From Mobula hypostoma (Eukaryota): a stretch of 64,000 nucleotides of DNA. The DNA lies in contig NC_086101.1 of assembly GCF_963921235.1 (NCBI RefSeq), forward strand, positions 140,740,001 to 140,804,000, in the 5' to 3' direction. Shown here in pieces: positions 1 through 64,000 of this stretch. The notes below the pieces were generated by a model, which was given only the letters and a program-made list of their open reading frames with translations, searched no databases and had not been told where the DNA came from. Position 1 is the first letter of the stretch. Each line of letters begins with the position of its first letter. Made by a program: the position numbers and the translations under genes.

Positions 1-1339
1 CAGCACCTGTGAAGAGAGAAACAATATCAATGTAACAGATCAGTAAGCTGAGATAATGCCTTTGTTTCTCTCCTACAGATCATGTCTGGTTTTCTAAGTG
101 CACCCAGCATTTTGCTTTATTACAGATTTCCAACATCTGAAACCTCTTAATGAGGATTTAAGATGTACAACAGACAAGGGAAGGAGGTAAAGAAGGATAT
201 GCTGATTGAATGAGATGATGTGCAACTCAAGTGGAACATAAACACTGGCACAGAGAGTTGAGCAGAATGACTTATTTGCACTGCAGATTCCATGTAACCA
301 CCACTTCAAAATTTCTGAAACAGTCTTTCACATGCAAGCTCATGTGATCCTGCCAGTTGTTTACACACATTGTGAGAAAGAGTACAAGTGCAAATATAAA
401 GTCATTAGACCATCACAAAGAAAAATTAACAGCAGAACCCAAACTCCTAGATGATAGAGAAACTAAAACCGCAATTACTGTTTCTTAGCAGTGAATGAAA
501 GGTTTTCACATTTTTGTACAACTAATTTTAAGATAGATTGCTAGGATTTTGTATGGCTAGGTTAATTAAACATGGAAACCAAGCTGTTAAATGGAGCCAA
601 GATGAAGATCGGCGGGGACTTGACCGAATGGCAGAACAGTCTCTAGGGGTTTGAATGACCTCTTCCTGCCCCTATACTTCTTGCACACGTGGCATTGATG
701 CTTGAATTACTGTAATGGTAAGACATTCAGCGCATTCTATCTTGCCCAAGTGGTTTAGGGTCACTCAGCAGGACACTCAATAGGGGCAAGGAAAAGGCTG
801 CTTTCAAGTTCTAAAATAAGACTTTTGCAGTCTGAAATGACGCAAGTTAAATGCTAACAATACCCCTCCCAATTAGCAAACTGAAATAGTATGTTGAGAC
901 TGGATGCAAATTAGGGATCAAGTAACTTGTTACCATAGAAAGCAATACTATTCCAAACAAATGTGATCATGCCATAGTTAAAACCTAAGCAGCTTTGAAG
1001 AAAGGTTTTGATTGAGCAAAAACACCAAGAGTTCCTTCCCAGCACCATACCTTCTGCTCCTGCCTGAAAACAACGATTTAGAGATTAATTACCAATTGCC
1101 AGGGTGCTGCAGGCTATGGTGAAGCTTCTACAGTAAGCAAGCATTAAAACCATGACCTCAAGTAGCTCAAACGTTTTGGGTTGCCATCTATTATTCAGCA
1201 TATTTGACAAAGGTTGTGATTTCTGCAATATGTTTATCTTCATCACCTTGTTCCTAATTACAGTGGAATTTAGAATGTGTAATAGGTAATTGAAAGTTAC
1301 AGGTCTACTTTAAGAGGGAAATCGAATTCAAGTCAAGTA

Positions 1340-1680
1340 AATAGAATCACAGTCATACAGCACAGAGACAGGCCTTTTGGCCTGTCAAGTCGATGCTAAC
1401 CGATTTACACTAAACTTGTAGTGATCATTTATTCTACTTAAATTCCCATCAATTCATCCCACATTCTACCATTCACCTACATGAGGGGCAATTTATAGTG
1501 GTTAATTAACCTTCCAACCAGCACTCTTGTGGAATATGGGATGAAATCAGAGCACCCAGCGGAAACCCATGCAGCCACAGTGGTAAGGTACAAACTCCAT
1601 ACTAAAAAGACAAAGTCAGGATCGAACCTGGGCTACCGGAGCTGAGAGGTGGTGATTTACTTGCTGGAGTACCACTCTGC
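1340..1680 (-). mobile_element. tRNA-derived V-SINE (HE1-like) with CR1-type 3' end
   Basis: Minus strand has a B-box-like GGTTCGATCC and a V-domain-like TGGGTTTCCGCTGGGTGCTCTGATTTCATCCCA. It ends in a CR1-like GGCCTGTCTCTGTGCTGTATGACT. Confidence 0.6.
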
Positions 1681-2129
1681 CAAGGAGGTTTTGATGTGGA
1701 AATCTCATGACAAGGAAGGAATGCAAACCCTAATTTGTGCACACAAGCACCTACAAAGTGGAAATGCAACAGTGACCAGATAATACATGTTTTAATGGTT
1801 TCGACCAATAACTTAGTCCATGATTTGAAGGAAGACTACCTTGCTTTGTAAATTAGCGACAGTCCTTTGTTGGTCCATTTTCAGCATCCTACAGTACATC
1901 TGATCCTGAACTTTGGTGTTCTGTGGGTACTTCAGTTTATTCACAGGTGCTGAAGATGTGCAAATTAGTAAACTAATTAGTTATTGCAAATAGCTGTGTG
2001 TAGGTGAGTAGCCTGTTGTGAATGCAGAGAATAAAATAGGATTTGTGCAACTGGGTGCTGGATGGCATAGATTCAATGGCCCAAATCGCTCCCTGCCCCC
2101 CATAGTGAATTATTCTATAATTATTCCAC

Positions 2130-3080
2130 AACCTCTACAAACAGTAGATATTGTGTGTTTGGATTTTTCAGAAGTTCTTTGATAATGTCCCACAAGAGAG
2201 GTTAGTATGTAAAATTAAAGCATGTAGAACTAAGGGTAATGCAAGAGAACAAAAAGAAGATTTATTGAGACAGAAAATGGTATGGAATAACTGGAACTTT
2301 GACAGGCACTGATTAGCAGGCTACCTTGGAGACCATTGCTTGGGCCCAACTATTCACAATATACATCAATGATCTAGATTTGAGAACCGAAAGTAATACT
2401 TCTAACTGGGACCAAACTGGGTGGGATTAAGCAAACACTTCAAAATGATTTAGATGAATGGGCAAATACATAGCAGATGCAATATAATATAGAAAATAAT
2501 ATTCAAATGGAGAAAGATTGAAAATGATTGGATGTATAAAAGAACATGGGGTGTCCTTTAATGAATGACTGAAAGCAAACACATAACTGACAGTTAAGAC
2601 AAGAAAAGGTGCACTGACCTTCATTGCAAGAGGCCTTGAAAATAGGCCAAGGACTTATTGTACAGTTAAAATATAAAAGGGCTTGATGATTCCTCACTGG
2701 GCAGAGTATGCGCTGTGTTGATCTAGTCACCGCAGGATACACTTGTCACAGAGGGAGACAACAAAGATTCACCAAACTAAGTATGGAATAAAAGACCTGT
2801 TGCACAAGGAGGAATAGGGTTAACTATACCTGTATTCATTCAGCAGAATGAGAATAGATATGACAAGACTTGACAGCGAGGACATTTCTCCTGGATGAGG
2901 ATTAGAATTAGGAGTCAATTTCAATATATGTTTTATGACAATAGGACTAAAATGAGGATTTTTTTCCCCTATAAGAAATGGTGAACCTGTGAAACTCACT
3001 ACCACCAATGGTCAAACTTAGCAGGTAAGCCAATGTCTAGATACAAAAGGCATCAATGTATATGGGAAGAGAGATCGAAT
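2130..3080 (+). mobile_element. Old CR1 LINE ORF2 (RT) fragment
   Basis: Degenerate 'VDIVCLDFxxxFDNVPHxRL' and 'LGPxLFTIYINDLD' coding remnants with many stops. Confidence 0.7.
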
Positions 3081-3512
3081 ACGCATGTTTCTGAAACAGA
3101 AATTCAACACTGTATGCTTTAAGGCTGCTCTGCCCTTCAATGTCCTTCACCTATTTTCAAAGTTTCATGCACTGAGACAAACTGTACTTCCCTTCACATT
3201 AAAAACAGAATTTACTTTGGTTGTTTGAATCCAGGAATTACACAATTCTCTAGAATTAATGCATAGATATCAGGCACACATAATATGAAATGTTCATCTA
3301 GATATTAAATGGAGACCACTTCTCCAATTACTAGTCAAACCCAGATACTGCATTCATAATTTTCTTATAAATTTATCTCATACAAGGATATTTATAAACA
3401 GTATGTTTAAATTTATGGAAAAAGTCCAAAAAAAATTCAATTTTGTCCAAATGTTGCATTTTAAAATGCCTAAAGAATTTAGGGTACATTTGAAAATGCC
3501 TTACACTTAATA

Positions 3513-3930
3513 GTATGCCTGACTCCCGCCTCCCTAAACAACCACCGTTACAAAGTATACTCCAAGAGGGCAGAAAAAGCACTTCAAAGACAATATCAAG
3601 ACCCACGCGAGGAAGCGCCACATCAACCCGAATGGATGGGAAAAATTAGCACAGGATAGGGAAAGCTGCAGAAGGACTTGCTATGAGGGGACTACACAGT
3701 TCGAAGAATACCTCCACTGTGTCACTAACATTAAGTGGCTTTGATGTAAGTAGAGACTAGGAAAGGCCAAACGAGCTACATCCACCACCTATACCTGCCA
3801 ACACTGCAATAGGGCCTGTGGATCATGGATTGGTCTCTTCAGTCATCTCAAGACCCACAAGTGAACAGATCAACCAGAATCATTCTCAACTACAAGTGAT
3901 CACTGATGATGATGATGACAACGACAACAT
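3513..3930 (+). mobile_element. RTE-clade LINE 3' fragment
   Basis: MPDSRLPKQ remnant, C-terminal zinc finger YTCQHCNRACGSWIGLFSHLKTHK*, and a (GAT)n tail at ~3905-3920. Confidence 0.75.
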
Positions 3931-4994
3931 TTAGTAGAAACAGAAACCAGATCCAAATTTTTAAAAAAGCCTAACTTTGAGTGATTCTTTGAGAGCACAT
4001 TCACCATCAGATACCACGATAAAATTGACCAGCGATATCAGTACCAGTAACAAAAGCAGTAACAATTGAGAACAGTTTTTTTTTTCTATAGTGACTGCAA
4101 CCTGGCAAAGAGATCTCAAAGCAATCTGCAGGAATGCTGTTGCACATATTTGACACTGAGCCGCGCATGTTGATTCCGGAACACAAAACGTTTAGCTGAA
4201 AAGGTATGTTTTCAGAACAGCCTTAAAGGAGAACAGAGTTTCAGGGAGAAATCTACAGGGCCCAAGGTCTTGCAGCTGAAAGCTTGGCTGTCAAAGGTGA
4301 AGCAATTAAACCTGAAGATGATCAAAAGGCCCACACTACAACAGAGTGATCTTGAGTACTTTAGGACATAAAGAAGCTACAGGCATTGAGGGAAGTATAA
4401 CAAAACTATTTGGAAAAACAATTTAAAAAGTGACATGTCAAGGGAAAGAGAGAGAAAGAAATCAGGCTATCCATTGAAGCTTAAAACATATTGTAATTTA
4501 AATGGAAATTCACTAATGATACGAGGATTACCAGTAACAAACACACCACAAACTAGATGAAATTCCATTCAATACAGGAAGGCAATTCATTTGACAGGAA
4601 CTTTTACTGCTATTGTGTGTGAACAATTGATTCTTTCCACACTAATTAGCTAGGAAATATATTATGCAGAATACAACTCATTAGGAATGATTGAGACTCA
4701 CTTGCGATATACAATCCTTCTGATTCACCTACTATGGCTAAGGTTACCTGGCAAGATATTAAGCACTCTTTCACAACTTCAAGACCTGTCAATTTGTGTT
4801 CAACCATGCAAAATGAAGTCATGACTGACATGTCAGAAACACAGCACCCCTTGTCACATAGGAAGTTCCAAAATTACAAAGTGAAAACATATGCATAATT
4901 TGTTTGAACAGTTGGACCAAGATGCCAAAGAACTTCAAAATATTGTTAAATAGTCTTTTACTAAATCACGAGTGAAGACACAGTCATAAGGTCT

Positions 4995-5466
4995 CAAGGC
5001 AAGTCAAATTTTGTCATGTTTACATGTATGGATAGATACAGGTACTGTGAACATCTTGCAAGCAGCAGTATTACCAGCATGTGGGTAAAAACAACACAGA
5101 TGTTAACTGTAAAGAGTGGAAATAAAATAAAGACTGTGCAAGAAAAGACATTTGGGAAGGAGTCTATGTTAGTGCAAGAGTGGTCCGTACTATCCCACAG
5201 ATGAGGTAGGGATAGGGTTGTTGCAGAAAAGTATCTCATCCAGAGGAAGGCACTTTCTTAGTGGTAACACTCAGAGGAGCTTTGAGGAGTTTCCCTGCAG
5301 CACCTGGTAACCCTATGATCACTGTCCTGGAAACCAATGCCAGAACATCTTTCCTAGAGTTTGAACCCTAGCAAGGCATCTGGCCCTGGTGTACCTGGTA
5401 GGGCACTGAAAACAACTGGCAAGAATGTTCAATGACACTTTCAATTTTTTACTGCTGCAGTCGGAG
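4995..5466. mobile_element. Rex1/Babar-type LINE fragments (3' tail on minus ~4995-5260; RT fragment on plus ~5270-5466)
   Basis: Minus-strand ATGACAAAATTTGACTTG tail. Plus-strand 'NPSKASGPGVPGRALK..QLARMFNDTFNFLLLQSE' remnant. Confidence 0.55.
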
Positions 5467-5469
5467 TTT

Positions 5470-5982
5470 AGAGAAATACAGCACAGAAACAGGCCATTTG
5501 GCCCATCTAGTCCATGCTGAAACCAGTTAAACTGCCTACTTCCATTGGCCTGCACTGGAACCAAAGCCTTCCATATCCCTACTATCCATGTACTTATCCA
5601 ATCTTCTCTTAAACATTGAAATCAAGCTCACATTTATATACATTGATGCTCAACACTTTTTATGAAGGTCATTGTGCCAAAAGATTTCTTTATGACCCCA
5701 TCTACCTGTGGTGCCACTTTCAACAAATTATGGACCTGCATTTTCAGGTCCACACTCTTTAGAGGCCTGCTGTTCACTGTGTAAGACCAAACCTGGTTAG
5801 TCCTACCGAAGTTCAAAACTTCACATTTGTCTGCATTAAATTCCATCTGCCGTTTTTCAGACCATTTTTCCAGCCGATACAAATCCTTCTGCAAGCCATA
5901 ACAGCCTTCCTCACTGTCCACGATATCCCCAATCTTGATTCCATTCGCAAATGTGCTGATCCAGTTAACCACATTATTATCA
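5470..5982 (-). mobile_element. CR1 LINE 3' fragment (continues at ~7133-7290 beyond a nested CR1)
   Basis: ORF 5634..5972 'WISTFANGIKIGDIVDSEEG...QMEFNADKCEVL'. The upstream 'VLQGLVLG...INNLD' resumes at 7135-7290. Confidence 0.8.
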
Positions 5983-5989
5983 TTGCAAG

Positions 5990-7135
5990 GGGGATTTTAA
6001 TAAGGCACTTGATAAGGTTCCACATGGTAGGGTTATTCAGAAAGTCAGAAGGCATGGGATCCAGGGAAGTTTGGCTAGGTGGATTCAGAATTGGCTTGCC
6101 CACAGAAAGCAAAGGGTCGTAGTGGAGGGAGTATATTTGGATTGGAGGGTTGTGACTAGCAGTGTCCCAAAAGGATCGGTTCTAGGACCTCTGCTTTTCA
6201 TGATTTTATTAACGACCTGGATGTGGGGGTAGAAAGGTGGGTTGGCAAGTTTACAGATGACACAAAGGTTGGTGGTATTGAGGATTGTCGAAGATTGCAG
6301 ACAGACATTGATAGGTTGCAGAAGTGGGCTGAGAAGTGGCAGTTGGAGTTCAACCCGGAGAAGTGTGAGGTGGTACACTTTGGAAGGACAAACTCCAAGG
6401 CAGAGTACAAAGTAAATGGCAGAATACTTGGTAGTGTGGAGGAGCAGAGGGATCTGGGGGTACATGTCCACAGATCCCTGAAAGTTGCCAGGTAGATTGG
6501 GTAGTTAAGAAAGCTTATGGGGTGTTAGCCTTCATAAATTGAGGGATAGAGTTTAAGAGTCGCGAGGTAATGATGCAGCTCTATAAAACTCTGGTTAGGC
6601 CACACTTGGAGTACTATGTCCAGTTCTGGTCGCCTCACTATAGGAAGGATGTGGAAGCATTGGAAAGGGTACAGAGGAGATTTACCAGGATGCTGCCTGG
6701 TTTAGAGAGTATGGATTATGATCGGAGATTAAGGGAGCTAGGGCTTTACTCTTTGGAGAGGAGGAGGATGAGAGGAGACATGATAGAGGTATACAAGATA
6801 TTAAGAGGAATAAATAAAGTGGACAGCCAGCGCCTCTTCCCCAGGGCACCACTGCTCAATACAAAGGGACATGGCTTTAAGGTAAGGGGTGGGCAATTCA
6901 AGGGGGATATTAGAGGAAGGCTTTTTTTACTCAGAGAGTGGTTGGTACGTGGAATGCACTGCCTGTGTCAGTGGTGGAGGCAGATACACTAGCGAAATTT
7001 AAGAGACTACTAGACAGGTATAGGAAGGAATTTAAGGTGCGGGGGGGAGGTTTTATATGGGAGGCAGGGTTTAAGGGTTGGCACAACATTGTGGGCCGAA
7101 GGGCCTGTACTGTGCTGTACTATTCTATGTTCTAT
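5990..7135 (+). mobile_element. Young CR1 (HER1-like) LINE 3' portion, RT domain to tail
   Basis: ORFs 6223..6495 (KFTDDTKVGG, WQLEFNPEKCEV) and 6570..6992 (LYKTLVRPHLEY, LERRRMRGDMIEVYKI). 3' hairpin GGGCCGAAGGGCC and TTCTATG tail. Confidence 0.92.
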
Positions 7136-7299
7136 CCAGATTATTGATACAGATGACAAATGACGAAGAACCCAGCACCAATCCCTGCAGCACATCACTA
7201 GTCACAGGCCTCCAGTCAGAGAAGCAACCATCTACTCTCTGACTTCTCTCACAAAGCCATTGTCTAATCCAATTTACTACCTCATCCTGAATGCTGAGG

Positions 7300-10200
7300 G
7301 GAAGTTTCCTCTGACTGTTTCTGAGTTTCCTATGTTTTTCCTCGTCTGTTAAGGAACAATTAGTGTGGTGAAAATGGCTCCAGGGGCTGTGTCGTGTTCT
7401 TTGAGATGTGGGAATTCGGGGAGGCACCATCCTCCTAGGTAACCACTTCTGCACTAGGCACACTGAGGTGCAACTATTCAGAACGTGTTCAGGAACAGGA
7501 GCTGCAGACTCATTCGGGAGACTTGAGAAAATGATAGATGAACTAACAGGGAGGTAGTTGCCCTTGGTTGCAGAAGGCAGGTAACTGGGTGGCTGCCAGG
7601 AGAAGAAAGGGAAATTGGCAGTCAGTACAGAGTGGTTGTTCCCCTCAATAATACGAACACTGTCTTTGGATACTGTTCAGAGAGATGACCTACTGGGGAC
7701 GGGGTGGGGGGAGGGGAGGCCACAGTGACAGCGAGCAGTCTCTGGCATTGTGGCTCAGAAGAGGAGAGGGTTGAAGAGGGTTGAAGAGGACTGCAGTAGT
7801 GATTGGAGATTTCATAGTGGAATAGAGATAAGATTCTGTGGAAGTAATAGAGATGATATGTTGCCTCTCAGGTGCCAGGGTCATGAATGTCTTGGATTGG
7901 GTCCACAGCATTCTAGAGGGCGAGGGGAAGCAGCCAGATGTCTTGGTACATATTGGCACAAATGACAAGTAGAAAAGGTGAGGAGCTCCTGAAGAGAGGT
8001 TTAAGGGAGCCAGGTAGAAAGCAGAAAAGCCAGACCTCTAAGGTAGTAGTCTCAGGATTGCTGCTTGAGTCGTGCGTCAATGAGGATAAGAATAGGAGCA
8101 TTTGTCAGATAAATGTGTGGCTGAGAAACTAGTACAGGGGGTAGGGCTTCAGATTTATGGATCACTGGGGTCGCCTCTGGGGAAGGTACGATCTGTACAA
8201 AAGGGATGGGTTATACCTGAACCTGAGGGTGGCTAATATCTGGGGGCAGGTTTGCCAGAGTTGTTCAGAAGGGTTTGAACTAATTTGGCGAAGGTGGGGT
8301 GGGGCTGGAATGACAAGGAAGTAGTTTTACAAACACAGGCAGTGTCTAGTGAGACTAAGCAAGGACAGGCTGCTGGTAGGGCATAATTGCAGCTAATGGG
8401 ATGAATTGTAATGTAAAAGGAGGACATAAAAAGAGTGAGTGTGTTATACTTGAATGCATGGAGTTTACGGTTTATGTAGATGAACTTTAGCACAGTGAGA
8501 GATAGGCACATATGATGTGGGCGTTGCTTAATCATGCCTGAGAGATTAACATCTCTCATGCCTGGGAGCTTAACGTACTTTGAAAAATGATGCATGATCA
8601 GAAGATGTAGAATTGTGGGTAGAGCTAAAAAAGCTGCAAGGGCAAAAAGACCCCGATGGGAGTTGGGTACAGACCTCCAAACAGTAAAGATGTGGGTTAC
8701 AAATTACAAAGGAAGATAGAAAATGCATGTTAAAAGGCAATATTCTGATAATCATGTGCGGTTTTAGTATGCAGGTAGATAGGGGAAAACAAGTTAGTGC
8801 CAGATCCAAGAACGGGAATTTGTAGAATCCCTACAAGATTGCATTTTAGAGCAGCTTGTGGTTGAGCCCACTAGCAGATTCTGAATTGGGTGTTATGCAA
8901 TGAACTGGAGTTTGATAGCTTAAGGTAGAGGAATTCTTGGGGACAGTGATCATAATATGGTAGAATTCCCCCTGCAATTTGTGAAGGACAAGGCAAAGCT
9001 CATTATTACAGTGGCGTAAAGAGAATTAAAGGAATGAGAGAAGAGCTGGGCAGAGTTGATTAGGAGGGAACTCTAGTAGGGATGATGGCAGAGCAGCAAT
9101 AGCTGGAGTTTCTGTGAGCAATTCCGGATAAATACATCCCAAAGAAGTAGTATTCTAAAGGCAGGATGACATAACTGTGACTGACAGAGGAAGTCAAAAC
9201 AAACATAAAAGCCAAAGTGGGCGTGAATAATAGAGCTTAGATGGAATACGAAGGTAAGCTAGCCAATAGTAAAGAGGATACCAAAAGTTTTTTTTATATA
9301 TAAAGTTAAGAGTAAGTATCAGACTGCAGGAGAGGTAATAATGGGGACAAGGCAATGGCTTATGAACTGAATAAGTATTTTGCATCTGACTTTACTGTGG
9401 AAGACATGAGTGTTATGTTGAAAGTTCAAGAACATCATGGGGCAGAAGTGAGTGAAGTTGCCATTACCAGGGAGAAGTTGCTTGGGGAACTGAAAGGTCT
9501 GAAGATAGAAAAATCACCTGAACCAGATGTTCAACACTCTTGGGTTTTGAAAGAGGTGAATTAAGAGATTGTGGGGGCATTAGTAATGATCTTTCAAGAA
9601 TCAATAGATTCTGGCATGATTCCGGAGGACTGTAAAATTGCAAATGTCACTCCAATCTTCAAGAAGGCAGAGAAGCAGAAGAAAGGAAATTATTGGTCAG
9701 TTAGCCTGACCTCAATGATTGAGAAGATGTTTGAGTTGATTGTGAAGGATGTAGTTTTGGTACTTGGAGACATATGACAGAATAGGCCAAAATTATAATG
9801 GTTTCCTTAAGGGAAAAAATTGCTTGACAAATCTGTTGGAATTGAAGAAATAACAAGCAGGATTAACAACGGAGGATCGGTGGATGCAGTGTACTTGGAT
9901 TTTCAAAAATTCTTTGACCAAGTGCTGCACATGAGACCATGATGTTACGGGAAAGGTACAGTATTAGCATGTATAGAGCATTGGCTGATTGGCAGGAGAC
10001 AAAGAGTGGAAATAAGGGGAGCCTTTTCTGGTTACCTGCCAGTGACTAGTTGTGTTCCACAGAGGTCTTTATTGTGACTGCTTTTTAAATTATTTGTCAA
10101 TGATTTGGATGACGGAATTGATGGCTTTCTGGCCAAGTTTGTGGACAACAATAAGATAGGTGGATGGGCAGGTAGTGTTGAAGTAGAGAGGCTGCAGAAG

Positions 10201-10930
10201 GAATTAGATTAGGTGAATGGGCAAAGAAGTGGTAGATGGTATAATGTTGGGAAGTGCATGGTCATGCACTTTGGTAGAAGAAATAAAAATGTAGAATACT
10301 TTCTAAATGGAGAGCAAATTCAAAAATCTGAGGTGCAAAGAGACTTAGAGTCCTTATGCTAGATTTCCTAAAGGTTCATTTGTAAGATTGAGTTAATTGT
10401 GCCAATGTTAGCATTCATTTCGAGAGGACTAAAATATAAAAGCAAGGATGTAATGTTGAGGCTTTATAAAGCACTAGTGAGGCCTCACTTGGAGTATTGT
10501 GAGCAGTTTTGGGCCCCTTACTGAAGAAATTGTGCTGACTGTGCTGACATTGGACAGCATTCAAAGGTGGCTCAGAAAAATGACTCTGGGATTGAAATGC
10601 TTATTATATGAGGAGTGTTTGATGTCTCTGGGCCTGTTCTCACTAGAATTTAGAAGAATAAGGAGGGATCTCATTGAAACCTGTTGTATGTTGAAAGATC
10701 CTGATAAAATTGGATGTGATCTCTTTAGAACTGAGATGAGGAATTTCTTTAGCCTGTGAGTGGTGAATCTAGAATTTGTTCCCACAGGTGACTGTGGAAG
10801 CCAAGTTATTGGGTATATTTAAGGTAGAGGTTGATAGTTTATTGATAAGTCGGCATGAAGGGATACAGGGATGAGACAGGAAGATTGGGGCTGGGACTTG
10901 ATGGGCCTAATGGCCTAATTCTGCTCCTAT
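7300..10930 (+). mobile_element. Near full-length degenerate CR1 LINE (ORF1 SGNH-esterase, APE endonuclease, RT)
   Basis: ORF1 esterase remnants 'LxGARV', 'QPDVLVHIGTN' and 'YKRDGLYLN' at 7860-8225. APE 'LYLNAWS' and 'GDSDHNMVEF'. RT ORFs 9355..9777. CTATGGT tail at ~10910-10930. Confidence 0.85.
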
Positions 10931-11039
10931 GTCTTATGGTCTATGGTCTATTCATTATAGCTCAGCATTGAGCTCTATCATACCCTCAGTTCTAATCAAC
11001 AGGCTCTAAATTCTGGGCCTCTGCACTTCCCTCTGCAAA

Positions 11040-12485
11040 TAGATCCTTGATTTTCTCACCAGGAGACCACAGTCAGTGCTAATTGGAAGTAACACCCCTC
11101 TTCACTGTGCCTCTACTTCCTCAGGAGTCTGCGGGGATTCAGCATCCTATCAAAAACCTTGGCAAACTTCTACAGAAGTGGTTGAAAGTGTGCTGACTGG
11201 CTGCATTATGGCCTGGTATGGAAACACCAATGACTTTGAGCGGTAAATCCTACAAAAGGTAGTGGATTTGGCCCAGTACATCACAGGTAAAGGCCTCTCA
11301 ACTACTGAGCACCTCTACATGAAACGTTGCTCTCCACTCAGGCTCTTTTCTTGCTACTGCCATCAGGTAGAAGATGCAAGTGCCTCAGGACTCACCACCA
11401 GGTTCAAGAACAGTTACTATCCTTCAACCATCAGGTTCTTGAACAAAACAGGATACTTACACTCATTTAAAGATTCTTATCTTGTTATTTCATGTTCATT
11501 ATTCATACCTACATTTGCACAGTTTTCTCCTGTTTACAGTTACTGTTCTATAGATTTGCTAAGTCCATCAATGTCTTCAGCAAATCTTAGGTTTGTGATG
11601 TTTCTCCCTCCGATGCTGACATGTGTCCACATGATCTTCAAGGTCAGCCCTCTTGACAGAGCCTCCACAAAGTTTGAAATGGAAATAAGTGCTGAGAAAA
11701 CCAAGCTCATGACAAATGCCAACGGTGCCATCACAACAGACATCTCAATCCATGGTCAGAAACTTGAGACAGTGCAGCAGTTCAAATACCTGGGGGCCAT
11801 CATCAGTGATGAAGGATCAAGACCAGAAGTGCTGGCAAGAACCGCACAATGACTGCACTTTCCAAACTCAAGACAATATGGAGGGACAGCAACATCACCA
11901 TGAAGTACAAGATCAGACTCCCAGGTGCATTGGTATTCTCCATCTTCCTGTACGCATGTGAGACAAGGACCCTCACAGCAGAGCTACACAGGAAGATACA
12001 GGCATTGGAAATGAGATGCTATCGCAACATCTTGAGCATCTCATACTTGGACCACATCACAAATGAGCAGGTCCACAAGACCATCCAGCACCACATTGGC
12101 CCCCATGAAGACCTTCTCACAACGGTGAAGAAAAGAAAGCTGAGTTGGTACGGCCACGTAACAAGATCCAGTGGCCTTGCAAAGACCGTTCTACAAGGAA
12201 CTATGGAGGGGAAAAGAAAGAGAGGTAGACAGAGGAAAAGATGGATGGACAACATTAGAGAATGGACAGGGAAAACATTTGCGGTGACCCAGGCTCTGGC
12301 ACACAACCGCGACAGATGGAGCAGACTGGTGCAAAGCTTGTCATGATGGCGCCCCAACGACTCCAGCAGGAATTAAGGGCGGAAGGAAGGAAGGAGATTT
12401 GCTAAGTATGCCTGCAGGAAAAGAATCTCAAGGACAGGTATGTACTCTGATAATAAATCTTACTTTTACCTTTTCTTGAACTTTG
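11040..12485 (+). mobile_element. Rex1/Babar-type LINE 3' part, interrupted by an RTE insertion
   Basis: 'ESVLTGCIMAWYG' and 'TTRFKNSYYPSTIR' motifs. The 3'UTR resumes after the TSD at 12395 and ends in AATAAATCTTACTTT. Confidence 0.75.
11565..12394 (+). mobile_element. RTE-clade LINE, 5'-truncated with 5' inversion and 13-bp TSD
   Basis: ORF 11849..12346 (LYACET, HEDLLTTVKKRKLSWYGHV, GRQRKRW). Inverted piece 11565-~11642 encodes VSIGGRNITNLRFAEDIDGL. (GGAA)n tail. TSD AGATTTGCTAAGT at 11552-11564 and 12395-12407. Confidence 0.92.
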
Positions 12486-12489
12486 ACAT

Positions 12490-13480
12490 TCAATACCAGC
12501 ATACCTCACTGATGCACAGATAGTTCACTGCTCTACTCTCCCTACACCCACGACTATGTGGCTAGGCATAGCTCAAATGCCATCTATAAATTTGCTGATG
12601 ACACAACTGTTGCTGGCAGAATTTCAGATGGTGCTGAGGAAACGTACAGAAGTGAGATAGATCAGCTAGTTGAGTGGTATCACAACAATAACCTTGCACT
12701 CAGTGGCAGCAAGAACAAAGAATTTGCTGTGGACAACAGGACAGGGAATCAAAAAGAACACACACCAGTCCTCACTGAGCAGTCTGCAGTGGAAAGGGTG
12801 ACCAGTTTCAATTTCTAGGGTGTCAACATCTCTGAGGATCTATCCTGGGCCCAACTTATTGATGCAATTACAAAGAAGGCATGGCAATAGCTATATTTCA
12901 TTAGGGGTTTGAGGAGATTCTTTGGTATAGATGCATGATGGAGAGAATACTAACTGGTTGCATCATGGTCTGGTATGGAAACACCAATGCCCTTGTATAG
13001 AAAAACTGACAAATGGTAGTGAATGAAGTCAAGTCCATCTCAAGTAAAGCCCTCCCTACACAGAGCACATCTACAAGGAGTGCAAACGGAGGAAAGCAGT
13101 ATCCATAATCAAGGACCTCTACCATCCAGGCTGTGCTCTCTTCTCACTGCTGCCATTGGGAAGAAGGTATAGGTGTCTCGAGTCCCACACTCACCAGGTT
13201 CAGGAACAGTTGTTACTCCCTCAACCAGCTCCTGAATCAAAGTGAATAACTTCACTCACCCAAACATTGAACTGATTCCACAACACATGGATTCACTTTC
13301 AAGGACTCTACAAATCATGTCCTCATATTATTTGTTGTTATTATTTTGTTTTTCTTTTTGTATTTGCAGAATTTGTAGTCTTTTGCACATTGTTTGTCCA
13401 TCTTTTGTGCAGTTTTTCCATCAATTCTATCGTGTTTCTTTGATTTACTGTGAATGCCTGCAAGAAATGAATCTCAGGGT
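12490..13480 (+). mobile_element. Rex1/Babar-type LINE RT and 3'UTR (tail displaced to ~14005-14050)
   Basis: ORF 12558..12818 'KFADDTTVAGRISDG...LVEWYHNNNLAL'. Tail AATAAATTTACTTTGAACTTTGAA lies after the nested CR1. Confidence 0.85.
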
Positions 13481-14002
13481 AATAAATAGCATTGTGTACA
13501 ATTTTGGGCTCCGCAACTTAGAACAGATGTGTTGGTATTGGGGGAGGGTCCAGAAGAAGTTCACAAGGATGATTCTAGAAATGAAAGGGTTATCATACGA
13601 GGAACATTTGATGGCACTGGGTCTGTATTCGCTGGAATTTGGAAGGATGAGGGGGGAAGATCTCATTGAAACCTTTCGAATGTTGAAAGGCTAGACAGAA
13701 TAGATGTGAAAAGGATGTTTCTCATGGTGGGAGAGTCTAGGACAAGAGAGCACAGCCTCAGGATGGAGGGTCGTCCATTCAAAACAGAGATGCGGAGAAA
13801 TTTCTTTAGCCAGAGGGTGGTGAATTGTGGAATTTGTTGCCACATGCAGTGTGGAGGCCAGGTTATTGGATGTATTTACGGCAGAGATTGATAGGTTCTT
13901 GATTGGACATGGTGTCAAAGGTTACGGGGAGAAGGCTGGGAAATGGGGTTGAGGAGGAGAAAAAAAAAATCAGCCATGATTTCTGCTCCTATGTCTTATG
14001 GA
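13481..14002 (+). mobile_element. CR1 LINE 3' fragment nested in a Rex1 3'UTR
   Basis: 'RVQKKFTRMILEMKGLSYEE...RMRGxDLIETFRML' and 'EMRRNFFSQRVV', followed by a CR1 tail. Confidence 0.85.
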
Positions 14003-17000
14003 CATATCGTTTAGGTACTTTGTTAATAAATTTACTTTGAACTTTGAATTAAACTTGTACTTAAGCTCCAAATCAGACCGAAACACTCACAAATGGCCCC
14101 AGAAAAGATCACAGACCTTGTGTGCAAACATTGTTTGAATTGGTTAGGGAGAGGCTCAATGAACAGCAATGTTCAACCTAATTATATATTTTGCTGTGTC
14201 ATATCTTGACTATTACATGCTGGGATAATCAAAATATTATATTGTACTCAAACTTACATTTGTTTTGCTGGTATTGAAGAATGCAGGAGAAATGCAGGGG
14301 GAATAACCATTATACAAAGAAAATATTCTTTAATTTTTTTTTGAATTATGGGTGTCACCAAAAGACCATAATTTACTGCCTCTCTCTCAGAAAAGTAGTA
14401 ATGACAGTCTTCTTAAATCACTGCACTCTCTATATTAAAGGTATTCCCAACATGTTGAGTAAAGAGTTGAACAATTTAAATCTAGTGACAATCAAGGAAT
14501 ATTCTCAAGTCAGGATAACATACAACTTGGTGTGGTGTCTTTGTACATTTTGCTTTTATTTTTCCAATTGGTAGAGGTCACAGATCTACAAAAAGTTGTA
14601 GCAGCAGCCTTGGATATAAACAGCAGTACACTTTGTGGTGAGTACACACAACAGCCATGAGGTGATGGAGATAGCAAGAATATTTATTGTGACCAATGAG
14701 GTGGCAATAAAGTGGGCTGCTGCCCTGGATTGTGTTGGGATGCTCAAGAACTGGTTAAGTCAAATGCATTCCACTATAATAGTGCCTTGTGAATTTGTGA
14801 GAAATAAAATGCTTAGGGTGGTGAAAGGAATGGCAATGAAGAGGACTACTAAATGAGCTTCATTTTGTTGAGGCTACATTTATTCAGAGCAAATTGAGAA
14901 TATTGTATCTCACTCCTGACTTGTGCCTTGCAGAAAGCAGAAATTAATGGTGCCTCCCAGAACATTGACAATTGGAGAATTGATTATATTAATGCCACTG
15001 TATTTCAAAGGTACGTAATTGTACTCTCCTCTCTAGGAGATGTTCATTGCCTGGCACAGAGGGAAAAAAAAGTTACACTACAAAAGGTAATGAGTTTCAA
15101 ATGATCAGGGATGACTGCTTGCTTACTGGACCATCTATGCTTATTGTATTCAACCTGCAATTCAATGTCAAAGACAAATGCATTGAATTCAGGTGGAAAA
15201 AGAAATTGAAATGTGTTGCAAATTTACATATAATAAATTATGAAGTGCAATGCAAAACATTTATAAATGATTATAATGTGATTTTTTTTGGGCTAGATTT
15301 TGTCCCTGTGGCTTGAATTTTGTGACCTTATTGGCATTAATTATACTCAAAGCCATTGGCAATTTGGCCCATAACACTGAAGTTCTGTTGTTTCAATTAA
15401 AGAAAACTTTTTTTCTTAATGATTTGGAGCAGAGATTATTTGTGCAATATCATGACTTACTGATGGAAATTAGTGCCAGTCTACATCTATACTGGGGGAA
15501 CAGCAAATGGACTGAGGCACAGGAGATAATTACATGCTGCATTTAGAACATTTGGGGTGATTATGTTATTCAATTCATTTGGTCTGAGCACCAAGATGGA
15601 TTAGATTCAGAAGAAAAATCAAATTTTCAAACATCATGATTGCTTTTCACAGTAACACAGAACATGTGTGTCCAATACATGAATATGAATTACATATTAT
15701 TCCTTGGAAGGACATCTGTAGTCATCATTACCATAACTGCCCCTCCTCTCTTTTGCTCCCAATATGTTATTCATCTCACTATTGTGCCTCCTTTCTTTAT
15801 CCCACTAAATCCTAGAGCCTAAATGCCCAGAGTTTCAGTGCCCCTCCATTTTTAGACCTCTGTTCTTCACCTTGTGATATCCTACAACTGGTGGACTCAC
15901 CTTCTGTTACCCAGGCTGAATCTCCTTTGGGCAACTGATACTGAATCTGTTTTCATCAGCCTTCCAGATCCCAATGAAATTTATTCATTTCCAACAATGC
16001 TGGAAAACTGAGCAGTTCAAGCAACATCTGTGGAAAGTGAACAGAGTTTACATTTCTGACTAAAAACCTTGCATCATAATGGGAAAATTAAAACCCAAGT
16101 TGCAGAGAGGTTAGGTCATAGATGAATGGAACAAAAGAAATTCATCAATGGGGCAAAGCCAGGGTTACTGAGGTAATTATGTTGTTTACCAAGCCATCAA
16201 GCAAATAGAACAATTAGAGAGTGAGAATTGCTGGGGTATTTAATGAGGTAGACATTTTGTTGAAAGATTAGAGAAATGAGGGCCATGGGTACTGGCACAG
16301 AAGGGAAAATAAGCTCGAAGGCAGACCAGTCATCATCGTATTCAATTGTGGAACAGGCCTGAGGGACAGAGTAGCCTACTTTTGCTCTTATCTTCCTATG
16401 TAAAACAAAGGAACATAAAAAAGTTGTGAGTTGTTACCGAAACATGATCCCAAAACAGTAACATCACAAAGACTCTTCATCAGTACATAATAACAACTAT
16501 TTTGGTCTTAACTAGTTTCCCAAGTTACACTTTCATCCAAATTAAGTTACAATTAGGGGTTTTGTATCACTGCAAGTTAAATAGTACTAGTTTTAAATTG
16601 ATCTCAATGAGAAAAGAAAAACTAGTAATTGAAAGCTTCCAATTTATTAACACAGCATTTGGCTTGTTTACACTTTGAAAATAAGTCAGAGGGAAGTATT
16701 AAGGTTCATTCTATTTACTAAAAGGAATGGGTGTGTTGCTGGCCACTTCCAGTAAGATGGCGGAATGCTCGCATGCAGTGGCATCATCAGGTCTAATCAA
16801 AAATGTATTTGTTCATCTTGTACACCACTTGCATGATCACAAGTCGCTGCTGGGTACTAAGAACATCAAGTACTGTAGTACTATCCCACCAGCAAGTGGC
16901 TTGATGACGATGGAGCTGGACTACTGTGTACCATTGTTATGACTCATTGTTGTGCTGTCACCTGGACTTGGCATGTGCTGTTGAATGGTGCACAATCTAA

Positions 17001-17370
17001 AAATAAGTGCGAGTAACTGTCTTGGATTTTTTTAAATCGTGATCACGCAACCCTTTTGGTCATTGGTAATGTAGAACACTGCCAGTCTAATTCACTGGTT
17101 CTTTGGCAAGACCAGTGGCAGGGGAGCTACATTGCCTTGGTTGTGGTGAGGACTAGCCCTAGGCCATGGGGTCAGCTGTTGCAGTCGCCCAGGGGAGGAG
17201 ATCTGAAGCTCTGTGGGCGTGCAGGAATCTGTTTGGGTTGGGTGCTGGCCCCTCCCATCAGTGCTACTCTCCGGTGCCCGTTCGGTGCAAAAGCAAGCTG
17301 GACACTCAGGGACTAGGGCTGTATATATTTTTTCTTTCTGATTGTATGTTTTCTGAAATTGTAACCACAT

Positions 17371-17511
17371 TGTAATATTTATGCGACTCGGACACCGGTG
17401 TAGATTGAACAACCAACGTTTATTCACCAGACTTCCATTTTTTTAAACCCTTTTCCCCGTCCTGACGTCATACGCACTCTGATGCTACAAATACTCACAC
17501 AATACATTACA
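17371..17511 (-). repeat. 3' LTR (141 bp) of the Gypsy element
   Basis: TGTAAT...ATTACA termini directly after the PPT. Contains TGACGTCA (17463-17470), a TTTAAAA TATA-like tract and AATAAA (17419-17424). Confidence 0.88.
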
Positions 17512-17758
17512 TCCCCCTTCTCAAGATTTTTTTGGTAACACTGTGGATTACCAAAACAATGCCTCTAGGTATGCCCTTCTTACAGTGCAACAACTATGAC
17601 ATAAACTAAAAAACATCTTATCTTCTTGTACTGTATTCTGCATTGTATTTTACAATACTAACAGCAGTGTATTTTCTTTTACTAACATAGACTAATAAAC
17701 CTTTTATTTCACACCTTTGGAACTTATGACATGTGTGACTTTGCCTCAAACTGTATGT

Positions 17759-18769
17759 CTAGTCTCTGTATCTAGCTGGAAGTTTGACTTGTCTCCCAGA
17801 CCGTGTGCGATACAACTGTGACTGTGCTTGACCTTCATCCCTGTCAGTCTCTCGAGTGAGCTCTGTGTTTTTGCAGTCTGCATCACTCTTGGTGTCATTT
17901 GTTTCCATGTCTGCATCTGTGGAAATGTCCTGTGCACCTGTACGTGGAAACTCATTCTCGCCTGTCTTCAGCAGATGCTTCCTGTTCCTACTGTAGACTC
18001 TTCCATCCGGCGTGTGAACTATGAAGGATCTTGGTTGCTGATGTCTGTTCACAACCACAGCTGGTTGCCAAGTGTCCCCTCTCTGTATTCTGACATTTTC
18101 ACCTGTATGTAGATCTGGCAACTGTCTTGTATGTCTGTCATAGTAGCTCTTTTGCTTTATTTGCTTGTCATGTACTTGAGCATTACCTTCAGGGGTCAGT
18201 AGAGTTGTGGATGTTGGCAGTTTGGACTTCAGACAACGTCCCATCAACAGCTGCGCAGGAGAGAGCCCCACACCCTCAATCGGTGTGTTGCGGTATTCAA
18301 GCAGAGCAATGTAAGGGTCACCGTTGCTGCTTTGTGCCTTCTTGAGCATGTTCTTGACAGTTTGTACAGTTCTCTCTGCTTGTCCATTAGACTGAACGTG
18401 CCCTGGACTGGAAGTAACATGTTGAAATTCCCAGCTTTCTGAGAACCCTCTGAACTCACCACTGGCATATTGTGGACCATTGTCACTAACGACAATATCT
18501 GGAATCCTATGTCTAGTGAATGTCGACTTCATTGCAGTAATGACACCTCGACTGGACGTGTCACTTAACTTGGTGATCTCCGGATATTTTGAATAGTAGT
18601 CCACACAAAGCAGATATTCTGTACCATTGTAGTGAAAGAGATCTGTGCCAATCTTCTCCCATGGTCTTCCTGGTAGTGGGTGGGGAAGCAGAGGCTCTCT
18701 TGGATTGCTGTTTTTGTTTTCATTACAGACAGCACACTGAGACACAATGTCTTCTATCTGAGTTGACAT
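17759..18769 (-). CDS. Gypsy integrase (partial H2C2 zinc finger, rve DDE core, C-terminal tail); Pol fragment
   Basis: 336-aa open frame: YWPGM...CAVC, GTDLF (D), VSDNGPQY (D), SNGQAER (E; D-35-E spacing), terminal TRSGRQVKLPARY. Confidence 0.93.
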   Translation of the reverse strand: MSTQIEDIVSQCAVCNENKNSNPREPLLPHPLPGRPWEKIGTDLFHYNGTEYLLCVDYYSKYPEITKLSDTSSRGVITAMKSTFTRHRIPDIVVSDNGPQYASGEFRGFSESWEFQHVTSSPGHVQSNGQAERTVQTVKNMLKKAQSSNGDPYIALLEYRNTPIEGVGLSPAQLLMGRCLKSKLPTSTTLLTPEGNAQVHDKQIKQKSYYDRHTRQLPDLHTGENVRIQRGDTWQPAVVVNRHQQPRSFIVHTPDGRVYSRNRKHLLKTGENEFPRTGAQDISTDADMETNDTKSDADCKNTELTRETDRDEGQAQSQLYRTRSGRQVKLPARYRD

Positions 18770-20297
18770 GCCTGGCCAATAGAGAATGTCTCTTGCAATA
18801 CATTACACACATGTACTATTTATGCTATACGCTATATGCAATGTGTTGTATGCTGTTGGTAATATGCTTGCACCTTGGCCCTATAGGAATGCTGTTTCGT
18901 TTGACTATATTCATGTATAGTTGAATGACGATTAAACTTGAACTTAAAGGAGCAATAGAGATTATTCCTCATCTCTAATTGGCCTCAAGAAGCTGGTTGT
19001 GAGCCACAGCCTATTCTGTACAAATCATTATTATTTGTTAAATGTAAACAAACTGAGTTCCTTGTTACAGACCGACCCAAGATATTGAATAGGTTCTGTG
19101 TTATGGATGCTGTAGGATAATTTTCAAAGTAAAATTTATTATCAGAGTACATACTTGTCACCATGTACAACCCTGAGATTCTTTTTTCTGAGGGCATATT
19201 TAGCAAATCTATAGAACAGTAACTGTAAACAGGATGAATGAACACACTGTGCAAATGCAAATATAATTTTGTTCATAAGTTGGAAAATGCACAAGAAATA
19301 CTCAACATGGTAACCATTCCTGTACAGTATTGTAATGAATGGCATAAAACGTATGCAAGACTAATAAGGAACAATTAATAAAAAGAGTGAGAGAGAGGAG
19401 ACTAGCTCTACCCTTCATTGGAATGAACAGGTGTACATAGGTCAGGCTTCAGAATTTAAGGATATTGTGAGAGCTTGTTCATATGTCGGGATGTCAGTAA
19501 ATCAGGTATTCCTACCCAAGGAAGTCTGGTATTACATTGATGTGCTTCCTGTTATTTTTGAAATCAATGAAGATTTAATTAAAAATTGATTTGGATTAAC
19601 TGTTATGGTACTAAACACCACTTGCCATTTAATCAGATGAAAACTTGGCTCACAAGAGAAACTGTAGATGCTGGAAATCTGGAGCAGCACACACAAAATG
19701 CTGGAGGAGGAGGAAGCAGGAAAGTCCTGATGAGATACTGCAACACTGTTTATAGATGTTACATATCACAGCACCATGACAGCATAAGAGAATGTTTTGG
19801 CAAAGTGGATCAGGTGGCCAATCAGCAAGTTCCTTGGGAGTTGATGGAGCTGCACTCTTCCAGGCAGAGAGAGAGCAGTTTTACTTTTGACTTGTACCAA
19901 AGAGATGGTTGTTACTATAGCCATGGTATGTGTGTGGCTGGTTCAGTTAAAGCCCATTAATGAGAATGGTTTAAGAGTTATTCACATTGCTGTGAAGTTG
20001 TTTCCTCAGACCACACTGGTGAGCAAACAAGGAATTACAAATGATTTAGTAGCTTCAATTTGGCTCTTACTGACCTTGGATTTTTAAAATTGTATATTTG
20101 ATTTAATCAAGTTGCATGCCCTGATCAGCAATAAACTAGTATTTACTACTAGGATTTCCACCAAGGAGAGAAATCAGTATCTGCTACATACAGCCAGAAA
20201 TACAGGGAGGCTGTAATACATCAGTGTCTTTCACAGCCTCAGGATATCCACGTTCATTTTACAGATCCAATGTAGTCTCTATAATTAACCGAAAACA

Positions 20298-20605
20298 TGG
20301 CAGTATGGTAGTGCAGTAGTTAGCACAACTCTACAGTACCACTGACCTGGGTTCAATTCCTGCCACTGCCAGTAAGGAGTTCCAGGGTTTAGTTCTCCCC
20401 GTGACCACGTGGGTTTCCTCTGGGTGCTCCGTTTCCTCCCACAGTTCAAAGACTAATCTACAGTTGGTAGATTAACTGCCATTGTAATTTTTCCTATGAT
20501 TAGGCTAGGATTAAATCGAGGGATTGCTGGGCAGCATGGCTCGAAGGGCCGGCAGGGCCTATTCTATGCTTTATCTCAATAAATAAATAAAATAAAAATA
20601 AAATT
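20298..20605 (+). mobile_element. V-SINE (HE1-like)
   Basis: tRNA-like head with GGTTCAATTCC B-box, V-domain GTGGGTTTCCTCTGGGTGCTCCGTTTCCTCCCACA, and an (AAAT)n tail. Confidence 0.85.
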
Positions 20606-20699
20606 AACTTATGTATAGCAACATCACAATGACCGTTGAAGTACTCTGCTGACCAGAGCACTGGGGGAAATATAAAACATAAAATCATTTGCATGCACC

Positions 20700-20885
20700 T
20701 AAAAGAGAAGGAGCCTCACCCTAAAGTGAATACAAGAGATAGACCTCTAACTGTGCATCCATTCCTCAACGGCACTGAGGTGTCAATCTGGTCTTTTTTA
20801 TACTGGAGCTCCTGGACTGAGACCTGAACCACTGCCTTCCTATTTTCTAGCTGAGGGAGAACCAATGTATTAAACCACTGATGTA
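20700..20885 (-). mobile_element. Ancient DeuSINE (SacSINE1-like) fragment
   Basis: Minus strand TCAGTGGTT...GGTTCAGGTCTCAGTCCAG...GATTGACACCTCAGTGC, shared with copies near 22.0-22.25 kb and 30.0-30.3 kb. Confidence 0.5.
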
Positions 20886-21284
20886 CCCAAGATGCAGGGC
20901 AAGCAGAGAAAAAAAATGAAACCATTAAATATAGTGCAATTCCAAATGACTGACCACAGCATTCCTGAAACACTGGGTGAGCTACCGTAACAAAGAGAAA
21001 ATGACAGCCATGGATCACTAATTAAATCAAAACTGAATGTCTGAAAAAAATCCTAAAAACAAACTGCATCGTTTAATACAAGCCAAGCCAACATTATTGT
21101 CATATGCCAGGGCTTTCAGGCCCTGGAACAGTACCACCAAAGATTCTTATGAAAGATTTTGAGGATCAGCTGAAAGGACAGACACACCAGTGTACTGGAG
21201 AAGGTCAGCACGTACAGCATCTCTAACAAGGTAAAGCAACACCAATTCCAATGGATAGATTATGTCACCCAGATGCCTAACTCA

Positions 21285-21735
21285 CATATTTCCAAACTAC
21301 TACCATTACCATATATACAAGTACAGTGAGGTGCAGGTACAATGAAAAACTTGCTTGCAGCGGATCCACAGGCAGACAACATGCAGCATATAAATATACA
21401 CAAATTATACCTAATGTTGCAATAAAATACCGTGCAAAAGAAGAAATAAATGCAAAAAAAACCCAAAAAAATTCAGAGTCATGTCCATGGTTGTGCAAGA
21501 GATCTGAAGTTACATTTCTGAGGTAGGGTTAGGGTTTTAGAGGTTAGTTCAAGAACCTGATTGTTGTAGGAAAGCAGCAGTTTCTGAACGTAGTGATGTG
21601 GAACTTCGGATTCCTGTACCTCCTGCCCAATGGTAGAAATGAAAAGACGACATGACTCCTGTGGTGGAGATCTTTGATGATTGATGTTGTTTTCATGAGG
21701 CAATGCCTCCTATAGATGCTGTCAGTGGTGGAAAG
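21285..21735 (-). mobile_element. Rex1/Babar-type LINE 3' fragment
   Basis: Minus strand 'LPLGRRYRN...TTFRNCCFP' followed by a 3'UTR and (TGGTAA)n-like tail. Confidence 0.7.
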
Positions 21736-21989
21736 AGGAAAAAATGGTCCATCCCCCAGCCCTAATTCTAGCCAGAAATTTTGCCTCTCTCAAGGGATCA
21801 CACAGTTTTGTATGGGATTTGGTGTGACTATTTGTTGTGAGAGACAGGAACTCACAAGTGAGACTAACTTTGCAGCCCAGAGGGCTGTGGACATTGGTGT
21901 TCTTATGCCTAATATGATGTAGTCACTTGCAATTCCCAGGCTAACAACCCTCACCCAGATTCAGATAATGTAAATCCTCCCCACTGCAC

Positions 21990-22260
21990 TGACCATGCAG
22001 TACTCTTCCTATGTCGGACTTTGATGCTATGGGTACAAAACCAACTTCTGAGAATAAAGCACAAACTTTGAGGTGCAAATGCTGTACCTTTTTTTTAGTG
22101 CTGCACTGTCAAAAGTGTCAATTTCCCCACGATGGATGCAAGAGGTGCTAAGGCTCTATTTCAAAGAAGAAAAAGGGACTTCTACCCTATGTCCTGCCAA
22201 TATTTATACAGTCAATCTACTCTCAATCATCAATAAAATATGACTGACAATGCCATCCAG
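21990..22260 (+). mobile_element. Ancient DeuSINE (SacSINE1-like) fragment
   Basis: GTGCTGCACTGTC...GATGGATGCAAGAG...CTATTTCAAAGAAG...TGTCCTGCCAATATTTAT Deu-domain-like blocks. Confidence 0.5.
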
Positions 22261-22704
22261 CTGCTGTTGCACTTTTGGGTTTTGAAATATATTGTTGTTC
22301 CTTTATCATTGCAGGTCTAAATCCTCCAAGTGCCTACACAACAGCACAATGAGAAGATCATAGTAATCATTTCCAGTTATGGATGGATCCTGAAAAATGA
22401 ATAAATTAATTCTGGAGGTCAACCAAGGTGTTGAGCAGCATTACAGGATTCTCATTCATATTCCTAATTGGCCTCTTGGTCCCACCTGATCCTATTTCCA
22501 ATCTCCTTCTAGATCTGTGTACCTCTACCTCTAGCCTCTTTAATCACCCCATCATTCACAGCTACGTCTTAAGATGCTAAGGTTCCAATCATTTTCCTGA
22601 AATCACTGTGCCTCTCTCCCTTCCCCTCCCCATAAAACATTCAGAAAAATCAACTATCAAGCCTATAATCTCATGTAATATGGCATCAATTATTTTGATA
22701 ATGT

Positions 22705-23030
22705 AGCACAGTTGCACAGAAAATAGTGTCATTACCTCAAATCAAGAGAGCTCTGTTCAATCCTAATCTCACGTGCAGCTGACACGACAGTGTGGCCTTC
22801 ATCTGGGTCCTCTAGTTTCTTTGCACAGCCCAAAGAAGAGCAGGCTGGTAGGTTAATTGCCCTCTGTGAATTGCCCCAAGTGTGGAAGTGAGGGGCAGTG
22901 TCCGGAGAGAGGAGTTGAAGATGCGGAAAGAACAAAATGGGGATTAATGCAGGATTAGTTAAATGGGTGTCCGATGGTTAGAATCGATTCAGTGGGCCGA
23001 AGGGCCCATTTCTGTGCTGCTCCTCTGTCT
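22705..23030 (+). mobile_element. V-SINE (HE1-like), older copy
   Basis: GTTCAATCC B-box remnant, GGTAGGTTAATTG block, and CR1-type 3' GGGCCGAAGGGCCC. Confidence 0.65.
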
Positions 23031-23328
23031 CCATGCTCCTTGGAAAAGTCTTACATATTTTACCTATATTAAAGTAAATATGATATAAAATCTTCCTCTG
23101 TAACAGAATGCCTTTTAATTTATGGATGTCATTCTATTATTTAATTTTCCTAATTTATTCAAGAACTAACTTCCTTCACAAATTCAATTCATAGAGAGAG
23201 AGTCAAATTACATTCTGCAGAACACCTCTATAATTAAAAAAAGAGAAACTGTGCTAAATTGCATGGTGTAGAAGTTCCTGTTACTGGTATGGTCTTTATT
23301 TGAAGTTGTCCCAAGTCACATGGGCAAG

Positions 23329-24139
23329 TACTTATCCGTGTAAGCAGAACAAGTGCTACACATGCCCTTACACTTCCTCCCTTACCACCATTCAGGGCCC
23401 CAAACAGTCCTTCCAGGTGAGGCAACACTTCACCTGTGAGTCGACTGGGGTGATATACTGCGTCCGGTGCTCCCGATGTGGCCTTTTATATATTGGCGAG
23501 TCCCGACGCAGACTGGGAGACGGCTTTGCTGAACATCTACACTCTGTCCGCCAGAGAAAGCAGGATCTCCCAGTGGCCACACATTTTAATTCCACATCCC
23601 ATTCCCATTCTGACATGTCTATCCACAGCCTCCTCTACTGTAAAGATGAAGCCATACTCAGGTTGGAGGAACAACACCTTATATTCCGTCTGGGTAGCCT
23701 CCAACCTGATGGCATGAACATCGACTTCTCTAACTTCCGCTAAGGCCCCACCTCCCCCTCATACCCCATCTGTTACTTATTTTTATGCACACATTCTTTC
23801 TCTCACTCTCCTTTTTCTCCCTCTGTCCCTCTGAATATACCTCTTGCCCATCCTCTGGGTCCCCCCCGCCCCCTTGTCTTTCTTCCCGGACCTCCTATCC
23901 CATGATCCTCTCGTATCTCCTTTTGCCTAACACCTGTCCAGCTCTTGGCTCTATCCCTCCCCCTCCCCCTCCAACTTTCAAATCCCTTACTCACTCTTCC
24001 TTCAGTTAGTCCTGACGAAGGGTCTCGGCCTGAAACGTCGACTGCACCTCTTCCTACAGATGCTGCCTGGCCTGCTGCATTCACCAGCAACTTTGATGTG
24101 TGTTGCTTGAATTTCCTGCATCTGCAGAATTCCTGTTGT
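23329..24139 (+). mobile_element. Penelope-like element 3' part (GIY-YIG endonuclease and pLTR) with 13-bp TSD
   Basis: ORF 23300..23743 'FTCESTGVIYCVRCSRCGLLYIGESRRRLGDGFAEH...PVATHFN...EQHLIFRLGSLQPDGMN'. TSD TCACATGGGCAAG at 23316-23328 and 24140-24152. Confidence 0.93.
24007..24044 (+). ncRNA. Minimal type I hammerhead ribozyme in Penelope pLTR (complete core)
   Basis: UAGUC-CUGACGA-AGG(gucucgg)CCU-GAAA-CGUC|GACUG: stem I, core boxes, stem II and palindromic ACGU stem III. Predicted cut after C24039. Confidence 0.85.
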
Positions 24140-24497
24140 TCACATGGGCAAGAGTTGCCTTGGTCATTTCACCTTTTCTGTTGAATCTTTATCTGCATTG
24201 ACTAACTTCCACAATGAACAGGAAGCTCAGGTCACATGAAAGAACAGGATCTATCACTCCACTGGATATGCACCGAAGAACCATGCCCGTAACTTGGCTT
24301 TCAATGCTTTTGGGAGATAACCGCAGGTTACAACTGGACATTGATACAAAGCTGAGCTGAAAAGTGGCAGATGGAGTTCAATCTGGAGAAGTGTGAAGTG
24401 ATACACTTCGGAAGGTTGTACTTGAAAGCAGAGTATAACATTAATGGCAGGATCCTTATTGTAGAGAAACAGAGGGATTTAGGGTCTACATCCATAG

Positions 24498-25738
24498 ATC
24501 TCGATCTCTCGGTCTCCATCTCTGGAGACAGACTGTCCACTGACATCTTCTACAAACCCACTGACTCTCATAACTACCTCAACTATACCTCTTCCCACCC
24601 CGCCACATGCAAAAATGCCATTCCCTAGTCCCAGTTCCTCCGTCTCTGCCGCATCTGCTCCGAGGATGAGGTTTTCCGTTCCAGGACATCTCAAATGTTC
24701 TTTTTCTTTAAGGATCGTGGTTTCCCTTCTGCTGTCATCAATGATGCCCTCAACCGCATCTCCTCCATTTCGTGCACTTCGGCTCTCACCCCATCCTCCC
24801 GCAGGGACAGAGTTCCCCTTGTCCTCACCTACCACCCCGCTAGCCTCCGGATCCAGCACATTACCCTCCGCAACTTCTGCCACCTTCAACAGGACCCCGC
24901 CACTAAGCACATCTTTCCATCTCCACCCCCCGCAGGGATCGGTCCCTCCCCATGGATCTCCCACCTGGCACTTATCCCTGTAAGCACAAGTGCTACACCT
25001 GCCCCTACACCTCCTCTCTTGCCACCATTCAGGGCCCCAAACAGTACTTCCAAGTGAGGCAACACTTCACTTGTGAGTCTGTTGGGGTCATCTATTGCAA
25101 CCGGTGCTCCTGGTGCGGCCTCCTCTACATCGGTGAAACCCGACGCAGATTGGGGGACCGCTTCGTCGAGCACCTCCGCTCCATCTGCCAAAACAGACAG
25201 GATCTCCCAGTAGCCACCCACTTCAACTCTGCTTCCCACTCCCATTCAGATATGTCCATACATGGCCTCCTCTACTGCCATGATGAGGCTAAACTCAGGT
25301 TGGAGGAGCAACACCTCATATACCGTCTAGGTAGTCTCCAGCCCGTTGGTATGAACATAGAATTCTCCAACTTCCGGTAATTCCCTCCCCCTCCCTTCCC
25401 CTATCCCTATGTCACTCTGCCCCCTCCCCCAGCTGCCCATCACCTCCCTCATGGTTCCGCCTCCTTCTACTACCCATTGTGTTTTCCCCTATTCTTTCTT
25501 CACCTTTCCTGCCTATCACCTCACTGCCTCCCTTCCCCCACCTTTTTATCTTTCTCCTTACTGGTTCTTCACCTGGAACCTACCAGCCTTCTCCTTCCCA
25601 CCCTCCCCCCACTTTCTTTATAGGGCCTCTGCCCCTTCCACCTACAGTCCTGATGAAGGGTTCCAGCCCGAAACGTCAACCGATCTTTTACACGGATGCT
25701 GCCTGACCTGCTGAGTTCCTCCAGTGTGTTGTGAGTGT
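24498..25738 (+). mobile_element. Penelope-like element (RT thumb/linker, GIY-YIG, pLTR), 5'-truncated
   Basis: 'DLSVSISGDRLSTDIFYKPTD...SQFLRLCRICS...RVPLVLTYHP' and GIY-YIG ORF 24952..25380, followed by a CT-rich pLTR. Confidence 0.92.
25645..25682 (+). ncRNA. Minimal hammerhead ribozyme motif in Penelope pLTR (core complete, stem I damaged)
   Basis: CAGUC-CUGAUGA-A-GGG(uuccag)CCC-GAAA-CGUC|AACCG, with two stem I mismatches. Confidence 0.7.
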
Positions 25739-25869
25739 TCCTTCAAAGGTGCCATGCAAGTTGATAGGGTGGTTAAGAAAGTTTATGGTGTGGTAACAAA
25801 AGTGTTGGCTTTTATTAGTTGGGGGATTGAGTTCAAGAGCTGAGGTAAGGTTACGTTATGTTGAAGTTA

Positions 25870-26855
25870 TAGGTGTGCCTATCGCCCTACTCTTCTCACT
25901 TTATACTAATGACTGTGAGGCCAAGTACAGCTTCGATGTTATATTTAAGTTGGCTGACAACAACATCTTATTGGCCATATCAAAGGTGGTGACAAATTGG
26001 CATACAGGAGGGAAATTGAAAATCTTGTCAAGTGGTGCCATAAGAACAACTTCTCACTCAGTCAGCAAAACCGAATACAATACAGTAGTTGATTATACAG
26101 GAGGAGGAAACTGGAGGCCCATGAGCTAGTACTCATGAGGGGATCAGGGAGGGGGGGGCGGGTCAGTAATTTCAAATTCCTTGCCATTATCATTTTGGAG
26201 GATCTATCCTGGGTCCAGCATGTGAGTGTCATTACAAAGCATGGCAGCTTCTCTGCTTTTTAAGAAGTTTGTGTAGACTCGGCATGTCATCTAAAACCTT
26301 GACAAACTTCTATTGATGCACAGTGGAGAGTATCCTGACTGACTGCATCATGATCTGCTATGGAAACACTAATGCCCAAGAGAAGAAAAACCTATTAAAT
26401 GTGGTGGATATAGCCCTCCTCACCATTGAACACATCTACAACGAGCACTGCCACAAAAAGCAGCACCCATCAAGGACTCCCACCATCCAGACCATGCTCT
26501 TTTTGCACTGCTACCATTAGGAAGGGGGAAAAGAAGCCCTAGGTCCCATACCACCAGATTCAGGAACAGTTATTACTCTCAACCATCAGGCTCCTGAACC
26601 AGCATGGATAACTTCACTCAACACTGAACTGATTCCACAGCCTACGGATTCATTTTTATTCTCAGTATTATGTATTTACTAATTTATACTGTATTTTTGT
26701 ATTGGCACAGATTTGTCTTCTTTTGACCATTGATGATCAGTCTTTGTTTCGTTTTATTTCTTCATTCTACTGTGAATTTCTGCAAGAAAATGAATCTCAG
26801 GGTAGCATAGGGTGATATATACAGTATATACTTCCACAATAAATTTACTTTGAAC
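25870..26855 (+). mobile_element. Rex1/Babar-type LINE RT to 3' tail
   Basis: 'LLFSLYTNDC...IFKLADN' and 'ESILTDCIMICYGN'. AATAAATTTACTTTGAA tail. Confidence 0.8.
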
Positions 26856-27597
26856 ACAGTTGCATAACAATGTGAAACATCCCAGTTGTTTCTCCAGTAG
26901 TTTTATAGGATCAGAGTTTATGGAAGAAAAGGAGGCCTTGGTTCAGGTGGCCCAATGTTTTGGGCCAGGTGCCTTGAAGGAATCACCAGAAACTATGGAT
27001 CAAATCCATAGACTTCCCAGGTCTCATAGCATGGGTTCATGGAGGAGCCACTGGATTCTACCTCCAATTTAATATTCAACCAATCAAAACAGTTTATTTG
27101 GTCATTCTCAGTTTGTTGCGTGCAGAAACTGATTGTGGGCAAATTAGCTGCCATCTCATATTCCAAAGATTGACTTGGAATGTTTTTGGATGCCCTCGGG
27201 TAGGGGAAAGGCACAGAGAAAATGCAAATCCTTTCATTCCTTCTCCTGCAACATGTTGACACTTTGCATTCCTTTTGGCCTTCTAATTAACTCACAGCGA
27301 GGAGAATTTTTTGTGCTTCTACATCTTCGGGCTGGAAGTGCTGTAAGGAATTGTCAACTCATGACTTCCACCGCCCCCCCCCCCCCGCTTCCCCAGTATT
27401 AAAATCGATCGCAATTGTTTCATACTGGTTAAAACAGGATAGAAAAAATAAAAATATCCTCTGCAGTAGGAGAGTTGAGAAAAACAAAACACTAAATCCC
27501 GTGATTAAACTGCACGAGGCTGCAGAAACCAACACTCCTGACCCCTGTTACCTGGTATCATGACTAATGAGGGAGAAAACAAAAGGTTGCACATACC

Positions 27598-27610
27598 GTT
27601 GCCTGGCAAC
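27598..27610. promoter_or_regulatory. RFX X-box motif
   Basis: GTTGCCTGGCAAC, a palindromic match to GTNRCC(N0-3)RGYAAC, in apparently non-repeat sequence. Confidence 0.5.
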
Positions 27611-27789
27611 TTGACTGACTGCTGTGGGTCTGACTCTAACCTGTCAAATATTCTACAGCAGTGCCACAGGATTAAAAACACTACATGCAAAAAGGCAGTT
27701 GTTAAAATGGTATAGGGCTCCCCTGCATCCTCTTCTCCCTCCTCTGGGCCTATTCTCCCAAACATTCCATTGAATTGCTATTAAACTGG

Positions 27790-28225
27790 AAGGAGAGCAG
27801 AGGAGATTTATGGGAATGCTGCTGGGACTTGATGGATTGAGGCATGGAGAGAGGTAAAGGAGTTTGGTGCTTTATTCACTGAGGCATGGAGAAGGAGGGG
27901 CAATCTCATAGAGGTAAATAAAATTATGAGGGGCACTTGTATTCTTTTCTTAAGGCCAGCGAGTCATGAATGAGGGTGCAGGTTAAAGGTGAGAGGGGAA
28001 AGATTTAATAGGAACCCAAGAAGCACCTGTATCTACCTAGAAAGTGTAGTTTATGGAATGAGCTGCCAGAAGTGACTTAGGCAGTTACAATAACAATATT
28101 TTAAGGAGGACTTGGACAAGTACCTAAGAAAGCTTGAAGGAATATAGGGCAAATGGGAATAGCAGAGATGGGAATTTCTGTTGGCATGGACCAGTTGGGT
28201 CATAGGTCCCCACTTCCATGCATAT
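27790..28225 (+). mobile_element. Old CR1 3' fragment
   Basis: 'QRRFMGMLLGL...RGNLIEVNKIMRG...LWNELP' remnants and a CR1 3' end. Confidence 0.7.
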
Positions 28226-28886
28226 TAGATTAGATTAGATTATGAGGAGACTCGTCTATTGTCATTTAGAAATGCATGCATTAAAAATGATACAATGTTC
28301 CTCCAGAGTGATATCACAGAAACACAGGCCAAACCAAGACTAAAACTGACAAAACCACATAATTATAACATATAGTTACAACAGTGCAAAGCAATACCGT
28401 AATTTGATAAAGAGCAGACTGTGGGCACGGTAAAAAAAAATCTCAAGTCCCGATAGCCCCATCATCTCACGCAGATGGTAGAAGGGAGAATTTCTCCCTG
28501 CATGAACCCCCAAGCGCCCCAAACTTGCTGATGCATTGGAAGCACCCAACCGCAGTCGACTCTTGGTCCGTCCGAAAACTTCGAGCTTCTGACCAGCCCT
28601 TCGACACTGAGCACCATCTCAGCCAAGCGCTTTGACCCCGCCCCAGCCACCGAGCAGCAAGCAAAGCCGAGGACTCGGGACCTTCCCCTCCGGAGATTCT
28701 GGATCACACCTTAGCAGCGGCAGTGAAACAGGCATTTCAGAAGTTTCTCCAGATGTTCCTCCGTGCTTCTCACGTCTGTCTCCATCAAATCAGGATTGTG
28801 CACAGCACCCTACTTGACAGATAACAGTCATCACCACCGGAGTGGCCGCTGCAAGCTGTGTCGCATCGCCATCTTCTCCTCCTCCT
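28226..28886 (-). mobile_element. Young non-autonomous YY1-headed element with (TCTAA)n tail
   Basis: Minus 5' end GGAGGAGGAGAAGATGGCGATGCG, CpG-rich noncoding body, AATGACAATAGA and (TCTAA)3 tail. Confidence 0.7.
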
Positions 28887-29989
28887 TCTCTGCATGGCTA
28901 GGATATTTGAACTGGCTTGGGATTTATCCATATCCTTTAAGATGCATGTCAGAAGGCATTACCGACTTGGCCAGCATTTACTGCCCTTTCCTGAACTGAG
29001 TGCCTTACTAGAGTACAGGTGGGAGGGAGAGCGGTTCTGGAATCACATAGCTCAGATGGGCAAGGGCAGGAGATTTCCTAGTGGAAGACATGAATAAGCC
29101 AGACTGATGATCTGATAGTTTTGAGATTATTAGCAACACTAGCTTTCCAAATGTATTTAATTTAATTTTATTGGATGCCAGTGTGGAATTTCAGTATGTT
29201 TGCCAGCATCCATAACCCAGTCCTCTGGATCCTCCCTTTAAAAGAAATGCATCACAGATCCAAATTGTTGTTGACATGATTTATTCTTCTACTCCATCCA
29301 TACCTCACACCATTTCCCACAACCCAACTGGAACCCCTCAACATTCAGGAGGTTTTAATGACACAAAACCCCACTTCATTACAACATTTTGTTTCAATTT
29401 AGTTTTGGATAATTTGCAGGCAAAGAAAACAAGGCTGTGTGGACTGTTCCAAATACAGTTTCATCTGATGGTAACCACCAACACATTGTTCAACCTCCTC
29501 TCTGATGGTCAAGAAAATTTGTTGCAGAACTGGTGCCTCCATTAAAAGTACGCTGCCATGAATTTCCCTGATGTGTTCAGCTGGAAATTTTCAGGATGAA
29601 TGAAGACATATTTATATCCCAATGGTACCTTTCCCTTCCCTCATAAGTATACTAGAAAGAAAACTCTTCTTTCTCATTCCATATTAATATTTCGGTCAGC
29701 TTTCAAACCAGCTCCTGATAGATAGAGTGCTTTGGTGCTGATAAATGAGCATGTTGTAATATAGACGGGATTCCAGCCAATTTACATGCAGCAAGCTCCC
29801 ATTATGAAAGATACCACAGTATGGATACAAGCCCTTCAGCCCATTAAGTCAGACCAACCACTCATTTATGATAATACTATGTTATTCTCATCAACTCTCC
29901 CTAGATTCTAACACTCACTGACACATTAGAGGGCACTTACAGTGGCTAATTAACCTACTAACCCATGGCTTTGGGATGTGGGGAAATTG

Positions 29990-30280
29990 CATTAATGATG
30001 AGATTGTTTCTCCAAGAGACATTGATTAGGGATAAATATTCACCAGGATACAAGGGATATGTTTGTGCTACAAATGTTACATTTGGATCCTTTGCATCCA
30101 CCCCAGAGAACAGATGAGACCACAATATATCATCCCACTCAACAGACAGCCTCTCCTTTGCTCTCAGTACTGTAGTGGAACAGTAACCTCAACTTTTTTC
30201 CTCAAGTCTCTGGAATGGGATTGCAACCTTCTGATTCAGAAGGAAGACAAAATCACTAATGAAGCCACAGCAGCCACACA
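29990..30280 (-). mobile_element. Ancient DeuSINE (SacSINE1-like)
   Basis: Deu-domain-like TGGATGCAAAGGATCC and TCCTGGTGAATATTTATCCC, with a tRNA-like head near 30200-30280. Confidence 0.55.
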
Positions 30281-30699
30281 GTCAAACATTATTCTGAAGA
30301 TTGAACTTCAGAGGTTACTCAAAGCAATATCTAAAATCTCAGTAAAAGTACAAAATCTTTATGCTTCTGTACGCATCCTCCAATTCTCGAATTTAAAATT
30401 AAGGTTGTGCCTGGTTTGCAGGGGATGGTGGTGTGTAACACATACTCATAATTTTAATTATGAATTAACTCTGGATGTAGTCCAGCTGAGCTCTAGGAGG
30501 CACAGACACATCGCTGATCTATCAACTCTCCCAATCTGTTTATAATCAACTATCAATCACTTTCCACATTTTCATTAGATGTTGTACCATGAAACTATGC
30601 CAGCTCACAGAACACCTCTATTCCCTCACTGACTTTCTCTTTAGCATGTCACTAATTTTCCTTCAGATTTTACCATCCGCATGCACCAAAGGCAATTTA

Positions 30700-31105
30700 C
30701 TATTTTCTAAATAGGGAGAGAATTCAGAAATAAGCGGCAGAAGTGGACTTGGGAGTCTGCATTCAGGACAGAGTGGACATGGAAAGGATGTTTCTATTGG
30801 TAGGAGAGTCCAGGATCCAAGAGCACACAGCCTCAGAATAAAGGGACATCCTGAGATGAGCAGGAATTTCTTCAGACAGGGGGTGGTAAATCTGTGGAAT
30901 TTTGTTGTCATAAAGGGTTATGCAGGCCAAGTTATTATGCAGGTTAAAGCAGAGATTGCTAGGTTTTTGATTGGTTTGGGGGAGGGGTTAGAGGTTATGA
31001 AAAGGTGAGAGAATGTGGTTTGGGAAAAATAATTGGCCGTGATTGAATGTAGAGCAGACCTGATGGGGCAAATGGCCCAATTCTTTTCCCATATCTTATG
31101 GTCTA
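30700..31105 (+). mobile_element. CR1 3' fragment with internal deletion
   Basis: 'ERMFLLVGESR...EMSRNFFRQGVVNLWN' and a CTTATGGTCT tail. Confidence 0.75.
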
Positions 31106-32369
31106 AATTGGAATAAATCATTATCCAATATCCTTGTTTTAATCCAGTCATTTTTCTAAAATATTAATTTTGCCCTCCCCTCCACATTCACTCTAACCTG
31201 CTAACTGCTTACATTTTTAAATTAAAATTTTCTACAACTTTCAGTACCTTACTTTTGTATTAACGTGCAATTCTGGTTTTAGAAGTAAACTCTTCTAATC
31301 AAATTTAGAACAAAAGAAATCTCTTAAAAACCAAAGACAAATACAGCTGTCTTAACCAACATAATGCAAATGGAACATTAACCATAGATTCCTCTTTTTC
31401 CAGCAGAATATTCCCTCAATCCAACCTCAAAAACTTAGTGGCATTAATTGTACACTTTTCATGAAATTATATTATAGAATCTAGAAGTCAAAGGTTTTTA
31501 TTTAAAAATAAATGGAACTTGAGAGCTTTAAATAACTGGTGTTTACCATTTTAGCATTGATGGAGTTAAATGGTCCCGGATATATTGCTTTGGACTTTTA
31601 AAGGTTCTATTTAAATGAATTCAAAACTGACTAATGTGTATGCAAATCATAGTGACAAATTTAGACAAACAACTATGCAGTGGGCTCTGTATGAACACTT
31701 GGGAATCAAAATGGATACAAAACCAGGTGGATACTGAACCTCTACACCTAGAGGATTTAAGATCAGTTAATAAATTTAAATTATTAATAATGTAGAAATC
31801 ATAAGGAGCTCTTCACAGTTCAAGTTTAAACAATAAAAATACCCAGTATGATGGCGAGGTCTGTTTATGGTTAAATTAGTCCAACATCGAAGGAAAGTTG
31901 ATCATAATGATAATCAACTTGGAAAGGCCAAAAGCTATTTCTGATTTTTAAAATACACACCTCATGATATAACCCTATCACCTTCACGATACAATTGGCA
32001 GAGCATGTAAATATTAACCTAGGTTAACCAGTAACTAAAGCACATACTCATTTAAGCAGCGTTTATTCTGCATATGTAAAATTCATCTTTAACTCGTTCA
32101 CTCCCATCATCATCTCAGAATGGTGCTCCATCTGAGTGCACATAAACCAGGAGGCTAAGAGAGGCCCGGGAACATTGCCAAGTGCCTGCTCTCACCTCAG
32201 AAGTCCCAAGTCAATGGCTAGATTTTAAAATGCTTGTCTCTCCAAAATTCCAAGGCTTTACCCCTACTTTATCTCTGTAACCTCTTTCAACCGTGCCACA
32301 ATTCTGTATGTTAGTTCCGGCCTCAGGGCCATCCTCGGCTTTGAATTACTCCACCACTGGCAGTCGTGT

Positions 32370-32935
32370 CTTAGAATGAAGAACAGTACAGCAAATAAAC
32401 AGGCCCTTCAGTCCACAATGTCTGCTCCAGACATGGTGCAAAATTAAACTATTTGCTTCTGCACATGATCCATATCCCTCTATTCACGGCATTTACATGT
32501 GCTTATCTAACAGGCTCTTAACCACCACTCTCATATCTACTTCCACCACTACCTTGGCAGAGCTTTCCAGTCACTACTCTGTAATAAACAAATTGCCCCA
32601 GACATCTTTAACCTTTCCTTTCACCTTAAAGCTCTGGTACCTGACATTTCCATCATGAGAAAAAGATTTTGACCATCTATCCTATGCTTCTCAAAATTTC
32701 GATCAGGCCTCCCCTCAGTTCCTGAGGAAACAACCCATGTTTGCCCAACTTCTCCTTACAACTAATACTCTCATAACCAGGCAGCACCCTGATAATCCCT
32801 CCTGTAATGGGACGGTCAGAATTGCACATGATACTCCAAGTGTGACCTAATCTAAGTTTTATACAGCTGCAACAGGACTTCTTGACTTGTACTCAGTGCT
32901 TTGACTGATGAAGACAAGCATGTCATGCCTTCATT
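32370..32935 (-). mobile_element. Old CR1 3' fragment
   Basis: Minus strand 'LQLYKT*IRSHLEY' and CR1 3' end GGACTGAAGGGCCTG. Confidence 0.7.
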
Positions 32936-32974
32936 GCACAAATCCTAGGTCTTAAATTCCCACCCTAAACTACA

Positions 32975-33256
32975 CATCGTGGTTAGTGCAACGCCTTACA
33001 GTACAGGCGACCTGGGTTCAATTCCCACCACAGCGTGTAAGGAACTTGTACGTTCTCCCCGTGACCGTGTGGGTTTCCTCCAGGTGATTCACTTTCCTCC
33101 CAGAGTCCAAAGATGTACCAGTTGGTAGGTTAATTGGTCATTGTAAATTGCCCTGTGATTAGGCTAGGGTTAGATTGGGGATTGCTGGGCTGTGTGACTC
33201 AAAGGGCTGCAAGGGCATACTCCTCACTGTATCTCAGTCTATCAAATAAATAAATA
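32975..33256 (+). mobile_element. V-SINE (HE1-like)
   Basis: Near copy of 20298-20605: B-box GGTTCAATTCC, V-domain and AAAT tail. Confidence 0.85.
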
Positions 33257-34239
33257 TTTTCCCTTTCTTGCTTCAGTATGTACACCTTAGTATCTCTACT
33301 CAGTTCCTCTCAATCAGAAGTGTGGCTAAAGGGAACCCACATAGGTCCAAGTTATATGTGTCTCTTTGTAGAACATGTGGAACTACTCCAGTCCCTTACT
33401 TTCTTTTTCACTCCTCTGGTGACTGTATCAGTGCTGCTTCCTTCTCTTATATGGAACTGCAACACTGCAGAGAGTAACAGCATGGAAACAGGTCCTACGA
33501 CCCAACCCATCCATACCAATCTCTGCTCATCGGGCTACTTGTATTTGCCCAAATTCAGGTCATACCCCATTTATCCAGGTACTTACCCAAATGTCTTCTG
33601 TTACTGTACCTGCCTCAGCTACTTTTCCTGGCAGCTTGTTCCATGCGCACACTTCCCTCTGCATGAAGAAAGTACCTCTCAGGTCCCTGTTAAATCTTCC
33701 ACCTCTCAGAATCAGAGCGTGGAAATGGGTCATTCAGCCTAACAAGTCCATGCTAACTGCTGCTCAGCAAGCTAGTCTCATCTGCCTGTGTTGGGCTCAC
33801 AGTCCTCTAAATCTTTCATTTTCATGTACATAACTGAATGGATCTTAAATGTTGCTAATGTGCCTGCCTCACCAGCATTTCTGGCAACTCATTCCAAATA
33901 CACACCTTTTCTGTCAGTTTTAAACCTGCAGTTGCTTTCACCTGACCCATCTTTGACTCTACACTACTCTCTCTCCATTTATCAGTAAACCTTCACTACA
34001 CAAATTCAAACAACTCTTCTGAATATACCTCCTCCCTCCCTGATTTTTGCATGGACTGTACTCCATTCCCCAGTTTCTCAGTCTGTTTTGATTAATCTGA
34101 TGACACACCTGTCCTAGTGCTACACAGCACCCCACTTACCCATCGTTGAGTTGGTTCTCAACTATATCTGCTTCATTCTCTATGTCTGCTCTCACTTCCT
34201 CTCCTCCCACCCAATGCACAAACACCAACTTCCCCTCTG

Positions 34240-34885
34240 TGGAACACACACAAAATACTGGAGGAACTCAGCAGGCCAGGCAAAAAAGTTCAGCTGACAT
34301 TTCAAATCAAGACTCTTCGGCAGGACTGGAGAAAAAAAAAAAGACGAGGAGTAGATTAAAAAAGTAGGTGATGAGAGACAGAGAGAGAGAGAGAGACAGA
34401 GAGAGACAGGAGAGGGGGAGAGATGAAGTAAAGAACTGGGAAGTTGATTGGTGAAAGAGATACAGGGCTGGAAAAGGGGGAGTCTGAAAGAAGGTCATGG
34501 AAGAAAGAAAAGGGAAGTGGGGCACCAGAGGGAGGTGATGAGCAGGCAAGGAGATAAGGTAAGAGAGGGAAAAAGGGATGGGAAATGAAGGAGAGGGGAG
34601 GGAAGCCATTACCGGAAGTTCAAGAAATCAATATTCATGCCATCAGTTTGGAGGCTACCCAGATGGAATATAAGGTGTTGTTCCTCCAACCCGAGTGTGG
34701 TCATATCACAACAGTAGAGGAGGCCATGGATTGATAAGTCAGAGTGGGAATGGGAAGTGGAATTAAAATGGATAGCCGCCGGGAGATCCCACTTCTTCTG
34801 GCAGATGGAGTGTAGATGATCAGCAAACTGGTCTCCTAATCTACGTTGGGTCTCACTTATATACAGGAGGCCACATGGGGAGTCC
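34240..34885 (-). mobile_element. Penelope-like element 3' part with mutated hammerhead (34291-34328) and (GA)n tract
   Basis: Minus strand 'LLYISETQRRLGDQFADH...EEQHLIFHLGSLQTDGMN'. HHR box reads CTGCCGA. Confidence 0.85.
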
Positions 34886-35879
34886 TCTCCAGGGACTTCG
34901 TTGTGTGGGGAAAGCAGACAATGTAATTAAGGACCTCTCCCACCTTGTCAACCCCCTCCCATCAGACAAAATAAACAAGCACTTCGCTCATTTCTGACTG
35001 ACACATGCCCCAGAGTCTCAACACAAACCAGCTTCTATCCACTGTCAACTTGGACCTCCTGAACAGACCTCTTACAAAAATAAAGATGGACTCTTAATCT
35101 CACAGTCTCCCTCGTCATGGCTCTCACACTTCATTTGTGCACTTTCTCTGTAACCATAACAGTATATTCTGCATATTCTCTATCCACACCCCACCCCTTT
35201 TGTGCTACCTGGATGTACTCGTGTATGGATTTACCTGTCTAAATGGCATGCAAATCTTCAAACTGCATCCGAGTACACGTACCAATAATAAACCAATTTG
35301 CCTCTGTGTTCACCTCCCACCTCACGAGCTTCTATCCTCAACAAGTCATCCTGAGTAATTTCTAATACCACCAATAAGATTACATTGCCAAACAATCTTT
35401 TGCTTCACCTCCCCCTCCCACCACCATTTCAGCATTCTGAATGAATGTCTCCTTTGTAGAAAGCCAACTCCTTCATCTCCACCAGGGTCCAGGTCATTCT
35501 TACTGCATCTTCCCTTGCAACTACCTTCTTGTGATGGGACCTAAACAGTCCCCCAATTGAAGCAATATATTGAATTGTTGCTAACATGCAGACTCCTCTA
35601 TATGGGGAAATTTGACATTGTGAAACTTTTGGTGATTCTTTGAAAGCATTCATTCAATCTGCCAGAATGACCCCAAAATCACAATTGCCTGTTGTCTTAC
35701 TTCTCCATTCTAACCTCACTTTGACCTGCTACACTATTGAAATGAAGCCCAACACAAGATCAAGGAAGAGCCATTCATCTCCCCACTATAGCCTTCAGGA
35801 CTCAACACAAAATTCAGACATCCGTCCCCTCAAAGTTTCTTTGAACTTCCCAGCCTTGTATATTGTTCTAGGAGACAAC

Positions 35880-36220
35880 AGATCACAAATGCTGGGATCC
35901 AGAGCAACCAAATCTGCTGGAGGAACTCAGCAGGTCAAGCTGCATCTGTCAAGGGAAAGAAATTGTCAATGTTTTAAGTTGAGAACCTATTTCTTGTACC
36001 CCCTGGAGACACAAGAGACTGCAGATGCTGGAATATGGAGCAGCAAACAATCTGCTGGAGGAACACAGCAGGTCAAGCAGAATCTAGGTGGGAAAGAAAC
36101 TGTTACAGTACATGGTTACAACCCAAAGTATCAGCAGTTCCTTCCATTCCCCCCCCACCATCTCTTCAGATGCTGCTTGACCCAGTGAGCTCTTCCAGAG
36201 ATTGTTTCTTGCTCTCATAC
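35880..36220. repeat. Old Penelope pLTR-derived copies, including a fold-back (~36040-36215)
   Basis: GCAGATGCTGGAA...TGCTGGAGGAACACAGCAGGTCAAGCAG is followed by its imperfect reverse complement TGCTGCTTGACCCAGTGAGCTCTTCCAG. Confidence 0.6.
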
Positions 36221-36544
36221 CTTCCCATGTATATTTTCCCCTTTTCTCTAGTTTAGAATTCACTCATCTATTTTAACCGCTCTAAGGCACAGCTTTTGTT
36301 AATTTTCATCATCACCACACAATTTCAGCTGGTGTCATGTCCACAAATGCCATCCTATCTCTCTTGATTTCCACCTCCCACAAACTTTTCATTTCTTCTC
36401 TCCACCCTTCCCCATTCTCTCTGCAACTTTAAACTGGTTTCACTTCCCAGTTGTAACGGACGAAGGTTGAGTAACCCAAAATGTTAACAACATTTCTCTC
36501 TCCACAGATGAAGTCTGAGTGGCAAAGAATTTCCATCATCCCCC

Positions 36545-36725
36545 TTATCTAGATCCACCAATCACCTATCAGCTCTTGCTCCACCCCTTCCCCCCACTAT
36601 TTTATTCTGGCTATCTCTGCTTTCTTTCCAGTGTTGATGAAGGGTCTTGACCTGAAACATCAACTATCCACCGTAGATGTTGCTCGGCCTGGTGAGTTCC
36701 TCCAGATTCCAGCATCTGCAGTCAC
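36545..36725 (+). repeat. Penelope pLTR with mutated hammerhead (36629-36666)
   Basis: TTGATGA-AGG(gtcttga)CCT-GAAA-CATC and pLTR end CCAGCATCTGCAG. Confidence 0.7.
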
Positions 36726-36861
36726 CCACGTCTCCTCTTACTCTATGCAATTTGACGACTACGTTTCCTGAAAAATTAATTGGCTGTAAAAGAACTTCAG
36801 AATATCAAAGAAAAGCAAAGTGTGCTATACAAATGCATTTCTTTGAAGATGTTCCTAAAGG

Positions 36862-37110
36862 GCTGTACAGTAACAGTAATTAGTGTAACACTATTACAGT
36901 ACCAGTGACCCAAGTTCAATTCCTGCCACTGTCTATAAGGAGTGGGTGATCACATGGGTTTCCTCCAGGTTTCTCTAGTTTCCTCCCACATTTCAAAGAC
37001 GTACGGGTTAGTAGATTAATTGGTCACATGGGTATAGTTGGACAGCGCAGGCTCGTTGGGCTAAAAGGGCCTGTTACCACATTGTATCTCTAAATAAAAA
37101 AATAAAAATT
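36862..37110 (+). mobile_element. V-SINE (HE1-like)
   Basis: AGTTCAATTCC B-box, V-domain, GGGCTAAAAGGGCC and an A-rich tail. Confidence 0.8.
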
Positions 37111-38356
37111 AGAAATAAAAGCTATCAGTCCTTTGATCACAGTTTGGAATATCTTTAAGGCTGGACACAACGTTTTGCCTGACGACACCCCTGGAACATG
37201 CTAAGTACTATTGCAATGAATGCAGTCTTTGAGGAGATCAGAGTTGCCATATTTTGTTTATTTCTTACTTTCCGCAGCACCCACTTTAAAATTTCTCAGA
37301 CAATAAAAAAGGAAATCATGCCTTTGAATTCCGTTTTACTAAATTTAATTATACAAAACCCATGACAAAATGCCTATCAATTTAGCTCTGAGGTCAGTGT
37401 ACATGATATGATAATTCAGATGAGGGGCAGGATAGTTCTCCATTAAAGTAGATAACTTAGTTTAGAAAGTTCATATTGAAAACCTGATAGCTGAAATTTT
37501 GCACTCCGTGTAACATTTTTGTAATATTTTCCCTGAAGGAAGAAATCATCAGCAAGGCCAGTATTCTAACCCTCTTAATGTCCTTTGACATACCTCCTCA
37601 AAGTAATGGAGTGGGGAAGGCATTCCTGTAGTCATTGGGAGGGCAGCCAATGGATTTTGAAATGGTGATGATAAAGGAATTTTGAAGGGAAGTTATAGAT
37701 AGTGGCGATTTCTCTCATCTACTGTTCTCGTCTTGCTAGGTAGTAGAGGTCATAGTTTTGAAACAAACTGGCTATTTTACACATTAATCTGCTCTGTCAT
37801 TGATGTAGGCAAATAGCAACAAATTAATATTTCTTAACTGGGCAGAATTTATGATAATGTGCCTTTACTAGTGATTTGGCCAGCAAGCATGTGAAATAAC
37901 TATTCGTAAGTCACCTCTACGTCTGTTTCAAACTCCAGTTTATTGATAAGATATCTGTACATACCCAGCCAAAATAAAGATCAGCCCACTTGATTCGAGG
38001 AGAATGGATTTTGAACACCAACAAAGTCATTTTGTTGAGATTTCACTTCAAAAATCACATTTAAATAAAAACAATAATCCGTGTGTGAAAATTGCACATC
38101 CACACATATTATGCCTGCCATTCTTTACCAATCACCACTGCAACAAGTTAAACGATAAATCTGTTCTGAACTGTTTTTTTTAAGTGAAAATCAAATCAGG
38201 GGAAAAGGGGAACCTCTGCTTCTCAAACTTAAAATTGCTACTATTACAAAAGAGGGAACTAGGATCAAAAGTAGAAAAGTTAATTTAAAAAAAACCTGAA
38301 ATGAATTGTATGCAAACTCAGTTTACACTATGACACTGAAAAAATTAGATGAAAAC

Positions 38357-38485
38357 CGATGATGGGCCTCAGCCCAAAATGTCAACAGTTTATATCCCTC
38401 CATAGATGTTGCCCAACTTCAGAGTTCCTCCAGCATTTTGTGTGTGTCCTCAAGACTTCTGGCATCTGGAGAAACTTGTGTTTAT
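38357..38485 (+). repeat. Solo truncated Penelope pLTR with TSD
   Basis: Starts inside a decayed HHR (GATGATGGGCCTCAGCCCAAAATGTC). GATGAAAAC is duplicated at 38348-38356 and 38486-38494. Confidence 0.65.
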
Positions 38486-38929
38486 GATGAAAACTGACAT
38501 GTTTTATTTATATGTAAACATGTATATTTATATGTAATAAATGTATCTATTTCTCCTTTTCCACACCTCATCTGCATTGTTCCTGCACCCCTCTTCAATC
38601 AATGACCCTTCTTCCCCTATCCAAGTCCTTGTCAACCTCCACTGCAGATAACTCAAAACAAAGCAGTCATTTGACCTGTGTCAAGTACATTCTGAGGTTC
38701 TCAAACAGAATTTGATACAAAATTTAACTTTGGACTAAAATTTTAATTTATGTTATGAAGCTTTCTCTCTTAGCCAAAATGACTCCTGTTATTTCCTAAC
38801 ACAAGAACAGGTTATGAGAGCTGAACTAAAAGATAAAGCCACTTAACAACATAATACGTTCAATCTTAAGTGCTTTAGAGAGCTTGTCACACCACTAAGC
38901 CAAAATTCTTCTACAGAAAGACAAAAAGA

Positions 38930-39105
38930 TGAGAGGTTCTGCAGATGCTGTAAATCTTGAGCAACAGGCACAAAATGTTGGAGGAACTCAGCAAGTCAGT
39001 CAGCATCTATGGAGCGAATAAATAGTTGACATTTTGGGTTAAGATCCTTCATCAGGACTAGAAAGATAGGGGCAAAAGACAATATAAGGTGGTGGGGAGG
39101 GGATG
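38930..39105 (-). repeat. Penelope pLTR with mutated hammerhead (39023-39060)
   Basis: Minus strand TAGTC-CTGATGA-AGGATCTTAACCC-AAAA-TGTC-AACTA (GAAA to AAAA). Confidence 0.7.
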
Positions 39106-39559
39106 GGGTGTCAGACATACTTTTGGACAGAAAGTGCAGTTTACAAGACCATGGTCTCCAGTGTTTATTAATGAGCTCATTTTGTTTTTACCAAAACCAT
39201 TGGACTAAGACATAACCATTCCCAACAACTGCTTTCCATACTCCAGTATGAGGAAGCACAGTTGTGATTTTACAGAGCAGCACATTCTATAACCACAGGA
39301 CACAGTCTATTGAGAAATGCAGCACCTGACCCACTCTTTTTTGCCTCCTCCCCGCATACTCCGTCTTTTTACACACAATCCCCCTCAGCACTCTCGAAAC
39401 TCCCTCCAACTACAGCCAATCATTCACTTCCCATACACACTTCAGCCCCCTTCCAACACACGCAACCTCCACCCACCTCCCCTCCCCTCATGCACCACCC
39501 CGCCAAACCTCGCAACTTTTAACTGCCCAGCCCTGCCCTCCTTTCCCTACCCTTCCGCC

Positions 39560-40030
39560 TTGACCTGAAGCCGCCCCGGTGCATCCGCTCCCCACCTGCT
39601 GCCCAGTGCTCCAGGTGAGCGCCGTTTGGGTCCACTCTCGGCGCGCGCGCGCGCGCGCACCAGCCGGCAACCCGCGCAAGCACGCGCCGCCCCCTCACAT
39701 GCACGCGCCCAGGGCGAGCGACCGAGAGAGATACACAGAGCTATTGTTGTGTGGTCCAATCCCCACTTGCTTCATCCGGTCAGCTAGTGCACAGAAAGAA
39801 CCCAGCCCTTGGGCAGCCGCACAGCTGATAAAGTGGAAAATGAACACATTTTATGCCGATAACGCAACGCCAGGCATAGACCCTGCAACGGCTGTACTGC
39901 GTCCTCCACCAGCTGCCCGGCCGGGTGCTCCATTTATTTAATAACGTCTACCATTTATGATCCCGCGGGAATATGGACTAATTACAGCACTGAAGAGGTT
40001 TCCCAGCGTATACACCTTCGGACTGCGACA
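39560..40030. promoter_or_regulatory. CpG-island-like promoter with (GC)9 tract
   Basis: Only dense non-repeat CpG cluster in the window. (GC)9 at 39641-39658, GC boxes (CCGCCCC), CCAAT near 39756, ETS-like CATCCGG. Splice-donor-like sites on both strands. Confidence 0.7.
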
Positions 40031-41722
40031 CCAGCCTTTCCCTCCTTAACACAAGACTGCGAATATCAACCCAGAGCTAGTTTATTTGTGGGTGTCTCAG
40101 AATCACATCCTGATTTTAGCAATGAGTTAATCCACTTTTAACCGTCATTACACACTCTGAATGATGATCAACTGATCATATCGTGTATATAAACCATAAA
40201 ATGAGTACGGGTTGGCATCAGTAAACCTATTATAAAATTACCAGCCTATGCAACCATAGTCAGAGCTCCATTTCCCTCAAAGAACGTGCATTTTAAATAG
40301 GTCACAATTCATTTAACTCACGTTTCTTGCTATGTGGCCCGCTTCACTTCTCCGGAATGTTTTTGCTTTGCCTTTGCAACCCTGACTTTAAACTGGAAAG
40401 GAATTCGCATGAACAGCTTACCCCAGAAGTAAGTTTCATTTAGCTGTGAACTGGACAGAGAGATAAAGACCCGCCGCCGCAGTACGGGAATGAAAGTTCC
40501 CAGTTCTGCTGAAGTGGTCCCCCTGGTGGTTGGTGTGGAAATGCAAAGCAGCCGAACTGCAGAATACCTCGACCAGATTATTACACAACATTGGAAGGTG
40601 CCAATTGGAACCATTGAACAACATAATCATTTAGTTCTCATCTCCCCTCCCCTCCCCCCACACACTTCCAGTCAATTGTCCTCTAAAAATCATAAGACCT
40701 ATTTTATTTCCCTTTCCATTTGGTAAACCTTCATTGCATTCCCTCTGTCACAGGTACAGCATTACAAAGACGGGAGGTTTGCATGGATATGTGCCAGATG
40801 TGGACAAATGGAACTAGTTCAGGTAGGCAACTTGGCCAGCATGTTGAGATGGGCTGAAGGGTCTGTTTTCATGCTGTATAACTCCATCTGTGCACAATAG
40901 ACTAGATGCACTCTCACTAGGAAATTCTGCATTCTCTCTATATGTAGCTCCAGGGAGCTATCGTCACCCCTTGAATTCCAATTTTCTTGTAATGTAAGTA
41001 AACATATTGATTCCCTTCCCAATTACTGTACCCGTATGTTAACTTTCCATGACTAATACAAGGGGACAATCACATCCTCTGAACACCATATTTCAATCAG
41101 TGACCATGCAAAACAATTTTAAACTCCACCTTTTTCATTTTTTCTACCAAAGAGGATGATGTCACAATTTTCCATATTGCATTCCATCTGCCACGTTATC
41201 ACCAATCATTTAGCTTCTCAACATCCTTTTAAAATCTCCCTGTATTCACCTCGTATACAATTTATCATCAGGAAAATTTGTATATATGGCAATTACTCCC
41301 CTTCCTCTAAATCATTGACGTAAATTGTGAATCACTGGGGCCTCAGAATCGACCTCTGTGCCACCAACCTACAATCAGAAAAAAACCTTTTTATTGCAAA
41401 TCTCTGTTTCATGTTTATTAATCAGTCTACCTTCCACAATCCTGTATTGCTCTAATCCTAGGACTATAATTTTATTTAATAACCACTTGTATGGTACCTT
41501 ATTGAAGGTTGCCTGAAGATCCAATTCCTTTGTGAGTTAAAACGACAAAAATGCTAATAGATTTATCAAACATGGTTTTCATAAATCCACATTGATTGCC
41601 TGATCCTCCTATAATTTTCTAACTGCCTTAATACTATGTCCTTAATTATAGATTTTAGCATTCTGCTAATTAGGAATTGATAAGTTTCTTTATCCAAAGT
41701 TCGGAGTAAATTTATTATCAAA

Positions 41723-43222
41723 GATGAAAGTGCAAAGGGACTTGGGAGTCCTCATGCAGGATTCCCTCCCTAAAGGTTAATTTGTAGGTGAGTCAGAGGT
41801 GCAGAAAGCAAATGTGATGTTAGCATTTATTTCAAGAGGACTAGAATATAAAGGTAAGGATGTAATGTTCAGGACTTATAAGACACCGGTGAGGCCTCAC
41901 TTGGAGTATTGTGAGCAGGTTTGGGTTCCTTATATAAGAAAGGATGTGCTGACATTGGAGAGGGTTCAAAGGCGGTTCATGAAAATGATTTTGGGATTGA
42001 AAACTTTTCATATGATGAGCATTTGATGACTTTGGGCCAGTACGCATTGAAATTCAAAAGAATGAGGGGTGATCTCATTGAAACCTCCCGAATGTTGAAA
42101 GGCCTCGGTAGAGTGGATGTGGAGATGACGCCACTGAGCAATGATTCCTTGGGCAACATCTTCCAGATAGTCTACGAAACTGTTTATTTTACTTCTTGTA
42201 AATCTTTTTATCTGAAATGTGTTTCTGGGACTGTTAGAACCTGCAATTTACCATATGGAGACTGATTGAGTGATCTTGTACTCTGCTCTCTCTGAGAACA
42301 TTCCAGGAGGTGAGTGCAGGCAGCCTTATGGTAAAGTTTAGAGACAGGATGCGAACCCATGTTTGACTCCATTTCACTGATTAAAGAGTCCATTAATTAC
42401 TAATTAAAGCATCGAGGAAGATTGGAACATTGAGGCAAATGCGGAAGGTGAACAAGTGTTCAGCGCTGATTACCTACCTCTCACTGCTGCTGGATAAGGT
42501 GTCTATCACTTATTGTTGCTGGATAAGGTGCTTGTGGGTGATGGCCTATCACTCGGTGCTGCCGGTTAAGAATTCTGTACGTAACAGCCTGTCTCCTCCG
42601 CGCTCAAGTGTTCTCTCTCCAGGCCGTCGGATGGTGTTACCGAAGTTCTGCGGTTTATGGATTGGACTGGACTCTTTTCCATTTTATGTCTTTTATATTC
42701 TGTGTTTTCACCTGTTTTTTTCTTGTTGCTGTCTGAGTGATTTAATTTTGGCACAATTTGTAAGTTTTTCTGTGGTGGGGGTTGAAGTCTTTTGTGAACA
42801 ATTTCTATGGTTTTATTTGTTTCGTAGCTACCTGGAGAAGACAAATCTCAGAGGTGCATACTGCATACATACTTTGATAATAAATAGACCTTTGAACCTT
42901 GGATGTTTCCTGTGGTGGGGGAATCTAAGACCGGAGGACACAGCCTCAGAATAGAGGGGCATCCTTTTTGAACAGAGATGAGGAGGAATTTCTTTAGGCA
43001 GAAAGTGGTGTATCTGTGGAATTTGTTGCCACAAGCGGCATTGGAGGCCAATTCATTGGATATATTTAAGGCAGAGGTTGTTAGATTCTTGATTAGTCAG
43101 GGCATGAAGGGATATGAGGAGAAGGCAGGAGATTGGGGCTGAGAGGGAAATGGATTAGCCATGATGAAATGGCGAAGCAGACTCGATGGAACAAATGGCC
43201 TAATTCTGCTCCTATATCTTAT
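41723..43222 (+). mobile_element. CR1 3' part interrupted at 42122-42900
   Basis: ORF 41799..42026 (MLAFISRGLEYK, VRPHLEYC). 'GRVDVE' continues as 'MFPVVGESKT' after 42900. Confidence 0.85.
42122..42900 (+). mobile_element. Non-autonomous element with degenerate YY1 head and Rex1-type tail
   Basis: Begins GAGATGACGCC (from AAGATGGCGCC) and ends ACTTTGATAATAAATAGACCTTTGAACCTT, exactly splitting a CR1. Confidence 0.6.
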
Positions 43223-45346
43223 GGAGGTATTGCAAGAGAGAACAATACCAGAATTTAAATAAAGTGCTACACTTACAGAGAAAATGCAATGTAGGGAGAC
43301 AATAATGTGCAAGGTTATAACAAGGTATATTGTGAGATCAAAAGTTCATCTTATTATACTAGGTACCCTTTCAATCATTTTACAGCAGCAGGATAGACAC
43401 TGTTCTTGAGCCTTGTGATAAATGCTTTCAGACTTGTTTTTCTCTCCATCTTTTCTTAATTAGGAGTCACACTTGCCACCTTCCAACATGTGGGAAACGC
43501 TGCATAATTTGTAATATTTTTGGAAGTTGATAACCACCTCTATCCAAAACCTTGTAAAACCCCTGGGATGTATGTCATCGGGCGCTGGGGTTTATCACAT
43601 TCCAGTCTCATTAATCTCTCCAGTTTTTGTTTTGATAATGCTAATTTCATTCAACTCAGCATTTACGCTAGAGCTGTGACAAGAGATTAAACAAACTAGG
43701 CTTATTCCATTTGAGTTAAGTTGGTCTCACTAAAATGAACAAAATTTCTGATGGAGCTTGGCAGGATAGTTGTTACATTTCTTAGCTTTATCCAGTCTGA
43801 TTCAACTTCTTGACTTTCTTACATATAACAAACACGTTTATGATATGGTTAAGGTACACATTTCTGTCTGTTTTGCCTCTTTGTTTATTATTACAACCAT
43901 CCCTTCTTTTCTTGCATTTTGATTACCTCTTTTAAAAATTGAATATCCTGGAACATTTAACTCTCAACCTTGGCTATTTTGCAAACATGTTTCCCTAACA
44001 TGCTGTGTGTATTCAGGTAACTGGTTTACATATAGTGCCATTCTCTGCTCTTTCCTCAAATTCCAGCAATATTTCTTCTATTATTCAATTCCATTCTGAA
44101 GCCTGCCAATAAATCTTTTCATATCTATTTCAGGCAGTATGTTCTAGCTTTGCCTCACTCGTTACTTGAAAGTCCTGTTCCCCTGACTCTTTTACCAGCC
44201 AGCTTAAACACAGGAGTTTGGATTCCGAAGGAAACCTTTATTGATCTTGCTAAAGAAATTGGAATAAAAACTTGTTTATTAGCACAAAATAATTATTCTA
44301 GTGGTGTCTAATTGTTTAATTGCAAATAACACATTTTAAAGTAACTGAAAATGGCTTTCTAGAGTATAAACTGCAGTGAACCATTTAAATGTTTAATCAG
44401 TTTGCATTAGTAAGTTTCTTGGTAAATCAGCTTCTTATTGATGTGAAACAAATTCTAAAGCATGTGGCCAATTACCCATTGTATCTGTATGATGCTAGGC
44501 ATGATTTGCAGATCCTACCCTGAAGTTTTGCAATTGGCAGGATCTTGCACTGGGGGAGATGCCAGATGAGTGAGTCTGAGTGAATTTGGCTGTTATTCAC
44601 TCATGCTTAAACCTTCCACAGTTGTTGGCATTGATTTTAATTCTCCCACCCACATTATGCCTACATCAGAGGTAGAGAAGAGTGGAAACTCTACTCCCCA
44701 TGGCTTATCTCCATTAAGCTGATAATTGTGTTGGAAAACACTAAAAGCATCTATTTGTTTAAATGACTTTCACTATTTCAGACTGCAAAGGATTAGGGCA
44801 CCTAGTCAGTGATATAAGCTTGCCTATAGTTCATAGAAATGGAATTCCGAACCTGATAATGATTGGGGAGCAGTCTGATGTCTGCTTTTCACTGTCCCAG
44901 CTTCAAGAACTGTTGTCAAATATTGCCATAGCTGCTCTATACCTCGTTTTTCCAAAGTAGTTTACAAAATGTAAAAATGGAAGAAAAGCGGGCAGACTAG
45001 AATATTACAGCTGGCTTTTGCTTGCATAATTATCAAAGAAATGGAGGAATCTGCATTGACTAAAGTCAGACACAGCGATGCTTCATGCTTCATAGAGACA
45101 AATGGTTTTATAAATACATTTCTTAGTAGTTTTAAAATTTCAATGGGTTCAGAATATCCTATGAGCACAGGATAGCTTGGCTTGATGTTCTTTACAAAAA
45201 ATATTGAATACACAAAATAACTGAAGTAATGATCTTTGAACGAGAGGCAACAGCTAAAGAATAAAAATCTTCTCTCGATTACTGCGAAGATTAGTGAGGA
45301 GATCTGATAGGGTCTTTCAAGTTATGAAGAGGTTTGATAAGGGTTG

Positions 45347-45392
45347 AACTCTGCCATGGACAGTCCCAAGCCTAGCTGCGAAAGGCAGAGGG
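45347..45392 (+). ncRNA. Decayed twister ribozyme (type P1, 3' cleavage product)
   Basis: AACUCUGCC-AUGG-ACA-GUCCCAAGCC-UAG-CUGCGAAA-GGCA-GAGGG. L4 GUCCCAAGCC and GAGGG match the twister consensus, while P2 and P4 are disrupted. Confidence 0.7.
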
Positions 45393-45610
45393 TTGGACAT
45401 GGGGCTAGCAACCCCATCCCGTAGAAGCCCAGATCTACAGAATCTCCAAAGACCTCATCCTTGGGAGAGGAAGGCTCTTTGCCTAGAAGGTTTAAGATGG
45501 ACTACACCTGGGGACAACTTGAAAGACTGGCCCAGGACAGAGGCCTCTGGTGTGATGCTGATGGCAGCCTATGCCCCTATAGTGGTGATGGGCTTATGTA
45601 AAAGTAAGTT
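45347..45610 (+). mobile_element. Short non-autonomous RTE-derived element (5'UTR fused to 3' end) inserted in a CR1 remnant
   Basis: RTE-type 5' GGGTTGG...GGGGCTAGCAACCCC. 3' coding remnant TWGQLERLAQDRGLW, (AAGT)n tail, and a degenerate flanking duplication (TTGATAAGGGTTGA / TTGTTAGGATAGA). Confidence 0.75.
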
Positions 45611-45959
45611 GTTAGGATAGATACAAGAAGATGTTTCCTGTTTTGGTTACGACTAAAACCAGGGACCATAAGTATATATCCAGTGGCCACTTTATTAGGT
45701 ACAGGAGGTACTGAGTGTACAAAAGTCACTAATACTGTAAATGTATTAAAGTGTATAATTTTATCGAGAAAATGGTGGGAGTACGGAACCCACTCCTTGA
45801 GGGATTTGTGTAGTATGAAAGAAATGGATTTAAGGGGAGTTGCCTTAACACATGAGAGAGAAAGAGCTAGAAACAATGTTAGGAAATGAAGCAGTCCATG
45901 CCTACAAGCAGCAAGACTCGGACAACATTCAGGTATGTGTTTATAAGTGGTAATGGATA

Positions 45960-46346
45960 TTCATCATTATCATCAATAATATGTACCATGTCCAATGACG
46001 TGGGCAATCGTGGTCTTTGTGACCCTGGTTGTTCCCGGAAAATTTTTCTGCAGCAGTGGTTTGCCATTGCCTTCTTCTGGGCAGTGTTTTTACAAGACAG
46101 GTGACCTCAGCCATTATCAATACTCTTCAGAGATTGTCTGTCTGGTGGCAGTGGTCGCGTCACTAGAAATTGTGAATGCACCAGCTATTCACACGACCAT
46201 CCATTAACTGCTCCCACAACTTCACATGGCCCTGATAGGGGGCTTAGCAGTTATTACACCTTGCCCAAGGGTGGCCTGTAGGCTAGTGGAGGGAATGAGC
46301 GCCTAACACTGTCCTTGGTAGAGATGTATCTCCACCCCACCACCCA
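45960..46346 (-). mobile_element. RTE-related SINE-like element with (GAT)n tail
   Basis: Minus strand GAAGGCAATGGCAAACCACT (BovB/RTE-type 5'UTR motif), structured G-rich head and TGATAATGATGA tail. Confidence 0.6.
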
Positions 46347-46388
46347 AATGGACATTAGTACTACAAAAATGCCATGAGCTGACCATCT

Positions 46389-47410
46389 GCCTGAATGGTG
46401 AAGGTCGTTCATGATGGATGCCACCTTCTTGGGACATTATCTTTTGAATATGTCCTCACGGGTCGGGGGGGGGGGTGGCTAGTGCCCATAATGGAGATGG
46501 CTGAAACTACAACACTTAAAGAGTCTGTAAAGAGTTGTAGATTTCACCAGCTTTGTCATGAGCACAACCTCTTCCACCATTGAGACATCTGCAAGAGGTG
46601 GGGCCCATCACTAAGCCCTACACTGTTCAAATATGCCCTCTTCTCATTACCACCATTGGGATGAGGTACAGCAGCATAGAGACCTAGACTCAATGATTCA
46701 GAAATAGCTTCTTCTCCTTCACCATCAGATTCCTGAATGGTCTGTGAACTCGACCTAGTTATTCCTTTTTATGCACAGTTTACGTATTTTTGTAATCTGA
46801 AGTAATTTTATGTCTTTGCACTGAAACGCAACAGCAAAACAACAATTTTCATGTCATGATAATATATCTGAATCTGATTTTGATTCTGAAATTTGCTTCT
46901 GATTTCCAATAAGAATCAGAATCATCTTTATTATCACTGATACACAGTAAATTGCGAAATTTGTTGTTTTGCGGCTGGAGTACAGTGCAGTACATAAAAA
47001 ATTACGGGGTAAGTTACAATGAGAATATATAAAAATAAATAAACATGAGGATAGTGAGGTAGTGTTTATGGGGTCATAGACTTCAGAAAGCTGGTGGTAG
47101 AGCAGGAGAAGCTGTTGCTAAAACATTGAGAGTGTATCTTCAGGCTCCTGTATCTTTTCTGTGATGGTCATAATGAGAAGAGGGCATTGCCTGAATGATG
47201 AAGGTCCTTCCTGATGGATGCCACCTTCTTGGGACATTATCTTTTTAGTACCTCATGGGTGGGGAGGGGGGCTAGTGCCCATAATGGAGCTGGCTGAGAC
47301 TACAACACTTAGCAGCTTTTTCTGAATATATGCATTGGCTCCTCCATGGTGCAACATGTCAGAATGCTCTCAATGGTAATCTGTAGAAATTTACTAGAGC
47401 CTTTGGTGAT
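46389..47410. mobile_element. Cluster of Rex1/Babar-type 3' fragments in both orientations
   Basis: (TCTGAT)n tails at ~46865-46890 (+) and ~46912-46925 (-), plus 'TQxFRNSFF' and 'ASIxKDLHH' remnants. Confidence 0.7.
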
Positions 47411-48799
47411 GTACAAAAGAAAAGAGTGTGATCACCTCCCCTTAACATTTATTGACACCAACATCTCAAGGTAAGCTAAATTAATGTCTTGAGTCACATC
47501 TGACCTGGAACTGAAGTGGTGCAGTCACATAAATACTGTGCTTACAAGAGCAGGCCCATCACTGATGCCCACTGATTGTAATGAATACACATCCCAAACC
47601 CACAATCTTCCTAATCCCCCAAGAAGGACATGTGCTTGGGAACACCATTACTCTAGGTTCTGTTGCAAGTCATACACCATCCTGATTTGGAAATGTGGTC
47701 TTCGTTATCACAGGGTCTATGTCCTGAAAGTCCCTACCCAAAAGCTCAGTGTAAGAACCTTCACCAAAAAGATGCTGCTGTTCATGACAACAGCTCACCC
47801 CCGGTCTCCTCAAGGGTTGTTAGGGTCAAGCTTTGGTTCTGTTGGCCAAATCTAAAAACAAACAACAGATTAATTAGAAAAAGACAGGAAAAATTGTGAA
47901 GGATGGTAACAGGTTTGTATTTAGAAACACTATCTTACTATCTGATCTTACTGAGATGCATCCCTGTTCTACACTTACTCTTTAAGTGCTGAGAGTAAAG
48001 GATTGCATAAAAGCTGTGATGTTTAGGAAATCTTTTGCACATGTTGAAGCTGTTAATTCTATAATGAAGCCATCTTGTTAATGGTGGCACTGAACACTGA
48101 GGTTTGATGGTATGATGAACACAAAGATGAACTCAACCTTTATGTTCATTATATCATCTAATCTCAACACTCACTAAAGGTTATAATGCTCATTCCTCAA
48201 TGCTTTAAATAATCTGAAACAACCGAGATATTAATCAGCTGGACCTGCCAAGTAAACTGACTACCTAATTATGCAAACATACTCTATAAGATTGTAAACT
48301 GGTAATTAATGTTCAAGAGGTGAATAATTCACTTACTATTTAATGACATTTTTTCAGTTGGTGTTTCGCTATATATTAATGTGCAGAAGAATTTTTTTGA
48401 ACATGCTAAAACATTGTTTAAACTGAAGTCTTAGAATGAGAAAGAACTTCATCACATTGAACAGTAAGGCAGAGTACCTTTACACCAGCTGCTCTGTCCT
48501 CTGGCAGGTCCCCATCTTTCCCAAAACAGATCCCAGTGATCTAAAAAACTGAAACCTTGCCCCCTGCACCAACTCTTCAGCCACACATTCATCTACCATA
48601 CCACACTCTTTCTACCCTCACTGGCACAAGGAATGTAGGCAGCAATACAGAGATCTTATATATATATAGGCTCATATGCCTTGCAGGTTGTCAGGTTGTG
48701 AATAGAATGCCTCAGGGATTCCCAGCTCTTCCCAATCTATATGAAAGGTTTTGATGAGAGGACCAAGTATCATTTCTCCAAGTTTTATTGTAGTAACTA

Positions 48800-49550
48800 T
48801 ATTCCTAGCTCCTAACTTCCAAACTCTCCCTGTATTTGCTCTTCAGGATCTCATCCCTTTTTCTAGCTACCATGATTTCCAGCTATTCACCATCCTCCTG
48901 AGACATCCCTGACCCAGGTACCTGGGAGTCAACTTACCATCTGGGAATCTCTTTTATCTCCACAGAATCTCATTTTGGTTCCCCTAGTGATTGATTCCCT
49001 TGGGCTACCACACTCTTCTCCCCACTTCCTTCTGAAACTCAGTGCCAGATTTCCCCTGGTATGTTGCCCCCCCAAAACAGTATTCAAAGCTACATTCATG
49101 CTTTTGAAGGGAATAGCCACAGGGATCCCATACACTGACGGCCTATTCCTTTACCTTTTCTGACAGTCACCCAGCTACCTGCCTCTCACACCTTAGGTGT
49201 GACTACCTCCCTGTAACTCCTGTCTCCTCAGTCCTCATTCTCCTGAATAACCCACAATTTATCCAGATCCAGCTCCATTTTCCCAACACAGACTGCAAGA
49301 AACTGAAGTAAGCAGAGACACTGGATTTTCTCTGACTTCTCACATTATGAAAGAGGAGCACACCACTTCCCTAGGTTCCACTCCCACTGCTCTCCCTGTA
49401 CAATGATAAAGAAAGAAATACAACTTAACAAAACATTATCTTAGCTGTCACCTCTTTTTGCCAAAGCCTCTTGACCCAAAGTCTCAGTTCCCCTCTCTAA
49501 CACTGTCCACTCAAGCAATGGCTGTTCTGCTTTGCCTAATTTCTTTTGAT
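48800..49550 (-). mobile_element. CR1 5'UTR/ORF1 fragment
   Basis: Minus strand 'ESITRGTKMRFCGDKRDSQMVS*LPGTWVRDVS' esterase block and 'LETPK...GSWVTVRKG'-type remnant. Confidence 0.7.
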
Positions 49551-49689
49551 TCTTTATATTTTATTACAATATATATTTTCTCAGAACCAACTGGGGGCAC
49601 TTAATTGTACCAGTTAGCTTTTACCATTCCCTTCCAGTTTTTGCCTAGGGAAGTTTTCATCCTCCCCCTATCTCCATCTTGCTTTTATC

Positions 49690-50205
49690 AGAGTTTGGAA
49701 TAGTGTGTGCACTTTGTGAATCTTGTGTTGGTGTGCAAACAGCATGGCCTGCTTATCAGAGCCAGCAAAGTGCAATTAGAGCCTGAATGCTGAGGATGTT
49801 GCTCTGGAAGAGACTGCTGATATTGATTCACTGATCCTGGCAGAGGTTCTGCAATATTCCACGGAGACGTCATTGTTGGTCTCGCTCCAATACTCTGAAA
49901 GTAACAGGTATTCTGTGTCCCACCAGCGTACAGGAGGACAGTGTTCACTGCTGCCAAGCTTTGTGGCCTTCATTTTCAAACAGTTTTCTTCAGCAGCAAC
50001 TGAAGGATGTGCTGCATGCAGAAGGCAATGGTTATTTTCATCAACAAAGCCAGCCTTTGCTGAGGGATATCTCAAGAGATATTGAAAGTGGAGCACAATT
50101 TTCAGGTTTTTGACATGGATCTCTGTTATTGAATGGCAGTGTTTCACCTTATGGTCAGGTTGGTAGAGAACTTTAGTACCATGGGCATTAAGTGTAAGGC
50201 TCATA
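49690..50205 (-). mobile_element. Old RTE LINE RT fragment
   Basis: ORF 49776..50204 'LTLNAHGTKVLYQP...HFQYL...SAKAGFVDENNHCL'. Confidence 0.7.
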
Positions 50206-50347
50206 TGCTTTTCAGGTTGACAGGCTGGGAATGGGGTGCCTCAGGGATTGATGCTTGGATGCCAGCTATTCACAAACTATATCAATGGTTTTGATGAGGG
50301 GACCAAGTATCATTTCTCTAAGTTTTATTGGAGTAATACACTTTGAT

Positions 50348-50427
50348 CAGGGGTTCTCGACCTGAGGTCCATGAACCACTAGGTTAATGGTAGGGGTCTA
50401 TGGCATAAAAAAGGTTAGGAACCCCTG
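50348..50427. mobile_element. hAT (Charlie-type) MITE, 80 bp
   Basis: TIRs CAGGGGTTC...GAACCCCTG, inserted in a CR1 remnant. The 8-bp flanks match only 5/8. Confidence 0.7.
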
Positions 50428-50619
50428 GCATGGATGATTGATTGTGAAAGTATAAAGGGGGTATGGAGAAGCTGAGTATATGGGACTCTGCAGGGGGGAA
50501 ATATTAGGTCATCCACTTTAGGAGAAGAAATAGAAAATTAATTATAAAATTTATTAAATAACTTGTGAGTAAGGATTTCCCATACATCTCAATCAAATTT
50601 GTTAAAAGATGAAGATTCA

Positions 50620-52545
50620 GAAATGTGGGTATGGTTCAAAAAGCTAGGTAATGATGGAGATCTAGAAAATTATAAGGCAAGCAGGAAGGAGCTTAAGAAT
50701 GAAATTAGGAGAGACAGAAGGGGCCATGGGAAGGCCTTGGCAAGCAGGATTAAAGAAAACCCCAAGGCATTCTACAAGTATGCGCAGAGCAAGACGCATG
50801 AGAGAGTAGGACCAAACAAGTGTGACAGTGAAAAAGTGTGTATGGAACCGAAGGAGATAGCAGAGGTACTTAATGAATACTTTGTTTCAGTACTCACTAC
50901 GGAAAAGGACCTTAGCGTTTGTAGGGATGACTTGCAGTGAACGGAAACCTTGAGCATATAGACATTAAGAAAGAGGATGTGCTGGAGCTTTTGGAAAGTA
51001 TCGAGTTGGATAAGTCACCGGGACCGGACGAGATATACCCCAGGCTACTGTGGGAAGCAAGGGAGAAGATTGCTGAGCCTCTGGCAATGATCTTTGCATC
51101 ATCAATGGGGACGGGAGAGGTTCAGGAGGATTGGAGGATTGAAGATGTGTTCCCTTATTGAAGAAAGGGAGTAGAGATAGCCTAGGAAATAATGGACCAG
51201 TGAGTCTTACCTCAGTGGTTGGTAAGTTGAAGGAAAATATCCTGAGAGGCAGGATTTATGAACATTTGGAGAGGCATAATATGATTAGGAATAGTCAACA
51301 TGGCTTTGTCAAAGGCAGGTCGTGCCTTACGAGTCTAATTGAATTTTTTGAGGATGTGAGTAAACACGTTGATGAAGGTAGAGCAGTAGATGTAGTGTAT
51401 ATGGATTTCAGCAAGGCATTTGATAAGGTACCCCATACAAGGCTTATTGAGAAAGTAAGGAGGCATGGGATCCAAGGAGATATTGCTTTGTGGATCCAGA
51501 ATTAGCTTGCACACAGAAGGCAAAGAGTGGTTGTACACAGGTCATATTCTGCATGGAGGTTGGTAACCGGTTATGTGCCTTGGGGATCTGTTCTGGGACC
51601 CTTTCTCTTTGTGATTTTTATAAATTACCTGGATGAGGAAGTGGAGGGATGGGTTAGTAAATTTGCTGATGACACAAAGGTTGGGGGTGTTGTGGATATG
51701 TGGAGGGCTGTCAGAGGTTACAGCGGGATATCGATAGGATGCAAAACTGGGCAGAGAAGTGGCAGATGGAGTTCAACCCAAATAAGTATGAGGTGATTCA
51801 TTTTGGTAGGTCAAATATGATGGCAGAATGTAGTATGACCCTTGGCAGTGTAGAGGATCAGAGGGATCTTGGGGTCCGCGCCCACAGGACACTCAAAGCT
51901 GCTGCACAGGTTGACTGTGTGGTTAAGAAGGCATACAGTGTATTGGCCTTCACCAACCGTGGGATTGAGTTCAAAAGCCGAGAGGTAATGTTACAGCTAT
52001 ATAGGACCCTTGTCAGACCCCACTTGGAGTATTGTACTCAGTTCTGGTCACCTCACTACAGGAAGGATGTGGGTGCAGAGGAGATTTACAAGGATGTTGC
52101 CTGGATTGGGGAGCATGCTTAATGAGAACAGGTAGTGTGAACTTGGCCTTTTCTCCTTGGGGCGATGTAGGACGAGAGGTGACCTGATAGAGGTGTATAA
52201 GATGATGAGAGGCATTGATCTCGTGGATAGTCAGAGGCTTTTTCCCAAGGCTGAAAAGGCTAACGTGAGAAGATACAGTTTTAAGGTGCTTGGAAGTAAG
52301 TACAGAGGAGATGACAGGGGTAAGTTTTTTACGCAGAGAGTGGTGAGTGCGTGGAGTTTGCTGCTGGCGACGGTGGTGGAGGCGGATACGATAGAGTCTT
52401 TTAAGAGGCTCCTGGATAGGTACATGAAGCTTAGAAAAATAAAGTACAATGGGTAACCAATGGTAACTTCTAAAGAGAGTATGTGTTCGGCACAGCATTG
52501 TGGGCTGAAGGGCCTGTATTGTGCTGTAGGATTTCTATGTTTCTA
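50620..52545 (+). mobile_element. CR1 (HER1-like) LINE ORF2, frameshifted, 5'-truncated
   Basis: Consecutive ORFs 50599..52456: IKENPKAFYKY, KSPGPDEIYPR, QHGFVKGRSCLT, DFSKAFDKVPH, KFADDTK, LVRPHLEYC. TTCTATG tail. Confidence 0.95.
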
Positions 52546-52879
52546 TGAAAGATGTGTGGAGTATAGTTTCCTTATTTGAGGAGTTAAGAACTTGGGAACA
52601 TAGTTTTAAACTAAGGAATAGGCTATTTAGGATTGAAGTGAAGAGAGTTTGCTTCACTCACAAGCTGGTGAATCTTGGGAAATCACTGCCTCAGAGGGCA
52701 TGGAGGGCTCTGTCATGGAGTTCTTTCTATAATAAGGAAATCAAAGTGCATGGAGATATGACAGAAAAATATTGGTAGAAAATCAGCCATGAAGTTATTA
52801 AGTCATTTTTATTTTATTTCATGAAGTTATAAATATCGGAGCAGGCTTGAAGATCAGATGACCTGCTCCTTTTGGCTGC

Positions 52880-53880
52880 CGCCAAATCTGCAACTTTTGG
52901 AGGTCAAATGCAAGAGGAAAGTATACTGTAAATGGTAGAGCCTTCAGGAATCCTGATGTACAGAGGGATCTTGAGGTGCAAGTCACTGAAAGTGGCAACA
53001 CAAGTCAACAGGGTGGTAAAAAGGCTAATGGCATGCTTACCTGTCAAAGTACTGAGTAAACAAGCCGGCAAGTCACATTGCATCTGTATAAAGCTTCGGT
53101 TAAGTCTCACTTGGAATATCATCCACAGTTCCAGTTGCCCCATTACAGGAAGTATGTGAAGGTTTTGAAGAAGGTGCAAAAGAGATTTACCAAGACATCA
53201 TATGGTTTTTGAAATAATAGCTGTGAGGAGAGGTTAGGCAAACTTTGACCATGTTCGCTGAAGAGCCACCTTATAGCAGTTTATAAAATTCTGACAGATA
53301 GGGCATAGGTAGGGTAGCAATTCAGTCTTTTCCCCAGTGTGGAATTGTATGTACGAGTGAGCAAAGGTCTAAGGTGAGAGAGGTACAGTTCAAAGGAGAT
53401 TTATGAGGTAGGTAATTTTTTTTCACAGGGAGTATCCGTTGCTTGGGACATGCTGCAAGGGGAAGCAGTGAAAACAGATACGATATTCAAGGGACATTTA
53501 GGCAGGCATGTGAACAGGCGGGGAGTGGAGGGATATGGACTATGTACAGCAAGTGGGATTAGCAACCTAAAACATGGAGCGCATATCAGTATAGCAGAGG
53601 AACAAGGCCTTCAGCCCATGATGTCGTGCTGAACTAATTAAAGTAGTATTTAAATGTCTAACTAAATTAATCTCTTCTGCCAACACAAATTCCATATCTT
53701 ACCATTTTCTACACATCCATATGCCTATGCAAAAGCCTCTTATATGCTTCTATCAGACTTGCTTCCACTACCACCCCTAGCAGCGCATGTAGGTATCCAG
53801 CTCTCTGTGTGTAAAGTAACTTGTCCTGCACATCTCCTGTGAACTCTTCCCATTTCACGTTAAGTGCATGTCCTCGAGTA
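52880..53880. mobile_element. Old CR1 fragments (plus ~52880-53560, minus ~53590-53880)
   Basis: 'QRDLEVQ..LKVATQVNRVVK' remnant and head-to-head CR1 3' ends. Confidence 0.65.
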
Positions 53881-54877
53881 CGGCAGGCAATAGGGAGACT
53901 CCTCTATATCTACCAGAATCAGACTTGTCTTCTCTTCTGAAGATGGTCACTATTTTGGCATCACCATAGTGGCTAAGTCCCTCCTCTTCTCAGAAAAGAG
54001 AGGCAGGATTGATGTTAAATTTGTGACAGTGGTTCCTCGGGCTCAGTTTGAGAATATGAGTAGGGACAGTGTCTGCTGCGGGGCTCTTTTGATTTCTTGT
54101 AGTTCAAGGATAGTTGAAGGTTTAAGCCAAGTAGTTCATTATGTGATGGAGTCAAGGACACTTACAACAAGGACGAAGTTACAATTAAGGAGCTGTGCGC
54201 TGTTCCTTCCTGTGGCAGATAAATGTCTTTCTGTACATTGACTCTCAAGAGAATGGGATCTCTTTGGCTATTATTGTTGTTTTGCAAAATCTGGTATTTT
54301 CAATTATTTAAAAATAACTTCAGCCAAATATATCAGATTTCAGTTTCTCCCAGATGTTGCAAATAAATTGGATAGAGTTGTCAGTGATATGAGTACATAA
54401 CCCAGGTGGAAAATACAATGAATTTGAATGTGCAACTATCATTTCTTGTCATCTCAAATTTAGTTGCTATCTATTGTAAAAATTGAAAGCTGTTAGATTT
54501 GACAAAATTTAAAATATCTGATTTTACACAGATTGAAAATCTAAAGTTCAAAGTACCTTTACTATCAAAGTATGTATACATTATAGAACCTTGAGATTTG
54601 CTTCTTTACTTGATTTTGAGAAAAGATGGGGTTCATTTGCTCGTTATTATCATTTGGGTTAATTGATAGATTTTCTCCATGATCTAACTGTAAATTTTTG
54701 GTATTTGTTTTCCTTGCTGGCAGTTTGATGTTTATTTTTAGAAGCTTTTTCTATGAAGCATGGCTCTGGGGTTGTACACCTAATGGGGGTTTTCCCCCAC
54801 TTTTTCTGCTTAGTGGGGTTTTTTATTATCACCAAAACTTTTCAATCTTTAAAATAATTTTTAATCTTTAAAAGGTA

Positions 54878-55998
54878 AGGTTCCCCATTCAGAAGTCTCA
54901 ATTCAGAAAGTAATGAGGCATGGGATCCAAAGAGACCTTGCTTTGTGGATCCAGAATTGGCTTGCCCACAGAAAGCAAAATGTGGTTGTAGACTGTTTGT
55001 ACTCTGCATGGAGGACAGTGACCAGTAGTGTTCCACAGGGATCTGTTCTGGGACCCCTCCTCTTTGTGATTTTTATAAATGACCTGGATGAAGAAGTTTG
55101 CTGATGACACAAAAGTTGTGGGTGTTGTGGATAGTCTGGAGAGTTGTCAAAGGTTACAGCAGGACATCAATAGGATGTAGAACTGGACTGAGAAGTGGCA
55201 GATGGAGTTCAATCCAGATAAGTGTGAAGTGGTTCATTTCAGTAGGTCAAATTTGAAGACAGAATATAATATTAATGGTAAGACTCTTGACAGTGTGGAG
55301 GATCTGAGAGATCTTGGGGTCCATTTCCATAGGACACTCAAAGCTGCTGCGCAGGTTGACAGTATTGTTAAGAAGGCATATGGTATGTTGGCATTCATCA
55401 ACCATGGAATTGAGTTCAAGAGCCGTGAGGTAATGTTAAAGCTATGTAAGACCACTTGGGGCTACTGTGTTCGGTTCTGGTCACCTCACTACAGGAAGGA
55501 TGTGGGTACTATAGAGAGAGTGCAGAGGAGATTTACAAGGATGTTGCCTGGATTGGAGAGCATACCTAATGAGAATAGGTTGAGTGAACTTGGCCTTTTC
55601 TCCTGGGAGTGATGGAGGATGAGAGGTGACCTGATAGAGGTGTATAAGATGATGAGAGGCATTGATTGTGTGGATAGTCAGAGGCTTTTTCCCAGGGCTG
55701 TAATGGCTAACACGAGGGGGCATAGTTTTAAGGTGCTTGGAAGTAGGTGCAAGGGGTACGTCAGAATTAAGTTTTTCACGCAGTGAGTGGTGGGTGCGTG
55801 GAATGCACTGCCAGCGAAGGTGGTAGAGGCAGATACAATAGGGTCTTTTAAGACACTCATAGATTAGGTACATGGACTTTAGTAAAAAAAGAGGGCTATG
55901 TGGTAGGGAAATTCCTGGCAGTTTCTAGAGTAGGTTAAATGGTTTGCACAACATTGTGGGCCAAAGGGCCTGTAACGTGCTGTAGATTTCTATGTTCT
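54878..55998 (+). mobile_element. CR1 (HER1-like) LINE 3' portion
   Basis: ORFs 54913..55104 ([21 protein letters not shown]) and 55202..55612. TTCTATGTTCTA tail. Confidence 0.93.
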
Positions 55999-56451
55999 AA
56001 AAGAATCCATAAAAAAGAAGATGGTCAAGCATTCAGAGTGAAGAGAGAGAGAGAGAAAGAACACAAATTGTGCAATCAATAATGTAAACAGCATTCAAAC
56101 CAAACTGAGTCCTGGAGCATGAAGCCTGGAGCAGCCAGAGCAGGCCACAGTGTCAGCCTCAGTTCAGCACAGAGCTGAGTAAACATCACGGAGCAGCAAG
56201 CAGAACCTGTCTGACCCCTGCCTCATGTCCCAACACCCTACCTTTTCAAACGATCCGGCCCGGCTGTAAAATCGTCCAAACAGCAGGGCATTCCTCCTCA
56301 CACTTGGATTTGGGCCAAAAACAAAATACAAATATAAAGTTAAAAAAAATCCAGCCCTAATTGCAATGAAAAATAAAGTGAGAAATTCATGGTTGATTAA
56401 TAAAAACAGAAAATGCTGGAAACATACAATAGGTCAGATAATATCTTTGGG

Positions 56452-56800
56452 ATTAGAATCAGAATCAAAATCCGGTTTATTGCTAGTGATATAAGTTGTG
56501 AAAATAAAAATAAATAATAAATAATACACAAGAGGAATGGTGAAATAGTGTTCATGATTTCATGGACTGTCCAGATGTCTGATGGCAGACAGTAGGAAAC
56601 TGTTTCTAAAATGCTGAGTGTGGGTTTCAGCTCCTGTATTTTCTCCCTGATAGCAGTAATGAGAAGAGAGCAGGTCTTGGATGATGAGGGTTCTTAATGA
56701 TGGATGCCACTCTCTTGAGGCACTGCCTTTGCAAGTTGTCCTTGATGCTGGGGAGGATTGGGCCATTGATGGAACTAGCTGAGTCAGCAACCCTCTGACA
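56452..56800 (-). mobile_element. Rex1/Babar-type 3' fragment inserted into an old pLTR fold-back (56400-56895)
   Basis: 'RVASIIKNPHHP...TQHFRNSF' and a (GATTCT)n tail. The flanks AAAAACAGAAAATGCTGGAAAC and GTTTCAGCATTTTCTGTTTTT are inverted. Confidence 0.65.
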
Positions 56801-57193
56801 GGCAGAGTTCATGTTTCAGCTTGAAGACCAGTGCCCTTTGACCTGCAGATTGTTTCAGCATTTTCTGTTTTTATTTCAGATTTCCAGTAACTGCAGTCCT
56901 GTTATTGATCTTCATTGTTGTTGGGTTATGATTTTAGATCTTAAGAGCACTATTAGAGTTATTATATAGACATATCTGTGCTCTGAAGCCAGGTAAACAA
57001 GTGGTAACATTAATGCCTTCTGGGGAGTGAACAACAACAATCTTCAGTAAAAGCATAACAAGGAAGTTGATTAGCACATGAGAGTGAATTGATTGCAGGG
57101 GAATCAAGGATGGGAGGCAGAATTGATTAGGTTGCTTCCCAAGGAGATAGAATGGACCCATGGGCCAAATGGCCCAATTCTTCATCAGAATAA

Positions 57194-57405
57194 AAACAAC
57201 AGGAATTCTGCAGATGCTGGAAATTCAAGCAACACACATCAAAGTTGCTGGTGAACGCAGCAGGCCAGGCAGCATCTATAGGAAGAGGCGCAGTCGACGT
57301 TTCAGGCCGAGACCCTGGGTCTCGGCCTGAAACGTCGACTGCGCCTCTTCCTATAGATGCTGCCTGGCCTGCTGCGTTCACCAGCAACTTTGATGTGTGT
57401 TGCTT
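57194..57405. mobile_element. Young fold-back Penelope pLTR insertion (perfect 89-bp inverted repeat)
   Basis: Arms 57227-57315 and 57317-57405 are exact reverse complements around T57316. TSD CTTCATCAGAATAA at 57180-57193 and 57403-57416. Same pLTR subfamily as 24020-24140. Confidence 0.93.
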
Positions 57406-57484
57406 CATCAGAATAAGCAGGTTCTTCTGTATTCAGAACACAAATTACAGCATTGGAGAAAGTTTATTCTGCTATTTCCAAAGG

Positions 57485-58400
57485 CGACACACGCAAAATG
57501 CTGGAGGAGCTCAGGAGGTCAGGCAGCATCCATGGAAATGAATAAACAGTCGACATTTCAGGCCAAGACCCTTCTTCAGAACTGGAAAGGAAGGTGGAAG
57601 TTGCCAGAATAAAAAGGTGGAAGGAGGTGATAGGTGAAGCCAGGTGGGTAGAAAAGGTTAAGGGATGAAGAAGAAGGAATCTAATAAGAAAGGAGGGTGG
57701 ACCATAGGAGAAAGGGAAGGAGGAGGGGACACAGGGGGAGATGATAGGCAGGTGAGAAGAGGTAAAAGGCCAGAATGGGGAACAGGAGAAGAGCGCTGGG
57801 GGATGGAAATTTTTTAACGGAGATATCAATATTTATGCCATCAGTTTGGAGGCTACCCAGACGGAATATAAGCTGTTGCTCCTCCATCCTGAGCTTGGCC
57901 TCATTGTGGTAGAAGAGGAGGCCATGGACTGACGTGTCAGAACGAGATTAAACTGATGGGCCACTGGGAATTCCCACTTTTAGTGGATGGAACAGTGGTG
58001 CTTGATGAGGTGGTCTCCCAATTTAAGACGGGTCTCACCAATGTAGAGGAGGTTGCATTGGGAGTGATGGACACACAGGTGACCTCAGCAGATTTGCAGG
58101 TTAAGTGTTGCCTCACCTGGAAGGACTGTTTGGGGCCCTGAATGGAGGTGTGGGAGGAAATAAATGGGTAGGTGTAGTGCTTTGGCCATTTCCAGAGATA
58201 AGTGCCGGGAGGAGGATTAGTGGGGAGGGATGAATGGTCAATGAATCACAGAGGGAGTGATCCCTGCAGAAAGCGGAGAGTGGGGGTGGGGGAGTAGGGG
58301 GCATGGGTAGAGATATGTTCGGTGGCAGGATCCCTTTGGAGATGGCTGAAGTTGTGGAGAATGTTGGTCGTTAGTTGCGGAGGCTCTTAGGGTGATAGGT
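57485..58400 (-). mobile_element. Penelope-like element 3' part (GIY-YIG and pLTR)
   Basis: Minus strand 'QGPKQSFQVRQHLTC...LYIGETR...EEQQLIFRLGSLQTDGIN'. Confidence 0.85.
57547..57584 (-). ncRNA. Minimal hammerhead ribozyme in Penelope pLTR (complete core)
   Basis: CAGUU-CUGAAGA-AGG(gucuugg)CCU-GAAA-UGUC|GACUG. Confidence 0.75.
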
Positions 58401-58774
58401 ATCTCTATCACTGTCAAGGCAGCGAGAAGATGGGGTGATTGTGGATGTCTGGGAGGTTCATTAACTCGTTCCATTCTGATTATAAAGGAGGTATTGAGGA
58501 ACAAACGACTGCACAAACATCTCACACTGAGAGGCATTGTTCTGTGCAATGGTGTTTCAGCGTCGCAGGTTACACATAATACCTGACAGGCACGTTGAAT
58601 AGCATTTCCAAATACATGGGGGATAAAAGAATTAAAACTATTTTCATTCTTTAACACCACTTTACCTCAGAGGGGTTAAACAGGAAATGTGAGTCGAAAA
58701 TTCGGTAACGCATACTGGAGAGAAAATAAAGTGAGATTTACAGACAATGAGAACCCATGAGATGATATACTGTA

Positions 58775-59331
58775 CACTCAGTGGCCAGTTTTTTAGGAAC
58801 CTCCTGGACCTATTAACGGGCCACTTAGTGTATGTTGGTGGTCACCTTCTCCTGTAACCCATCCACTTCGAAGTCTGACGGGTTGTGCGTTCAGAGATGC
58901 TCTTCTGCACACCACTGTTGTAACACATGGTTAATTGAACTACTGTTACCTTCCTGTTAGCTTGAACCAGTCTGTCCAATCTCCTCGTTAATAAGGTGTT
59001 TTCACCCACAGAACTGCCACTTGCTGGATATTTTTTATTTTTCTGACCATTCTCTGTAAACTCTGGAGACTGTTGTGCATGAAAATGCTAGGAAATCAGC
59101 AGTTTCTGAAGTACTCAAACCACCCCATCTGGTACCATCAAATATTCCATGGTCAAAGTCATCTAGATCACATTTTTTCCCTATTGTGATGTTTGCTCTG
59201 AACAACTACTGAACCACTTGACCATGTCTATATGCTTTTATTAGTTCATTTGCTGCCACATGACTGGCTGTTTAGATACGTACATTAATCAGCAGGTGTA
59301 AAGGGGTACCTAATAAAGTGGCCACTGAGTA
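58775..59331 (-). mobile_element. Tc1/mariner deletion derivative
   Basis: TIR CTCAGTGGCCACTTTATTAGGTAC. Minus strand 'GKKCDLDDFDHG...SETADFLAFSCTTVSRVYREW' (paired-like HTH). TA flank on the left. Confidence 0.85.
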
Positions 59332-60049
59332 CATAGATACCGGTGTACATAGTAGGACAGCCAGACAGGATCAAATACTAGAAAAGGATTAAGAGAGCAA
59401 TTCATTGATTGGTTAGTAAGTTTGTGGATTGTGTAGTGGACAATGAAAACGATTATGTAAGGTTACAACAGGGTATAGATCAACTGGGAAAGAGAGCAAA
59501 GGAATGGCCCATGGAGTTTAACTCAGACAAGAGGAAGTGATGCATTTCAGGAAGTTAAACCAGTCCAGGGCAAACACAGTGATTGGTAGGACTGGCTGCA
59601 GGGATTTCATTCGGAACATTGTCAGTTCCTTTCGCTCTGCAGATGTTGTTTGAACTGTTGAGTTCCTCCTGTGGTTTGTCTTTAACTCGAGATTTCAGCA
59701 TCTGCTGAGTCTTGTACCCCCATCTTCCGAAGCACCATGGTGAATCAGTAGTTCCCAATCATTGTTCCCAATTTTTTGCTTGTCATTCAGTTCACACAAA
59801 TAAATCACGCAGCTCGTTGTGTCTTAGTCGCAATAGAGCTTTTGACCTTGTTGTAACCTTACTGTGCAGCAATCATTTGCATCCATCTAGTGTATTTGGA
59901 TAAGGGATTGTTGTGTATTTCCTGAGTGAAACAAAATCATCCAGATGTAGCCCTTATGATATTTTACTGTGGGAATCAAATTTGCATTTCATACTCGAAG
60001 AAAGGGCTTCCATTTTTAACAGTATCTTTTACAATCCTTCCAGGAATTC

Positions 60050-60730
60050 CCAGACCACCTTGGGTGACTACCATTCCAAAAGGATAGAATGGGATGCTTG
60101 CTGTTTCTATATCTATTTTCACAGGTGTACCATAGAAAGCATCCCACCCAGAGGCATCACAGCTTGATATGGCAATTGCTCTGCCCAAGACCACAAGAAA
60201 TTACAGAATGGTGAACAAAGCTCAGTATATCTCTAAAACCAATCTCCCCTCCATGGACTGTCTACTGCTGCTTTGGAAAAGCAGCTAATATAATCAAAGA
60301 TTTCTCCCCCTTCCCCCCACCACCTAATCAATTTTCTTCCAGCTTCCATTAGGCAAAAGATATAAAAGCTTAAAAATATGCACCACTGACTCAAACGCAG
60401 TTTCTATACCACTTTTATAAGGCTCGTGAATGGACCTCTCGCACAACAAAGGTGAAGCTGTGGTCTCTCAGTCTATCTTATCATGGGCCAGGCACCTTAC
60501 TGAAAGCTTGCACTACACCTTCTCTGTAACCAGCAGACCCTGTTATTCTACATTCTGTTATTACTTTTTCTTTTTGTACTGCCTCAATTTTAGGAATGAT
60601 CTGTCTGGATGGCATGCAAGACAACACTTTTATTGAGCTGTAGAGAAGGACAGCGGTGAAAAGGCTATTCGGCCCATTTGAAACCACTTTCATTATAGTT
60701 CTGTATATATGACAATTGTAAACCTATTGC
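60050..60730 (+). mobile_element. Old Rex1/Babar-type 3' fragment
   Basis: 'FHRCTIESI...ITAxYGNCSAQDHKKLQ' and 'TD*LKRSFY'-type remnants. Confidence 0.65.
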
Positions 60731-61039
60731 CAACTGAAAACAAGGGATGAGGCTGGTTAATTTTATAGCGCCTGATTCTCCCAAATAGAAACAAGTGGTC
60801 AAACTACTTTTTTGGCAATAAAGGTATTTTCAAAATACAGTCCACCAAAGGAAGCACAGCGATCTCAGCACAATGAGATCCCACAAACACCAATTTGATG
60901 ATGGCCAGTTCATATGATGCTCAATGAGGTATAACCCAAAATACCAGAAAAACTTCTACTTCTACTTCTGCCTCTCTCTCTCTCTCTCTCTCTCATTACT
61001 ATATATATTTTATACACACAAATATATATAAAATAGAGT

Positions 61040-61915
61040 GAAAATGTAAATGGGTGAGCATGTTTTCAGACAACATATATTTTGGTAGAGTTGTGGACAG
61101 TGCAGATGGCTTTCAAATGACACATCAGTTACAGATATGAGGGAAGAAATACCAGAGAGGGTTTTTACCCAATCAAACATGCGGGGAATATAAAGAGAAA
61201 GTGTACAGCTAATGGCAAGACCTTGTTGTACAAATGGATCTCAGGATCCAAGTTTGCAGGTCCCTTACAGTGTTAATGCAAGTAGCTAGGATGATAAAGA
61301 AGATGCATAACGTGCTTGCCCTTACTGGTCACTATACTGAGTATAAGAGTAAGGAAGCGATGTTACTGATATATAACATTTGGTTAGGCTGCACTGGAAT
61401 ATTGTATGCAATTCTAGTTGCTTGTTACAGGAAAAGCTTTCAAAAAGGCACTGAAGAGGTTTACTATGATGTTGCCTAAATTAGAGGGCATGTGAGCCAC
61501 CACCAACATCTCCATGAGCTATAGTGAGATAGTAGGCAAACTTTATTGTTTTCTCTGGTATCTGAGACAGAAGTTTAAAACATTGTGAGAGGAACAGATT
61601 GAGTAGGCAGTCAACATACTATTTCCCAGGGTAGAAATTTCAAATATTAGGGGGTGTGTCTTTAAGTTGAGAGGATGTAAGTTTTAAGATGTGTGGGTCA
61701 AGTGTTTTACACAGCGATTGTTAGATGCCTGAAATAGATTGATGGGGATAGTGGTGGAAACAGATTGTGATAGTGGAATTTAAGAGCTGTTAGACACATG
61801 AATATGCAGGGAATGGAGGGATATGGATCATGAGGAGACTGAAGAGCTCTAGTTTAATTTGACATTGTGTTCCGTACTGATATTGTGGGCTGAAGGTCCT
61901 GCAATGTTCTCTGTT
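61040..61915 (+). mobile_element. Old CR1 3' fragment
   Basis: 'DLRIQVCRSL...EYKSKEAML' and 3' GGGCTGAAGGTCCTG. Confidence 0.7.
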
Positions 61916-64000
61916 ACATATTTAACGTTAATTAGTGCCAGGATACATAACTTATCTCATTAGAGTGAGCAGACAATGCATTGATTAATTTCCTTGAAGG
62001 TAGCTGGCTCTCAGAAGTGCATTGGGAGTGCTAGCACGGACTTAAACATAAGAACAAGAAAATCGGAACAGGGATAATCCATTCGGCCCTCACGCCTCTC
62101 CAGCCATTTAATGCAATTGTGGTTGATCAGCTGCCAGCCTCATCACCTCCTTTCTGCCAGTTTTCCCCAGCTCTCAATTTTGCGATCTTCAATAAATGTG
62201 TCTACTTTCTCTTTAACAACCCCTTTTGAGCCAGCCTCCACAATCCTCCAGGCCAGAGAATTTTGTATCCATTTTCACTTAAATATGGCTACAGGTGCCA
62301 AAATAAATTCAGCATATCACATGGTAAACTTAACAAAGGAATAAGAAAGCTGCTGGAAGTTGCTGGAAGTTGCTGGAACTCTCTGGCTTTAGCAGCTGCT
62401 GATAGTCGTCTCCCTTGGTTATGTCAATCACACCACTTGTTCCCAATCTTCAGCTGTCTCTCTGTTCTCTAAATAGATGTGGACAGTTCTAACTTGATTT
62501 GAGAGGGGGTCTGAAAAACATTAATGAAACCATTGATAGGGAATTTAATCCAAATGGCACTGTGGTCAGAATCATAAGATACTTTTCCTCTAAGACTATT
62601 TCTCTGCTAATGGCATTCACAAAGAATTTGTTAGACTAGTAAGTAATTTGGAAGGGCAAAGTACCTCCCTACCAGCACCAGGGCCATTACACTGTCTTGG
62701 AGTATTTCATTGAGATGTATATGTATATATATAGACTGAACAAGTCACGTTAGCACAAGTAAAACGCGTACAGAGAAGTGTGACAGCACACAATACGTGG
62801 AACAAGTTGGTGCACCACCTTCAAAAGGGTACGTAAGCAACCTTTTGCAACTGTTTGAGTTATTTTGTGAATTCTCCAATCACTTTGAAAGGAAAGTTTT
62901 GCATTTCTCTGGCATCAGTTACAGCCTTAGATCAAAATAAAGTACTTTATAATCTGTGAAGCACTTAGAAAGTTTCTTAAAAGTAAAAGGCAAAGCAGCT
63001 AAATTGTGCACAGTGAACCCCAGAGAATCAATGTGATAATGTGTAAATAATTTACTTTTGCAATGAAATCTCTTGAATTGTCTTTATCAGAATTTATTTA
63101 ATATCTTGAAAGCTACAGGTTGAATCCAATTTGTCTGAAATAAACCAGAAAATGTTCAAATATCCACTAGCTTAATCAATGGGAGCAGGGTTGGCGGAAA
63201 GATTATTAATTAGGCTAGAGATTCTTAATCAGTTCAATATTGGAACTATTCTTGAAACAGTGGCCTGTTATTCACCCCTCACATTCTGCTAGGCTTGTAT
63301 ATTTCAATGAGGTTCTATTTTTATTTCCACTTACCTGTAGCTGCAAAAATAAATTTAACTTTTTATTCTACAATGCCAAGCTAATGAGCTGAGCAACTGT
63401 TAGGGAAGGAAGACATGGTCTCAGTAAATGCTACCCAAATAAGGGAGGATAGCAGGCCAGATAGCATTACTCATGTGTTTTACGGAATTTTAAAAGCTTT
63501 GGCGTACTTAACTTTAGCTGCGATACCACTTCAGGATTCTGATCTGGGCAGTGATCGAAATTCTCCAAACCACTTTAGTTAGGCTTTTTTGTTGTATTTA
63601 TATTGGCTGGGTTTGGGTTGGATACTCCTACTTTCTTGAAGTTACTTTGTTCTTACTGGGATGGAATCAAAAGCCTTTGTAACGGCAGTGTTTCTGTCTG
63701 TAGTGAAGAGAAACTCATCTATCTGACCTTTGATGACGACAATTTGGGAAATGTTATTCTTCCATCTTCGAGATCAAAGTCTCGTTGAGATGTAAATAAT
63801 AAGTTTAAAAGGATCTGGCCTAGAGAGGAATATTTAATGTTCTTGGGCTATCTGTCTGATGATATAGTCATGGGGCTATTTTAACACAGCTAAGTAATTT
63901 CCAAGATAACCAACTTTACAGTGTACTCAGCTTGTGACTAGCAACCTGAAATCAACGTCCTGGGGATAAAGTTAAGAAGTGACTTATCTTCAGAAGAAGT

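What the first reader, a model, noticed from the sequence alone, without database searches (positions are those of the whole stretch)
45347..45610. Twister-ribozyme-headed non-autonomous RTE element in a chondrichthyan-like genome
Seen: the first 46 nt of this ~260-bp element read AACUCUGCC..GUCCCAAGCC..AAA..GAGGG. They are followed by an RTE-type 5'UTR, a short RTE C-terminal remnant (TWGQLERLAQDRGLW) and an (AAGT)n tail. Known: type-P1 twisters have U|AACNCYGC...CCG-GUCCCAAGCC-CGG...AAA...GAGGG and process the 5' ends of RTE retrotransposons such as Schistosoma Perere-3. Inference: the element begins at the A after the scissile bond and lacks the 5' P1 strand, so it was copied from a self-cleaved RNA. 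That would make it a ribozyme-initiated SINE-like family that needs no Pol III promoter. This copy is probably dead, because P2 and P4 are broken, partly by CpG-type changes.
Basis: partly seen in the sequence, partly recalled or inferred. Interest (0 to 1): 0.8.

Follow-up and report, generated by a model that had tools for sequence, protein, structure and literature searches.

The report
Dead twister-headed mini RTE retroposon
This 263-base insert is an old, worn-out copy of a very abundant short jumping element made from the two ends of an RTE-type LINE. Its first base sits exactly where a twister self-cutting RNA would cut, a design already shown in blood flukes and seen here as a non-coding repeat in a vertebrate genome.

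Summary
Window 45347-45609 is one decayed copy of a repeat family of roughly 10^4 copies.

- **Ribozyme head.** The first 46-50 nt are a P3-less type-P1 twister that lacks only the 5' strand of P1.
- **5' ends.** In 30 of 31 copies found with the whole element, the unrelated flank ends exactly at the AA that follows the twister scissile bond. Target-site duplications of 7-14 nt abut that AA in 12 of 35 copies.
- **Family majority.** It has P2 = CUCC/GGAG, loop GUCCCAAGCC, AAA, GAGGG and P1-3' UUGG, letter for letter as in the tested Schistosoma Perere-3 twisters. P4 is ACG/CGG (one A.G), not CCG/CGG.
- **This copy.** It keeps all 23 core bases but has broken P2 (2 of 4 pairs) and broken P4, so it is dead.
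- **Body and tail.** They match an RTE 5'UTR, the last 34 codons of RTE ORF2 and an (AAGT)2 tail. There is no Pol III-type head.
- **Age.** The insertion is present at the same site in four related species, and copies are 70-86% alike.
- **Partner.** RTE LINEs exist here, one with a 1018-aa open frame, but the four 5' ends I could read carry a different leader. A twister-headed autonomous partner was not found.

Cleavage was not assayed. The scan has found this family several times before on other DNA of this genome.

The parts
45347..45392 (+). Twister ribozyme remnant, from the A after the scissile bond to GAGGG. AA 45347-48; P2-5' CUCU 45349-52; GCC 45353-55; P4-5' 45357-62; loop GUCCCAAGCC 45363-72; P4-3' 45373-78; AAA 45381-83; P2-3' GGCA 45384-87 (the family has GGAG); GAGGG 45388-92.
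   Evidence: Core 23/23 intact, P2 2/4 pairs, and the inner P4 pair C15-G28 lost.
45393..45396 (+). 3' strand of twister P1 (UUGG). Its 5' partner is absent because it lies upstream of the cleavage site and is not copied.
   Evidence: The same UUGG is found in the Perere-3 twisters.
45397..45493 (+). Body derived from an RTE 5'UTR, including the hairpin GGGG-CUAGCAA-CCCC at 45401-45415.
   Evidence: Alignment with the 5' ends of RTE LINE copies L099 and L101-L103.
45494..45601 (+). RTE 3' module: the last 34 codons of ORF2 (open remnant 45497-45598, MDYTWGQLERLAQDRGLW...) and the stop codon at 45599-45601.
   Evidence: The junction at 45494 is marked by loose ends.
45602..45609 (+). Microsatellite tail, (AAGT)2.
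   Evidence: Family tails are (GTAA)n or (GAA)n. GTAA repeats also end Perere-3.

Best explanation
The stretch is a dead, ancient copy of a non-autonomous, internally deleted RTE retroposon family (5'UTR joined to the last codons of ORF2 and its tail, 240-330 bp). The RNA 5' end of this family was made by self-cleavage of a P3-less type-P1 twister ribozyme encoded in its first 46-50 nt.

Proposed cycle:
1. A copy lying in a transcribed region is read through from a host promoter (inferred).
2. The twister cuts between the flank base and A1, so the RNA starts AAC... and keeps all of the ribozyme except the 5' strand of P1. This is inferred from the 5' ends and TSDs; it was not assayed.
3. An RTE reverse transcriptase recognises the shared 3' module and tail in trans (inferred from homology).
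4. Target-primed reverse transcription copies the RNA to its very end, giving full-length inserts flanked by TSDs (shown).

Each new copy gets a random upstream base and no P1, so its cutting efficiency depends on where it lands, as described for the Perere-3 T-variants.
For: - **Family size.** At least 4922 first-look candidates. One extra copy in about 330 kb of unselected flank gives an order of 10^4.
- **5' ends.** 52 of 67 BLAST matches start at base 1, and 30 of 31 whole-element hits reach the AAC, with unrelated flanks upstream.
- **TSDs.** TSDs of 7-14 nt end at the AAC in 12 of 35 copies, against 4 of 35 in a shifted control. Examples: L056 13/13, L045 12/12, L030 11/11.
- **Rfam.** The RF03160 alignment begins at model position 6 in 5'-cut mode and reaches 46.9 bits, E 3.7e-6 genome-wide, when the flank supplies P1.
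- **Family head.** The majority head (an intact example is L054:1501-1550:-) has every conserved twister base. Only the four CpG sites vary much.
- **Match to tested ribozymes.** P2 (CUCC/GGAG), L4, GAGGG and P1-3' (UUGG) are identical to the experimentally active Perere-3 twisters, which also end in GTAA repeats and have TSDs abutting the AA (PMC8501958).
- **RTE origin.** The C-terminal profile finds RTE ORF2 ends (DUF6451, RVT_1) and at least 154 RTE fragments in this genome. The RTE 5'UTR aligns with the element body.
- **Head type.** No tRNA or other Pol III-type head was found.
- **Relatives.** Four related species carry the family at very high depth, with the same boundaries, and they restore G28 and GGAG.
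Against: - No cleavage assay and no RNA 5'-end data.
- No copy reaches Rfam's gathering score of 67.2 bits, because P3 is missing and P1 is absent or accidental.
- The family P4 has only two Watson-Crick pairs next to the loop, then an A.G.
- Minimum-free-energy folding does not favour the twister helices (z about +1 for an intact head), although the pseudoknots are not modelled.
- The four full-length-like RTE 5' ends I could read (L099, L101-L103) carry a different leader of about 85 nt, with no Rfam match and no significant likeness to the twister. The autonomous partner with a twister head is therefore missing from my sample.
- All sampled copies are old (70-86% pairwise identity), so present-day activity is unlikely.
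Confidence: 0.85

Rival explanations
1. The uniform 5' end is a transcription start set by an internal promoter, as in many LINEs. The twister-like motif would then be an inactive relic or would serve another role, such as translation or RNA stability.
For: Cleavage is untested. P4 is weak and most copies lack P1 and a U at -1. A related RTE lineage does without a twister.
Against: The start coincides to the base with the twister scissile bond. The core, P2 and P1-3' are identical to ribozymes shown to cut in vitro and in vivo. The U|AA cut leaves exactly the AA seen here, next to TSDs, as in Perere-3.
Confidence: 0.08
2. It is an ordinary Pol III SINE whose head has not been recognised.
For: It is short, very abundant and nearly always full-length.
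Against: No tRNA and no 5S, 7SL or snRNA match at any threshold. The head aligns to twister-P1, and the rest is RTE 5'UTR plus the RTE 3' end.
Confidence: 0.03
3. The twister likeness of this 46-nt stretch is chance.
For: The window copy alone scores only 17.3 bits, E 0.11.
Against: The family-level match has E 3.7e-6 over 3.5 Gb. The window copy keeps 23 of 23 core bases, and the family restores its broken pairs.
Confidence: 0.01

Closest known systems
Twister variants (T-variants) at the 5' end of the Perere-3 RTE retrotransposon of Schistosoma mansoni (Liu et al. 2021, PMC8501958)
   Same: - Type-P1 twister at the very 5' end.
- The insert starts at the AA after the cut.
- TSDs abut the AA, and the upstream flank stands in for the P1 5' strand.
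- Identical P2 (CUCC/GGAG), L4, GAGGG and UUGG.
- GTAA-type repeat tail and an RTE-clade protein.
   Different: - Here the element is non-coding (5'UTR fused to the last ORF2 codons) and 240-330 bp long.
- It lies in a vertebrate genome at roughly 10^4 copies.
- The P3 stem-loop is absent.
- P4 is ACG/CGG with an A.G.
- Activity is untested.
Statement that truncated but competent twisters are conserved at the 5' end of RTE-superfamily retrotransposons (de la Pena et al. 2020, PMC7761336, cited there as 'in preparation')
   Same: The same arrangement: a twister lacking its 5' strand at the head of RTE elements.
   Different: No sequences, taxa or non-autonomous derivatives are given there, so I could not check whether this family is included.
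HDV-like ribozymes heading R2, RTE, baggins and L1Tc, and the non-autonomous NARTc (Ruminski 2011; Sanchez-Luque 2011; reviewed in PMC6765202)
   Same: A self-cleaving ribozyme frees the 5' end of a co-transcribed non-LTR element. Non-autonomous derivatives keep the ribozyme head.
   Different: A different ribozyme class. HDV-like ribozymes lie wholly downstream of the cut, whereas a type-P1 twister loses its P1 5' strand.
Rfam RF03160, type-P1 twister
   Same: All conserved loops and P2 are present, and the cleavage-site register is the same.
   Different: Below the gathering score (best 46.9 against 67.2 bits). P3 is deleted and P4 has one non-standard pair.

Membership tests
Type-P1 twister ribozyme (RF03160) | Conserved loop nucleotides: AA after the cut, GCC, GUCCCAAGCC, AAA, GAGGG | tested here: met
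   The window copy has 23 of 23. The family majority is identical.
Type-P1 twister ribozyme (RF03160) | P2 helix of 4 pairs flanking the loops | tested here: met
   The family majority is CUCC/GGAG. In the window copy only 2 of 4 pairs survive, so this copy itself fails.
Type-P1 twister ribozyme (RF03160) | P4 helix closing the GUCCCAAGCC loop (3 pairs in the Rfam model) | tested here: inconclusive
   The family has G-C, C-G, then A.G, with three further pairs possible beyond it. One variant (L042/L043) has a clean 7-pair helix. In the window copy the pair C15-G28 is lost.
Type-P1 twister ribozyme (RF03160) | P1 helix and U 5' of the scissile bond | tested here: not met
   Upstream flanks are unrelated. 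The -1 base is T 11, A 11, C 10, G 7. P1 appears only by accident (L031, L037). This is the same situation as in the active T-variants.
Type-P1 twister ribozyme (RF03160) | Score at or above Rfam's gathering threshold (67.2 bits) | tested here: not met
   No match at gathering in the window. The best in the genome is 46.9 bits.
Type-P1 twister ribozyme (RF03160) | Site-specific self-cleavage | not testable with these tools
   Needs transcription and cleavage assays or 5'-end mapping.
Ribozyme-processed RTE retroposon (Perere-3 type) | Insert begins at the ribozyme cleavage site, with the TSD directly upstream | tested here: met
   for the family. No clear TSD for the window copy.
Ribozyme-processed RTE retroposon (Perere-3 type) | RTE-clade 3' end: ORF2 C-terminus and a short-repeat tail | tested here: met
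   Tails are (AAGT)n or (GAA)n.
Ribozyme-processed RTE retroposon (Perere-3 type) | APE/RT open reading frame behind the ribozyme (autonomous element) | tested here: not met
   This family is non-coding. The RTE LINE 5' ends I read (L099, L101-L103) share the 5'UTR but not the twister. Further copies could not be fetched.
Classical SINE | Head derived from tRNA, 7SL, 5S or snRNA with an internal Pol III promoter | tested here: not met

The most novel reading that the evidence does not exclude
RTE lineages of this genome share a conserved 5'UTR (from GGAGGGUUGG and the GGGG-CUAGCAA-CCCC hairpin onward) but carry interchangeable leaders upstream of it. These are a twister (this mini-element), an unrelated leader of about 85 nt with no known family (the lineage with the 1018-aa open frame), and a third leader conserved in another species. 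That would make the 5' processing module a swappable cassette. It would also make the twister-headed mini-RTE a vertebrate retroposon class that spread to about 10^4 copies with no promoter of its own, relying only on read-through transcription and self-cleavage.
Probability: 0.35. Interest if true: 0.65.

Novelty: new member of a known kind. Interest (0 to 1): 0.45.

Why it matters
A biological role for twister ribozymes has been shown in one animal only: Schistosoma and its Perere-3 element.

- If the heads cut, this family extends that role to a vertebrate and to a short non-coding element that reached about 10^4 copies in several related species. It would then be a retroposon class that needs neither a Pol III head nor its own promoter.
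- The identical helix sequences (P2, P1-3') in a flatworm LINE and a vertebrate mini-element point to common descent or transfer of the RTE-plus-twister unit.
- About 1 in 40 copies still look intact. That would leave a few hundred potential self-cleavage sites inside host transcripts.
- For genome annotation, the family explains many isolated 'twister' hits in such genomes.

Tried and rejected
- **Rfam at gathering on the whole window:** nothing. In a 500-nt search the twister was missed until the search began at the element's first base.
- **MFE folding of heads:** uninformative, because pseudoknots are not modelled.
- **Partner search with Pfam Exo_endo_phos_2:** only an unrelated LINE family came up, with no link to this element.
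- **Partner search with the 3' module as DNA:** all eight places examined were mini-element copies.
- **Idea that the other RTE leader is a decayed twister:** MAFFT lined it up, but the local score equals that of shuffles (12 against 12.8 +/- 2.3), so I rejected it.
- **Hand-fitting that leader to an HDV-like fold:** no P3 or L3 could be placed; rejected without proof.
- **RTE copies from other assemblies (L108-L111):** no twister motif.
- **Empty-site test in four related species:** no empty site, because the insertion is present in all.
- **RNA evidence:** only assembled contigs of guessed RNA runs were on offer, and these cannot show RNA ends, so it was not pursued.

Full report
**What is there**

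- It opens with AA, CUCU, GCC, then a stem-loop carrying GUCCCAAGCC, then AAA, GGCA, GAGGG and UUGG.
- A body follows with a GGGG-CUAGCAA-CCCC hairpin.
- An open remnant at 45497-45598 encodes MDYTWGQLERLAQDRGLW..., with a stop at 45599-45601 and (AAGT)2 after it.
- No Rfam family reaches its gathering score anywhere in the window. In a 500-nt search the twister was not reported.
- When the search starts at the element's first base, so that Infernal may treat the match as cut at its 5' end, twister-P1 (RF03160) is the best match: 17.3 bits, E 0.11. For this copy alone that is weak.

**It is a repeat family, and the family settles the question**

- A search of the window's own genome (3.48 Gb) with the 264 nt gave at least 4922 first-look candidates. 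The 40 scored matches were 76-81% identical, most beginning at query base 1.
- Lined up with their flanks, 30 of 31 copies begin at the same AAC, and the sequence upstream is unrelated from copy to copy. Over all loci, 52 of 67 BLAST matches start at base 1.
- In 12 of 35 full-length copies, a 7-14-nt target-site duplication ends at the AAC and recurs after the tail. A control shifted by 200 nt gave 4 of 35. Examples are L056 13/13, L045 12/12 and L030 11/11.
- The integrated cDNA therefore ended at A1, so the template RNA began there.

**The family head is a twister**

- Scanning the genome with RF03160 returned only copies of this family as best hits. The top hit scored 46.9 bits, E 3.7e-6 for the whole genome.
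- In that copy the flank happens to supply CCAG-U opposite CUGG. The alignment then covers all 68 model positions: P1, U|AA, P2, GC, P3 deleted, P4 with one non-standard pair, the exact L4 loop, AAA and GAGGG.
- In 5'-cut mode a typical copy aligns from model position 6, the AA after the scissile bond.
- The majority letters of 60 heads show P2 = CUCC/GGAG and every conserved loop base. An intact example is L054:1501-1550:-. The only strongly variable positions are four CpG dinucleotides.
Three more pairs can follow, giving a 6-pair helix with one mismatch in place of the missing P3. One variant (L042/L043) has three changes that turn this into a clean 7-pair helix. That is a single anecdote.
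- The family's P2, L4, GAGGG and P1-3' strand are letter for letter those of the S. mansoni Perere-3 twisters, as listed in Table 1 of Liu et al. 2021. Those ribozymes cut in vitro and in reporter cells, have TSDs abutting the AA, use the flank as the P1 5' strand, and sit on an RTE element ending in GTAA repeats.
- P2 and P1 are free to vary in twisters generally (Rfam consensus). Their identity here suggests common descent of the RTE-plus-twister unit rather than convergence. This is inference.

**This copy is dead**

- It keeps 23 of 23 core bases, but P2 has only 2 of 4 pairs (positions 40-41 read CA instead of AG).
- The P4 pair C15-G28 is lost. Positions 6, 16, 27 and 28 are CpG-type changes.
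- DNA contigs of four related organisms laid on the window show, as the commonest other letters of the family, G at 45374 and AG at 45386-45387. These are exactly the letters that restore P4 and P2.
- In an unselected sample of 39 copies, only one keeps the core, P2 and the inner P4 pairs.

**RTE origin**

- A profile of the C-terminal remnant from seven copies found 189 proteins. Among them are C-terminal pieces of RTE ORF2 carrying DUF6451 or RVT_1.
- A profile of those pieces found at least 154 RTE LINE fragments in this genome. One lies in a 1018-aa open frame on contig C36.
- The 5' end of that element and of three relatives aligns with the mini-element's body from GGAGGGUUGG through the hairpin to the start codon.
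- The mini-element is therefore an internal-deletion derivative: 5'UTR plus the last codons and tail.
- Subfamilies differ in the deletion junction and in the tail, (GTAA)n or (GAA)n. The junction of the window's subfamily is at 45494.
- No tRNA or other Pol III-type head is present.

**The partner problem**

- All four RTE 5' ends I could read begin with a different leader of about 85 nt. It has no Rfam match and no significant similarity to the twister.
- A search with the 41 N-terminal residues of the C36 element found only 19 places genome-wide.
- A further RTE 5' end (L107) has a third kind of leader, which recurs in an RTE of another assembly (L108).
- A twister-headed coding RTE therefore remains unfound. 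It may be extinct, rare or simply unsampled.

**Age and spread**

- Copies are 70-86% identical to one another.
- In four related organisms, contigs bridge the element's 3' junction (about 45514-45700) with 1 to 9 differences. This insertion therefore predates their divergence.
- In those organisms the family's depth rises in the bin 45317-45363 and falls after 45598, matching the element's limits.
- One extra copy in about 330 kb of unselected flank suggests on the order of 10^4 copies, a rough figure.

**Literature**

- Liu et al. 2021 (PMC8501958) established the mechanism for the autonomous Perere-3. They mention twister-like variants in vertebrates without detail.
- de la Pena et al. 2020 (PMC7761336) state that truncated, competent twisters are conserved at the 5' end of RTE-superfamily elements, citing work in preparation.
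- A 2026 paper from that field still cites only Liu et al. for twisters and retrotransposons.
- I found no paper describing a vertebrate or non-autonomous twister-headed family. Absence from this library is not proof.
- HDV-like ribozymes heading RTE, R2 and L1Tc/NARTc are the broader precedent.

**Earlier notes of this scan**

Notes in this scan report the same family at several other places in this genome. Three of them were followed up with the same conclusion. Other notes report HDV-like heads on other RTE families. I treat these as leads, not as support.

**Verdict**

- The exceptions are that the family's P4 is weaker than assumed, cleavage is untested, and the autonomous twister-headed partner is missing.
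- It is a new member of a known kind: a ribozyme-processed RTE retroposon, here non-coding, P3-less and in a vertebrate.

Noticed in passing
L099 (G000:C36:131602100-131602800, minus strand); the ORF runs on to about C36:131599240: An RTE LINE with a 1018-aa open frame without stops. Its 5'UTR is homologous to the mini-element body, but its first 85 nt or so are a different leader, shared with L101-L103. The leader contains a GCGGUU...AACCGC stem and a GUCG...CGAC hairpin and has no Rfam match. Its role (promoter, or another ribozyme) is unknown.
   Followed up: partly
L107:300-520 (G000:C1) and L108:2540-2700 (assembly GCA_029718625.1): A third kind of RTE leader (…CCAGYUGGGAC…CUGGUCCUCCAGG…) is conserved between this genome and another assembly, upstream of the same UTR. 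Scan notes speak of HDV-like heads on RTEs in this genome; I did not test whether this is one.
   Followed up: no
Element positions 7-13 of the family head (window 45353-45359): The twister linker reads GCCAUGG, a strong Kozak context. In the family majority this AUG opens a 22-codon frame that ends in the UAA after the hairpin. In one deleted copy (L097) the frame runs through to the RTE C-terminus. This may be chance.
   Followed up: no
Window 45384-45392 and L009: Two copies share GGCAGAGGG instead of GGAGGAGGG. Together with CUCUGCC this makes a perfect 7-pair hairpin that would compete with the twister fold. It is either a small subfamily or coincidence.
   Followed up: no
L042 and L043 (G000:C91:72.67 Mb and 72.71 Mb, opposite strands): The same insertion with its flanks is present twice at 97.6% identity, about 41 kb apart, so it is an inverted segmental duplication. 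Its head has a clean 7-pair P4, but AAA is changed to GGA.
   Followed up: no
L059, the first 420 nt of the element: A twister-headed copy whose body holds at least four tandem units of about 95 nt (…GGGCUACAC…GCUACAGAAA…CUGGGAGAAGAAGGA…).
   Followed up: no
Window 45646-45739 and 46022-46162: Two other repeats just downstream have far higher depth than the mini-RTE in contigs of four related species (10^4 to 10^6 summed depth).
   Followed up: no
Window 11729-12166 (+): A LINE reverse-transcriptase fragment, 35% identical to the RTE-type protein P0005 over 150 residues.
   Followed up: no
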